From: Rebecca billardiae RCC1528
Lineage: Eukaryota > Protista > Haptophyta
Direction of reading: 5' to 3'
Assembly (NCBI GenBank): GCA_965240325.2
Contig: OZ251224.1
Span: 2,480,001-2,544,000 of the forward strand
Length of the DNA stretch: 64,000 nucleotides
Every line of letters begins with the position of its first letter. The first letter of the stretch is position 1. Below, piece after piece: positions 1-64,000 of this stretch. The position numbers and the translations under genes are program-made. Under the pieces are notes generated by a model. The model made no database searches, had not been told where the DNA came from, and was given only the letters and a program-made list of their open reading frames with translations.

Positions 1-47
1 CGTACTAGTTATGGTATCAGAAGTCTGTCAACCACCGAACAGCAGTC

Positions 48-1285
48 ACCTCCGCTGGCGGAGCTCGCTAATGAGCCATGCCTTTTGTAAACTAATACAC
101 TCGGCACTTGAACTGAGCTCCGCTGGCGGAGCTTCGGGGGCGCCGAATGCCATTCTTGATGACCCACCTGACTTGAACTGAGCTCCGCTGGCGGAGCGTC
201 GGTGGTCAGCGCCGTGTGTCATATCGGAGAAATAATGCTAAGCCTTTCAACGCATTCATACTCTGCTGTGCCACACATTCAACCTCCGCTGGCGGAGCTC
301 ACTGGCCTATTCGACTTGAACTGAGCTCCACTGGTGGAGCCTCGGCTGCGCCGAATGTCCTTAATCGATGACCCACTCTCGACTTGAGCTGAGCTCCCCT
401 GGCGGAGCTTTGGTGGCGCCGCATGTCATATTGGAGTAACGCGGAAGCGTCAACCGTAGTCATATCTATATTGAGACTCAACCTCCGCTGGCGGAGCTCG
501 CGGACCTACTAGTATTCAACTTTAACTGAGCTCCGCTGGCGGAGCCTCGGCTGTGTCGAATGTCCTTATCGATGGCCGACGTCTTGACTTGAGCTGAGCT
601 CCGCTGGCGGAGCTTTGGTGGCGCCGCATGCCATTTATGGGAATAATGTGAAGCCGTTAACCATAATCATATCCATATTGACACTCAACCTCCGCTGGCG
701 GAGCTCACGGACCTATTCGACTTGAGCTGAGCTCCACTGGCGGAGCTTTGGTGGCGCCGCATATCATATTGGAGTAATGCGAAGCCGTCAACCGTAATCA
801 TACGTATCCATATTGATACTCAACCTCCGCTGGCGGAGCTCACTGGCCTATTCGACTTGAACTGAGCTCCGCTGGCGGAGCCTCGGCTCCGCCGAATGTC
901 CTTATCGATGGCCCACGACTTGACTTGAGCTGAGCTCCGCTGGCGGAGCTTTGGTGGCGCCGCATGTCATATTGGAGTAATGCAAAGCCATTAACTACCG
1001 TAATCATATCCATATTGACACTCAACCTCCGCTGGCGGAGCTCGCGGGCCTATTCAACTTGAACTGAGCTCCGCTGGCGGAGCCTCGGCTGCGCCGAATG
1101 TCCTTATCGATGGCCCACGACTTGACTTGAGCTGAGCTCCGCTGGCGGAGCTTTGGTGGCGCCGAATGTCATATTGGAGTAATGCGAAGTCGTTAACCGT
1201 AATACTATCCATATTGACACTCAACCTCCGCTGGCGGAGCTCACGGGCCTATTCAACTTGAACTGAGCTCCGCTGGCGGAGCCTC
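48..1285 (+). repeat. Left-arm array of ~200-bp units, each carrying three copies of the hairpin motif (GAG)CTCCGC-TG-GCGGAG(CTC)
   Basis: About 19 motif copies. Unit starts recur near 284, 483, 690, 825, 1027 and 1226 (one short unit). The sequences between motifs are themselves repeated from unit to unit. Confidence 0.95.
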
Positions 1286-1879
1286 TGCTTGTGGTTTGCT
1301 GCAATTGGGGCTGGGCAGCCTGGGCTCAGCATGGGGCAGCTGTTCACAGCCCAGGCGGGGCGTCACCGCCTGTGAGCCGTCGGTGGGCAGGGCCGACGGC
1401 GTCGCAGAGCTCATGCGTGGGAGCAGCGCGTCGAGGAAGCGATCAAGGTCGAGAAGGAAGGGGCAAGCAGCAGGGGCTGCCTGTACGTTTGTACATGCCT
1501 CCACACCGGTGCACATCACCCTTGCTCACTGCAGTCGTGAACAGTGCTGCCACTCATCTCATCATCGCTCACCATGCAGTGACGGCCGAGCTGCGGCGAA
1601 CTCTCACAGGCACCGAACACGCATCGGCTGTGCCCGCTGGTGCTGGCATGCGCTGTCCTCTACTTGCTGTCGGACAGCAAGGAGACGGCACAGCCGCATC
1701 TGCGAGCGGGCGAGGTGATGCTGTCCAGTGTCCTCTGCTCAGCGAGGCTGAGAGGCTGAGCACGGATCACGGATAGTGAGCCCTGGTATCTCAACGCATC
1801 CAGGAGAGCAGTTGGTGCATGCCTGTGCTCAGACGTGCAGGACCAACCATCCGGTGCTGATTCAAGCACCCGCGCCAAC

Positions 1880-2900
1880 AGCGGCGGCACTCAACTCCAC
1901 GCTGCTGATGCGGCCGCACAGCTGCAGGGATGGTACCACGGCGGGCGACGGCGGGCGCTGCAGCTGGCAGCTCGGTGGTGCCTGCCCGAGGGGCCTGGGC
2001 GCCGGGCGCACCGAGCGCGATGACGCCTCTCGCATCGCCCAGCGCGCTGGAGCCGCTGTCATCCGATGCTGCTGTGCCCGCGCCCAGCTTGGGCTGCAGC
2101 AGCTGCGCTCGACTCCGCGCCGAGTGCGGCGGCAGCAGCGGGGATGGTGCCACCGCGGGCTGCGGCAGGCGCTGCGGCTGGCAGCTCGGTGGTGCGCGCC
2201 CGATGGGCCTGGGCGCTGGGCACAGCGAGCGCGGTGACGCTGCTCGCCTCGCCCAGCGCGCTGGAGCCGCTGCCATCGCGCGCTGCGCTGCCCGCGCCCA
2301 GCTTGGGCTGCCGCAGCTGCACTCAACTCCTCGCCGAGTGCGGCGGCAGCAGCAGGGATGGTACCACGCGGGCGGCGGCTATCACTTTGGCTGGCAGCTC
2401 GGTGGTGCCTGCCCGAGGGGCCTGGGCGGTGGACGCACCGAGCGCGATGACGTTGCTCGCCTCGCCCAGCGCGCTGGAGCCGCTGCCATCCGGCGCTGCG
2501 GTGTCCGCGGCTCCGCGCCCCGCCGGGGCAGCTAGCTGTCACAGCTGGCAGCTGCGCTCGACTCCGCGCCAGTGGGAGGGATGATGCCTCGGCGGGTGGT
2601 GGCGGTCGATGCAGCTGGCAGCTCGGTGGTGCGCGCCCGAGGGGCGTGACCGGCCTAGGCAGCAGCAGCTGCGCTCGACTCCGCGCCGATTGTGGCTGCA
2701 GCAGCAGGGAAGGCGCCACTGGCTGCGGCGGAGGTGGATGCAGCGATCAGCTCGGTTGTGTGCGCGCGAGGGGCCTGGGCGGCAGACGCGCCCAATGCGG
2801 TGACGCCGATGCACGCGTCCGATATGCTGGCCAGCAGCAGCCGTTGTGACACTTCTTCCGCCGGCTGACGGCAGCAGGCGGTACCATCGGTCACATTGGT
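1880..2900 (+). repeat. Degenerate GC-rich ~215-bp tandem repeat inside the foldback element (mirrored at ~3660-4590)
   Basis: CTGGCAGCTCGGTGGTG recurs near 1963, 2178, 2391 and 2615 with shared flanking sequence. Inverted copies occur in the right arm. Confidence 0.85.
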
Positions 2901-5184
2901 GAATTCGATCGGGGAGAACCCGGCAGGCCTCAGCCCCGGACACTGCTGCCTGCCAATGACCTGTGAGGGCCGCAGGCCTTCCGGGGCACGGGGGCCGCTG
3001 CGGTCAGCTCTTTGAGCTAGCCCGGCGCCGGGCGCGCGAACAAGTACGGCCCGGCGTCGGTGAGGCCGAGCAAGGCGCGCCGAAGTGCCGCGGCCCAGAT
3101 CTCAGCGCACGCATCATCAGTACTACGACATCACTGCGCCGCGGATATGCATCAGATAGCGCGACTGATGATGATGATGCGCCGCGCGCTCCCCGCTGAC
3201 CGGAGCCCGACTACGAGTAGCAGGCGCGCATGATCTGAGCTGAGTACGTAAGTAGCCCGTGTCATCCAGTGGCGGTGTCACACTTATGTGACTCAGGAGT
3301 CGGAGGAGTCGTTATCGTCATATCGTCATCATCATCATGAAGACGCGCAATAAAACGGTCATCAGGCGGACCTGCGCTACCATACGCCGTCAATGTAATG
3401 CTGAGGGCGAGGCCGGCAGCGTAGTCGTAACCTACGACTACTACGTACAGAAAAAAGTATAGCGCCATCATAAGAAGAGTAGCTGCGTGTGACTCGTCAC
3501 CGCGTTCTCAAAACTCCTGCGCTGCTGATCGGGACTCGGACGTACGCCGTCTTAAGCCTATATACCGGCGTGCGGTCGCAAGTCAATTCACGCGGCCCCT
3601 GCGACTCAGCGGCTCACTCACCTGGCTCATACGCAGCAACCGAGCAGTCACGGAGATCTGAGCAGCAGCTGTTAATTACCAGCCTGCTGCTGCTGCTGCC
3701 TGCGGCCGCACGCGGCGTGGAGTCGAGCGCACAGTCCGCAGCTGCCCGAACGGTTCAGCAGCATCAAATGGCAGCGGCTCGAGCGTGATAGGGGAAGCGA
3801 GGGGCGTCAGCTCGCTCGGCGCGTCCGTCGCCCAGGCCCCTTGGGCAGGCACCGTCGAGCTACCAGCTGCAGCGACTGCCGCCGCTCGCCGTGGTACAAT
3901 CCCTGCTGCTGCCGCCGCACGGGTGCGGAGTCGAGCGCACCTCGTGCTGCTCCGGCTGGGCGCGGACACCGCAGCGCCGGATGGCAAACGGCTCCAGCGC
4001 GCTGGGCGAGGCGAGCAACGTCACCGCGCTCGGTGCGTCCACCGCCCAGGCCCCTCGGGCAGGCACCACCGAGCTGCCAGCCAAAGTGATAGCCGCCGCC
4101 CGACGTGGCAACATCCCTGCTGCCACCGCACTCGGCGCGGAGTCGAGCGCAGCTGCGGCAGCCCACGCTCGACGCGGGCACAGCAGCGCCCGGTGGCAGC
4201 GGCTCCAGCGCGCTGGGCGAGGCGAGCAACGTCACCGCGCTCGCTGCACCCAGCGCCCAGGCCCCTCGGGCGCGCACCACCGAGCTGCCAGCTGCAGCGC
4301 CTGCCGCAGCCCGCGGTGGCACCATCCCCGCTGCTGCCGCCGCACTCGGCGCGGAGTCGAGCGCAGCTGCTGCAGCCCAAGCTGGGCGCGGGCACAGCAG
4401 CGTCGGATGACAGCGGCTCCAGCGCGCTGGGCGATGCGAGAGGCGTCATCGCGCTCGGTGCGCCCGGCGCCCAGGCCCCTCGGGCAGGCACCACCGAGCT
4501 GCCAGCTGCAGCGCCCGCCGTCGCCCGCCGTGGTACCATCCCTGCAGCTGTGCGGCCGCATCAGCAGCGTGGAGTTGAGTGCCGCCGCTGTTGGCGCGGG
4601 TGCTTGAATCAGCACCGGATGGTTGGTCCTGCACGTCTGAGCACAGGCATGCACCAACTGCTCTCCTGGATGCGTTGAGATACCAGGGCTCACTATCCGT
4701 GATCCGTGCTCAGCCTCTCAGCCTCGCTGAGCAGAGGACACTGGACAGCATCACCTCGCCCGCTCGCAGATGCGGCTGTGCCGTCTCCTTGCTGTCCGAC
4801 AGCAAGTAGAGGACAGCGCATGCCAGCACCAGCGGGCACAGCCGATGCGTGTTCGGTGCCTGTGAGAGTTCGCCGCAGCTCGGCCGTCACTGCATGGTGA
4901 GCGATGATGAGATGAGTGGCAGCACTGTTCACGACTGCAGTGAGCAAGGGTGATGTGCACCGGTGTGGAGGCATGTACAAACGTACAGGCAGCCCCTGCT
5001 GCTTGCCCCTTCCTTCTCGACCTTGATCGCTTCCTCGACGCGCTGCTCCCACGCATGAGCTCTGCGACGCCGTCGGCCCTGCCCACCGACGGCTCACAGG
5101 CGGTGACGCCCCGCCTGGGCTGTGAACAGCTGCCCCATGCTGAGCCCAGGCTGCCCAGCCCCAATTGCAGCAAACCACAAGCAG

Positions 5185-7012
5185 AGGCTCCGCCAGCGGA
5201 GCTCAGTTCAAGTTGAATACGTCCGTGAGCTCCGCCAGCGGAGGTTGAGTGTCAATATGGATAGTATTACGGTTAACGACTTCGCATTACTCCAATATGA
5301 CATTCGGCGCCACCAAAGCTCCGCCAGCGGAGCTCAGCTCAAGTCAAGTCGTGGGCCAGATGTCGATAAGGACATTCGGCGCAGCCGAGGCTCCGCCAGC
5401 GGAGCTCAGTTCAAGTTGAATAGGCCCGCGAGCTCCGCCAGCGGAGGTTGAGTGTCAATATGGATATGATTACGGTAGTTAACGGCGTTGCATTACTCCA
5501 ATATGACATGCGGCGCCACCAAAGCTCCGCCAGCGGAGCTCAGCTCAAGTCAAGTGGGCCATCGATAAGGACATTCGGCGCAGCCGAGGCTCCGCCAGCG
5601 GAGCTCAGTTCAAGTTGAATAGGCCCGCGAGCTCCGCCAGTGGAGGTTGAGTGTCAATATGGATATGATTACGGTAGTTAACGGCGTTGCATTACTCCAA
5701 TATGACATGCGGCGCCACCAAAGCTCCGCCAGCGGAGCTCAGCTCAAGTCAAGTGGGCCATCGATAAGGACATTCGGCGGAGCCGAGGCTCCGCCAGCGG
5801 AGCTCAGTTCAAGTTGAATAGGCCCGCGAGCTCCGCCAGCGGAGGTTGAGTGTCAATATGGATATGATTACGGTAGTTAGCGGCTTTGCATTACTACAAT
5901 ATGACATGCGGCGCCACCAAAGCTCCGCCAGCGGAGCTCAGCTCAAGTCAAGACGTGGGCCATCGATAAGGACATTCGGCGGAGCCGAGGCTCCGCCAGC
6001 GGAGCTCAGTTCAAGTCGAATAGGTCCGTGAGCTCCGCCAGCGGAGGTTGAGTATCAATATGGATATATGATTACGGTTGACGGCTTCGCATTACTCCAA
6101 TATGATATGCGGCGCCACCAAAGCTCCGCCAGCGGAGCTCAGCTCAAGTCGAATAGGTCCGTGAGCTCCGCCAGCGGAGGTTGAGTGTCAATATGGATAT
6201 GATTATGGTTAACGGCTTCACATTATTCCCATAAATGGCATGCGGCGCCACCAAAGCTCCGCCAGCGGAGCTCAGCTCAAGTCAAGACGTCGGCCATCGA
6301 TAAGGACATTCGACACAGCCGAGGCTCCGCCAGCGGAGCTCAGTTAAAGTTGAATACTAGTAGGTCCGCTAGCTCCGCCAGCGGAGGTTGAGTCTCAATA
6401 TAGATATGACTACGGTTGACGCTTCCGCGTTACTCCAATATGGCATGCGGCGCCACCAAAGCTCCGCCAGGGGAGCTCAGCTCAAGTCGAGAGTGGGTCA
6501 TCGATTAAGGACATTAGGACATTCGGCGCAGCCGAGGCTCCACCAGTGGAGCTCAGTTCAAGTCGAATAGGCCAGTGAGCTCCGCCAGCGGAGGTTGAAT
6601 GTGTGGCACGACAGCAGAGTATGAATGCGTTGAAAGGCTTAGCATTATTTCTCCAATATGACACACGGCGCTGACCACCGACGCTCCGCCAGCGGAGCTC
6701 AGTTCAAGTCAGGTGGGTCATCAAGAATGGCATTCGGCGCCCCCGAAGCTCCGCCAGCGGAGCTCAGTTCAAGTGCCGAGTGTATTAGTTTACAAAGGCA
6801 TGGCTCATTAGCGAGCTCCACCAGCGGAGGTGACTGCTGTTCGGTGGTTGACAGACTTCTGGTATAACTAGTTTGTTGTGTCAATCCTGCAAGTGCAAGC
6901 GGCCAGGCTCCGCCAGCGGAGCATTCCATGCTCCGCCAGCGGGGATTTTTCGTGGCCACAAAAATCTCCGCCGGCGGAGGGTCTGGGTCTTGCCCGATGC
7001 TCCGCTGGCGGG
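5185..7012 (-). repeat. Right-arm array of the same ~200-bp hairpin-motif units, with two more units than the left arm
   Basis: CTCCGCCAGCGGAGGTTGA-type unit starts near 5230, 5433, 5632, 5831, 6033, 6166, 6373 and 6580. Further motif copies continue up to the CACTA terminus. Confidence 0.95.
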
Positions 7013-7073
7013 GATTTTTTGTAGTGACTGCCCTGCCTCAGGGCAGATTAGCACCACTGCACTGAGCACCAGC

Positions 7074-8060
7074 ATGGCGGCCGAAGCCCCGGCGGCCACG
7101 TCGCTGCTGATCTCGGCCGAGGCCCTCGAGCGCCTCAGCCCGCAGGAGTACTACGGCCGCTACCTCGAGAGCGGCCTGCGCCCCGACGGCCGCTCCCTCG
7201 GAGAAGCGCGCCAGGCGACGCTCGCCACCTCGGTCGTGCGCACGGCGATCGGCTCGGCGAGCGTGCGGCTCGGACGCACCTGCGTGATCGCCGGCGTCAC
7301 GTGCGAGGCGCTGGTGGTGGCGGGCAAGGGCAGCGACGACTCGGGCGAAGTGCACGTGCACTTTGAGGCGCCTGGGCTCTCTGGCATGCGGCTGCGCGCG
7401 CCCACAGCCGCGGATGGCGTCGAGGGCTGGCTGCAGCAAATCCTGGCGCGTGCGCGCGTGCTCGCGCCACACGCGCTCCGGATCACGCCGGAGGCGGCGG
7501 CGTGGGCGCTGCACGTGGACGTGTACTGCCTCGAGCACGACGGCAACATCCTGGACGCGGCGCTGCTCGCCGCCCTCGCCGCGCTCAAGGATACCCGCCT
7601 CCCGCCGGCACGGTACGACGAGAGCAACGCGCGTGTGCTGGTGGGCGCGGCCGCGACCGACGGCCAGCCGGTCGATCCAATGGCGGGCGCGCGCCTCGAG
7701 CTGATCGCGTGCCCGCTCCCGCTCACCCTCGTCCGCGCGCTTCGCTGCACGCTCGCCGACCCGAGCGCCGACGAAGAAGCCTTTGCCGAGGCGCGCATCA
7801 CCGTCGTCGTGGACAGCGTCACCTCGGAGGTGGCCGTGCACAAGCCTGGCGGCGCGCCGCTCACAGATGACGAGCTGCGCGCATGCATCAACGCATCGCG
7901 GGCGCGCGCGGATGTGCTCGCCAAGCTGATGCAGGACGCGCTCCGCGCGGCTGCGACGGCGGCTCCTGAGGGCGACGCAGTGGCCGTGCCCGCCTCATCG
8001 GCGGCGAAGAATAAGCGCCGTCGGGATTCAGGCAATGCAGGTGGCCCCACGCCCACGTGA
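7074..8060 (+). CDS. RRP43: RNA exosome complex RNase PH-like subunit Rrp43/EXOSC8
   Basis: EALERLSPQEYYGRYLESGLRPDGR, GSASVRLGRTCVIAGV, LEHDGNILDAALLAALAALKDTRLP, ADPSADEE and HKPGG match the Rrp43 pattern. First ATG at 7074; the ORF-track extension to 6873 lies in the transposon end. Confidence 0.88.
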   Translation: MAAEAPAATSLLISAEALERLSPQEYYGRYLESGLRPDGRSLGEARQATLATSVVRTAIGSASVRLGRTCVIAGVTCEALVVAGKGSDDSGEVHVHFEAPGLSGMRLRAPTAADGVEGWLQQILARARVLAPHALRITPEAAAWALHVDVYCLEHDGNILDAALLAALAALKDTRLPPARYDESNARVLVGAAATDGQPVDPMAGARLELIACPLPLTLVRALRCTLADPSADEEAFAEARITVVVDSVTSEVAVHKPGGAPLTDDELRACINASRARADVLAKLMQDALRAAATAAPEGDAVAVPASSAAKNKRRRDSGNAGGPTPT

Positions 8061-8562
8061 CGACCCGGCCCTGACATTCACGGAGCCACATTGAGACTCT
8101 GGGTCTGACGCAGCCAAGCTCAGAGTGTGCCACTTGGGGAGTCCCATGATTGCGGCCAGACGGCTCGTCACTGCATCCATACAGTGGCGCGCATCAGTAG
8201 TGAGTGTCACCGTCCGGGCGGACGAACTCACGAACTTCTGCCTGCTCAGTCCGGTCAACAACCGATCCGACAGCCGCCGTGCCTACTGCCCCGCGGTTCG
8301 GTCATCAAGTACTAATAGCAGTATTTGTGACGAGCGCCTTGAAGTACATCAGCGTCGCAGACGTCGAGTTTGGCGTGTCGCTCGACTTCTTTCGGAGCCC
8401 GCACTCCACAGCCTCCGGAAGAAGGCGCCAGAACGCGGCAGAGTGCGCGAATTCGTGGGCTACTTGCACTTTACGCACAAATTCGGGCCACGGGGCGCAC
8501 GATGGCGGCTGCCTGACACCGCCGCGTCGTCGCATCGAATTCGATGGCTCGGGCTTCGGTTG

Positions 8563-8595
<33 letters not shown>

Positions 8596-9116
8596 CAGAG
8601 ACGGGCCGCGAGCATCACCGTATATATATATATAGTGAGCTTGCTATAGTGCTACTGGCGTGATTCAATCTGAGCGTACGCAGTGACGACCAGCTTCAAA
8701 GTGAGTGAGTGACTGAGGCACGCGGGATCGGGGACGGGAGTGACGCCTCATGAATGACGCCGGATGACGCGGGAGCCGCCAGCACTGCGTGCCTATGTCC
8801 GAATTATATATATGCGATATGCGCTACATATACGACTACTAGCGGTACTTGACTCTTGAGTCATACTCATAATCATTCTCTTGAGCCTTGAGGCCGCAGA
8901 TCAGCTGATCAGCAGATGACGATGGCCAAGATTTCACTAATCAGGTGCCGCCTATAGCTGCTAGCATGCGTAGCAGATGATGACTCATCAGTGGCATTGA
9001 CTGTCTGATACAGTAAGCTACGGCAGGCACCCTCTTGACCGCATACAGTAGGCCATAGCCAGGCAGCAGGCTCCCGAACAGCGAGGTAGGCAGGATGCTC
9101 ATCCGCGCCACTGGTC

Positions 9117-10297
9117 TCACCAGCCAAAGACGTACTCGGTGACGCGCAGCCATAACCCGCCGAGCCCTGAGTACGGCTGCGCGGCGGTGCGTGCCGGCAC
9201 GCCCGCGTGCTGCGACACAGACGGCCGTGCCTCGAGGCGCGTGCTGAGCGCAGGGCGCGTCGGCGCGAGCCACGCCGTCTGCTTGACGGCCGTGCTGCCT
9301 CCTATCAAGTCGGATGGCGGGCTCGCGCCGCGCGGGTGGATCCCACGCAGCACGCCGATCATCGAGCCGCTCACGACACGGCCGTTCTTAGCCAGCGCCT
9401 CCTCCTGCTCCAGCTGCGAGCCAAACCTGCGCGTGCGCGCCGCAGCGCGGTGTGCGCGTGGCGGCGCGGGCCGCCACGTGAGCCGCACGCGCGGGCGCGG
9501 GCACGGGCGCGCGCGCGCGCGCACAGCCGCACCTGACGTAGACCCAGTTGCCGCCGCCCTGCCGGTGCGCGAGCATGGCGCCGCTCGACGGCTGCAGCTC
9601 TCGGAGCACCAGAGCGAGCACGTCCGGCATGAAGCCAAAGACCGTCACCCAGAACGCGTCCTCAGGGGCGGGCGTGGCCGCCTCGGGGCCGTCGGCGCCG
9701 GCCGAGCCGCGCAGGCTGTGCGCGAGGATGTGGGTGGGCGCACGGGACGCGCGGCGCGCGTGAGCGAGCACGCGCGCGCGCGCGCTCGCAACGCGCCGCG
9801 GCTGCGCACCCGAGGGGCCCGGTGGGCGGCTGCTGCGCTCCGCCCTCGTTCTGGTGCGCGTCCGCCTCGGGGCGAGCGTCGGGCCCGAGCGTTGCGGCGC
9901 CGCGATCGTCGAGCATGCTCACCAGCGGAGGCGCGTCCTGCGCCTCCGCATGCGCCGGACCGCTGTGCAGCATGCCGCCGTCCGCGCCCGGCCTCGGCGC
10001 GGCCCCGGCACCAAAACCAAACGGGGACGGCTGCGGCTCGCGCGAGGGCTGGCGGAAGCCGTAGTCGCCGGCGGAGCCGAAGCGCGAGGCGGGCGTGGCC
10101 GCACTGTTCGCACGCGGCATCGCCGAGGGCAGCAGGAACGACGTCCATGGATCGCTGCCGGGCATATCGCCCGCACGCGTGAAGGAGCCGGAGCCGAAGA
10201 GGTTGCCGCCCTGCGGCGGCCGCTCGGCGCCAGAGCCTGGCTGGCCAAAGTGCACGGCGGGAGGTGTGAATGGCGACTGCCCGGGGTAGGAGCCCAT
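9117..10297 (-). CDS. NUP35: Nucleoporin Nup35/Nup53 (3 exons; introns 9716-9809 and 9427-9532)
   Basis: Spliced RRM-like domain WVTVFGF...GNWVYVR|FGSQLEQEEALAKNGRVVSGSMIGV and the C-terminal amphipathic motif EYVFGW-stop are typical of Nup35. GT-AG junctions restore the frame. Start codon is tentative. Confidence 0.9.
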
Positions 10298-10561
10298 GCC
10301 GATCGCCGCCACCTGCCCAGTCTAGGGCTTGGCGGTGCGTACCCGGCGTCGCGGCCACGACGTTCGCGCGCGTGCGCTGTCGAGTGCGGCTCTCGTCGCG
10401 GCGTTGGCGCTTTTCAATTCACCAGGATTTCCGATTTCGGGCTTTCGATCGGCACGATGGCGGCGGCGGAACCTGACGAAGCAGGCTCATCAATCCACCC
10501 AAGCACAGCCGTTTGACCTCGCCCCACGCCGCTGGCGAGCGGCGGGCCGCGCGTCGCGATC

Positions 10562-13468
10562 ATGCGCAAAGCGAAGGGGCCCGCCGGCGCGCCACGCGGC
10601 CTGGGCAGCGATGCCAAGCGCATGAAGCAGGCGACGCTGGCAGGATTCGGCAGGCCCGCGCCCGAGGCCTCGCGGGAGGTGCCGCCGCCGGCCGCCCCGC
10701 CTCCCGCCGTCGCGCCGCCGCTGCAGCCGAGCAACCGGCCATCGCCCTCTGCGCCCATCCAGCCGACGCCGACGCCTGGGCTCAACGCGGAGCAGCGCGC
10801 TGTGGTCGAGGCCGACGGCGGCCTCCTCGTCGTGCACGCCGGCCCCGGCTCTGGTAAGACACGCACGCTCGTCGCGCGAGTCGCACACCTCGTTTGCGAG
10901 CGCAAGCTGCCGCCGAGCTCTCTGGTCGTGCTCACCTTCTCGACGAAGGCGACCAAGGAGCTGCGCACGCGGCTGCAGGGCGCGCTCGACGCGCGCACGG
11001 CCGCCCAGCTCAACATCCACACCTTCCACAGCCTCTGCCGCCGGCTGCTCCTCAAGCACGCGCGCGAGGCGCACGAGTGCGCCGGCGTGCCGACTGGCTT
11101 TGGCATCGCGAGCGAGCGCGCGCAGGCGGAGGCGCGGGCGGAGGCGCTCGAGCGCACGGGGCACGCCGGGCGGCTCCGTGACGATGGCGCGCAGGCGCTC
11201 ATCGAGCACTGCCGCCACGCCGACGCCACGGCCGCCATCCTCTCGGCCGCGTCGCCGGGCTCGCGGGCGGCGCTTGCGAGCGCGCTCGCGGCGGCGAGTG
11301 GCGGCTCGGCGGCGGGCGGCGACGGCAGCGGCGGCGGCGTGCTGGCCGAGTGCGACATGTCGCCCGGCGAGATGCGCCGCGTGGTCGGCGCGTACACCGC
11401 GGCGCTCCGAGCGCGCGGGCTCCTCGACTTCGAGGACCTCGTGCTCTGCGCTACCTCGCTGCTGCGCTCGCCGCACGGCGCGGCCGCGCGCGCGCCCATC
11501 GAGCACGTTCTTCTCGACGAGTTCCAGGATACTTCCGCGCCGCAGTGCGCGCTCGCGGTGCTGCTGAGCGCGCGCACGCGGAATCTGACGGTGGTGGGCG
11601 ACCCGGACCAGGCGATCTACGGCTGGCGCTTCGCGTGCGTCGCGGGTGAAGCCGTCGTGCGCGCGCTCGCCCTGGACTGGGGCGCGGCGCCGGGCGCGTC
11701 CCAAGCGCTGGCGACGAGCGCGGGCCGCGCCCCCGCGGACGAGGGCAAGGGCGGCGGTGGCGGCGGTGGCGGCGCCACGCCCGCGGCGCCCGCGGAGCAG
11801 CGCGACGCCAGCGTGAGCGGCTGCGCCCGCGGCTCAGCCGGGGCGCGCACGCTGCGGCTCGCGACCAACTACCGCAGCACCTGGCCCATCGTCGCCGTGG
11901 CCAACGCCATCCTCGCCTCCGAAGGGCACGGCCTCGTCGCGCGCGACGCAAAGCGCTCGAGCGGAGGCCGCGAGGGCGCTCGTGTTCTGATCGTCGAGTG
12001 CGAGGGCGCCGCCGACGAGATCGACGCGCTCGTCGGCTTCCTGTCGGAGGCGAGCGAGGCCGGCGTCGCGCCGGCGGAGATGGCGGTGCTCACGCGCACG
12101 GGCCGGGACGTGCGCGCCCTCGCCGACGCCCTCGGCGCGCGCGGCTTTGCGGCCGGCGCCGGTCGGTCCGCCCTCGGCGGGCGAGCGGAGGCGCGCAGCG
12201 CGTGCGCACTGCTGATGGCAGCCGCGGCCGCGCGGCCGGAGCGCGGCGCGCTGAAGCGCGCGGTGCAGCTGTGCGCGGGCGTCGGCCCGTCGCTGGCCGA
12301 CACGATCGTCGACGCCGTACCCGCGCCGCACGACGACCCAACCTCCGCGCCCGGCGCGTGCGCCGACGGGGCGCTCTTCCGGCGCGCTCTCAAGAACGCC
12401 CCTCTCCGGCTGCCGGCCGGCGGCGGCGCCAAGGCCGTCACGACTCGGCGCGAGCTGAGCAGATTCGCGGCGGAGGTGGCGGCGCTGACCCAGCTGGCGC
12501 ACGGCGGCGCGCCGGTAGATCAGATGCTCAGCGCTGTGTACTCGGGCGCGCTGGGCGCGCTGCTCGTCTCAGGCGCGTCGGCGGCGGCGGCCAAGGCGGC
12601 GGAGGCGCCTGCGGCCGGCGACGCGGCCGGCGCCTCCGCCGCGGGCGCAGCCGAGGGCGAGGGCTCGAGCACGCGCAGCGCGCTCGTCGAGCTCGCGCGT
12701 GAGCAGGCCGGTGCGCTCTGCGAGGGCGACGATGCCGCGACGCAGGCGGACGCACGCGTGCGCGCCTTTGCCGAGGCCGTCGGCGTGTCCTTCACCTCCG
12801 AAGGCGGCGCCCCCGCGCCTCGGGTCGAGGGCGCGAGCGGCGCGCACGCGCCGGCCGCGCTCGGACCGGGCGAAGTCGCCCCGCAGCGCGTGGCGGGCGG
12901 CATCACGGTGATGACGATCCACCAGGCGAAGGGCCTGGAGTGGTCGGCCGTCGCCATCGCGGGCGTGGAGGATGGCACCATCCCGCACGCGCTCTCGGGC
13001 TGCACCCCGGCCGGGCGGGCCGAGGAGCGCCGCTTGCTGTACGTCGGAGCCACGCGCGCCAAGGCTCGGCTTGTGCTCACGCATACGGGCGCGCGCAGCC
13101 CGTTCCTGCGCAGCCTGCCGGCGGAGCACGTCGAGTATCGCGTCGTCCTCGAGCGCCCGAGCGTCGGTGCCGGAGGTCCGAGCCAAGTCCCCGGCCAGCA
13201 CCACGATGCGATGGCGCCCGGCGCGCCCGGCGCTGCGCACGGCCGCGCGCCATGCGGCGGCACGTCGCACTCGCAGGGCCCGGTTGTGCAGTTCAGCCGG
13301 CGCGCGGGCAAGGGGCCTCAGTCGGCGGCGGCGGCCGGCGCGCGCAGCTTCAATGGTGGCGGCTTTTCGGCAGCTGCGACTGGTGGCTTCTGCACCGCAG
13401 CGTCGATGCTCGCCAAAGGGCGGGCGCCTCTGGGTCAGGGTGCCGCTGACGGCGGCACGCGCCAGTGA
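10562..13468 (+). CDS. UvrD/REP family SF1 DNA helicase (Srs2-like)
   Basis: AGPGSGKT, LTFSTKA, TFHS, DFEDL, DEFQDTS, VGDPDQAIYGW, LATNYRST, MTIHQAKGLEW and EERRLLYVGATRAK occur in order in a single 968-aa ORF. Confidence 0.95.
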   Translation: MRKAKGPAGAPRGLGSDAKRMKQATLAGFGRPAPEASREVPPPAAPPPAVAPPLQPSNRPSPSAPIQPTPTPGLNAEQRAVVEADGGLLVVHAGPGSGKTRTLVARVAHLVCERKLPPSSLVVLTFSTKATKELRTRLQGALDARTAAQLNIHTFHSLCRRLLLKHAREAHECAGVPTGFGIASERAQAEARAEALERTGHAGRLRDDGAQALIEHCRHADATAAILSAASPGSRAALASALAAASGGSAAGGDGSGGGVLAECDMSPGEMRRVVGAYTAALRARGLLDFEDLVLCATSLLRSPHGAAARAPIEHVLLDEFQDTSAPQCALAVLLSARTRNLTVVGDPDQAIYGWRFACVAGEAVVRALALDWGAAPGASQALATSAGRAPADEGKGGGGGGGGATPAAPAEQRDASVSGCARGSAGARTLRLATNYRSTWPIVAVANAILASEGHGLVARDAKRSSGGREGARVLIVECEGAADEIDALVGFLSEASEAGVAPAEMAVLTRTGRDVRALADALGARGFAAGAGRSALGGRAEARSACALLMAAAAARPERGALKRAVQLCAGVGPSLADTIVDAVPAPHDDPTSAPGACADGALFRRALKNAPLRLPAGGGAKAVTTRRELSRFAAEVAALTQLAHGGAPVDQMLSAVYSGALGALLVSGASAAAAKAAEAPAAGDAAGASAAGAAEGEGSSTRSALVELAREQAGALCEGDDAATQADARVRAFAEAVGVSFTSEGGAPAPRVEGASGAHAPAALGPGEVAPQRVAGGITVMTIHQAKGLEWSAVAIAGVEDGTIPHALSGCTPAGRAEERRLLYVGATRAKARLVLTHTGARSPFLRSLPAEHVEYRVVLERPSVGAGGPSQVPGQHHDAMAPGAPGAAHGRAPCGGTSHSQGPVVQFSRRAGKGPQSAAAAGARSFNGGGFSAAATGGFCTAASMLAKGRAPLGQGAADGGTRQ

Positions 13469-13776
13469 TGACTACTGTACGTCTGACGCCTCTGAGAGTG
13501 CCCGCGCGCGCAGGCCGCAGCCCCATACCAGTACTGTCAGCAGGCGCCTGCATGTCTGATTTCGGCGGCCGATGTCGCGCGTATTTCCTAGACCTAATAA
13601 GTCAGAGTCTTATACGCGATGATCTTCTTATTAATATTACAATATAATCTATATTATAAAAATTATTCTTACGTCTACGACTCAGACGTTACGGTATTGT
13701 TACGACTCTCCTCGGATCGAGGCTTCGAGCGACGACTAGCTAGTAGCTACTCTGACGTTCACGTACTTGGCGGTGA

Positions 13777-15036
13777 CTACTTATTGGCATTATTCGCCGA
13801 TGAGTCGTCACGTCGCGGTTCGGCTTCCGCCGATGATTCACGCCACCACAGGGACGGCGGGGCCGGGGTCCACGTCTCGCGGGCGGTCCGAGTCGCGGGC
13901 CACGAGAGCCATTCGCGACAATTGCCACCTGTGCCAAGTCGGGGGCCATCGAGCCGTGCGGTCGTCAGAGCGCGCATCGCCACTGCCGCCGCGTGTGCGG
14001 GCAAACCAGGGCAGCCGTGGGCCATTGACCTATCGGCTATGCCGCTTGCGCAATCGGGCACGTGGCAACGGGTGCCGTTCCCGATCTTGGAGATGACAGT
14101 GTCAAACTTGATCGTCGCGCCATCCGGCTGGCTCGCTTTCAACCGGCCAAGGGTGCTGTTCCACAACTGGTGGCTGGGGAAGTTCGGCATCACGACCGTG
14201 GGCACGCCACGAGCCCTCAGCAGCTGGTAGAGCTCGTCCAACGCGTGATTCTTCTCCTCCTTAGGCGATCCCAGATCGACCCAGTAGGGGCTGGATTCGT
14301 TCAGCTGCTCGATCTTCCCAGTGCGGCGCGCGCGATGTCCAGCGAAGAATCGTGGCGGGTGAGGCAGAGCCAACAGCGCACCCGTAAAGTGTGCGCGGCT
14401 CAGCAGCGAGCCGAGACGCTGGCGCAGCGGTGGGGTGGACGGGAGGAACGGGTCTTGGAAGCACATGTGGTTGATGATGGCAAAGACGCTCGCACCGTTG
14501 GGCAGCACAAAGAAGTAGATGTGGCCATCCGGCCAATGCGGCGTGATCATGTCAGGATGGTGCTCAAGGCACGACGGCGTGCCGGGTGGCGCAGCTGCCG
14601 CCAGCGAGCGCCCAGTGACGCACGCCAGCTTGAAGCTGCTCTGCGTGTCACGCAGCGCCTGCGGCAGGCCGGTAGGCGGGAGCTGGATGTCGCAACCAGT
14701 ACCATTGTGGTAGGCGGCCCACGGTTCGGCGCTGACGTGGGGCGTGTACAGGGCGACCCCAGGCGCTTGGCAAGCGATCGCACGTACGAGAGCGCGCGTG
14801 TTGGACGTGCCAGTGATCATGATGCGAGAGTTCGCTGGCAGTGCAAAATCGCAGATGTTGGGAGATGGAAGAGCAGCGAGATGATTGGCATACCGTGGAC
14901 CAGCGCACTCGCCGGCGTGCAATGGGCATTCGAGCATGGCATGAGCGGTGTGGCAGCCGAACAAGGCGGCGCTGATGATGACGGCGCCGGCTCGTGACGA
15001 CACTTGCGCAACAGGTGCCCTCCTGCACGCGGGCAT
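13777..15036 (-). CDS. Putative secreted/membrane SGNH-fold (PC-esterase/TBL-like) acyl esterase or acyltransferase
   Basis: Long ORF of normal amino-acid complexity. Hydrophobic N-terminal segment; RIMITGTSNTR resembles the GDS block and DRSMAHGCPGLP resembles the DxxHxCxPG block. Family call is from motif resemblance only. Confidence 0.5.
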   Translation of the reverse strand: MPACRRAPVAQVSSRAGAVIISAALFGCHTAHAMLECPLHAGECAGPRYANHLAALPSPNICDFALPANSRIMITGTSNTRALVRAIACQAPGVALYTPHVSAEPWAAYHNGTGCDIQLPPTGLPQALRDTQSSFKLACVTGRSLAAAAPPGTPSCLEHHPDMITPHWPDGHIYFFVLPNGASVFAIINHMCFQDPFLPSTPPLRQRLGSLLSRAHFTGALLALPHPPRFFAGHRARRTGKIEQLNESSPYWVDLGSPKEEKNHALDELYQLLRARGVPTVVMPNFPSHQLWNSTLGRLKASQPDGATIKFDTVISKIGNGTRCHVPDCASGIADRSMAHGCPGLPAHAAAVAMRALTTARLDGPRLGTGGNCREWLSWPATRTARETWTPAPPSLWWRESSAEAEPRRDDSSANNANK

Positions 15037-15151
15037 GGCCAACCTGCCCTGCCGGGCCACACTCAGAGGTCCTGCAGCTGAGGGCGGCCATGCGCTTTCC
15101 TGCTGCCGCGCATTTCGGGAGACCCGGCCTGATGCACTGAATCACTGATCG

Positions 15152-15949
15152 ATGGTCGTGAGCCGAGTTCTCGCCTTCGCCGCCTCGCTGCTGACCGGCG
15201 CAGAAGGCGCCCGGTCGCTGCAGATGTCAGCCGTCTTCGATCGCGTGGCGGTCGACCGGGCCACACAGCGTATCACCATCGCCCACGACCCCGCTTCGGG
15301 CAGCGCTCCGACCGCTTCCGTCGTCGTCATGCACGGGCTGGGCGATTCATCGCAGGGATGGCTGGACGTGGCGGCTATGTGGGCCAAGGCATTCCCGAGC
15401 GCTCGGTTTGTGCTGCCCACTGCGCCCGTGCGCCCAATCACGTTGAATGGCGGGATGCGCATGACGGGCTGGTACGACATTGCGTCCCTGGACTCGGACC
15501 GGGCGGAGCAGACGTGCGACGGGATCGACGAGTCTCGCGCGATCATCGACGCGATCATCGACGAGGAGGCGCGCGCCGTCGGAGGCTCGTCGCGTGTCGT
15601 GCTCGCGGGTTTCTCGCAGGGCGGCGCGCTCGCCCTCTACACCGGCCTGCAGCGCGCCTCCGAGCCCATCGCAGGCGTGCTGTGCATGTCGGGCTACCTG
15701 CCCAAGGCGGAGGCGTGGGCTCCCGCCGGGCCCATGCGCGCCGCGCCCGTGCTCCTCTGCCACGGCGACTCGGACCCGCTCGTGCGGCCAGACTGGGCGG
15801 CCAAGTCAGCGGCTGCTCTGAAGGAGGCGCACGGCATGGCCTCGGTCGAGCTCAAAATGTACAAGGGCATGGAGCACTCGGCCTGCGAGGAGGAGATCCG
15901 TGACGCGGCGGCTTTCCTGGCCCGCGTGCTCGGCCTGTCGCCCTCGTAG
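15152..15949 (+). CDS. Acyl-protein thioesterase / phospholipase-carboxylesterase (APT1/LYPLA family)
   Basis: HGLGD, PTAPVRPITLNGGMRMTGWYDI, nucleophile motif GFSQGG, CHGDSDPLV and GMEHS complete the Ser-Asp-His triad. Confidence 0.93.
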   Translation: MVVSRVLAFAASLLTGAEGARSLQMSAVFDRVAVDRATQRITIAHDPASGSAPTASVVVMHGLGDSSQGWLDVAAMWAKAFPSARFVLPTAPVRPITLNGGMRMTGWYDIASLDSDRAEQTCDGIDESRAIIDAIIDEEARAVGGSSRVVLAGFSQGGALALYTGLQRASEPIAGVLCMSGYLPKAEAWAPAGPMRAAPVLLCHGDSDPLVRPDWAAKSAAALKEAHGMASVELKMYKGMEHSACEEEIRDAAAFLARVLGLSPS

Positions 15950-16254
15950 GGGTTCCGACGTGAGCAGCGGGTAACTGGGCGCGCCTCGTTGGCTCGTCAG
16001 TGCGGGTGCCTGCAGGGCGAGGCTGAGGGTGCGGGCACGGTGCCCAGGCGAAGGCCTCTGACAATATGCCGCGACGTCATCTTCGTTATCGTCCCTGCTC
16101 AATTGCGCTGCATGAGGCGCTGCGTGGCGGCGGTGGCCAGCTGGCACGGACAGACGCCAGACGGCGTGTCATTGTAGACGGTGTGACGGTGTCACGTTTA
16201 ACGCCAACGGACACGGTACGGCGGAGGCTCGTTGTATCATTGACGCGACGAGAC

Positions 16255-16378
<124 letters not shown>

Positions 16379-16614
16379 CGGCGGCCGCCGCCGCAATAAT
16401 ATTACTGACTTATTAATGACGAGCAGTGATGTCAGTCGTAGCCTTGATGTCCGAGTTGTCCGACGAAATGCCAATATAATAACCCGACTACTAGTCACAG
16501 GCTCTTCACAGTCACACCGTAGACATGGTGCCACGTGTGCTGACGACGCGAAGCGCCACCGGGATACTCCACCTGTAGTAGCGAGGCTCGCAGCTCATGT
16601 CACAAAAATGTGAG

Positions 16615-18142
16615 TCATGTCGGGCGTCGGGCAGCTGGCCCAACGCGCTTGCGCCGCTTGGCTCCCGAGTGCAGCCACGCGATGATGTGCCTGACGGGGC
16701 CGCGGTACGCGCGCAGCTGCTCGTAGAATGCGGGCAGCGACGACAACACGGCGAGGTGCATCTCGTCGTCAGCGCCGATGGCATGCACCTGCGCGTCGCG
16801 AGCGCGCAGCGCGCGTCGCGTGCGAGAGCGGTCAGCAGCGCGCGGTGGGCTGGTGCCAGCGCGCGCGCGGTGCGGGCGGATGGGCGCGCCACGCGCACGC
16901 GCGCGCACGCGCGCGCACCTTGCATGCGTGCGCGTGCAGCATCACGCCGTACCGCCGGTTGTCCTCGGTCTCGCACAACGCCTCGAAGGTGGGCACGACG
17001 ATCGGCTCGTCGTCGTCCGCCGCTGAGGGCGCCGCCTCGTCCGTGGCGCCGCCTGGCGCGTCGTCGAGCTCGGGCGGGCCGCCGACCCGCGGCAGCCTGA
17101 CGGCGATCGGCGGCTCGTCACAGCCGAGGAAGACGACGTCGAGCATGAGCAGCGCGGACGTGAGCGCGATCAGCCGCTCGCGCTCGGCCACGTCCACGTC
17201 GAGCACGCGCGGCGCGGAGTCGTGCGCGGCGGGCGCGCCGTCGCGCGGCTCGCGGCCGAGCTCCTCGCACCAGTCGGCGTGCACCGCGCGCTCGGCGAGC
17301 TCGGTGCGCTCGGCGGCGGCGACGATCTGCGTGACGAGCGGCGAGTGCAGCATGTCCGCGTGCCGACGCAGCTGGCGCAGCGCGTTCGTCACCATCGCCG
17401 CGAAGTTGTCTACGTTGTACAGCGGGCACGCGAAGCGCGCGGCCTCAAGTCTCGCCAGGACGGTCGCCTTGAGTGCCTCGAGTGGAGCGGACTCCTCGTT
17501 GAGGATCATCTGCAGGTGGAAGCGCATGGAGGAGAGGAGCAGCTGCTGCAGCCGCCACTGCAGCACGAGCTGCCGCTGCCGCGGCGCCGCGCTGCCGTTC
17601 GCGCCCGCGCGCCTGCCCGCGGCGCCGGCCTCGCCGCGCGGCGTGCCGCCGAGCAGTCTCGCAAACTCCTCGGCGTAAAAGCGCGCGACCGTTCGCATCG
17701 GCGTCGACACGTTCGTGCCGTCGTCCGAGGCCATCTGCTGCAGGGACTCGCAGAGCATGTGCACGCAGTCCTCGCACGCCGAGTCCTGCGCGCGAGGCGA
17801 GGCGCCGGCGCGGGCGCGCGCGCGGGCACGTGAGCGACGGTATGCGCGAGCGGCCGCAGCACGCGCGCCGGCCGCGTCGCTCCCGCGCGCGCGACGGCGC
17901 ACCTGCTGCATGAGGTTGATCAGCGGCTGCTGCCGCGCCTGGAGCTCCCACAGCGCGTCGATGAGCTGGTCCTGCGCGCGCTCCGAGCCCATCACAAACA
18001 TGTTCGGCGGCTGGACGGCCGAGAGGTCGTGCGTCGCGAACGTCACGCGGCGCTTCTTGCGCGGCCGCTGCGAGTCCTCACCATGCGCCGCGGCGTGCTG
18101 GGCGCTGTCGCTCGCGCTCGCCGCGGCGGCGCTCTCCGCCAT

Positions 18143-18183
<41 letters not shown>

Positions 18184-19447
18184 AGGCCGCGGCGGCGGAG
18201 ATGGCGGGCACGGGGGCCGCCGCGTCGTCGGCCGCCTCGGCCGGCGCTGCGTCCGCCGGCGCGCGCGCGACGCCATTCGTCAGCCCACGCCTCTCACCGT
18301 CCGCCGCCGCCTCGTGCGCAGCGCCGGGCGCGGCGCCGGCGCCGGCGGGCGCGTGCGCGCCATCGCCGTCGGTGGCCGGGTCGGCCTTGGCCGGCGCGGC
18401 GGCGGCGGCCGCTGCCGCCGCCGCGGCCGCCTCGGCGGCGGCGGCCACCGCCTCATCGCGCGCTCGCGCAGCTGCTGCCGCCGCCATCTCGAGCTCCGCG
18501 CTGCGCAGCCGCGACTGCTCTTGCTGTCGGTCCTCGTCGTACAGGCGCAGCTGCGCGACCATCACGTCGACGCGCGCGACTTGCTCGAGCACGCGCATGA
18601 GGCACGGGCGCAGGTGCGCGATCAGCGGGTGCACGGCCACGCGTGAGTCGCGCGGCGCGCCGTGCACCGGCTTGGGAAGCCCGTCGCGCGCGGCGAGCTG
18701 CTCTGAGGTCCAGTCGAGAGAGACGGTGCTGGCGAGCTCGAGGAGCGCGGGCAGCGTCGAGATGGTCTGGTCGGCGCGCGGCTGCGCGACGACGCTGGCT
18801 GGGCCGGGCGTGCCCGGCGTGCCCGGCGCGCCGGGCGCGTTGAGCGGCGCGGCGATGGGCACGGCCACGGGGCTCGGGCCGGGCGGCAGCGCGAGCGGCG
18901 GCGCGGCCTGCGACGCCAGCCTCGGCGACGGCGTCGCGAGCACGCGCTCGGCCCCGGCGGCGCCGCCGCGCGCTTCGTTCGCCTCCAAGGCGAGCACGCG
19001 ACGCAGCAGCGCGCCTTTCTCCAGCCGTTCGCGCTCGAGCTCCGCGCTCAGTGCCGCCACGCGCTCCGTCGCGCTGTGCAGCATTCGCTGCAGCTCGTCC
19101 ACGCGCGCCGCGAGGCCGTGCACCTCCGCGCTGCCGTCTGCGGCGGCGAGCGCGGCGGCATCTGGCGCGGCGGCGGCGCTGGTTGGCCGATGCGCGGACG
19201 GCGCGCCCGCTGGCTCGGATAGCGCCTGCTCCAGAAGCGCGCCTGCGGCGAGCGCGACGTCCTCGTTCTCGTTGCGCGCAGCAGCGAGCGCGTCCCCGTT
19301 GAGGCCGTCGGTGCCTGCGGCCATGGCGTCGACGTGGCTCACGAATCCGCTCTGCCGCCGCTTCCGCATCGGCTTGCGGTGCGGCGCGTCCGCCTCGCCG
19401 TTCCCATTGGCGAGGTCGGCGTCCGCGTCCGCAAGGTCGGGCTTCAT
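16615..19447 (-). CDS. Unknown coiled-coil, Ala-rich protein (3 exons; introns 17786-17902 and 16789-16918)
   Basis: 871-aa ORF with heptad-like segments, RPRKKRRVTF and a globular-looking C-terminal region. Arg/Ala-rich inserts are bounded by GTGCG...CAG. The last exon VHAIGADDEM... ends at 16615. Confidence 0.7.
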
Positions 19448-19900
19448 CGCGCCTCCGCTTCAGCGCCACCGGCGCTGGATGCCTGCATCCAAAGCACCGG
19501 GCGTGCAGCGCTGCGAGCGCGCGCGCTCTACGCTCGCGTTGAGCGCGCCCAGTTGCGGGGCGAGCTTGGATGCGGGGCAGTGAGAACGGACGCGGCTGGA
19601 CCAGTCATTTGCCGGCATTCCCCGATCGGCGGAGATCCGCAAAGGCCTAGTATCTGGCCATCACATTGTGCAAATCATGCATGTCGTTCTCTCCCAAGCT
19701 GAAAGCATGCAGCACGCCAAGTTGGCCTGTCTACCCGCATGCGTTCCGGTGCGACGGAACCGGGTCAACGACTTTTGCTGTGTCCATCGTCCCGACCGCG
19801 GAGGGTCGCCCCGTTGGCGCGTTTGGAGGCCGGGTGGACCGCGTCCAGAACGGGCATAGACCTGCCCAGTGAGCGCGCGGCACCACAGGCGCCGAGCAGC

Positions 19901-20688
19901 ATGCCGTCAACCGCCGACGGCGAGGGCGTCGTGCGTGTGGCTGGCCTGTCCATCCCAACCTGCGCGTACCTGTGCGCCGTGGAGCCTGGGCACGCGCCGG
20001 CGATCGACACGGCGGCGGCGTGGCCGCCGGCGGAGTGGCCCGCGCAGTTCGACCCGGACCTCTGCCTCTGCCAGCGCACGCCCACCGCCAACCAGGGCCA
20101 CAAGTACTGGTGCGCGGGCTGTCGGCTCTGGCTGCACGCGTCGTGCGCCGGGCGGAAGGGCGACGAGATCAAGCGCGCGATCCAGCAGAAGCGCGAGTGG
20201 ACGTGCATCCGCTGCGCGGCTGCGCGGTACGCGGCCATACGCCGCGCTGCCGCCCGCGCCCCCTCCGCCGCCGCGCACGCGGACCAGGCGGAGTCTCGCA
20301 AGCGCGCGCGGCTTCCGACGACGGCCGAGCGCGCGAGCGCGAAGGCCCCAGCGCAGAAGAAGAAGCGCGTGCGCGTGCGCGGGCCGGACAAGCGGCGCAG
20401 CCACCACCGAGCCCCTCCGAGCGCGCAGCCTGGCGCCGGCTCCGCCGCCGCGCCGCCGCTCACGGCGAACGGGCACGCGAGCGAAGGCGCGCGCGCGCCG
20501 CGGCCGCACGCTCGCGCGCCACCGGAGGCTGAGCCCCACCCGGCGACGGACGCCGCGCTGCTCGACGCGTCGCGCACGCGCGAGCACCGGCTGCTGCTCG
20601 TGCTCCAGCGCAACCACACGGCCGAGGGCGCACCCGCGCTCGCGCCCGGCGCGCCCGTCGGCGCGTCCGACGGCGCGTCCAGAGCGGT

Positions 20689-20784
<96 letters not shown>

Positions 20785-23700
20785 TGCGGAGGACGCAGAC
20801 GACGACGCGGACGCGGCTGCCGCGCTCGGCGCGGCACGGCGCGCAGGCGATTTTGTGGTCCTGCACGCCAGCGCCAAGGCGGCGTTCGAGTGGACGGCGG
20901 AGGCCTTCACCTTCGTCGCGTACGTGCGCGTGCCCGCGGGGCACGGGGTGTACCGCATCGACGCGCAGGTGCGCGCGCTGCAGCGGCGGCTCGCGGCCGG
21001 CGACGGCGCACAGGCGTTGCGCTCGCTAGGCGGCGCGGCTGTGCTGAGCAGGCCGCCACCGCCGCCGCACGTGCGCGGCGGCGGCAGCAGCGGCGGCGGC
21101 GGCAGCGGCGGCGGCGTGGCCGCGGCGCTCGCCGCGGCGGCGCCCGGCGGCGCGCGCGCGCCGCCAGCCCCCGCCGCCCCGCCCGCCTCCGCCGAGGCGC
21201 GCGAAAGGGCGTGCGCCTCCATCCTCGGCTCAGCGGCCACCGAGTTTCTGCAGCTGCTGGCTCGGGAGAGGGACCTGGCCAACCCGAAGCAGAGCGCGGC
21301 GGAGGAGGAGCTCTGGGCGCGCGCGCACGTCGCGAGGCTCATCGAGGGCGCGGGCGACGGCGCCACCAACGCCGACGCCGCCGCCGCCGCGGGCTACGGC
21401 CAAGCAGCACCCTACGGCTATCGCCTGCGGTGCGCGCACGCGCGCGCGCGCGTGGCGCGGGCGCGCGCGCACACCGCGCAGGACGCCAGCGCGTGTGCTG
21501 GGCGGGCGCGACCTGCGGCGCGCGCCATCGGCTTGTTCCCGCGCGCCCGCCTCCGCTCACCCGCCGCCGCGCCGCGCCGCCGCCCGCCCGCCCGCGCGCT
21601 GTGGCCACCCGCCCACCGGCTGTGCCGCGCGCCCGCCTCCGGTGCCTCACTCGACCTCGCGCGTGCGCGCGCGCGCTGCGCTCGCCTCGCCAGCTGCGAC
21701 GCGTGCGAGTCGTCGATCTTCGACATGCACTGGTCGTGCGCCTGCGGCGAGTTCGACCTCTGCCTCGATTGCCACGCGGCGCGCGTGCAGCTCGACGATC
21801 GGGCGTGCCCGCTCGCTGACGCCGCGCCGGACGGCAGCGTGCCGCCGCCGGCCGGCGCGGGCGCGGACGGCAGCGTGCCGCCGCCGGCCGGCGCGGGCGC
21901 GCAGCCGCCAGCCGCTGCGCCCAGCTCGCCCGGGGGCGGCCGCGCGGCGGCCGGGCAGCCGAGCGCTGCTCGTGCCGTGCCGCAGCCGGCCGCGCCCGCC
22001 GCACCGGCCGTCGGCGCGCGCGCGCGAGCCGCCGAGGCGTCGGCAACCTCGGCCCTTCCCGCCGCGCCCGCCGCAGCCGTGCCCGCCGCCGCGCTGCCGG
22101 CGGCCGCACCGCCAGCGGCTGCCGACGTAGCAGCGGCGGCAGCCAGCCGCGCCGGCGGCGGCCGCAGCGCGCAGCTGCGCAGCCCTGTGCTCTCGGGAGC
22201 CTCGGGCGCGTGCGCTCACGTCGTCAACGCCCCCGCTGTCTCCGAGGCGCGTGCTCTCGGCGTGGCCACGCCCGCGCGCGCGCACGCGGCCTCGGAGGAG
22301 GGAGTGACCGCCGCGCCCGCGGCCACGGCCGCCGCGAACCATGACGGGCCGGCGGCGCGCGCACGCGTGCGCACGCCCGCGGCGACAGCCGGCGGCGCGC
22401 TCGCGCCCGCGGATGCGCGCGCGCGCGCCGCGGACGCTGCGCCCATGAGCGGCGCGCTGAGCGACAGTGACTGCGGCGCGGCCTGCGGCGCGGGCGTGCG
22501 CGCGGGCGCGCCTCGCGCCGACGGCGCCGCCGCATCCGACTCCTCGCCGCCGTGCGCCGCGGCGGCGCGCGCGGCGGCGCACGGCCGCGGCGGCGCGGCG
22601 GCCGCGCCGACGCCGCGCACCAAGCCGCGCCCCATCACGCTTCGAATGTTTGGACACGCGTGCGTGCGGCGCGCGCGCGTGCTCGCACCGTCAGAGGTGA
22701 GTCGCGTGGAGGACGCCATCCAGCTGCTGCGCCAGCTGCACAGCGCGCGGTCGGGGCAGCGCTCGATGATCCAGCGCCGGCAGAGCACGCCGGCGGGCGG
22801 CGTGGCGGCACTCGGCGGCGCCGCCGGCGCGTCGCCCGCGAGCGTGCCCACACTTGACGGCTCGGATGCGGCGGACTGCGAGCGCTTCCGAGCGTTGTGG
22901 CGGCAGCGCGTGCCTTTGCTGGTGAGGGGTTTGCGTGGCCGGCTCCGCGCGGACTGGGCGCCGACCGCGTTCCTCCGCGCGTTCGGGCCTGAGCCCGTGA
23001 AGGTGAGCGACCGCCCTGCCCTCGCCCGACCCTTCGCCCGAAGCACACACTCATCACCTCAGATGGCGCGGGCGCGCGCGGCCGTGCGCGGCTGAGCGCG
23101 GGCGAGCGTTGTTGACGGCGCGTCTCTCACGCGCCGCGCTGCGGCACGGCGCCGCGCCCCGCGCCTTGCCCCCGCCCCCGCTCGCGCGCGCGCGCCCGCG
23201 CCGCAGCTGTGGGACGCGAATACCGACGGCTTCGCGCCGCAGCTCACCCTCGCGCATTTCTGCATGGGCTACCTAGGGCACGCGTTCGCGCCAACCGACG
23301 GCCGCACCGGCGCCGCGCGTCTGCTCAAGCTGAAGGACTTCCCCATCGATTCTCACTTCTGCACCAAGCTGCCGCCGTGCTACTACGACGACGTGCTCGC
23401 GGTGCGCGCGCGCGCGCGCCGCCGCGCGGGGCCCCGCGCGCCGATGCCGCGCGCGCTCGCACCCGCTCGCGCGAGCGAGGCAGCGCGCTTGCCGCCGGGT
23501 GGCTCATCACGGCGCTCCGCGCGCGCGCCGGCGGCGCGCGCCCGCCACTCACTCCCCGGCCGATGGCGCAGTGCATCCCCGAGCCGATGGCGCCGCACCT
23601 GCGGCACGACGGCGCGCTCAACCTCGCCTCCTACTTCCCGCCGCTGCTCGTCCCTCCCGACCTCGGGCCGAAACTGTATGTGGCGATGGGCTACTCGCCC

Positions 23701-25553
23701 GATTCCGGCCGATTCACCGAGACGAATCTGCATTGCGACGTGTCCGATGCGTTCAACCTGCTCGTACGGCGCGCCGCGGCGGCGCGCGCCGACGCGGGGC
23801 TGCTCGGCTGCCGCGCGCCGCGCCGCGGCTGGCCCCTCGCCCGCGCACCATCCACCACCGCCGCGCCCATCGCGAGCTCAAGCCCGCCGCCGCCCGCGCG
23901 CACGCCGTGTGCCGCCCCCGCTCCCCCGTCCGCGCGCCGGGCGCTTGGCGCGCCGTCGCAGGTGCACTGTGGCGAGCCGTGCGCGGAGGTGCCGGAGGAG
24001 GAGGGCGTGGAGGCGGGGGCGGCGGTGGGCGCGGTGTGGGACGTGTGGCGCGCGGAGGACTCCGCCTCTCTCAACGCTTTCCTCAAGGTGCGCACGCGCA
24101 TGCGGCGCGTGACGATTGGACGGGGCGCGCCGGACGCGGGGGACAGACCGGCCGGCCTCGCAGCCGCGCGTGGCTGACTTTCATGGCTGCTCTGCCGTGG
24201 CCAGCCAGCCCGCCGTGGTCTGCCAGCCACGCCCGGAGCCAGCCGCGCCCTGTGCGCGCGCGCTCGCGCGCTCGCCTCACCTCGGCCGCCCCCCGCCGAC
24301 CGCCCCTTCCGCCCGCCGCCGCGCGCGGCGGCCGCGGCCGCGCCGCTCCGGCCGCACGCGCGCGCCCGCAGCTGCGCGCGCGCGAGGTGAATTTGACGGA
24401 GCCCCTCTCGCAGCGGCCGATCCACGACCAAGTGTTCTACCTCTCGCGCAAGGAGCGGCGGCGCGTCGAGGCGGAGTACGGCATCGTCTCGCAGCGCATC
24501 TGGCAGCGCCTCGGCGAGATGGTCGTGATCCCCGCCGGCTGCCCGCACCAGGTGCGCAACCTGTCACCTTGCGTGAAGGTTGCCATGGATTTCGTTTCTC
24601 CGGAGAACGTCTCGCGCTGCCTCGAGCTCGGGAGCGAGTTCAAGCTGCTCCGCTCGGGGCACCACCTGTCGGAGGACAAGCTGCAGCTGCCGGCCATGCT
24701 CTTCCACGCGCTCAGGGCCGTGCTGCTCGACGAGCAGCACGGCGCACCGGCCGACGCTGAGCGGCGCGCGCGCGCGGCCGGTGCCGAGCGCGCGCCGCCT
24801 GACGCGCCCGCGCCCGCGCCTGCGCCGCGTGGGGATGAGCGCAGCGGCGCCGCGCCGGCGGCCGGCGAGATCGCGATCTCGCGCGACGGAGCAGCAGCGG
24901 CGGCGGCCGCCGCCGCCGGCGGCTCGAGCAGCGCCGCGCGCGCGCGGGCCGCACCCGACGTTCGCGGGGCGGAGACAAGCGGCGCGGCGCCAGCGGGTGA
25001 TGTGCACTGGTGCGAAGCGCCCGCCGCCGCCGCCGCCGATTCGAGCGGCGACGGCGGCGCGCGCAGCCACAGCGGCAACGGCTGCTGCCCCGCGGAGCAG
25101 ACTCCGATGGAGGTGTGCGCGGCCGCAGGGAGCGACGACGGCGCCGACTGCCCGCCCGGCTCGGCACCTCCGGCGGCAGCACCGACCGAGGGTACGCCGT
25201 GCGCGCCCGCCGAGCACGGCGCGCCTCACTGTCTGGCCGCCAAGGCCAGCGGCGGCGCCCGGTCGGCGGCGGGCGCGCCAGGCGGCGCGGCGCTCGCTAC
25301 GCCGCACGCCGGCGAGCACGACGGCCGGTGCGCGGAACCCGTGACGCCGCCGCCGCCGCCGGCCGGCGAGGAGGCGGATGCCAACTCGACGCCCCGATCG
25401 GGGCGCGCGGATGGCAACAACTCGCCGCTGCCACAGCCACCGCCTGTGTCAGGCGCGGCTGCCGAGTGCCGCGCGGCTCCGACCCAGCAAGTGAGCGCGC
25501 TCCTCAGCGCAGCGGTCCCAGCCGTCGGCTGCAAGCCACCCACGCGAGTGTGA
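19901..25553 (+). CDS. KDM3/JHDM2-type JmjC histone demethylase with N-terminal PHD finger (6 exons; introns 21430-21693, 23003-23206, 23402-23571, 23764-23961, 24088-24371)
   Basis: PHD finger CLC..CAGC..H..C..CIRC; zinc finger CDACESSIFDMHWSC..CLDC; FRALWRQRVPLLVRG, LKLKDFP, GALNLASYFP, PDLGPKLYVA, NLHCDVSDA, GAVWDVW, PIHDQ and IPAGCPHQVRNL..KVAMDFVSPEN. Fe ligands H-x-D...H are intact. Confidence 0.92.
20689..20792 (+). repeat. (GCGGAC)n coding hexamer repeat giving poly-(Ala-Asp)
   Basis: Direct read; ADADAD tract in the ORF. Confidence 0.95.
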
Positions 25554-26484
25554 CGCAGGAACGATATATACTATGCAGTATGGCTTATTCAATATATAGA
25601 GATCAGTCGTCAGCTGAGATCGACTCGGATTCATTGAATGCCTGAGACACGTCGTGCTGTATCATAATCAGTTGCATCAGTGTCGACATGACGATCACGA
25701 ATCACGATGGATCGGACGCTTAGACCCTAGCAGTAGGTTTACATCACGGCGGGGGTAGCTGTCCTCAACGACGTCACTCGCCGCAGCGGAGTGCTGATGA
25801 CAAGCCTAGCCTTTGATATATGATCGGCCGGGACGAGACTGCTCGGGTACTCGTCTGTCTCGTGTGTCACGGCAGTCCAATGCGGGAGTGCGGCTCCGCA
25901 GGCATCCGGACACCGGGGCGTCAGCATGCCGACGCCGACGGCGCGCCGCTTCAGGCCGCGCGCAGCAGCGCACGGTTACCCCGGAGTGGGTCGCGACGCT
26001 GTCGCAGGAGGGCGTGGGCTCACAGAACTGGTGATCTAGCACATGGTCGGCTGATGAGACTGATCGCGTGCAGAGCTCAGCTATCAGATAGGTGCATGAC
26101 AACACGGGTGCTTTGTGAGAACGCGTAGCATGTGCCAGGCACCGAACGCAGGTGAATGGACTCGTGGAGCAGAGAACGCGTGGTATATGCCTGGACTAGG
26201 TCGTCAAGTAAGTCCAGCGAGCTACTGCGGCCCTTCCTGCCCGGTCTCAAGCATTCCTGGCCCACCCAACATGCGCGCACAGCTTCACGACCGCACGTGC
26301 ACGGTTCGTCCAGAAAACGGCATGTGCCCAGATCTGGGCTATGACGAAGTCGAGCACGTTGCTCACCAACGCGATGGCCGATGACGATGAGACTTCGTGT
26401 GCCTACCTTTAACTCCACGCTGGTTGGCGTGGTGGCGTCGTGGGCGGGCTAGTCCGCCATGGCTGGACGTGAGAGCTACTGCTT

Positions 26485-29186
26485 TCAGCCGAGAGAGGTG
26501 GCATTGCCACCTCTCGCGCGAGTTGGGGAAACGTTGAGTTCCCGAGTTTTTATACGGGGCGGCAATTTCTGGCGCGCGCAATCTTCCGATTTTAAGGCGG
26601 TGGGTGGCGCCGCCGCCGTCGCGCTCTCGACGCGCGCGAGCTGCGCGCGCGCGGCGGCGGTTTTGGCCGCGCGGCACTGGGCCGGCTGGGTCCGCACGGC
26701 CGAGGAGGCCACTCTTGCCGCGGTGGTCGTGGCGCGGGGACGTCCCCGCCGCTCGCCAACCTCCCGCGAGCGCCTCGCGCCGCCTCGCGCCGCCTTCACG
26801 CCATCTCCGCGTGCCAACTGCACGCTCTGGACGCCTCGGCGGCAGAGACGCGCGCGGCGCGGTTGTGTGCCGTGTAGACTGGGCCCATGCGCGTCCGCTG
26901 TCGGTGCGCCCCGGCCACGCGCGCGCGCAGCCCAGACCTCTCGCCTCACGCGTCGCCGCTGAGCACGGCTGTGCACCTCAGTCTGCCGTGGTGCCGCGCG
27001 CGCGGCCGAGCGAGCAGGCGGCGCGTTGTGGAGCGTGTGACGCACGAGACGGGGAGGCGTCCGAGCGTCCGAGCCACCGCCGACCGGCGGCGCGCACTCG
27101 ATTGGCTTGAGCCATCGGCGCCGACGGCGCGCGCGCGCTGAGCCAGCTGAAGGCTTGTGCGCCATGGCACGGCAGCCGCCAATCGCGGCCTGCGGCCGTA
27201 CTGTGCGGCAGGCGCGCTCGGTGCGGGCGCTTCGGGGCGTGGCCTCACGAGACCGGAGCCCCTGGAAGCGCGACGCCTATGAGCTCGCCCCGGCCTGAGT
27301 GAGCGCGCATCTGTCAGTGATCGGCACACGCAGCAGCACGGGGTGGCCGTCGTCATGAGCCATGGCCTTGACACGGCCGCGCTGAGCGCGCCACGACACA
27401 CCGCACGGCGCCGCGTGAAGAGTAGATGTATGACCCCCGGCACTTACCTTGGCCCGTGTGCTCTTGCGCGCACGCATGCGAGCACTCGCATGCTGCCGCG
27501 CACCTGCCTGACGCGTTTCATCTGAGCGTCTGTCCGATGCCAGCCACGTGCTTCCATTGACAGAGAGAGTGACTATACCAGTCAGTAGTCGTAACCCTCC
27601 AGTTGAACCGCACAGTTCCATGGTTGCAGTGCTGCTGGTCCGCTGACTCCGAGGCGGGCGCGCCACGGCAGCTCTCTCTCTCACGGCGCACGGTCCTTGT
27701 GCGCCGGGAGCAGCCGCGTCTGCGCAGACCCACTGCTTACCAGGAAGTTTGAGACTGTATCTCCTTCCATCCCATCTGCTGCAACGTCTACCACGGCTGG
27801 TAGCCTGCTGACCCAGACGACCAGCGAGCAAGTATGTCTCCTCGGTGAGCGCGAGCGAGCGCTGCTACTGACACTCGATTCGTGCGCACACGCGCCCGCC
27901 CGACGCACTCTCACGTTGGCCCGAGGTGGCGTATGCGCGCGCCCGCGTGCGATGATGCCAACTGCTGCTCAGGTCATCCGACATGGGCTGAATAGTGGGT
28001 CGTGCTACCTGGCCGCGCGGCGCTCGAAGCTCGCGTTTCTGGCTGGCACGAGCGTTTCAAGGTGTCAGCGTAGGTGAAGGGTGGGATACTGGGATCCCAG
28101 CCTTCTGCCGGTACGGAGACAGCGCACACGCACGCGTGGCGCCTGCGCCGCCGGCCATCGCACACAGCCCTGCTTAATGGTCTCGCATGCGCCAGCATGA
28201 CCGTGCACGCCTAGCGCCGCACCATGCAGGTGAGAACTTCAAAAGTGCGCATGCTCGCTTGTTCTTCGTGCCTGGTCGACACCCAACGTGGGAGCGCTCA
28301 GCACGGAGCTCATGACGACGGCCACCCCGTGCTGCTGCGTGTGCCGATCACTGACAGATGCGCGCTCACTCAGGCCGGGGCGAGCTCATAGGCGTCGCGC
28401 TTCCAGGGGCTCCGGTCTCGTGAGGCCACGCCCCGAAGCGCCCGCACCGAGCGCGCCTGCCGCACAGTACGGCCGCAGGCCGCGATTGGCGGCTGCCGTG
28501 CCATGGCGCACAAGCCTTCAGCTGGCTCAGCGCGCGCGCGCCGTCGGCGCCGATGGCTCAAGCCAATCGAGTGCGCGCCGCCGGTCGGCGGTGGCTCGGA
28601 CGCTCGGACGCCTCCCCGTCTCGTGCGTCACACGCTCCACAACGCGCCGCCTGCTCGCTCGGCCGCGCGCGCGGCACCACGGCAGACTGAGGTGCACAGC
28701 CGTGCTCAGCGGCGACGCGTGAGGCGAGAGGTCTGGGCTGCGCGCGCGCGTGGCCGGGGCGCACCGACAGCGGACGCGCATGGCCCCAGTCTACACGGCA
28801 CACAACCGCGCCGCGCGCGTCTCTGCCGCCGAGGCGTCCAGAGCGTGCAGTTGGCGCGCGGAGATGGCGTGAAGGCGGCGCGAGGCGGCGCGAGGCGCTC
28901 GCGGGAGGTTGGCGAGCGGCGGGGACGTCCCCGCGCCACGACCACCGCGGCAAGAGTGGCCTCCTCGGCCGTGCGGACCCAGCCGGCCCAGTGCCGCGCG
29001 GCCAAAACCGCCGCCGCGCGCGCGCAGCTCGCGCGCGTCGAGAGCGCGACGGCGGCGGCGCCACCCACCGCCTTAAAATCGGCGGAAGATTGCGCGCGCC
29101 AGAAATTGCCGCCCCGTGTAAAAACTCGGGAACTCAACGTTTCCCCAACTCGCGCGAGAGGTGGCAATGCCACCTCTCTCGGCTGA
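26485..29186. mobile_element. Non-autonomous foldback element with ~876-bp terminal inverted repeats and 4-bp TSD (GCTT)
   Basis: 26485-27360 is the near-perfect reverse complement of 28308-29186. Termini are TCAGCCGAGAGAGG...CCTCTCTCGGCTGA, with GCTT at 26481-26484 and 29187-29190. Confidence 0.9.
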
Positions 29187-29214
29187 GCTTGGATTTTCCG
29201 TCCAGAAATAGGCC

Positions 29215-29320
29215 TGTGGTGTCAAGGCACAGTACTAGGTGTCTCCCGTCCTACCTGTGTCGTTAAATCATAGAATGGGTCAGTGGTTTGAGGTTGGGTG
29301 AGGGTGGTGGTTGGTTAGGC
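29215..29320. repeat. Truncated copy of the right subterminal region of the 48-50 kb element
   Basis: GTGTCAAGGCAC..CTAGGTGTCTC..GGTCAGTGGTTT..GAGGTTRGGTGAGGGTGGTG matches about 49930-49997. Confidence 0.75.
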
Positions 29321-29459
29321 TACAGTCTGACCCAGGTGATTGCCGTCGTCTACCTGCGACCGCGACTCAGCAGAGTCGTCGATCCGTCAGTGCCGAACGC
29401 TGGTTGGGGCTAGGCAGCCTGCATTCGCTTGTCTACGACGCGCAGCGCGCGCGCGCTGT

Positions 29460-29940
29460 CGTGAGCGCGCGATCTTCGGACAAATCGCGGGTGTTAAGGC
29501 GTGTGTGCCAAGGGTATGGACACAACCCTCCAAAGAAGCAAAGACACCCGCGAATAGCCCCCTCTCTCGCCTCGGACGACGCTCGCACGCACGTCGCATG
29601 GCCAGGTGCATTGTGCCAAGGCGCGCCGCGTGTGCGCGTCGTGGTCTGCTCGCGCCCCGCGCGCTAGAACGCGGGTCTTCGGGCATGTATGCCGAGAGTA
29701 GTAGCAAGGGGCCTTGCCCAAACGAAGACACCCGCGAAATATCCGCTCTCTCGACTCAGGCGACGGCGCACGCAGAGGTGCACAACCAGCTTTGTTGCAC
29801 TCGGGAAGGTAGCATACGCGCGTCGTGAGCGCACGGTCTGGGGACATTTTCGCGGGTGTTAAGGTCTGTGTGGGGGCTCGGTGGACACAACCCCACATTC
29901 AAAGCTTAACACCCGCGAATTTCCCCCTCTCTCGCCCCTC
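29460..29940. repeat. Degenerate direct repeats of a stem-loop module (CGCGGGTGT...ACACCCGCG)
   Basis: Copies at about 29461-29573 and 29825-29938, with a partial copy near 29722-29757. The second copy has a 15-bp perfect stem TTCGCGGGTGTTAAG/CTTAACACCCGCGAA. Confidence 0.7.
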
Positions 29941-32106
29941 ACGCGGGCGCTCGCGGCGGCGCCGGTCGGTTCGGCGCCCGCGCGTGCCGCGCGGCGCGTG
30001 GCGCACCCGGTGGGCTCGGCGGCGGGCGCGGGCGCGGCGGCAGTCGACCGACGACCCGGTTGAAGCGTCGACAGCATGGCAGCGCCGCGCGCGTCGAATT
30101 GGCGGCGTGAACGCCCGCGGCGGAGCGGCGCTCGGGAGCGGGAGGGAGGGGGCGGCCTCGGCGTCGCTGGGAACTCAGCGGCCCTCGCCCCCGGCACGAT
30201 GGAGTCGGTACCATGACCTCGGTCACTGGAAAGCGGCAGGCCCCTTATAACGGGGGTGGACTCCATTTTTAACTTTGCGACGGCGCGAAAAGGGAAAGAG
30301 AGAGGGAGGAAGAGGGAGGAAGAAGGGGGAGAAGAGGGAGGGAAAAAGAGGGAGAAAGGAAAGAGAGAGGGAGGAATTGGAGGATGTGAATATGCGGTTA
30401 TCACTCTCACGCGGGCCGCACCGGCGGTCGGCGGAGGTGTCACTCACCGTCAGCCCACGCCACAACGGTACTTACCGCGCGCCTCACCGCAGTCACCGCT
30501 GCTTACCACTGCTACGCCAGCACAGTCCCTGCGGCCTGCCTGATTAGTGATTGCGCGCGCGCCCACGCCCACGCGGCACACGGCCACGCACCCGGCCACA
30601 CCTGCCACACGCACTGTCAGCAGTGTGAGTGGGGCGGTGCGCGCGGCCAGGCACACGCGCCGGCCACGGCCGCAACCTCGCGCGACGGCCACTGCTGTGG
30701 CGCCACTGCTGCGGCGCCGCACGCGGGTGCTGCTCCGCGCGCGCGGCTCTCTCCCCCTCCGCCGCGATGATACACACCGCGCGCAGCACGCGTCGCTGCG
30801 CCCGTGCGCCGTGGGCACACATAATCCAGGTTGAGCGTCGCCGAGGTGTTGGCGAGGAGCGCCGCCGCCAGCGCAGTCATCGGCTGTAACACTCGACCCA
30901 CCGCCACCAGCCGCATCGCTTGGACTGGCACCGTCATGGCGACAGACGGCGTGAGGGGGCGATGCAGGCGGGTTGCTGTAAGCGACAGCGTCCCGGCCGC
31001 GCTCCGCTCACGCAGTGCCATCCGCTGCGCCATTTGCACAGCGACTCACGCCGCACTGCCAGCATGCACTGCCCTGTCCTGAGACTTAGAACTTGCATTG
31101 GCTGCTGACATCGGCAGTGCCATCACTGTCACTGCCAAACTGTCGAGAGGTGCACATGAAGCAGCGGCTCCGGCCGTGACGCGCGGCCCTCTAATCTCTA
31201 TCCGTACTTCTGAGTAAATTTGACTGAGTATGATTCTATCAGTGAGTCTGGAGCGTGCTCACACTCGAGTCTCGATGCTGCCGGCGCTGCGGCGCAGTCG
31301 CCAGTCGGCGCCGTGCCATGTGGCACATGATGCCGATCAGCCGATCAGAAGCTGAAGCGTGATGACGACGATAACACGGCGCCGGCAAAGCAGGACTTGA
31401 GAGCACTGCAGCACTCTGCACTGCTACGTCGCGACGACAATGAGATGGAGAACAACTACGCAGGTGAGCGCCAAATGGCAGCAGCAGCTGACGGTGCGCA
31501 GCAGCCGATTGCGTTTCGCCGTTATGCCCAGGCAGCATATCCCGGCGGGGCGTTGTGATGTTGAGATGATTGACCTCGTTGAAGCGCGCTCGGCCGCACC
31601 TCGACCACCGCACAACGATGCAGATTGGCGGCGTGAGCGTAGCAGTGGCCACAAGATCGCTCGCAGCTTCAGGCGACCCACACACGGCGAGCTCGATGCA
31701 AGACGTGAAATGTATGCGAGAGTGGCGAGCGCTCGCCTGACTCGCGAAGACGCCAGACGATGGGGGTGTCGGAACACCCGAATCATCGTCACCCGCCCGT
31801 GCGAGAGCGCGCGCTGCGACCCGGCCGCGTGGCCACTGCGAGGAGCGGATGGAGGAGACGATCCTGCCATCGGAAAGGGTTGAGCAGAGCTCCCTGCTCA
31901 CGATGCATCGCATCGCATCGGGATAGCAAGCCGCTGGAACGCCCGCAGGCCGCGGAACCCGCACGAGCGTGGCTGACGAAAGACATGATGCGTTGACGCG
32001 TCGTGCCACAACCGGGCCGCGAGGGCCGGTGCGCTTCGCGAACCGTCGCAACTTTCGTCCATATCTGGAGACTGGTGTTTGGTATGAGCGAGCGGCTTCT
32101 CTATTG

Positions 32107-32292
32107 AACCCAGTGCCACCTCTATTCGAACCCAGTGCCACCTCTAAGTGACCCAGTGCCACCCTTCTATGAACCCAGTGCCACTTCTTCTATGATGACA
32201 TATGGGGACCCAGTGCCACTGCTACCCGCCTGGCACTGGGTTTGCTATTGATTTTCATATTGGTAACCCAGTGCCACCCACCCCCGGCACAG
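32107..32292. repeat. Cluster of ACCCAGTGCCAC repeats (6 direct, 1 inverted), probably a transposon subterminal region
   Basis: Copies at about 32108, 32130, 32151, 32173, 32208 and 32266; inverted TGGCACTGGGT at 32231. Confidence 0.8.
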
Positions 32293-32334
32293 AAGGCCTG
32301 CCGGAGTTGCCGTCCTATCCCCTTTCATTCCTTT

Positions 32335-32427
32335 GGAGGCCACTCGAGCGACTTCGTGTCAGGCGAGGCAGATCGCGCCAGTGGCGCGATCTGCCTCGCC
32401 TGACACGAAGTCGCTCGAGCGGCCTCC
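32335..32427. repeat. 93-bp near-perfect palindrome
   Basis: 46-bp arms around G32381 with one mismatch. Confidence 0.95.
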
Positions 32428-32887
32428 TTTGGTGGAACGGGTGGGGAACGGTTCCCCACCGCCCTTGGTTCCCCTTTTATTATAATAACTCCGCCCCGGA
32501 CTCGTGTGAGTTATTAGGTCGGGTCGCCTGAAGCCCTGAACGGGTGGATCACCAACGATGGGTGAGCTGTGATGTTCATCAATGGACTAATTGCATATTA
32601 CATATACGGGCTCATGTGTGTGTCATCCCTGATTATCATTATTTTATCATTTGTACCAATCGATGAGGCAGTATGGATGACCGTTCAGCTCATTAGTTTC
32701 GTGAGTTGAGTAATGCACGGGTAGTGGGCGTAAGACTCTACGAATGATGTATGGACATCTTATATTTTGACGAATCTTCCCGCCTGTGATCATGTGCTGC
32801 ATAACCGATGCTGGGAACGGTAACATACGAGTAGGTCGACGACGACGCGGCCGTTCTTCGCAGCTTCAACTCGCCGTGCCTCGTCGA

Positions 32888-35683
32888 ATGGCACACCCTC
32901 CCGCCGCACCCCTCGCGGCATTTCTCAAGATGAAGGAGACCGTGGCGATGGCGGACACGGGCACGAAGAGCTCGTCTGACTACACCGGTGAGGTCTCGAC
33001 CGAAGACCTCGAAGCAACACCCGGGGCCAACCCGCGCGACCCAGCCCTCCCGCACGACTTTGACGCCAACGTCGAGGACATGCCCGAGCTGCGGCGCACG
33101 TGGCGCGGCGCGTTCGCGGACAAGGACGTGGAGGCCGCGTATCGCGCGGAGATCCTGTATCCGAGCCTAGGGCGCTGCATGTCGAACGTGCTCTTGGCCA
33201 TGGCGCTGTTCAACAGCCTCTCCTTCGTGGCGCTCAGCACGAAGGAGCTTGCATCCAACTTGAGCATTGAGCGGCACGGCTGGAGCGCAAACGCGCTCGT
33301 GATCGGTGCCCTGACGCAGCTCGGCATCCTGTTCCGCTCCGAGTCGTTCTGCAACGTGCCTCAGAGGCTGATGGAGGCAATCAGCATCGGGACCCTCATC
33401 TGCCTCACCCTCTTCTGGCGCTTCCACCAAATCCTCACGCCGAGTGAGGCGTGCACGACCAACGCAGCGCTCATGCTGCGGCTCGGCGCCTTTGTCGCAC
33501 TCGTGAGCGCGTACGTGCCGCTGACGGTGCCTGCGTTCGGCCTCGTCTGCGGCTGTTCGATCGCCATCGGCGCCGGCCTCGACGCGCACCTGCCCGACGA
33601 AGCCGGCTGGTGCCCGTTCAACCTGGGCGCGCTCGTCATGCTCGGCTTCGCCACCACCGTCTGCCGGTACCACCTCTCCAAGTCGTCGCGCGGCGAGTGG
33701 GCGTTCCGCCGCACGGTCATCCTGGCCCAGCGAGAGCGCAAGCGCGTGCACCGCCGCTTCGAGCACGCGCGCTCCGCGCGCCTCAACGCGCTCCGTGCGC
33801 GCGAGAAGCTCACAGCCGAGGCGTCGCGCGCGGAGGAGGGCAAGCTCGCGCGCGCTCGGCTGATCCGCGTCGTGATGCACGACCTGCGCAGCCCGCTGCT
33901 CTCGGTGCTCAACGTGACCAAGCTGCTGCGCACGGCCGAGGGCGACACGAAGCAGCCCCCCTGCGCCGTCGAGCGCGAGAAGCTGCTCGACGTGCTAGGC
34001 ACGTGCTGCGCGCTCATGGAGAACATCGTCTCGGACATCCTCGACTTTGAGCGCATCGACAGCGGCCGGCTCGTGCTCGTGCGCCAGCCGTTCACGCTCG
34101 AGCGGCTGCTGCACGAGTCGCACGCGACGTTCGAGGGGCTCGCGAAGGAGAAGGGCGTCGTGCTCGTGCCCGCGGCCATCGACCCGCAGCTCGGCCAGAG
34201 CGTGTGGAGCGGCGACAAGTGGCGGCTGCTGCAGTGCCTCAACAACGGCGTGAGCAACGCGATCAAGTTCACCGACCGCGGCGGCGCGGTGTACCTGCGC
34301 TGCTGGCTCGGCACGGACGAGGAGCGGCAGCAGGACGACGGCCTCACGCTCGTGCACATCGCCGTCGTGGACACCGGCACCGGCCTGAGCCCGGGCCAGG
34401 TCGAGCAGCTCAACACGGGCGAGTGCTTCACGCAGGTCGGCTCCGGGCAGCTCCAGGGCCGCGGCGGGACCGGCCTCGGCCTATCCATCAGCAAGTCGGT
34501 GCGGGCCGGCCGCGCGCGCGACACAGCGCACCCGCTAGCCGCGCGTCCGTCCCGCGTCCCGCCCGTCATCCTCGCCCCGCTCCCGCGACCCTCCGTGCCA
34601 CACGCGCGCGCGCGTGCGCGCCCGCAGATCCTCAAGCTGCACGACTCCTCCGAGCTGGTCGTCTCCTCGCCCGGCGAGGGCATGGGCTCGACCTTCGAGA
34701 TGCGGCTGTACCTGCAGCCGTCGACGCAGCCCGTGCCGACGCGCGCGATGGACGAGCACATGGCGCGCGGCCGCCAGCGCCAGGACCTCGGCCGCGAGCG
34801 TGTCGCCAACTCCGCCGCCTCGGCCACGCTCGGCGAGCGGCTCTCCGAGCTCGTCGAGAAGGCCACGACCGCGCCGGCCGCGGCCAGCCAGCCTCACGAC
34901 GACGACGCGCACGCGGAGCGGCTGAAGAAGGCGTTGGTGTCGCACGACGCGTCTGTCACGGGGACGCCTCTCGTGATGCCTCCGCTCTTCTGCTGCCTGC
35001 ACGTGGAGGTGAGACGCGCACGCGCCCCGCGCTCGCGCACCAGCCCTGGCTGTCATCCGTGCGCGCGCCATCCGCGCTCACGCGCGCGCCGCGCCGCCGC
35101 CCTGGCGCGTGCGCGCCCACCGCCGCCGCGCGCGACACAGGACGACGCGTTCCTGCAGATGACGCTGCCGCTCACCACGTTCCAGACGGTCGGGGCCAAC
35201 TGGCAGACCGCAGGGCACGGCGAGCGCGCCATCGAGATGGTCAAGGAGCGCGCGGCGCAGGGCCTGCCGCCCTTCGACCTCGTCCTAATGGATAACCAGG
35301 TGCGCACCGCGGGCTGACCGCACGGCCGCGCGCGCGCGGCGTGCAGCTGCTCACGCGCGCTCTCGCCCTGCCCACGCCCGGACAATCAGATGCCGCGCAT
35401 GAACGGCGCGACCGCCGTGCGCCTGCTGCGCGCGAGCGGGTACGAGGGTATCATCATCGGCATGACCGGGGACCCGATCGGCTCGCCCGACCGCTCCGAG
35501 TTCGAGGCGGCCGGGCTGACGGCGTGCATCGAGAAGGACTCGTCCGGCACCGAGTACATCTGCCGCGTGCTGCGCTCGTTCATGGAGCCCATCGCGGCCG
35601 GCAGCAAGCAAGGCAGCTTCAGCAGCGCGGGCGGCAGCGAGCATCGGCGCGAGCGTCGCACGGACGGCTCCGCGTCTCGTTGA
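32888..35683 (+). CDS. Membrane-bound hybrid histidine kinase (multi-TM sensor, HisKA, HATPase_c, receiver; introns 34499-34627, 35009-35140, 35300-35389)
   Basis: H-box MHDLRSPL, DILDFERIDSG, N-box NGVSNAIKFT, G1 DTGTG, G2 GGTGLGLSI and GEGMGSTF. The receiver domain after splicing reads HVE|DD, DLVLMDNQ|MPRMNG, IIGMTG, IEK. Start is 32888 or 32930. Confidence 0.93.
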
Positions 35684-36076
35684 TGGGGCCCACGACGGTG
35701 GCTGCGTCGCTCAGCGCGCTCAGCGTGCAGGAATCGCAGGAACAGGCGCAGGAGTAGGAGTAGCTATAGATAGCAGTATTACAGTGGTAGGCTACAGTTT
35801 ACTATGTTTTAACGTGCACACTTGGTTAGTTGACACGGTTACTAGGCTAGCCAGTACTCAGTAGCTAATGCTGGCTTCTGTAAATTAGATAACAACTGTC
35901 AACTACTATCCGTATCGGACTGGGCATAATGAGAGAGTGAGACGCGGGAGTTCCGATTCAGTCCGGCCGTAGCGGCGCCGCAGGCGGAATATAAGCAGTT
36001 TCAATCTTGATGAACTCGGATGATGTACTCGAGACCGCGTCTAATAGTAATATGACGACTAGCAGTTATGCTGACG

Positions 36077-36425
36077 AATATATATATATATATATATATA
36101 ATTAAGTATATATATATATATATGTATATGTATATTGATGCTGACAATACGCCGGTCACGTGCGGCGCGCAGCCTGACCCGCCTGACAGTGACGATGATG
36201 ATGACGATGATCGATGACGAATTGACGATCGGATGGGGGGTCGGGGCCGGGCCTGGCCTCCGGGCCGCGCCGGCCGACGCCGGCCATGCCGGCGTGGCGC
36301 CTGGCGCTGCGCCCCTTTGGGCGGGCGCTGCCTCGCCGCCCTGCCCCCCCGTGGCGACTGGCGGCCCCAGGCAACCCCTGGGCATATATACAAGTATAGT
36401 CGTCGATCCCGCCAGGTGATGACGT

Positions 36426-36456
<31 letters not shown>

Positions 36457-36470
36457 GCGTGATTATTGAT
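36077..36470. repeat. (TA)n and (GAT)n microsatellite region
   Basis: TA runs at 36077-36135 and a GAT run at about 36426-36456. Confidence 0.9.
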
Positions 36471-36932
36471 CATGAGTGGCAGCGCCCGGGCGCGCTGCAG
36501 TGCAGCGGCGCTGCTTCAGTGGCAACGCCTGACCGTCCGTCCATCATCAAGATGCTGAGTGCTGGTAGCTAGCTGAGCTGGAGCCCTCTAAAGTGTCGCG
36601 CCGGTGAGCAGCATCATCGTCAGCTTTGACGATGACGAGCGCTTATTGAATACATAAGCGTTGATGACGCGATGACGATGACGAATATATACGCACGACA
36701 TCAGCATAGTAGTACGTTCATATCGACATCATCGTCCCGCGCCGCCGGTTCGGTCTTCCTTAGAGTCTTTGGATGACGTACGGACTACGGTGAAACTTTA
36801 AACTATGCTGAATATGATGATAGCAGCAGATGTACCCATCGTCATACTATACTGATGAACGTCATGCATCGTCATACGCATACATATGACGACGATGACA
36901 CGCCAGCCACCCATTAGTCATTGTCAGCCTCG

Positions 36933-37796
36933 TCAGAAGAGCTGGTCGCAGCGCGCGCTGCACACGGCGCACGCGCGCGCGCGTGGTAGCGCCGGCGGCT
37001 GCCACGCGCCGCCGTCGAGCGACCTCGCCATCCGGTGCGAGCACACGGCGCAGTGCCAGCAGCGCGCGCCGTCAATCAGCCGCATCGTCGCCGCGCAGCG
37101 CGCGAGCGGCGTGCCCGCGCGCGTGCGCACGCGCACAGCGAGCAGCGCGGCGGGCTCATACACGTCGTCGGCGTCGGCGTCCTCTGCGCCGCGCGCGCCG
37201 TCGGCCGCGCACGGTGCGTCGGACGCGCGCGCTCGGACTCGGACCAGCCCGGTCGGCTCGGCCGCGCCCGACGCGAGCGCGCGCACGCGCGCCGCGCCTT
37301 CGTCGTCGTGGCTCAGTGCGAACACGCGCGCGGCGAGCTCGAGCGCGCGCTCGCGCTCGGCGCGGCTGAGCTGCCGGATGGGGCGCGCCGGGGCCGTGCT
37401 CGCACCGCGCGCGGCGTCACAGGCCGGCGCGCCGCCGTCGGCCGCAGGCGCGCCGGCCGACGGCGGCGGCTGCGCGCCTGGCCCCGAGATTGTGATCTCG
37501 CACGCCCAGTCAGCGCACGCGAGCGCGGCGGGCTGCAGCGCGCGCGCGCGCGGCTCGGCCGCGCCGCGCGCCGCCTCGTCGCAGTACGCGCGCATCTGCG
37601 CGCACGCGTTCCGCGCCAGCACGCGCAGCTTGAGGGCACGCAGCGCGCCGTCCATGCGCACGCTCATCTCGCGGTGGAAGCTTCTCGCCCACAGCCCCAG
37701 AAGCTTCTCGACGTTCTGCGGAAGGCTCTCGCCGAGCTGGATCGCGGCGGGCAGGCCGTTGTCGTCGAGGACGCGCTGCGCGCCGAGGGCGCTGTG

Positions 37797-37829
<33 letters not shown>

Positions 37830-40199
37830 CGCTATCGTGTCGACGCGCCGCGCGCAGTGCAGCAGCAGCTGCAGAGCCAGCCGCTCCCGCGCCGCCGCGC
37901 GCTCGTCCGCGTGCGCGCCGCTCGCGCCGTCCGAGGCGCGCGCTGCGTGCGGCTGCGCCGCCGCAGCGCTCGCGCCGACACCGTCCGCGAGCTCGCTGGC
38001 CAGCTCGAGCGCCGCAGCGTTGAGCGCCCACGGGAGTTCAACGCGCGCGCGCAGCGCAGCCGTGTCCTGCGCCCCTCCGCCGCCACCGCCGCCGCCACCC
38101 CGCTGTAGGTGTGCCACGACCAGAGCCACCGTGTCACCCACGTTCACGCCAGCGCCGCGCGGCCGCTCCGAGGCGGCGAGCAGCGCTTCGCGCGCGAGCT
38201 CCACAGACGAGCGGTGAAGCGTGTGCAGGAGATGTCTCTGCGCCGCGCCGTCGCGCCCATTCGCGCCCGCGCCGGCGTGGGCGGGCGCGGCGCCGCGCGC
38301 GGCCGAGGGGTCGCTCGCGCCCGCCGCTGCGGCGTGGCCGCCGGGCGGCGCGGAGACGGGAGCCTCACTCGGTCGAGAGACGGGGGTTGCCAGCCCGCGC
38401 GCGGCGGCGCCGGGCAGCAGAGGGTGAGCCATCAGCTGCAGCGACGCCTTGCGCTCGCGCGATTCGCCGAGCACGGGCCTGAGCGGCTTAGGCAGCGCGC
38501 ACACGCACGCCACGAGCGCGCCGCCACTCGGCGACGGTGCGAGGGCACGCACAGGTCGCTGCCGCGCGGGTGCCAGCCGCATCAGTGCGCGCAGAGCGGG
38601 CGTCGACGCGCCCTCGGCGTGCGGCGCAGGCGCGTGGCTCACACCCCACACCGTCATCGAGCCGTCGAGCCCACCGCTGAGCACGAGCAGGTTGGGGCCG
38701 CGCCCACACAGCGCGAGCGCACTGACCACCGCCGCGCCAGCGCCGCACTCGGCCGCGGGCTCGGGGACGCAGCTCCCGGCAGCAGCGGCCGAGCTCGCGT
38801 AGTACTGCTCATCCGCGTGCCGCGCGCCGCCTGCCGAGTGCCGAGCCCAAGCGAACGGCGAGGGCATGGCCGCCGCTGGCCCGGCCTCGCCCATCCTCAC
38901 GTCCCCGTCCGGTCGGCCGGCCGCGCAGCCCGCCGGCGCGCGTGCGCTCGCGGCAGCGCACACGCCCGCGTGCGCGCCCCGTGCCGCCACGATCAGCCTC
39001 GGGGCTTCGCTGCTCGCCAGTTGCGAAACCTCCTGAGCCGCGGGCGCGCAGAGACGCGAGGGCTCGCTCGGCTCGAGCGTCGGCCGCGGCACCTCCGCGC
39101 TGTCGCGCGACTCAGCAGCGTGCCCCTGCGCGCCGTTTGCGCCGACCGCGCCATCGGCCGCGGCTGCATCGGCAGCCCCCCGCCAAGCCGCGCCGCTCGC
39201 GCCTCCGCGCGCGCTCGCGCGCCCCTCAGGCGCACCGGACACGCGGAGGGTCCAGCTGAGAACGGAGCCGTCCGAGCCACCGGCCACGAGTGTGTACGGA
39301 GCGTGCGCGGGCGCGGAGGCGGGCGGCGCCACCCAGCACAGGCTGCTCGTCCACTCGGTGCCCGCGGTGCGCGCGCCACCATCCGCGGCACGCGGCCACC
39401 GGAGTCGCGCGGCGTAGCTGAACCGCCGCTGCAAGCTGAGACGCACACCCTCGCCCTTGCCCTCGCCCTCATCCTCCTCGCCCTCCTCCTCCTCATCATC
39501 GCCGAGCTCGTGCAGCAGCGCGTGCGCCGCCTCGGAGCGGTGGAGCGGCTCCTCGGCCGCGGCGCACGTGAGCACGTGCACGCCTGACTTGGTGCCGAGC
39601 GCGAGCAGCGTGCAGACGCGCGTGCCAGGCAGCTGCACGGCGCGCGCGCACCACGCAGCGCAGCGAACGTGCGCTGCAGCGGGTCGCGGCCGACGCCGGG
39701 CGCTCTGCTGACGCGAGCGGCGCTGCTCGTCGGCAGTGGCGGCGCCGGTGGGGCCCGTGCCGATAAGCAGCGATGGCTCGGCGACCAAGGTGCCCCGCTC
39801 CACGATGGCGAGCGCGGGCGGACGGTACAGCACGGCACGCCCCGAGAATGTCACCACGAGCAGCGCGCAAGCGCCGTCCGCGGCCACGGCCGGAGGGCTC
39901 CAGCAGAGGGCGCGGACCTCGGTCGACGTCGCGGCGTGCAGAGCATGCAGCTGGGGACGCGCCACGACGAAGTCGTCATCATCGGAGCCTGGCTGCGCCC
40001 GGCCCTCGACGTCGAGCACAGGCTCGACGAATGCGCTCGGTCCCTCGTGCACGCGTGCGCCGTTGAAGAGCAGCACCTTGTCGTCGAGCGCGACGGCGAG
40101 CACGTCGTCCGCCGACCATGCCGCTGCGTCCGCAAAGTTGGGCGTGCCCTGCAGCGACGACTCCGAGATAACCGGCCACGGCGGGGCATCCGCGCTCAT
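36933..40199 (-). CDS. GTF3C4: Transcription factor IIIC subunit delta (GTF3C4/TFIIIC90-like): WD-like N-terminus and C-terminal zinc finger
   Basis: AAWSADDVLAVA and RALCWSPP..CALLVVTFSGRAVLY resemble TFIIIC_delta; RCAATMRLI..CWHCAVC...CAVC resembles zf-TFIIIC. Likely ATG at 40199; the ORF extension to 40757 is inside a TIR. Confidence 0.75.
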
Positions 40200-40354
40200 G
40201 ACCAGGCGCACCGGCTTCAAGCAGCGGAAGACCCGGGCTCTCGATCTCACGGCATCAGCTGCCCACCGCCCAACGATCGATCTGAGATCACTGCCGACTC
40301 GCCAGCGCTGGGCACCGACGCCATTGTGCAGTGCGCAAGTGTGCACCGGCAAGG

Positions 40355-42374
40355 TAGCCTGTCCGGCCCCCCTCCGCTGGCTACGGGGGGCCTGCCGAAA
40401 GTCTGCTCTAGCGGGACCCCCGCGCACTGGGGCTGCACTGGGCGCGAGCTCGGCGGGGACGTGGCGAGCGGGTCGGTGCGCGCCGCGGGCTGGGTGCGCG
40501 ATTTTACCAACGTATCGGTCGATCTGACCCTTCCCGTCGCGCCGCTCTTGCCCTCGCGGCCTCTCTTCCCCCCAACACGGGTGCGCGCAGCCGCTCGAAC
40601 AGCCTGGCTGCAGGTCTTTCACAGACGGCGGGCCGCGTGCAACCTGCGCGGGTGAAGAGGGGTGGCTTGTTGCGTGGTTGCGTGGCTGACGCTCATATGT
40701 GGCCTTGCGAGCCTTTGTGTGCGAGGTTACTTGCCCACATCCGCTCTCGCGTGTCATGCGCGCGTGTAACGTACACCATCGGATCTCCGCTGCGCTTGCG
40801 CTTGTCCATCTGCTGCCAGCTGGGCCAGCGTGGGGCCACTGCAGGCACTAAGACGGTGACGCCATATCGTTGACATGTTATGTCGCATGCTTGTGGCCTT
40901 CGTCTTTGCCATCTGCGTGCTTGATATTGAAGGCAGTGCTTCTGGCAGGTGCATTCCTGAAGTTGCCCGTCGAGTCACCCTCGGCTCCCGCGTCACTGTG
41001 TTACACAGACTCACAGCTCCGGTGCGAGAGGGGAATCATCAAGCATCGTCGCCCGCATGCTTGTGGCGTACAAGCACGCTCCGAGCGGGCAGGCTGCCGT
41101 CCCGTTCTCCGACGCAACGCGCCACAAGGTCATGTCGTTAGCGTGGCCGGGTTTAAAATTAAATCCACTGCGATGAATAAAATATTAATAAAAGAAACGA
41201 ATATTGAGCAACCCCGCCCGCCGGCCAGGCCGACTACCTCCCCCACGGCTAGGGTGAGCGCCATCCCCGACCGCACCGGCGGCTGGCGAGAGCATCCACG
41301 CAGACTACTCTCACTAGCTTACTGCATCAACTCGGACCGTCACTCGTCAGCCGGGACCGACGGCGGCAACGGCGTGACGACCGACGACTGCAAGTCACAG
41401 CGGCATCTCAGTGATCAGCATCGGCGACGACTCCCTCATCCGCGGCTAACGCGCTCACATCCTCCGCCTCCAATCAGTACTTCGACAGACGAATCAGGAG
41501 AGCTGCGTCCTCATGCCTGGTGTGTCTTTAAATCCTAGAATTGTCAGAGTACAGTAGCGCTGTAGTGCAGCAGCGGCAGCAGGAGAGTGCGCACACCGCG
41601 CCGGCGACGTGGACAAGCCGACGCTTGATCTAGTACGTTGCTGACTTCATCTGCCATCCGATGATCAGCCGTGCGGTGCCCCATCACCCAAGCTATCCTG
41701 GGCACTGGCCTCTCAGCCTGGCGCGATGCCCGTCGTCACAGGTTGACACGAATGACGAGTCAGATGCCCATGTCGTTTTGGCTGCTGGACTCCGCTTCAC
41801 AGTGCACACCTCCAGTGGACGGGAGGAACGTAACGCAGCGCGCGCACTTGCACTCGCCTGGATGCGAGCCCGTCAGAATGTCGACGATCTCGCGCGCGAC
41901 GTGGATAGCCAGTGGCAGTGGCCTCGGCTGCTGCAAGGCGGGTCGCATACGGCATAGTGTTCGTTGCACGCGCGCATGACACGCGAGAGCAGATGTGGGC
42001 TAGTAACCTCGCACACAAAGGCTCGCAAGGCCACACACGGGCGTCAGCCGCGTAACCACGCAACAAGCCACCCCTCTTCACCCGCGCAGGTTGCACGCGG
42101 CCTGCCGTCTGTGAACGACCTGCAGCCAGGCTGTTCAAGCGTCTGCGCGCACCCGTGTTGGGGGGAAGAGAGGCCGCGAGGGCAAGAGCGGCGCGACGGG
42201 GAGGGTCAGGTCGACCGATACGTTGGTAAAATCGCGCACCCAGCCCACGGCGCGCGCCGACCCGCTCGCCACGTCCCCGCCGAGCTCGCGCCCGGAACGA
42301 CCCCAGTGCGCGGGGGTCCCGCTAGAGCAGACTTTCGGCAGCCTCTACACAGCAGTGTAGAGTCGGACAGCCTA
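40355..42374. mobile_element. Non-autonomous Mutator-like element with ~420-bp TIRs and probable 9-bp TSD (CCGGCAAGG)
   Basis: 40392-40779 is an inverted copy of 41954-42341. Outer ends are TAGCCTGTCCG / CGGACAGCCTA, with CCGGCAAGG at 40346-40354 and 42375-42383. A 5- or 7-bp TSD is also possible if the TIR includes flanking G/C. Confidence 0.8.
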
Positions 42375-42422
42375 CCGGCAAGGGCCAACGACGGCTCGGA
42401 AGTTCGGGCGAGATATCGAAAG

Positions 42423-43909
42423 ATGGCGCGTCGCCGATGCGCGCTGTGCGCGCTCGCGCTCGTGCTCGCACTGGCGGCGCCGCGCGCGGGCAGCGCGCGC
42501 GGGCGCGGCGGCTCGATGTGGCGCGACTTTGCCACCTTCAACTCGGGCACGTGGCGCGGGCGCTGCACGCGCGTGCACCCGCAGACAGCGGAGCCATCCT
42601 ACCCAGCGCTCAGCTATTTCACAGATGTCGACGCGGGCGGCGAGCCGTACGCGTGCACGATGCGCACGGCGCTGATTGCGGACACGGCGGGCGCGGCAGC
42701 AAGTAGTGCGTGTGAGTGCGTGCAGGAGGTCAGCTTCGGTGCCCTCGCCGACGTCGACCTCGACGGCACGTTCTCGACAGAGTACGGCGAAGACGACGGC
42801 GCCGCCGAGCTCGTCCGCCTGCTGCGCGGCGGCGGCAGCGGCGGCGGCGACGGGCCGGCCGACGTGCGCGTGCTGGAGCACTCGATCGCCGCGTCGGATG
42901 ACGCGCGTGTGCGCTGCCTCCTCGTGTACGCGCGCGCCGGGGGCGAGCTGCACGACGTGCTTCTGCTCGATGAGGTGCGCGTGCCGAGCGGCGCGCCGCG
43001 CGACGACACGCCCGAGCCAAGGGCCGCGGCGGCGTGCACCCTCGGCAGCCTGCTTGGCGTGTGGCGAGGCGACGCGTGCATCCGGCAGCGGCGCGAGGAC
43101 GCCGCGGCCGACGCGCCGCGCGGCTTCGGCCCGAAGAAGCCGCCGCCGCCGCCGCTCGAGCGCGTGAGCGTCAACGTCTGCAAGACGTCTGTCGGTTACT
43201 CGTGGGACGGCCGCGAGCTCGTCATCCGCTCGCTCGGCTTCACGTCGTTCGGGGGCGAGGTGCTCGACTCGATCACCTCGACGGGCCAGCTGCGCTCGCA
43301 CGAGGGCCGCTTCGGCGCGCACGAGAGCGTCGTCTTCACCAACGGCGGCGCTGATGGCCCCGCGCCCGGCGCGGACGCGGACGCGCCTCGGCTGCTGCTG
43401 CTGCCCGCCGGTGCATTCGTCCTCGCGCCCTCCAGGCTGGGCGCGGAAGCTGAGCCGTTCTCCACCGAGTTTGGCCTGCTGCTCGAGAGCGGCGAGAGCT
43501 TCGGCATGATGGTGCGCGCGCGTACACGCCGGCCTTGCGCGCGCTTGCCCTCCCGAACGTACTGCTGCCAGCACTGCTGCCAGCGTCGCGCCGCGCGACC
43601 ATAGCGCGGCGGGCTAGCTGTGCGCGCGCTGCTCGCGTGCCGTGGACTCACAGCGCTGTGGTGCGTGGCCGCGCGCGCGCTCGCCAACCTCCGCGACCGC
43701 AGGGCTACATCGACGAGGCCGATGAGCCTTCCGATCCAGATCTGGCGCGGGGCGACGGCGATGATGCGCCTGTGAGCACTGAGATCCAATCGCCGTCCGA
43801 CCAGGCGTGTGCGGGTGCACCACGCATGGCGCGCTCGCAGCGCCTGTACGCCACGCGCACCCGCCTGCACAGCGGCACGACGAGCTTGTGCTCGGCGTTC
43901 GGCTCGTAG
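42423..43909 (+). CDS. DUF3598/BFA1-like two-barrel protein with N-terminal signal peptide (intron 43512-43702)
   Basis: MWRDFATFNSGTWRG, second domain LLGVWRG, LLLLPAGAFVLAP..EPFSTEFGLL and terminal RSQRLY fit DUF3598. Hydrophobic leader CALCALALVLALAA. Confidence 0.7.
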
Positions 43910-44594
43910 CCCAGGCTCGCCGTTCGCACAGTGTCGCGATGATGAGTGACGGTGAACCTCGCGTCAATGATGTTCACCGATGAGCGGCCAACTGTCGTCT
44001 CAGAGTCAGAGCTAGTTAGTCAGTTACTGAGGTTACGGTACTTAGTATATTACTAGTAAGTATTCAGAAGCGAATTCGATGAATACTGCATGCGCTGCTG
44101 AAGTTCGATCGATTATTCGCAGCAACTTTACAGCGTGACACTGACAGACTCCCGCAGTAGTAAGTGTGACGCGCCGTGAGCCACGGCCTTGGCCTTGCGT
44201 GAGCAGGCGTGACACTGACCGCGTCCGCCGTTCACCCGAACGATGCCACCGAGCCGGCCAATAACCGTAGTCGTAGTCTAGTTAGCTAGCAGTCATCGTA
44301 CGGCAGCTTATAATAGCAGCGGTGAGTCTGACTCTCCCTCTCTCTCGATTCTCATTAGCAGCTGACTCAAGCCCAAGGCCGCGGCTCCTAGCGGGGGCTA
44401 GCATGCTCAGGACTAGCGCGCGGCTCTCGCCCGCCCGCGTGCGCTCAGTGCAGTCAGTAGTGCTCACGCTGTGACAACTCGGTCGGTACTCTCTGGTATG
44501 CTGCGACAGTACGGCCGTATCGGAGCTAGGCGCAGTACAGTACTTAAACTGCTTAGTAGCCTAAGACCAGTAGTCATAGTCATGGAGCAGCTCA

Positions 44595-44596
<2 letters not shown>

Positions 44597-44635
<39 letters not shown>

Positions 44636-44735
44636 TTTCCGTAGGTTCTCATAGTAGGCGGAAGGTTTGGTGGCAATAATAAGTACGCGGTTTTCCGTAG
44701 CAGGTTCTCATAGGCGGAAGGTTTGGTGGCAAGTA
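44597..44735. repeat. (TA)n followed by a ~40-bp direct duplication
   Basis: TTTCCGTAG..GTTCTCATAG..GCGGAAGGTTTGGTGGCAA at about 44636 and 44692. Confidence 0.85.
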
Positions 44736-44878
44736 AGCGGTTCCCACATCAAAGATTGGAGATCGCGCGCGCGAACAATGTCGTATTTGCCAATACGGTA
44801 GAGGAGTCGGGGGGGGGGGAGCATCAGGTAAAAGTGTGTTGAGCGTACGCCATCGTCACGACGGCTACTGGCTAGCTC

Positions 44879-47770
<2,892 letters not shown>

Positions 47771-47996
47771 GCCCAGTCAGCCCAGAGGCGCAGCGCGACG
47801 AGAGGCGCGCGCAACCGGATGCCGCCGCGTCGTCGGCTGCATTCTGAGAAGGCGGGGCCTATTTTACACTCTACGTCGCCTGCCTGCAGAGCTGTGTGCG
47901 TCTCTTTTCTTAGTAAACTGTACCCCCATACAGTTTACTATGATTTAACGTGCACACTTGGTTATGGCGTGATTAACAGTCCTACCTTTTTAAATT

Positions 47997-50068
47997 CCCC
48001 TTTATAACGGGCTCCGGGTGATCAGACTGGCGGCCGAAGCCTCCAGCCCTACCCTGGCCAGCCCCCAACCAACCACCACCCTCACCCAACTACCTGTGTC
48101 GTTAAATCATAGAATGAGTACACTGAGGATGATTTCAAAAAAGTCGTATGTCCATGCAATGCATACGGTAGTATCCCCATATGGCTTACTGTCTCAACTA
48201 AAGTAGTAGTAGTTCATCAGCAAGACAGCCCCCCGCCCAAACGACACTGCCCACCCCGCCAGGCAAATGTGCCTATCCTAGCACCAACTGGCAGGCAGGC
48301 TCAGCCTGCGCAGCGGAGCACGCTACCCCCTGCAAAGAGCAGCAGGAAGAGGCGCGCAAACGACACCTCCCCAGGGCGTATTAGCCATCGCCACCACTCT
48401 GCTTAGTGCTTGCTTCCTAGAGCGGCCCACGCCCTGACTTGATGCCCGATGTCGCACACATGTCTGACATGACCCCCTCTGCCTCCATGATAGCCGCACG
48501 AGTGAAATACAGGCGCCTCGCTGCCAGGGCTGCCAGTGGCCCAGACCCCTGCCCAGCTACTGGGCTCGCTGACAGTCCCCTCCGTGACCGTCCCCTTCCC
48601 CGCGCAGGGATCGGCTAGTGGCTGGCCCTCTGCCCACACTGGGGCACCCTTGGGGGTGCCCCTTCTGCCGACTCGGCTCACACTCGATGATCTCGAATTG
48701 CAAGGCAGTGCACTGGCTGCACTGCTTGTACCTGGGACTGCCCACCCCACAGTGTTGGGCTTGTCGGATATCCCACTGCAACAGACTAGGATCTGTCCTA
48801 TGGCATAGGATGAGTTCACCAGAGCGCCAGCGGCTCAGTTTTGCGCATACGATCATCGGTGTTGCTATATCGTACACACAACTCCACCGGCTGTCGACAC
48901 ACACCATCTCCGCCTGCCGCCACTGCCACGGCGGTCGCGCGCGCGCGCGCGCGACCGCGCGCGCGCGCGCGATCCTATGCCATAGGATCCGCGCCAGGGA
49001 CGGCTACATAGGATCGGCATGACAGCGTCAGTTGCTCGCCCCTGGCAGCCGAGCGGCGACCCTGGGCACGGACGGAGCCGGCGGGTGCTCGCACCGGATG
49101 CCCGCGCTGCCGCCCGCACCGCCGCCCACGCCGCCAGGCGCGTTGCTGCCCGTGGCACACCGATTTGGGGCGGGGCGAAGAGAGGGCAACCGCCATCGTG
49201 CGTGGCCGGCCACGGACCTTCCACGATGGTGGCGGCCGTCCTTGTGGACCACAGCCCACGAATCCAAGAGCGTGCGGGTCGAGCGTCGCGTAAATCGACT
49301 GCGGCATACGCATGGCGTGTCTACAGGTGCGATACCATCCACGCACGCGGCATGGCAAGATGTTCCGGCTACCTCCGAGGCTTGCTCAACATGCGCGCCG
49401 ATGCTCGATCGCAACCACCTGACGACGCGAGCGACCCGCAGCGGCTTGCGCGCGCAGCCCCGGCGTGACGTACAATGCCATGCTTGGCGAGGACCAAAAC
49501 GCATTGTGGATGAACCTCGTACGGCTCCGGTCGAACACAGTGAACCGCGATGTGTGAGCATCAAGCTGGGTGTCATCTACAAGTGCCACATGTCGGTCGG
49601 CGTTGCCGCCGTGGAGTCGCAAGGCGGCAGCGACCGCGACGGCTTCACGCGCTCCATCCGTGGAGCCCAAAACATGCGGTGGTGGTCGAAAATCACAACA
49701 AGCTCGCTCTGGCGGATGGTGGCGACACTGCTACCGACCCCTAGGTGCAGTCGTACCATTCGGCAACATGAGAAAATGTCGTCTGCTGAGTCGTCCCTGC
49801 CGGGGCCATCCTATGCCATACAGTAGGATTGAATCCTATGGGATAGGATCGCAGTGGGATATCCGTTGTATGCTGTTGGCAATGGCATACCCCCGCCCCC
49901 TCTGGAGGCGGGCTGTCCACAGTGGAGTGGTGTCAAGGCACTAGGTGTCTCGGTCAGTGGTTTTAAGAGGTTAGGTGAGGGTGGTGCCGGTTGGTTGGGG
50001 GCTGGCCAGGGTAGGGCTGGAGGCATCGGCCGCCAGTCTGATCGTAACCCGGAGCCCGTTATAAAGGG

Positions 50069-50069
<1 letters not shown>
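47997..50069. mobile_element. Non-autonomous TIR element (CCCCTTTATAACGGGCTCCGGG termini, ~90-bp TIR)
   Basis: 47997-48088 is an inverted copy of about 49970-50069. Flanks are AATT and AATA. Internal secondary inverted repeats at 48765-48811 and 49806-49865. Confidence 0.85.

Positions 50070-50122
<53 letters not shown>
50070..50122. repeat. (TA)n microsatellite
   Basis: Direct read. Confidence 0.97.
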
Positions 50123-50126
<4 letters not shown>

Positions 50127-50173
50127 GCGTCAATAAAATGTCAAATGACGGTAGTAGTAGTAGTAACAGTAGT

Positions 50174-53119
50174 CGCTGCGTTCCTGAGCCCCAGCGCCAG
50201 AATTACGCGAGAATAAAGCCGCGGAATTGTTCACATACGAAGAATCGCATTTTCAGCGCACCCGCATCGGTTGGCGGTCTTCGATTGATGAGCGAACGAG
50301 CCCAAAGCCGTGCTATGCGGGCGAGGCAGATCGCGAGAGATTGCCACCGAGGGTTCAAGAGGCCAAGACGAGAGTGTTTTGTCGCCGGTCGTCGGCGGGC
50401 GGCAGGGCTTCGAACGCAGCCCGGCCAGGCCAGGCCGCCAGAGAGTCTCTGCGACATTGCTGGCGTGGCTGAGGAGCTCTCGCGCGGGTCCAGGGACATC
50501 AGCGCTCAGTGTCAGCCGCGTGCACACCTTCGTAGGTCCACATTGGGCGTCGCCCTTTGCTTGCACACGCGCGTGCGCACCTGGTCCCCTTCTGCGGCTA
50601 ATGCGCACTCCGCAATCATTGCTCCTGACGCTGATCGTGCAGGTGCGGGCGGGGGGGGCGAGCCTGCCAGCAGTCGGCGTGCGATGTACGGCGAGTCGCA
50701 CGTTTCCTATTCGGCCCCGATAGCGGCCACTCGAGCTCTTTCCTCGCCGTCGGACACTCTGTGCCCACGCGCCTACAGAGGTCACGGCCCAGATCCGCAG
50801 AAAGCTGCCGCCAGTTCACATCCTCACGTTGTGCCTTCGATCGGCTTGGCGTGCAGTGTCAACAAGCGGTGTGCAGTACTCGTAAGGTCACGCACCAGCT
50901 GCAAGCGCACCTTCGGAGCCCCAGGCTGGCTCCGGGGGCTGCACGCGAGCGCACGCAATGCCTGTACCGCCCGTAGGCCGTACCGCCTTGGCCGGCGCCC
51001 GCGGCTCGACTCGCTGACTAACTCTGACAATCCAGTCGGCTCGACCGCTGCCAGTGCGCGGGCGCCCGTAATCTGCGACTCAGACTGGAGGCGTAGCCGG
51101 GTCAGCCGTCGGCGTGTTGCCGGCGCACGCCCGCCGGGCCCAGTCACTGCAACATTTACTACGGTCTTACACTACTACGGAGCCTCGGTACGTACCGGGC
51201 CGCGGGGCTTTATAAGACTACTGCTCATCACTCGATACTGCGGACCGTCCGCACTATTCACTAACGGGCACGCGGCTAAGGTTCCGTTGACCGTCTGTCC
51301 GTGCGCGCGCAGCTGATGCTGACACTTGACAGCATTGCCATTATGCACGGCTGAATATACTGATGATGATGCAGCAGTCAGCACGCGGACCCAATACTGT
51401 ATTGCAATAAGGTGAGTCACGCTATACGCGGCATATGCTGCGCTAAATGCATGATGACGACTGTACCGTAGTGACGACCGTGTCTGTGATCGAATATCCT
51501 GACTCCGATGAACCGCACCACATGTGACATTCCAGCGGCGCCACCGGAGTCCGGCCGTCCTCCGCCTCCTCGGGCTCAGACTCTGCGGCTCGCGGTGATG
51601 CATGACCGCCGACCGGGCGCGCACCGATGCGCTGCGTGCCCCGCGGTGCCGCCGCGGCGCTGAGACCGCCCACCGTCCATGTCTGGCGCTGCTTCGGAGT
51701 CTGTATGATCGCAGGCGCATAGAGGGTAGGGCGCACGACTGTTCTCGGTAGCGCCGACGCTTCGCGCAGCCCGTCAGCCATGAAGCTGAGCGCGAGTCGG
51801 CGGCACGTTTGAGTCGATGAGCGCTGCCACGGTCCGCGGCGCGAGCGGGTCGCCCCGAGCCGGCAGAGCAGCACCGCCACTGGTCCAGAGGGCAGCGGCA
51901 CTGAGCCGTCGTGCTATGTGACCCGGGGTCTTACCGTCTTAGGCCAGGCCTCGGCGTGGGCAGAGGCGGCCCAGGCCCTGTGGGCCGGCAGGCCCAGGCC
52001 CAGCGGCGAGCGAGTGTTGCTCGGAGCCGCGCCGTCCAGTGTCCGAGACAGCGCGTGGCCCGGTCAACGAGTGCGTCGTGACTGCGCCAGGCGCCGCGCC
52101 ACGTCTGCGACACAGAGCCAAGCACTGCCACTGACGACTGCCGCCGTGCCGACGCATCCACACATCCAAGTCAGTAGGGCTTTGCCATGCCGCACGTACA
52201 ACGGTGCCCACAGATGAGCGTGAGATCCTGTCTAATGAGCCATGAGCATCGACGTGTGATGCAGCACGTCCGGTGGCGGGTAGCTGCGGCACGCGGCGGC
52301 GGCGGTCATGAGAAGTATGCTCGTTGCCACCGACCGCAATATCGCTGTAATCGCTGTGGCCCATCCTCTGCACTGCAGAGGTGAAGAGCGACTGAGCAAG
52401 CCATGCCGACATGCCGCACCGTGCAGCTGCCGGGACGCGCGCGCTGTCACGAGGGCACGCAGGCTGTCGAGAGCAGCGCGGTGGGCAGCATCGAAGACAA
52501 CTCAACGTGGGCCCGGGATGCCCACCTGAGTGGTGGCTGAACCTTCAAATCGCGCCCTTCGATCACCAACTTGTCGGCGGCGCTGGCAAGTTGTCGGGCC
52601 ACGCGCGGCATGGATGATGAACGGCGCAGGCGTGGCAGGCAGAAACAACAGGAGCTGCCGGGACTGCGTCGGCCGCGCCTGCCCGCAGTCGTATCGAGCG
52701 AGGCTACGCGCACTCAAACATCCCCTAGTCCGTGCACGAGCGTTTGTTCGCCATCGACCTCGTACTAGTGTGCCGGGGAGGCGTCGCCTGTCGCCACTCG
52801 GTCTCGTAGATCGTCCGCCGACGAAGGGTCTAGGAGCGTTGAGGGCCTGCAGGATCAACCGATGGAGAGATGCTGCTGTGTATCCTCACAAAAGCGACGC
52901 TTCGGGGCAGATGTTCGAGAGATCGGACGATCAAGCGAAAGTCATAGGTTGCAATTTTGGGCCCACTACGGCGAGACTTACTCACGTGATTAACAAAAGG
53001 TTACCCGCTGCTCAACTTTCGGCCCCCTTCAGCGACGTCTCGACCAATGGCGCGCGTGGGAGGAAAGAAAGGTTCTCTGATCTCGCGTAATTCTGGCGCT
53101 GCGGCTCAGGAACGCAGCG
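50174..53119. mobile_element. Degenerate DNA transposon-like element with 39-bp TIRs
   Basis: CGCTGCGTTCCTGAGCCCCAGCGCCAGAATTACGCGAGA (50174-50212) has an inverted copy with one mismatch at 53081-53119. No clear TSD or intact transposase. Confidence 0.65.
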
Positions 53120-53619
53120 TAACTTCCGGTGCAGGCGGGGGGGGGGGGGGGTGCTACCACCTCGGGGCGCCAGACGCTGCAGGGGGGGGGGGGGGGGGGG
53201 GGGCAACCTGATCAGACTCAGAAGGCCCCACAGAAGGACACAGTGGCAGGGTTACAACATGACTGCAGTATTATCTGCGTGCTGCAGCCTGCATGTAGTT
53301 AATATTAAACCAATAAATGATTTGATGGTCGTCCTTTGATTAAACTGTGCCCTGGCGGGCCCGGGGGGGGGGGGGGACAGGGCAAGAGCCGGGGTGGCAT
53401 CGTGACTACGTGAGTGCTTCGTCGCGTGGCTTCCGCCTCATCAGGAGTGCTTGCGGGGGGATCCCCAGCCTGGGCAGCACGAGAAGGCGGCTCGCTTCGC
53501 CAGCAATGCTGCCCACGAGCTCGCGCCGCGCGTGCGCACGCGCACCCCGGGGCCCGGGTTAGTTAATTGGGGTGGGGTCGTTTGGGGTCTGAACTTGTTC
53601 AAACGCGCCTGGCGCGAGC

Positions 53620-53710
53620 ATAGATAGATCGATCGATAGATAGATCGATAGATAGATCGATAGATAGATCGATAGATAGATCGATAGATAGATAGATACT
53701 AGATAGATAG

Positions 53711-53801
<91 letters not shown>
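53620..53801. repeat. (GATA/GATC)n plus (GA)n compound microsatellite
   Basis: Direct read. Confidence 0.97.
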
Positions 53802-53807
<6 letters not shown>

Positions 53808-54725
53808 GAGAGTTATGCGCCCGATGATCCAAGTCGGGCAGTTGCTCGGAAATAATAAGGCGGGGAACATCGGGCGGTAGTGAGTGAACGGTATAGTTGT
53901 CGTCATCAATAATCGCCTTTGTGGCCCGACGACCGGCGCGCAGGCCGCCAGCGCGCGTTCGACCGGCGCTTGGCATGCACGCGCTCCGAAGACAATGGGC
54001 GAGGTCGCTTCTGAACTTATTCACTATATTATAAGTGTGCATGCATGCATAGCTTGCCAGCGGCGCGCCTGCGTGGCGGTGTGTGCGCCGGTGCGCCGTG
54101 CGGTGGCGAGGGCCGGCCAGCCGCTGACTGGTCTCGCCCTTGCGCTCAGACCCACCCTCGGAGGCCTCAGTTCTCCGGCCGAGCGCGCCTGCATGTGACC
54201 GCCACGCCCACGTGCCTCGGCCTCGGGACGCTTGCTCACTCAGTCAGCTGCAGTCTGACGCGGCCACGGGTCGACCGAAGCCGACAGCGCCTGCTGAAAA
54301 GCGTGACGCGTATTAGTTTGCGCCGCGTGGAGCCGGTGCCAGCGGCGGTGGCGGTGGCAAGCCGGCTGCTGATATCGCTCTCGCGCTCCCTTTATTGATT
54401 ATTTCGCCGAGCGCACCTGCTTCAAGTGACTTTGGTCAGCTGCGGTGGCGCGGGCTTCGTCAGGCGAGGCCGTGAGCGCGTGCGGCTCGGTACCCCTGCC
54501 CGTGCGCGTGTCACGTGAGCAGTCTGCAGTGGGCACTGGCAGCGGCGCACTCCGCGCAGGCAGTCCGCGCGAGACCGAGCGAGGAGTCCGAGCTAGCGTG
54601 GTGCCGTGGTTGGACTGGTTGACGGTCGGCGCATTCCGCACCTGCCAAGCGTTGCACGCTACGCTCCGCCCCGCTCTACCTGACGGCTGAACGAATTCGA
54701 ATAACGACTGCTGACTCTCTCTCTC

Positions 54726-54760
<35 letters not shown>

Positions 54761-55969
54761 ACTGCTCGCGCTGCGTCGTGGGCTGTGGCGCCGCGCGCCG
54801 CGTGTGATGGCCCCTGAATGACCGTCCGTGCTAGCACGGCCTGCAACGAGCTAAAGTCTGATCGAGCGTGGGTGGCGGTCAGCCCCACTCTGCCTGCGCT
54901 GTGCGATGAGTGCGCTGCCAATATAACTAATATAAGTGATGAAGTACCGCAACGCTCTACTTCAGTCTTCTCCGTAGGCGTCAGCGCGCCGCTGAGGTAT
55001 GCGCACGTATAGTGATAATGAGCTTTTCATTTTACGGAGTACGTACGGTGATGATGATGATTATGGCCCGCGGTGCAGGGCGGAGCGCGCAGCGTGGAGC
55101 CCGCACCAGCGGGCCCGAACCACGTTTCAAAAAGATCTTTGATCAAGAAAAAAGGGACGGGGGGCGATTTTTAGGGCTGGCGGAGACCGAGTTTCGAGTT
55201 TTTGAGATCGCATAGTAGAGAGGTCTATTAGGCCGAAAATAACCGCGCCCAGCTGAATCCCTTAAGTAAAGTGCGATCTGGACGTCAGCTGGACGTGACA
55301 TTAGTGTAACGGTTCGTTACGAGCGCGATTTTGTGGGTAGACTCTCGTTCATGTGTGATAGTTTGCCTCCGCCTTGATGAATATGAACTTGGCTTCGCGG
55401 CGGTTGGTATCTAGAGTCTAAAACCCGCAAGCCTTATTGAAAATACCCGCGCAGCTATTCGTTGCCAGCCCATTCCATAGTCACTGACTTACCGAGCTGG
55501 CGAGCTCAAAACCTGCCGCCGTCGCAAGGACGACGTGCTGTGCAGGTTTCTTCTGGGGTGGCGAGCGAGCCGCGACGACTCTTGGTTGGTCCGCAAGGGG
55601 GCGCTCGATGGGCAGGTGCGCGTGGCAAGTGCCGAGTGGCGCCTGGAGCGCGCGTCTGCGGCGGGTCCCGACGGCCGTCGACATCGCGTTCGTGCCCGCT
55701 CACTAGTCACTCCGCACGCCCCTGCCGCGCCCTGTCGATGCCTGCGCGGCCGGCCGGCGCGCGGCCGCGCCGCCGCCGCCGCAGCCGCCGCCCTGTGTTC
55801 GGGCTCTCGCAAGCTCGGGGGCAGCGGCGCATGATGCCGGACTGATCGATCTCTGAGTCTCCGACTTCACCACACGCCCCCTTGCCATGCCTCTCCGCCA
55901 GGGTCTCCCAGAACTCTTCTTCAGAGCAGGCGCAAGTCGAACTCGGAACTGGCCGCGGCCCCGCGCGCC

Positions 55970-56470
55970 GTCGGCTCCCCGTGGCTGTCAGCTCCGCGTG
56001 GCCTGGGCGCCTGGCGTGCCCAGAGCTGGCCGTGCCTCTGCGACGCGTGCCGAGCCTGACCGAGGTGTGTCACCCCGTGCACGCGCGGCGCGCGCAAGCA
56101 CCGGTGCTGCATGGCTGCTCGCACCGTGCTCCCTGGCTCGCGGTCAGTCAGCTCGGCCGCGTGGTGCCTGGTGTGCACGTAGAGTCGCGCTCATGCGTCG
56201 CTCACGCCTCGCGCCCGCCTGTCGGCCGTCGCGCAGGCGCGCAGGTCGAACCCTACTGACCTGCAGATCATCTACTCCTGCGCTGCTGGCGTCGCGGCGA
56301 CGACGGTCAGCGGCAGGCCCGAACGAACGGTCGAATCCGCGCGGTCCCGCGCCGTCCGGCTCCCTGGCTGTCAGTCAGCTCCGCCGGTGGCCTGGCGTGC
56401 AAGAGTCGCGCTCGTGCGTCGATCACGCCGAGTCGCATCCGCCTGTCGGCCGTCGCGCACGCGCAGGGGG
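55970..56470 (+). repeat. Three degenerate direct repeats
   Basis: GCTCCC(C/T)G..TCAGCTC..GTGG..CCTGG-type core at about 55974, 56128 and 56359. The last two share AGAGTCGCGCTC...CCGCCTGTCGGCCGTCGCGCA. Confidence 0.7.
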
Positions 56471-56955
56471 TCAGGTAAGGGCCGTCTGTGATGAGGGCAG
56501 CTCGGCCGACGACCGACATCCACACTCGGCGCACGCCGGCGGCGGCGCGGCGCTGGGGCGGCGCGCCGCTGGATGGAGTCTAGTTACACGTGTACGGGAC
56601 GACTGCGACGGAGGGTGCACCGCCACCGCGGGCCCCGAACTACGTTCGTTCTACGGAAAAGGACCGCGGAACGCGGTCATAGTCGCCCGCGCGCCGCCCG
56701 CGCCGCCCGCTTGCTCACTCACCCAGTCACCAGTCAGCTGCGCCTGCGGTGTCGCTCCCGCGGTGCACCTTGAACCGCAGTTGTCTGGCATCAGTTGCAG
56801 ACACTTGCAGGTGCGGTGCTCGAGCGGCTGCTCTGACAGCACCGCCATGCTGCCACGCGAGGCTGCATGCGCCGGCCCGTGTCCACATCGGACAGCCGAC
56901 AGCGCACTACTCGGCACAGCACGGGCAATATGGCTGCGGAGTACGGACCGCCACC

Positions 56956-59110
56956 TCAGGCGCCGGCCGCCATCGTCGTGGGCGGCGGCGGCGGCCAGCG
57001 CAGCATACCGAGCACGGTGGCCAGCGGCAGGCGCACCGCCTTGGCCTGGCAGTCGTTGGCGCCGTACGCCAGCAGCAGCTCCGTGTCGCCGTGCGCAATC
57101 TCGAGGCCCGAGACGAACTGCACCGACTCGCACTGCGACTGCGCCGCCTCCTCCGCCTCGGCCGCGCCCGCCTCGTGCGCGCGCGCAGCCTCGGCCTCCT
57201 CCGGCGCGTGAGTGGGCAGACACCACTCGTCCGAGTGCGCGAGCAGCGCGTGCGGAGGCTCGGCGTGGAGTGCGTAGAAGAAGTGCAGGTACTTCGCGCT
57301 GAACACCGCCTTGCGCCCTCGGAAGTACGCGTGGTGTGCGTGGCCCACGCCAAGCAGCACAGGCACCGACCCGCCGCCAGCCGCCGCGCCACCGCCCCGC
57401 TGCGCGGCGGTGGCGGTGGTGGCGGCGGCGGCAGAGCCAGCGGGCGGGGTAGCGTCGATTCGCACGAGCGGCGAGGTGCCTGCGAGCGGGCGCGTGCGCG
57501 GCGGCGGGGGCAGCGCCGGCGCCGGATCACGCGGCGGCGGCGGCGGCACGCGCGACGGGCGGCGCTGCGCGCGCACCCGAGTGCCGAACGCGCTTGCACG
57601 AGCGCGCGCCCGCCACCGGCCCGCCCCTGCTGCTGCCCCATCGCAGCGGTAGCAGCGAGGGCGCCGAGGCGAGCGAGTGCGGCTCCGCCAGCCCCCACGC
57701 GGATGCAGGGAGCGCGAAGGGAGGCGCCGACTTGAGAGCGCGCCGGCGCTGTGCGCGCTGGGCACCGGCACCGGCGCGAGCATACCCGGCACGCTCCGCC
57801 GTGCCAGGCGCCAGTGGCAACCGCTGCAGCCCGGACTGCCATCCGGACGGTGGCATTGCCTGCGGTGTGGACCGGTTCACCGCTGGCGGCGGGCGGGGCG
57901 GCGCGGCGCGCGGCGGCGGCAGCAGCTGCGCGCTTACGACCCTCGGGGCAATCCACGCCTGCACACCCACGCGCCCCGCGCGTCCGAGGATGAGCGCATG
58001 GTTCCGCCCTGACACCGCGGCTGGCGCGCATAGCCCGGCGATCGGCTCGAGCGCCACGCGCCAGTCGTCGCTGCGGTTGCCGCCGCCGCCGCCGTCGCGC
58101 AGCCGCCGCCACTCCTGCGGCCGCACGCCAGGGGCTGGCCGGCCAGGCAGCAGGCGCAGCCGCGCGACCTGCGTGGCCCAGTTACACAAGTTGCCCGCGC
58201 ACCGGTCAGCCGCGTGGTGCACGTCAGCTAGGTACGTGACGTACACGTCCGGCGGCGGCGGCGCCGCCGCCGCGGGCGCCGCAGCCGTGCCGGGCGCCGC
58301 TGCGCCCGAGATGGCAGCTCGCGCCATCACGCCTTCTCCACTGCCACCGACGCCGCCGCTGAGCGCGTGGTCGGGCGGCGCGCGCGCGAGGCGCGCGTCG
58401 ACAATCTGCGTGCTCGGGTCGACCGTCGCGCGCTTGCACCGGTCGTCCCGCCCCACCGCCTCGCCGCATGCCGCGAGCAGCCGCGGCGGGCCGCGCGGCC
58501 GCAGCGCGCCGTCCGTGGCGACGAGAGACGTGTGCTTCTCGCCGCCGCGGTGGTAGTAGGCGTCGGCAAAGGGGCCGATGGGCGGCCCCGCGCAGGCGTG
58601 CTGCCAGTCCACGCGGTACGCCACTAGGTAGCCCGATGCACCGTAGCGCACCACCGACGGGTTGAAGGCCGCCATGCCGGCGCGGCGCGGCAGGGCGAGT
58701 GCGAACGGGCGCGCTCCCTCCAGCACGCGCGGCGTGCCGAGGAGGCAGCCGGCGTGGGCGTGTGCGCGCAGCACTTTGTTGGAGGCGAGCGAGGGCCGCC
58801 ACAGCTGCGCCGACGTGTAGTTGGGCGCCCCCTCGTCCCGCGCGAGCGCGAACTGCTGCGAGGGCGCGCACTCGGTACTCGGCGTCCGGCGGCGCGGGCG
58901 GACCGGCAGCGCGTGCGCCGCGCCGACGGCGAGGGCGGCGCCGGCGGTGGAGGCGTCGGCGGAGGGCGAGCGCGCGGGGTCAGAGCCGGCGGTGCGCGTG
59001 GTGCGCGGCAGCAGCGCCGCCACGGCGAGCAGCGCGCATGCCGCCGCCCTGCCGCCCCCTCCAGCGCGGCGCCGCACCACCGCGGCCGGCATCCGGCGAG
59101 GTACCGTCAT
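56956..59110 (-). CDS. Membrane-anchored/secreted five-bladed beta-propeller glycoenzyme (GH130/GT91 mannosyltransferase-like); intron 57480-57576
   Basis: AFNPSVVRY, VDARL, spliced HSG|TSPLVRI, LLGVGHAH, YLHFFYAL..PP..SDEWC, VQFVSGLE and LLLAYGANDC; hydrophobic N-terminal segment. Confidence 0.65.
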
Positions 59111-59203
59111 GGCAATTCGTCGATATTCGTCATCAATTAAATACAAGAGGGCTCTGACCCCACAACCCCCTGTGTGACTCACAAGAGAGGTGGCCACCAA
59201 ATT

Positions 59204-59333
59204 CCCCTTTATAACGGGCTCCGGGTGATCAGACTGGCGGCCGAAGCCTCCAGCCCTACCCTGGCCAGCCGTAAGGGGTAGGGCTGGAGGCTTCGGCCGC
59301 CAGCCTGATCACCCGGAGCCCGTTATAAAGGGG
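59204..59333. mobile_element. 130-bp MITE, internal deletion derivative of the 47997-50069 element
   Basis: Same CCCCTTTATAACGGGCTCCGGGTGATCAG... TIR in both orientations, flanked by AATT on both sides. Confidence 0.9.
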
Positions 59334-59418
59334 AATTTAAAAAAAAACGACGCGCGATCGTCGTCGCCAAAATGCATCGTCGTCCGCAAAGGATGATGAC
59401 GACAAATCATCCAGCACG

Positions 59419-60567
59419 ATGGCGGCGGTCGTGCTGCTCACGGCGGTGGCAATGTGCTTCCCGGTGGTCCCCACGACGAAGACCCCTGTCTCGCGATCAT
59501 GGGCTCGCGCGCCTGTCACATCCAATCGGCTGCACACACACGGCTCAATCCCCGTGATCAGCGGCCCCGCCGAGCGCGATGATGCCGCGCGTGCCTCGGA
59601 GAGGATGCCACAGGTCAGTGTCGAGGAGGGCATCCACTTGGTGTACACGTTTGCCGGCACCACGCACACCCAGCGCGTTGTCCGCTCGATGGCATCCGCA
59701 CTGCGCTTCGCATCGCCCCAGACAGCAAAGCGGCTGCGCTTCCACCTCTTCACAGACAACGCGACTATCACGCGCCTCGCTCACAAGCGCATCGTCAGCG
59801 TCTTCGGGCCAAGCCGCGTACGCCTGTACGCAGACTCCCTCGGCGTCGTCACGCCTGCGCGGCGCGTGCGGCACGCGTTGAACCGCGCTGCGTTCAGCCA
59901 TGCGTCGAATTACATGCGCTTCTACGTGCCGGCCATCTTCGCGCGGCTAGGGCTGCGTCGCTTCCTCTACCTTGACTCGGACACCCTCGTGATTCATGAC
60001 GTGGGTCCGCTGTACGATGGCGCATTCGCGCACACGCCGCACGCGGTGGCCAGCCCGCAGCAGCACGACGACCACTGCAGGCTCGAGAAGGTCGTCAACA
60101 TGGACGCCCCGAAGATCGTGGCGGCGCTGCACGACGCGCCGCAGCGGCCGTGCCTCGATGCGGGTGTGCTGCTGGTGGACGTGCATCGCTGGCTGGCGGC
60201 GAATCTCACCGCGCAGGTTGAGTACTGGCTGGAGCAGAACACGCGTGAATGGCTCTGGGCCCTCGGCTCGTTCCCGCCGCTCGTCGTCGTGCTGCGCAAC
60301 CGCGACTGGGAGCGGCTGCCCCGTGCGCAGGCCTTCGACATGAAGCGACCGCGCGGAGTCGTACGCTTCTGCTGCAACCGCAACGAAAGCACGACTATCG
60401 ACGTGCCGTGGGACACCGCGGTGGTGCTCCATCCCGTTAAGAAGCTGGTTGGGCGCACGCGACTCGACGAGCGCTTTGGTTGGATGCATCCGGAGGTCGA
60501 GCGAGCCATCCTCGACGGCAGATTACACCAAGTGAAGCGTTTACACCCTTTGATGCCAGCAGCCTGA
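59419..60567 (+). CDS. Glycosyltransferase family 8 (GATL/GAUT-like), copy 1
   Basis: NYMRFYVP, FLYLDSD (DxD), AGVLLVDVHRW and LWALGSFPP; N-terminal hydrophobic anchor. Confidence 0.9.
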   Translation: MAAVVLLTAVAMCFPVVPTTKTPVSRSWARAPVTSNRLHTHGSIPVISGPAERDDAARASERMPQVSVEEGIHLVYTFAGTTHTQRVVRSMASALRFASPQTAKRLRFHLFTDNATITRLAHKRIVSVFGPSRVRLYADSLGVVTPARRVRHALNRAAFSHASNYMRFYVPAIFARLGLRRFLYLDSDTLVIHDVGPLYDGAFAHTPHAVASPQQHDDHCRLEKVVNMDAPKIVAALHDAPQRPCLDAGVLLVDVHRWLAANLTAQVEYWLEQNTREWLWALGSFPPLVVVLRNRDWERLPRAQAFDMKRPRGVVRFCCNRNESTTIDVPWDTAVVLHPVKKLVGRTRLDERFGWMHPEVERAILDGRLHQVKRLHPLMPAA

Positions 60568-60904
60568 CGAGCACGTCACTGCATACTCCGCCCATGCCGG
60601 TGCCAGGCGAGAGAAGTACTCAAGTATGGCGGCAAGCAAGTCGTCGTCGTCATATGTGACTTATTAATCCTACTAATAAGGCTCACTGTTAAAGCTAAGC
60701 TACTCTAATTAAGTCTAATCTGATCTGACGAGGACTTTCGTAGCTTGAGCCTAGCATACTAGCTTCAACTGACTGATCAGACTGCTGCTACTATCAGTCT
60801 ATCACCAACTGCGACATCAGTCACAGTCGTATACTAATTAGTCATTTCAGAGTGCCAGATTTACTGACGCCGCCGACATTCTGCCTTAGCTCAGTTAGCT
60901 CTGG

Positions 60905-61106
<202 letters not shown>

Positions 61107-61668
61107 AGCACCAAGCCAGTGCCCCCACCTGAGCGGCGCCATGCGGCATGCTCCAAGGCGCGAAGGACGGCGACGCGGAGGACGGCGCTCAGCGCAAAGT
61201 GGGGCGCACTGCCGCTGATGTGGAGCGGCCTTCGCGCCGCGATTTCTCCTTGCTTGCGGACCGCCGAACAGAGGCATGGCGCCGCACCTTACCGCGCGTG
61301 GTCGCCGTGCGCGGCCTCGCCGCCCTCCGGCAGCGTCAAGTGCCGCTCGGATAGTAGCAGCGACGCAGCGGACCCGGGAGGCAAACATACCCCGGCAGAC
61401 CTCCGCCGCTGTCGTCGCCAGCGGAGTTGCTCACCCTGATTCTACCCTTCTTGGCGGCCCAGGGAGGCAGCAGGAGCGGGCGTTCCTCCCCGCACCCATT
61501 CTATGATTTAACGACACAGGCACCGATCACACGCCAATACACTGAAAATCAGGCACGAAAAAAGGCCGCAGAAATGACGAAAGCGAAAGATGACGATCGT
61601 CCCCAAAATGCATCCGTAAATCCGTATGGGGGTACTGGTAATCCTTGGAGAAGCATGGATCATCATCC

Positions 61669-62811
61669 ATGATGGCGGCGTTGCTGCCGATGGTGGCAAT
61701 GTGCCTCCCGGTGGTCCCCACAACGACGACCTCCGTTTCGCGATCATGGGCTCGCGCGCCTGTCACATCCAATCGGCTGCACACACACGGCGCAATCCCA
61801 GTGATCAGCAGCCCCGCCGAGCGCGATGATGCCGCGCGTGCCTCGGAGAGGATGCCACAGGTCAGTGTCGAGGAGGGCATCCACTTGGTGTACACGTTTG
61901 CCGGCACCACGCACACCCAGCGCGTTGTCCGCTCGATGGCATCCGCACTGCGCTTCGCATCGCCCCAGACAGCAAAGCGGCTGCGCTTCCACCTCTTCAC
62001 AGACAACGCGACTATCACGCGCCTCGCTCACAAGCGCATCGTCAGCGTCTTCGGGCCAAGCCGCGTACGCCTGTACGCAGACTCCCTCGGCGTCGTCACG
62101 CCTGCGCGGCGCGTGCGGCAGGCGTTGGACCGCGCTGCGTTCAGCCATGCGTCGAATTACATGCGCTTCTACGTGCCGGCCATCTTCGCGCGGCTAGGGC
62201 TGCGTCGCTTCCTCTACCTTGACTCGGACACCCTCGTGATTCATGACGTGGGTCCGCTGTACGATGGCGCATTCGCGCACACGCCGCACGCGGTGGCCAG
62301 CCCGCAGCAGCACGACGACCACTGCAGGCTCGAGAAGGTCGTCAACATGGACGCCCCGAAGATCGTGGCGGCGCTGCACGACGCGCCGCAGCGGCCGTGC
62401 CTCGATGCGGGTGTGCTGCTGGTGGACGTGCATCGCTGGCTGGCGGCGAATCTGACCGCGCAGGTTGAGTACTGGCTGGAGCAGAACACGCGCGAGTCGC
62501 TCTGGGCCCTCGGCTCGTTCCCGCCGCTCGTCGTCGTGCTGCGCAACCGCGACTGGGAGCGGCTGCCCCGTGCGCAGGCCTTTGACATGAAGCGACCGCG
62601 CGGAGTCGTACGCTTCTGCTGCAACCGCAACGAAAGCACGACTATCGACGTGCCGTGGGACACCGCGGTGGTGCTCCATCCCGTTAAGAAGCTGGTTGGG
62701 CGCACGCGACTCGACGAGCGCTTTGGTTGGATGCACCCGGAGGTCGAGCGCGCCATCCTCGACGGCCGATTCCACCGAGTGAAGCGTTTACACCCTTTGA
62801 TGCCAGCCTGA
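61669..62811 (+). CDS. Glycosyltransferase family 8 (GATL/GAUT-like), copy 2 (tandem duplicate)
   Basis: Protein is nearly identical to copy 1 over the catalytic domain. First in-frame ATG at 61669. Confidence 0.9.
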   Translation: MMAALLPMVAMCLPVVPTTTTSVSRSWARAPVTSNRLHTHGAIPVISSPAERDDAARASERMPQVSVEEGIHLVYTFAGTTHTQRVVRSMASALRFASPQTAKRLRFHLFTDNATITRLAHKRIVSVFGPSRVRLYADSLGVVTPARRVRQALDRAAFSHASNYMRFYVPAIFARLGLRRFLYLDSDTLVIHDVGPLYDGAFAHTPHAVASPQQHDDHCRLEKVVNMDAPKIVAALHDAPQRPCLDAGVLLVDVHRWLAANLTAQVEYWLEQNTRESLWALGSFPPLVVVLRNRDWERLPRAQAFDMKRPRGVVRFCCNRNESTTIDVPWDTAVVLHPVKKLVGRTRLDERFGWMHPEVERAILDGRFHRVKRLHPLMPA

Positions 62812-62884
62812 CTCCTGAGCATCTGCATGATACTGTACGACATGCAGTTTACTACGTCTGCTAGTTCTACTATTATGGCGCACG

Positions 62885-62940
62885 CCCCCCCCCCGGCCGA
62901 AAGGTCTGAGCGTGAGCGAAAGCCGGGGGGGGGGGGGGGC
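62885..62940. other. Small branched hairpin closed by poly-C/poly-G and flanked by 8-bp direct repeats
   Basis: C10-GGCCGAAAGGTCTGAGCGTGAGCGAAAGCC-G15, with GGCGCACG at 62877-62884 and 62941-62948. Confidence 0.7.
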
Positions 62941-63129
62941 GGCGCACGTGCTGCTCCGCAAAATCAATAAAGAAGATAATGGCGCGCGTGATGCTGCGCG
63001 GGTGGGGAGTTTGTACTTTCAGCAGGGGGAAAGCTGATGGTAATGAATGACATTCAACCCCCTTGATGACGGGTTGATTGATTGCGTCAATATGTGAGAT
63101 TCTCCCCTGCCCGTATTAATCCGCCTAAT

Positions 63130-63490
63130 CTTTGGATAGTAAGTAATCGAAGAATGCGAACTCAAATAGGAAGAAGGCGTCTGCATCACCTTTCTGATAT
63201 GGTGGGCCGTTCGTGATTCTCCTGCTGATATATACTTTTGGTTTGCTGATTCCAGTTCAACAAGTAAAGAATGATAGAATCTTGGTCCGAGAGTCGTCTC
63301 TTCGTCTTCACGCTCTTTTGAAAAACGGTGTTTTAGATAAGTAGCATCCCTCTCCTCTTAAGAGAACCACACTTCAAAAACAGCGTTTCAACGTGATGTG
63401 GTTAAGCCCCTTGATTCATACACATGAGCAGCGATCGGCTTTGATTCTGCCTCTTGTAGTAAAGTTTTATGGTACGAGTTAATGAACCGT
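63130..63490 (-). pseudogene. Low-GC degenerate coding fragment of probable foreign or mobile origin
   Basis: Markedly AT-richer than the genes. Hand translation gives RFINSYHKTLLQEAESK...*...*EERDATYLKHRFSKE...LLVELESANQKY with two in-frame stops. Family not recognised. Confidence 0.3.
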
Positions 63491-64000
63491 CGTCACTTCT
63501 GGGCTCTCGTCTGCCTATCTGATCTCTGTCCGTTTCTGGACGCTTGTCACTACCAAGTTAGTGTCAATAGTGACATACAGATGCAAGTGCAAAGCTAAAG
63601 AGGTGGGTACGCAATACACACTACGAAATGACTACGTACATCAGATAGTATACGGGGTTCAGGGTGCTTCGCAACTCGTGTCTCGTGAGTGCGCAGTGCT
63701 CACAGAGGCTGAATAAGACTCGAAGAGTCACGAGGGGAGCGGCCACCTTCGCCGGGCCGCTCGCGCCGGGCGCTCCTGCGGCCGTGAGGTCGGGTTGCGG
63801 AGGCGGCGCGGGGCTTGAGCGGTCGCAGAGCCTCCCGGCGCTCCTCGCTGCGCCGCGCGCCCGGGCGCGCCGTCGCAGCTGCGCACGCATGAGCGCGCGC
63901 TCCGGGCCGTGTGGGAGGGGAGACTGACATGACCCCTGCCCTCCTCGCGCCGCGCAACGCCGCCCACGCGCATCGCCGCTCGCACGCGCAGGCCTTCCTT

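Follow-up and report, generated by a model that had tools for sequence, protein, structure and literature searches.

The window, a stretch of 64,000 nt (G000:C5:2480001-2544000), opens inside a large foldback element. The element spans G000:C5:2479842-2487035, which is window -158 to 7035, and is 7,194 bp long. It lies upstream of a host gene with an RNase PH domain, whose ATG is 38 bp from the right element end. The coordinates of all features are collected in Table 1.

Table 1. Features of the foldback element and its right neighbour, in window coordinates.
Feature	Position	Strand	Basis
Window portion of the foldback element	1..7035	.	block bounded by CAG/CTG, conserved in 16 copies
Left array, ~202-bp units with three palindromic sites each (18 sites in the window part)	1..1290	+	
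Left-arm non-repeated segment, mirror at 4546-5179	1291..1878	.	arm alignment
Left-arm GC-rich 214-bp tandem array, 2.9 units	1879..2509	.	
Central loop, unmirrored	2830..3760	.	without Pfam or Rfam match
Right-arm GC-rich 214-bp tandem array, 3.7 units	3768..4545	.	
Right-arm non-repeated segment, mirror of 1291-1878	4546..5179	.	arm alignment
Right array, ~200-bp units with palindromic sites, orientation opposite to left array	5180..6830	-	
Right terminal ~200 bp, 89% like the left terminal region, four more sites	6830..7035	-	
CACTACAAAAAA, terminus supposed in the preliminary description; internal to the inverted repeat	7015..7026	-	
True outermost 9 nt ACTGCCCTG, common to all copies; left counterpart CAGAAGAGT (CTGAAGAGT in the window copy)	7027..7035	+	
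CAGGGCAG, last 8 nt of the right terminus, inverted, 3 nt outside the element	7039..7046	+	
Host gene start, RNase PH domain, exosome-subunit-like	7074..7520	+	PF01138, 36.8 bits

Over positions 1 to 7035, the window forms a large imperfect palindrome. The longest gap-free pair of arm segments is 1111-2352 with 4117-5358 (1,242 nt, 98%), and other gap-free pairs are 351-802 with 6067-6518 (452 nt, 99%) and 805-1118 with 5753-6066 (314 nt, 98%). When gaps are allowed, ~2.7 kb is paired at 96-97%. Thus, the inverted kilobase arms of the preliminary description, claimed as 2.5-2.9 kb, are real, being ~2.7 kb long and 96-99% complementary.

The layout from an end inward starts with a recognisable terminal inverted repeat of ~50 nt inside a terminal region of ~200 bp. 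It continues with a 1.1-1.7 kb array of ~202-bp units, a unique segment, a GC-rich array of 214-bp units, and a loop of ~0.9 kb. In a genome search, the first 778 nt of the loop match only the 16 copies of this foldback family described below. The 153-nt stretch next to the 214-bp array (window 3608-3760) is matched at 78-81% by ~10 loci outside the family.

The arrays are built around a palindromic site. The 14-mer CTCCGCTGGCGGAG (CTCCGC-TG-GCGGAG) occurs 47 times in the window with one mismatch at most, and all the occurrences are between 50 and 7013, while 0.19 is expected by chance from shuffles. Start-to-start distances of 42, 68, and 92 nt place three sites in each tandem unit of ~202 bp, in good agreement with the ~45 self-complementary motifs, three per 200 bp, that had been described before. 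The site extends to an 18-bp consensus, AGCTCCGC-TG-GCGGAGCT, and three flank classes are found per unit. Its central TG has a single orientation relative to the nearer element end, and the outermost site begins 23 nt from each end. Of 719 exact sites genome-wide, 697 are inside the fetched copies.

When a young subfamily is compared with a subfamily that has diverged to 88-90%, site positions are 96-99% identical, whereas the rest of the arrays is 84-85% identical (Fisher p for site versus spacer conservation, 1e-8 to 1e-13). The site is therefore under constraint, as it is conserved above the spacers between the subfamilies. On the other hand, a single site folds as single-stranded DNA at -4 to -7 kcal/mol, which is not better than shuffled sequence, and a two-base loop is unable to close the full stem. 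When the whole unit is folded, neighbouring sites pair with one another instead. Small hairpins nested in the arms, proposed previously, are thus poorly borne out, and the sites are read as protein-binding rather than as functional small hairpins. They probably constitute a putative protein-binding array, judging from sequence conservation and folding. A search of metagenomes for relatives via paired sites gave nothing but REP-like palindromes, most of them bacterial and none of them related.

Other copies were collected by searching the 72-Mb assembly with the right end, which gave paired ends at many loci, and 19 of these were fetched. Such genome searches score the best candidates only, and absences are soft. 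In the 72-Mb genome, the family comprises no fewer than 16 full copies plus 3 fragments. The 16 full copies are 6,987-9,396 bp long and located on 11 contigs. The fragments are two truncated halves beside host genes and one short diverged fragment.

All 16 copies are colinear, apart from differing array lengths, a single nested insertion, and a single inversion. The nested insertion is a 2.4-kb element with TIRs inside the C27 copy. The inversion concerns the central 2.1 kb, which L045 and L046 (the C5:1.58 Mb and C6 copies) carry in reverse relative to L044 (the C21 copy) and every other copy. It breaks within the mirrored 214-bp arrays, as expected if the two arms had recombined.

Among seven copies with lengths of 6,987-6,989 bp, any two differ by 2-10 substitutions (0.03-0.14%), and the 23 variable columns are all singletons, each private to one copy. 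This star pattern points to one recent master and a very recent burst. The burst of seven near-identical copies implies that an active transposase must have been there until very recently. Compared with these young copies, the window copy shows ~1-3% divergence and another array length, and is therefore older. Excision footprints keeping at least 8 nt of both ends were searched for, and none was detected in the genome.

The ends of the element were determined by comparing the copies. In all 16 full copies, the left end is CAGAAGAGT-CACTAC... and the right end is ...GTAGTG-ACTGCCCTG, or in longer form CAGAAGAGT-CACTACAAAAAG... and ...TTTTTTGTAGTG-ACTGCCCTG. Because the nine further bases beyond CACTA are conserved on both sides in 16/16 full copies, the inverted repeat extends to CAG...CTG. 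Directly outside CAG/CTG, flanks vary from copy to copy. The element thus ends at 7035 rather than at 7026, where a terminus had been placed before. A left terminus had been predicted ~150 bp before position 1, and CACTAC is indeed present 149 bp before it (L031:552). The supposed 3-bp TSD ACT (7027-7029) did not hold, as the left side has AGT, and the AGT and ACT beside CACTA are complements inside the inverted repeat, not a direct repeat.

Perfect target duplications of 7 bp were found in seven copies (L033, L034, L035, L038, L042, L043, and L046), the repeats being ccctcgc, gttcagc, tgatgta, gcgcgcg, cgaatgc, agccacc, and gtcggaa. Near-perfect duplications are seen in L036, with a 6/7 match, and in L037, with a match upon a 1-nt shift at the junction. 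The eighth base is mismatched in every clean copy. Four older copies, including the window copy, have no matching duplications. The unit that moves runs from CAG to CTG, and its insertion duplicates 7 bp of target.

DNA transposons of the CACTA/EnSpm (CMC) group end exactly in 5'-CACTA...TAGTG-3' with a TSD of 2-4 bp (typically 3 bp), and their autonomous members encode a TnpD-type DDE transposase and share these ends. The TSD is 8 bp for hAT and ~9 bp (8-11 bp) for Mutator and Drosophila FB elements. P superfamily or Galileo-like elements have a TSD of 7-8 bp, and their autonomous members encode a P-type transposase of the THAP/RNase-H-fold kind. In the preliminary description, the element was taken for a CACTA/foldback hybrid mobilised in trans. 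Such a hybrid would end at CACTACAAAAAA, have a 3-bp TSD, and use TnpD/TnpA-type proteins that bind the subterminal motif. It is suggested by the CACTAC motif near both ends and by subterminal arrays in which a short motif occurs in either orientation, recalling the TnpA-binding repeats of En/Spm. However, CACTA is 9 bp internal in this family, the inverted repeat continues through the nine conserved bases outside it in every full copy, AGT/ACT are complements, duplications are 7 bp rather than 3 bp or anything within 2-4 bp, and no copy has a CACTA-type transposase or a TnpD/TnpA gene. With the 7-bp TSD and CACTA being internal, the CACTA/EnSpm assignment is therefore excluded, and the hybrid as a whole is very improbable. 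What stands of the earlier reading is the non-autonomous foldback structure, the long modular arms, and mobilisation in trans, but its CACTA half gives way to the 7-bp duplications and the CAG...CTG ends. Among other superfamilies, the mismatched eighth base in each clean copy argues against hAT identity, and the TSD of 7 bp rather than ~9 bp argues against Mutator/FB-type identity.

Because assemblers are known to produce large perfect palindromes in error, and because the L032 copy abuts a run of N, a palindrome created as a chimera by the assembler was considered. Against this, 16 loci on 11 contigs show this architecture, with flanks that differ and with 7-bp duplications, and the arms are imperfect (96-97%) alike in all copies, leaving an artefact hardly any probability. 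If segmental duplication or recombination, not transposition, had dispersed the palindromic repeat, the four copies lacking target duplications and the two flanks sharing a 270-bp repeat would fit. Yet similarity ends at the identical base at both ends in all copies, each of the seven perfect 7-bp duplications has a chance of ~6e-5, and the near-identical star-pattern copies are on different contigs. Spreading without transposition is thus extremely improbable too. We consider it likely that the element belongs to a family of non-autonomous foldback DNA transposons that have a 7-bp TSD and CAG...CTG ends and are moved in trans.

In the window copy itself, the left end is CTGAAGAGT in place of CAGAAGAGT, the left CAG being mutated to CTG, and the flanks, cggtgcc and cctcagg, do not match. 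The left flank contains a 15-bp palindrome, AGGGCAC-N-GTGCCCT, three times. As the final one abuts the element, TGCCCTG stands before AAGAGT... on the left as it does after ...GTGAC on the right. The left CAG is mutated in three copies (the window, C24, and C5:0.79 Mb copies), none of which has a matching duplication, and in the C5:0.79 Mb copy, the two flanks form an inverted repeat. Such a state could be due to ectopic recombination of the kind described for chimeric Galileo copies, or to an aberrant microhomology-mediated event. The window copy is an old member with a mutated left end and is probably immobile.

Proximity to a gene start may not be peculiar to this copy. When all copies were taken together, an outward, ATG-started open frame was less than 200 bp away in 16 of 30 flanks, compared with 7 of 30 reversed controls. 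This is a weak hint of insertion beside gene starts.

A transposase was sought in several ways. Pfam searches on ORFs of the window copy and the C27 copy gave no transposase and no match to any protein family, which bears out the earlier observation of an element without transposase, and an Rfam search of the element gave no match either. Sequences beside the C10, C12, and C17 fragments, examined by ORFs and Pfam, contain no transposase, only host genes (GNAT, pseudouridine synthase, and short-chain dehydrogenase). Autonomous relatives were searched for with the terminal 271 bp, the 14-nt terminus, a degenerate 12-nt terminus, and the central loop, all of which match only this foldback family. 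Hence, within search sensitivity, no autonomous element with the same ends is in the assembly. Copies encoding TnpD/TnpA, for which a genome-wide search with the terminus had been suggested, did not turn up, as no copy encodes a transposase.

A single match in the genome was obtained with the PF21787 profile (P/THAP9 RNase-H N-terminal domain). It is an intact P/THAP9-like ORF of 1,317 aa (G000:C21:1532845-1536796) with a score of 31.9 bits, the cut-off being 24.6. In the PDB, the ORF matches only the P transposase of Drosophila, and the alignment covers the SDxPHLIKxxRN and D..EHxFG motifs. The ORF is single-copy in the genome, and neither TIRs nor a 7-bp duplication is detectable within ~5 kb of it, nor are the motifs and ends of the foldback family found there. 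The PF21789 profile has no match in the genome and likewise none in any control genome, making that blank uninformative. The link of this P-like gene to the foldback family is circumstantial.

The known system closest in build is Galileo of Drosophila. This member of the P superfamily has foldback-like TIRs, 7-bp TSDs, and many two-TIR copies without transposase; its TIRs contain ~210-bp tandem repeats of variable copy number with THAP-domain binding sites within, and some copies are chimeric with non-matching flanks (PMC3573991, PMC3688188). The present element shares long, repeat-filled arms with units of ~200-210 bp that vary between copies and arms. It also shares the 7-bp duplications, the CA start, the frequent lack of transposase, and some copies with non-matching flanks. 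Galileo carries repeated protein-binding sites in its arm repeats, and the palindromic sites would be their equivalent here. On the other hand, the arms are ~2.7 kb here versus 1.2 kb at most in Galileo, ~45 copies of one palindromic 14-18-bp site stand against few THAP sites, and the second, GC-rich 214-bp array is unlike Galileo. Galileo has insect hosts, whereas the host here is an alga-like eukaryote rich in GC. Whereas Galileo is in the P superfamily, this element is known from copies without transposase, so its superfamily membership is unproven.

Other foldback systems resemble it as well. Drosophila FB, Tetris, and Tm1 are, like this element, hairpin-shaped and mostly non-coding with tandem-repeat arms (PMC4079207, PMC3169594), and Tetris links its arms to satellite arrays (PMC4079207). 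FB and Tm1 are generally known to make ~9-bp duplications and are tied to Mutator-like enzymes (for Tm1, PMC3169594), compared with 7 bp here. Incidentally, P-2_cRei of the green alga Chlamydomonas is active, so P-type transposons are active outside animals (PMC9977147).

Two features of Galileo-like and P elements are found in the family, namely the 7-8 bp TSD length (seven perfect and two near-perfect duplications of 7 bp) and the long inverted arms whose internal tandem repeats vary in number. By analogy, a P/THAP9-type enzyme is suggested by the length of the target duplication (7 bp), by ends that start with CA, and by a build like that of Galileo. We make this assignment tentatively and rate it a little short of an even chance. 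Alternatively, the same element may be moved by a non-P transposase, either hAT-like, Mutator-like, or an undescribed enzyme, and its likeness to Galileo would then be convergent. The P-like gene on C21 shows no link to the family, the CAG ends are compatible with the hAT pattern, and several superfamilies have given rise to long TIRs with internal repeats (PMC3688188; for the Tm1 Mutator/Foldback elements, PMC3169594). Set against these points is the length of exactly 7 bp in every clean copy, since hAT and Mutator/FB enzymes are generally known to leave 8 bp and ~9 bp. A non-P enzyme is a real possibility, somewhat less probable than one of P type. Whichever enzyme moves it, the element is foldback/Galileo-like and recently active, with an architecture either convergent on or homologous to that of Drosophila Galileo.

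We propose that the transposon, itself gene-less, is mobilised in trans and depends on a transposase gene located elsewhere in the genome. The ~45 sites, judged by their conservation, may bind that transposase or a dimeric partner, which would provide high avidity and help the pairing of the two ends. Unequal recombination would alter the array length, and recombination between the arms could flip the centre. More speculatively, the seven-copy burst without an autonomous partner might have been driven by the single-copy, TIR-less, domesticated-looking yet active P/THAP9-like gene, which would find its substrates via the dense arrays of palindromic sites and not via shared termini. We regard this last scenario as unlikely.

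The analysis corrects a tempting misclassification, since CACTA is not terminal here and 7 bp of target are duplicated. It also records a large, non-coding foldback family of very young age outside animals. With ~45 conserved sites per element, the family is a clean substrate for studying the role of repeat-filled arms, whether in avidity, end pairing, or structure. The burst at 0.03-0.14% divergence without an autonomous partner makes the source of the transposase a concrete question. Finally, such elements adjoin gene starts and can drive inversions, which makes them relevant to genome annotation and stability.

The second foldback element of the window has 879-nt arms that are 99.3% identical, and its termini are T-CAGCCGAGAG...CTCTCGGCTG-A. 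Because its two flanks are alike in GCTT only, this element may have generated a 4-bp target duplication and may belong to a family other than that of the 7-kb foldback transposon. The third has 388-nt arms (94% identity) and termini CTGCCGAAAG...CTTTCGGCAG, with no clear target duplication in its flanks.

Locations of elements, matching loci and the transposase ORF (G000:Cn, contig n of the assembly)
Feature	Location	Strand	Size
Second foldback element	window 26485-29186		2.7 kb
Third foldback element	window 40392-42341		1.95 kb
Loci matching window 3608-3760	G000:C19:195892, C36:67243, C32:891923, C19:385963, C22:359649, C16:1186378, C34:109171, C17:649092, C16:645200, C15:1902367		
Nested TIR element	L040 (G000:C27:645300-655200), element coordinates 6275-8680		2,406 bp
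P/THAP9-like transposase ORF, intact, single-copy	G000:C21:1532845-1536796 (L051:5843-9796)	minus	1,317 aa

Outside the 7-kb family, a 153-nt stretch of the window copy (window 3608-3760), which adjoins the 214-bp array of the right arm, has about ten matches at 78-81%. These loci are probably other families of foldback elements, whose ends differ.

Between the two genes flanking the window copy, the promoter region contains the palindrome AGGGCAC-N-GTGCCCT three times (window -219..-160; 483-541 of L031, the stretch holding this copy), half of which is similar to the right terminus of the 7-kb element. Eight nucleotides of that terminus reappear, inverted, 3 nt outside the right end (window 7039-7046). 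These terminus-like sequences may be there by chance, or may represent a footprint or a preferred target. The left flank (L031:196-466) also has a 270-bp sequence in common, at 82% identity, with a flank of the copy at C19:1.42 Mb (L033:1-267). Lying about 80 bp away from either insertion, it is either a repeat or a common target context.

The nested TIR element is inserted in an array unit of the C27 foldback copy, with TIRs of 36-38 bp beginning AGACCCCTTCAGGG and AT as a 2-bp target duplication. The left-type end of the L032 copy (G000:C1:2413900-2421500) directly abuts a 200-N assembly gap, so its target duplication is unreadable. Among diverged-subfamily copies, L045 and L046 differ from the otherwise similar L044 in that the central 2.1 kb is in opposite orientation (G000:C5:1580715-1589700, C6:971-9953, C21:533844-542352), which is consistent with arm-to-arm recombination flipping the centre.

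The P/THAP9-like ORF, around which no TIRs are recognisable, may supply a transposase; alternatively, it may be a domesticated gene.
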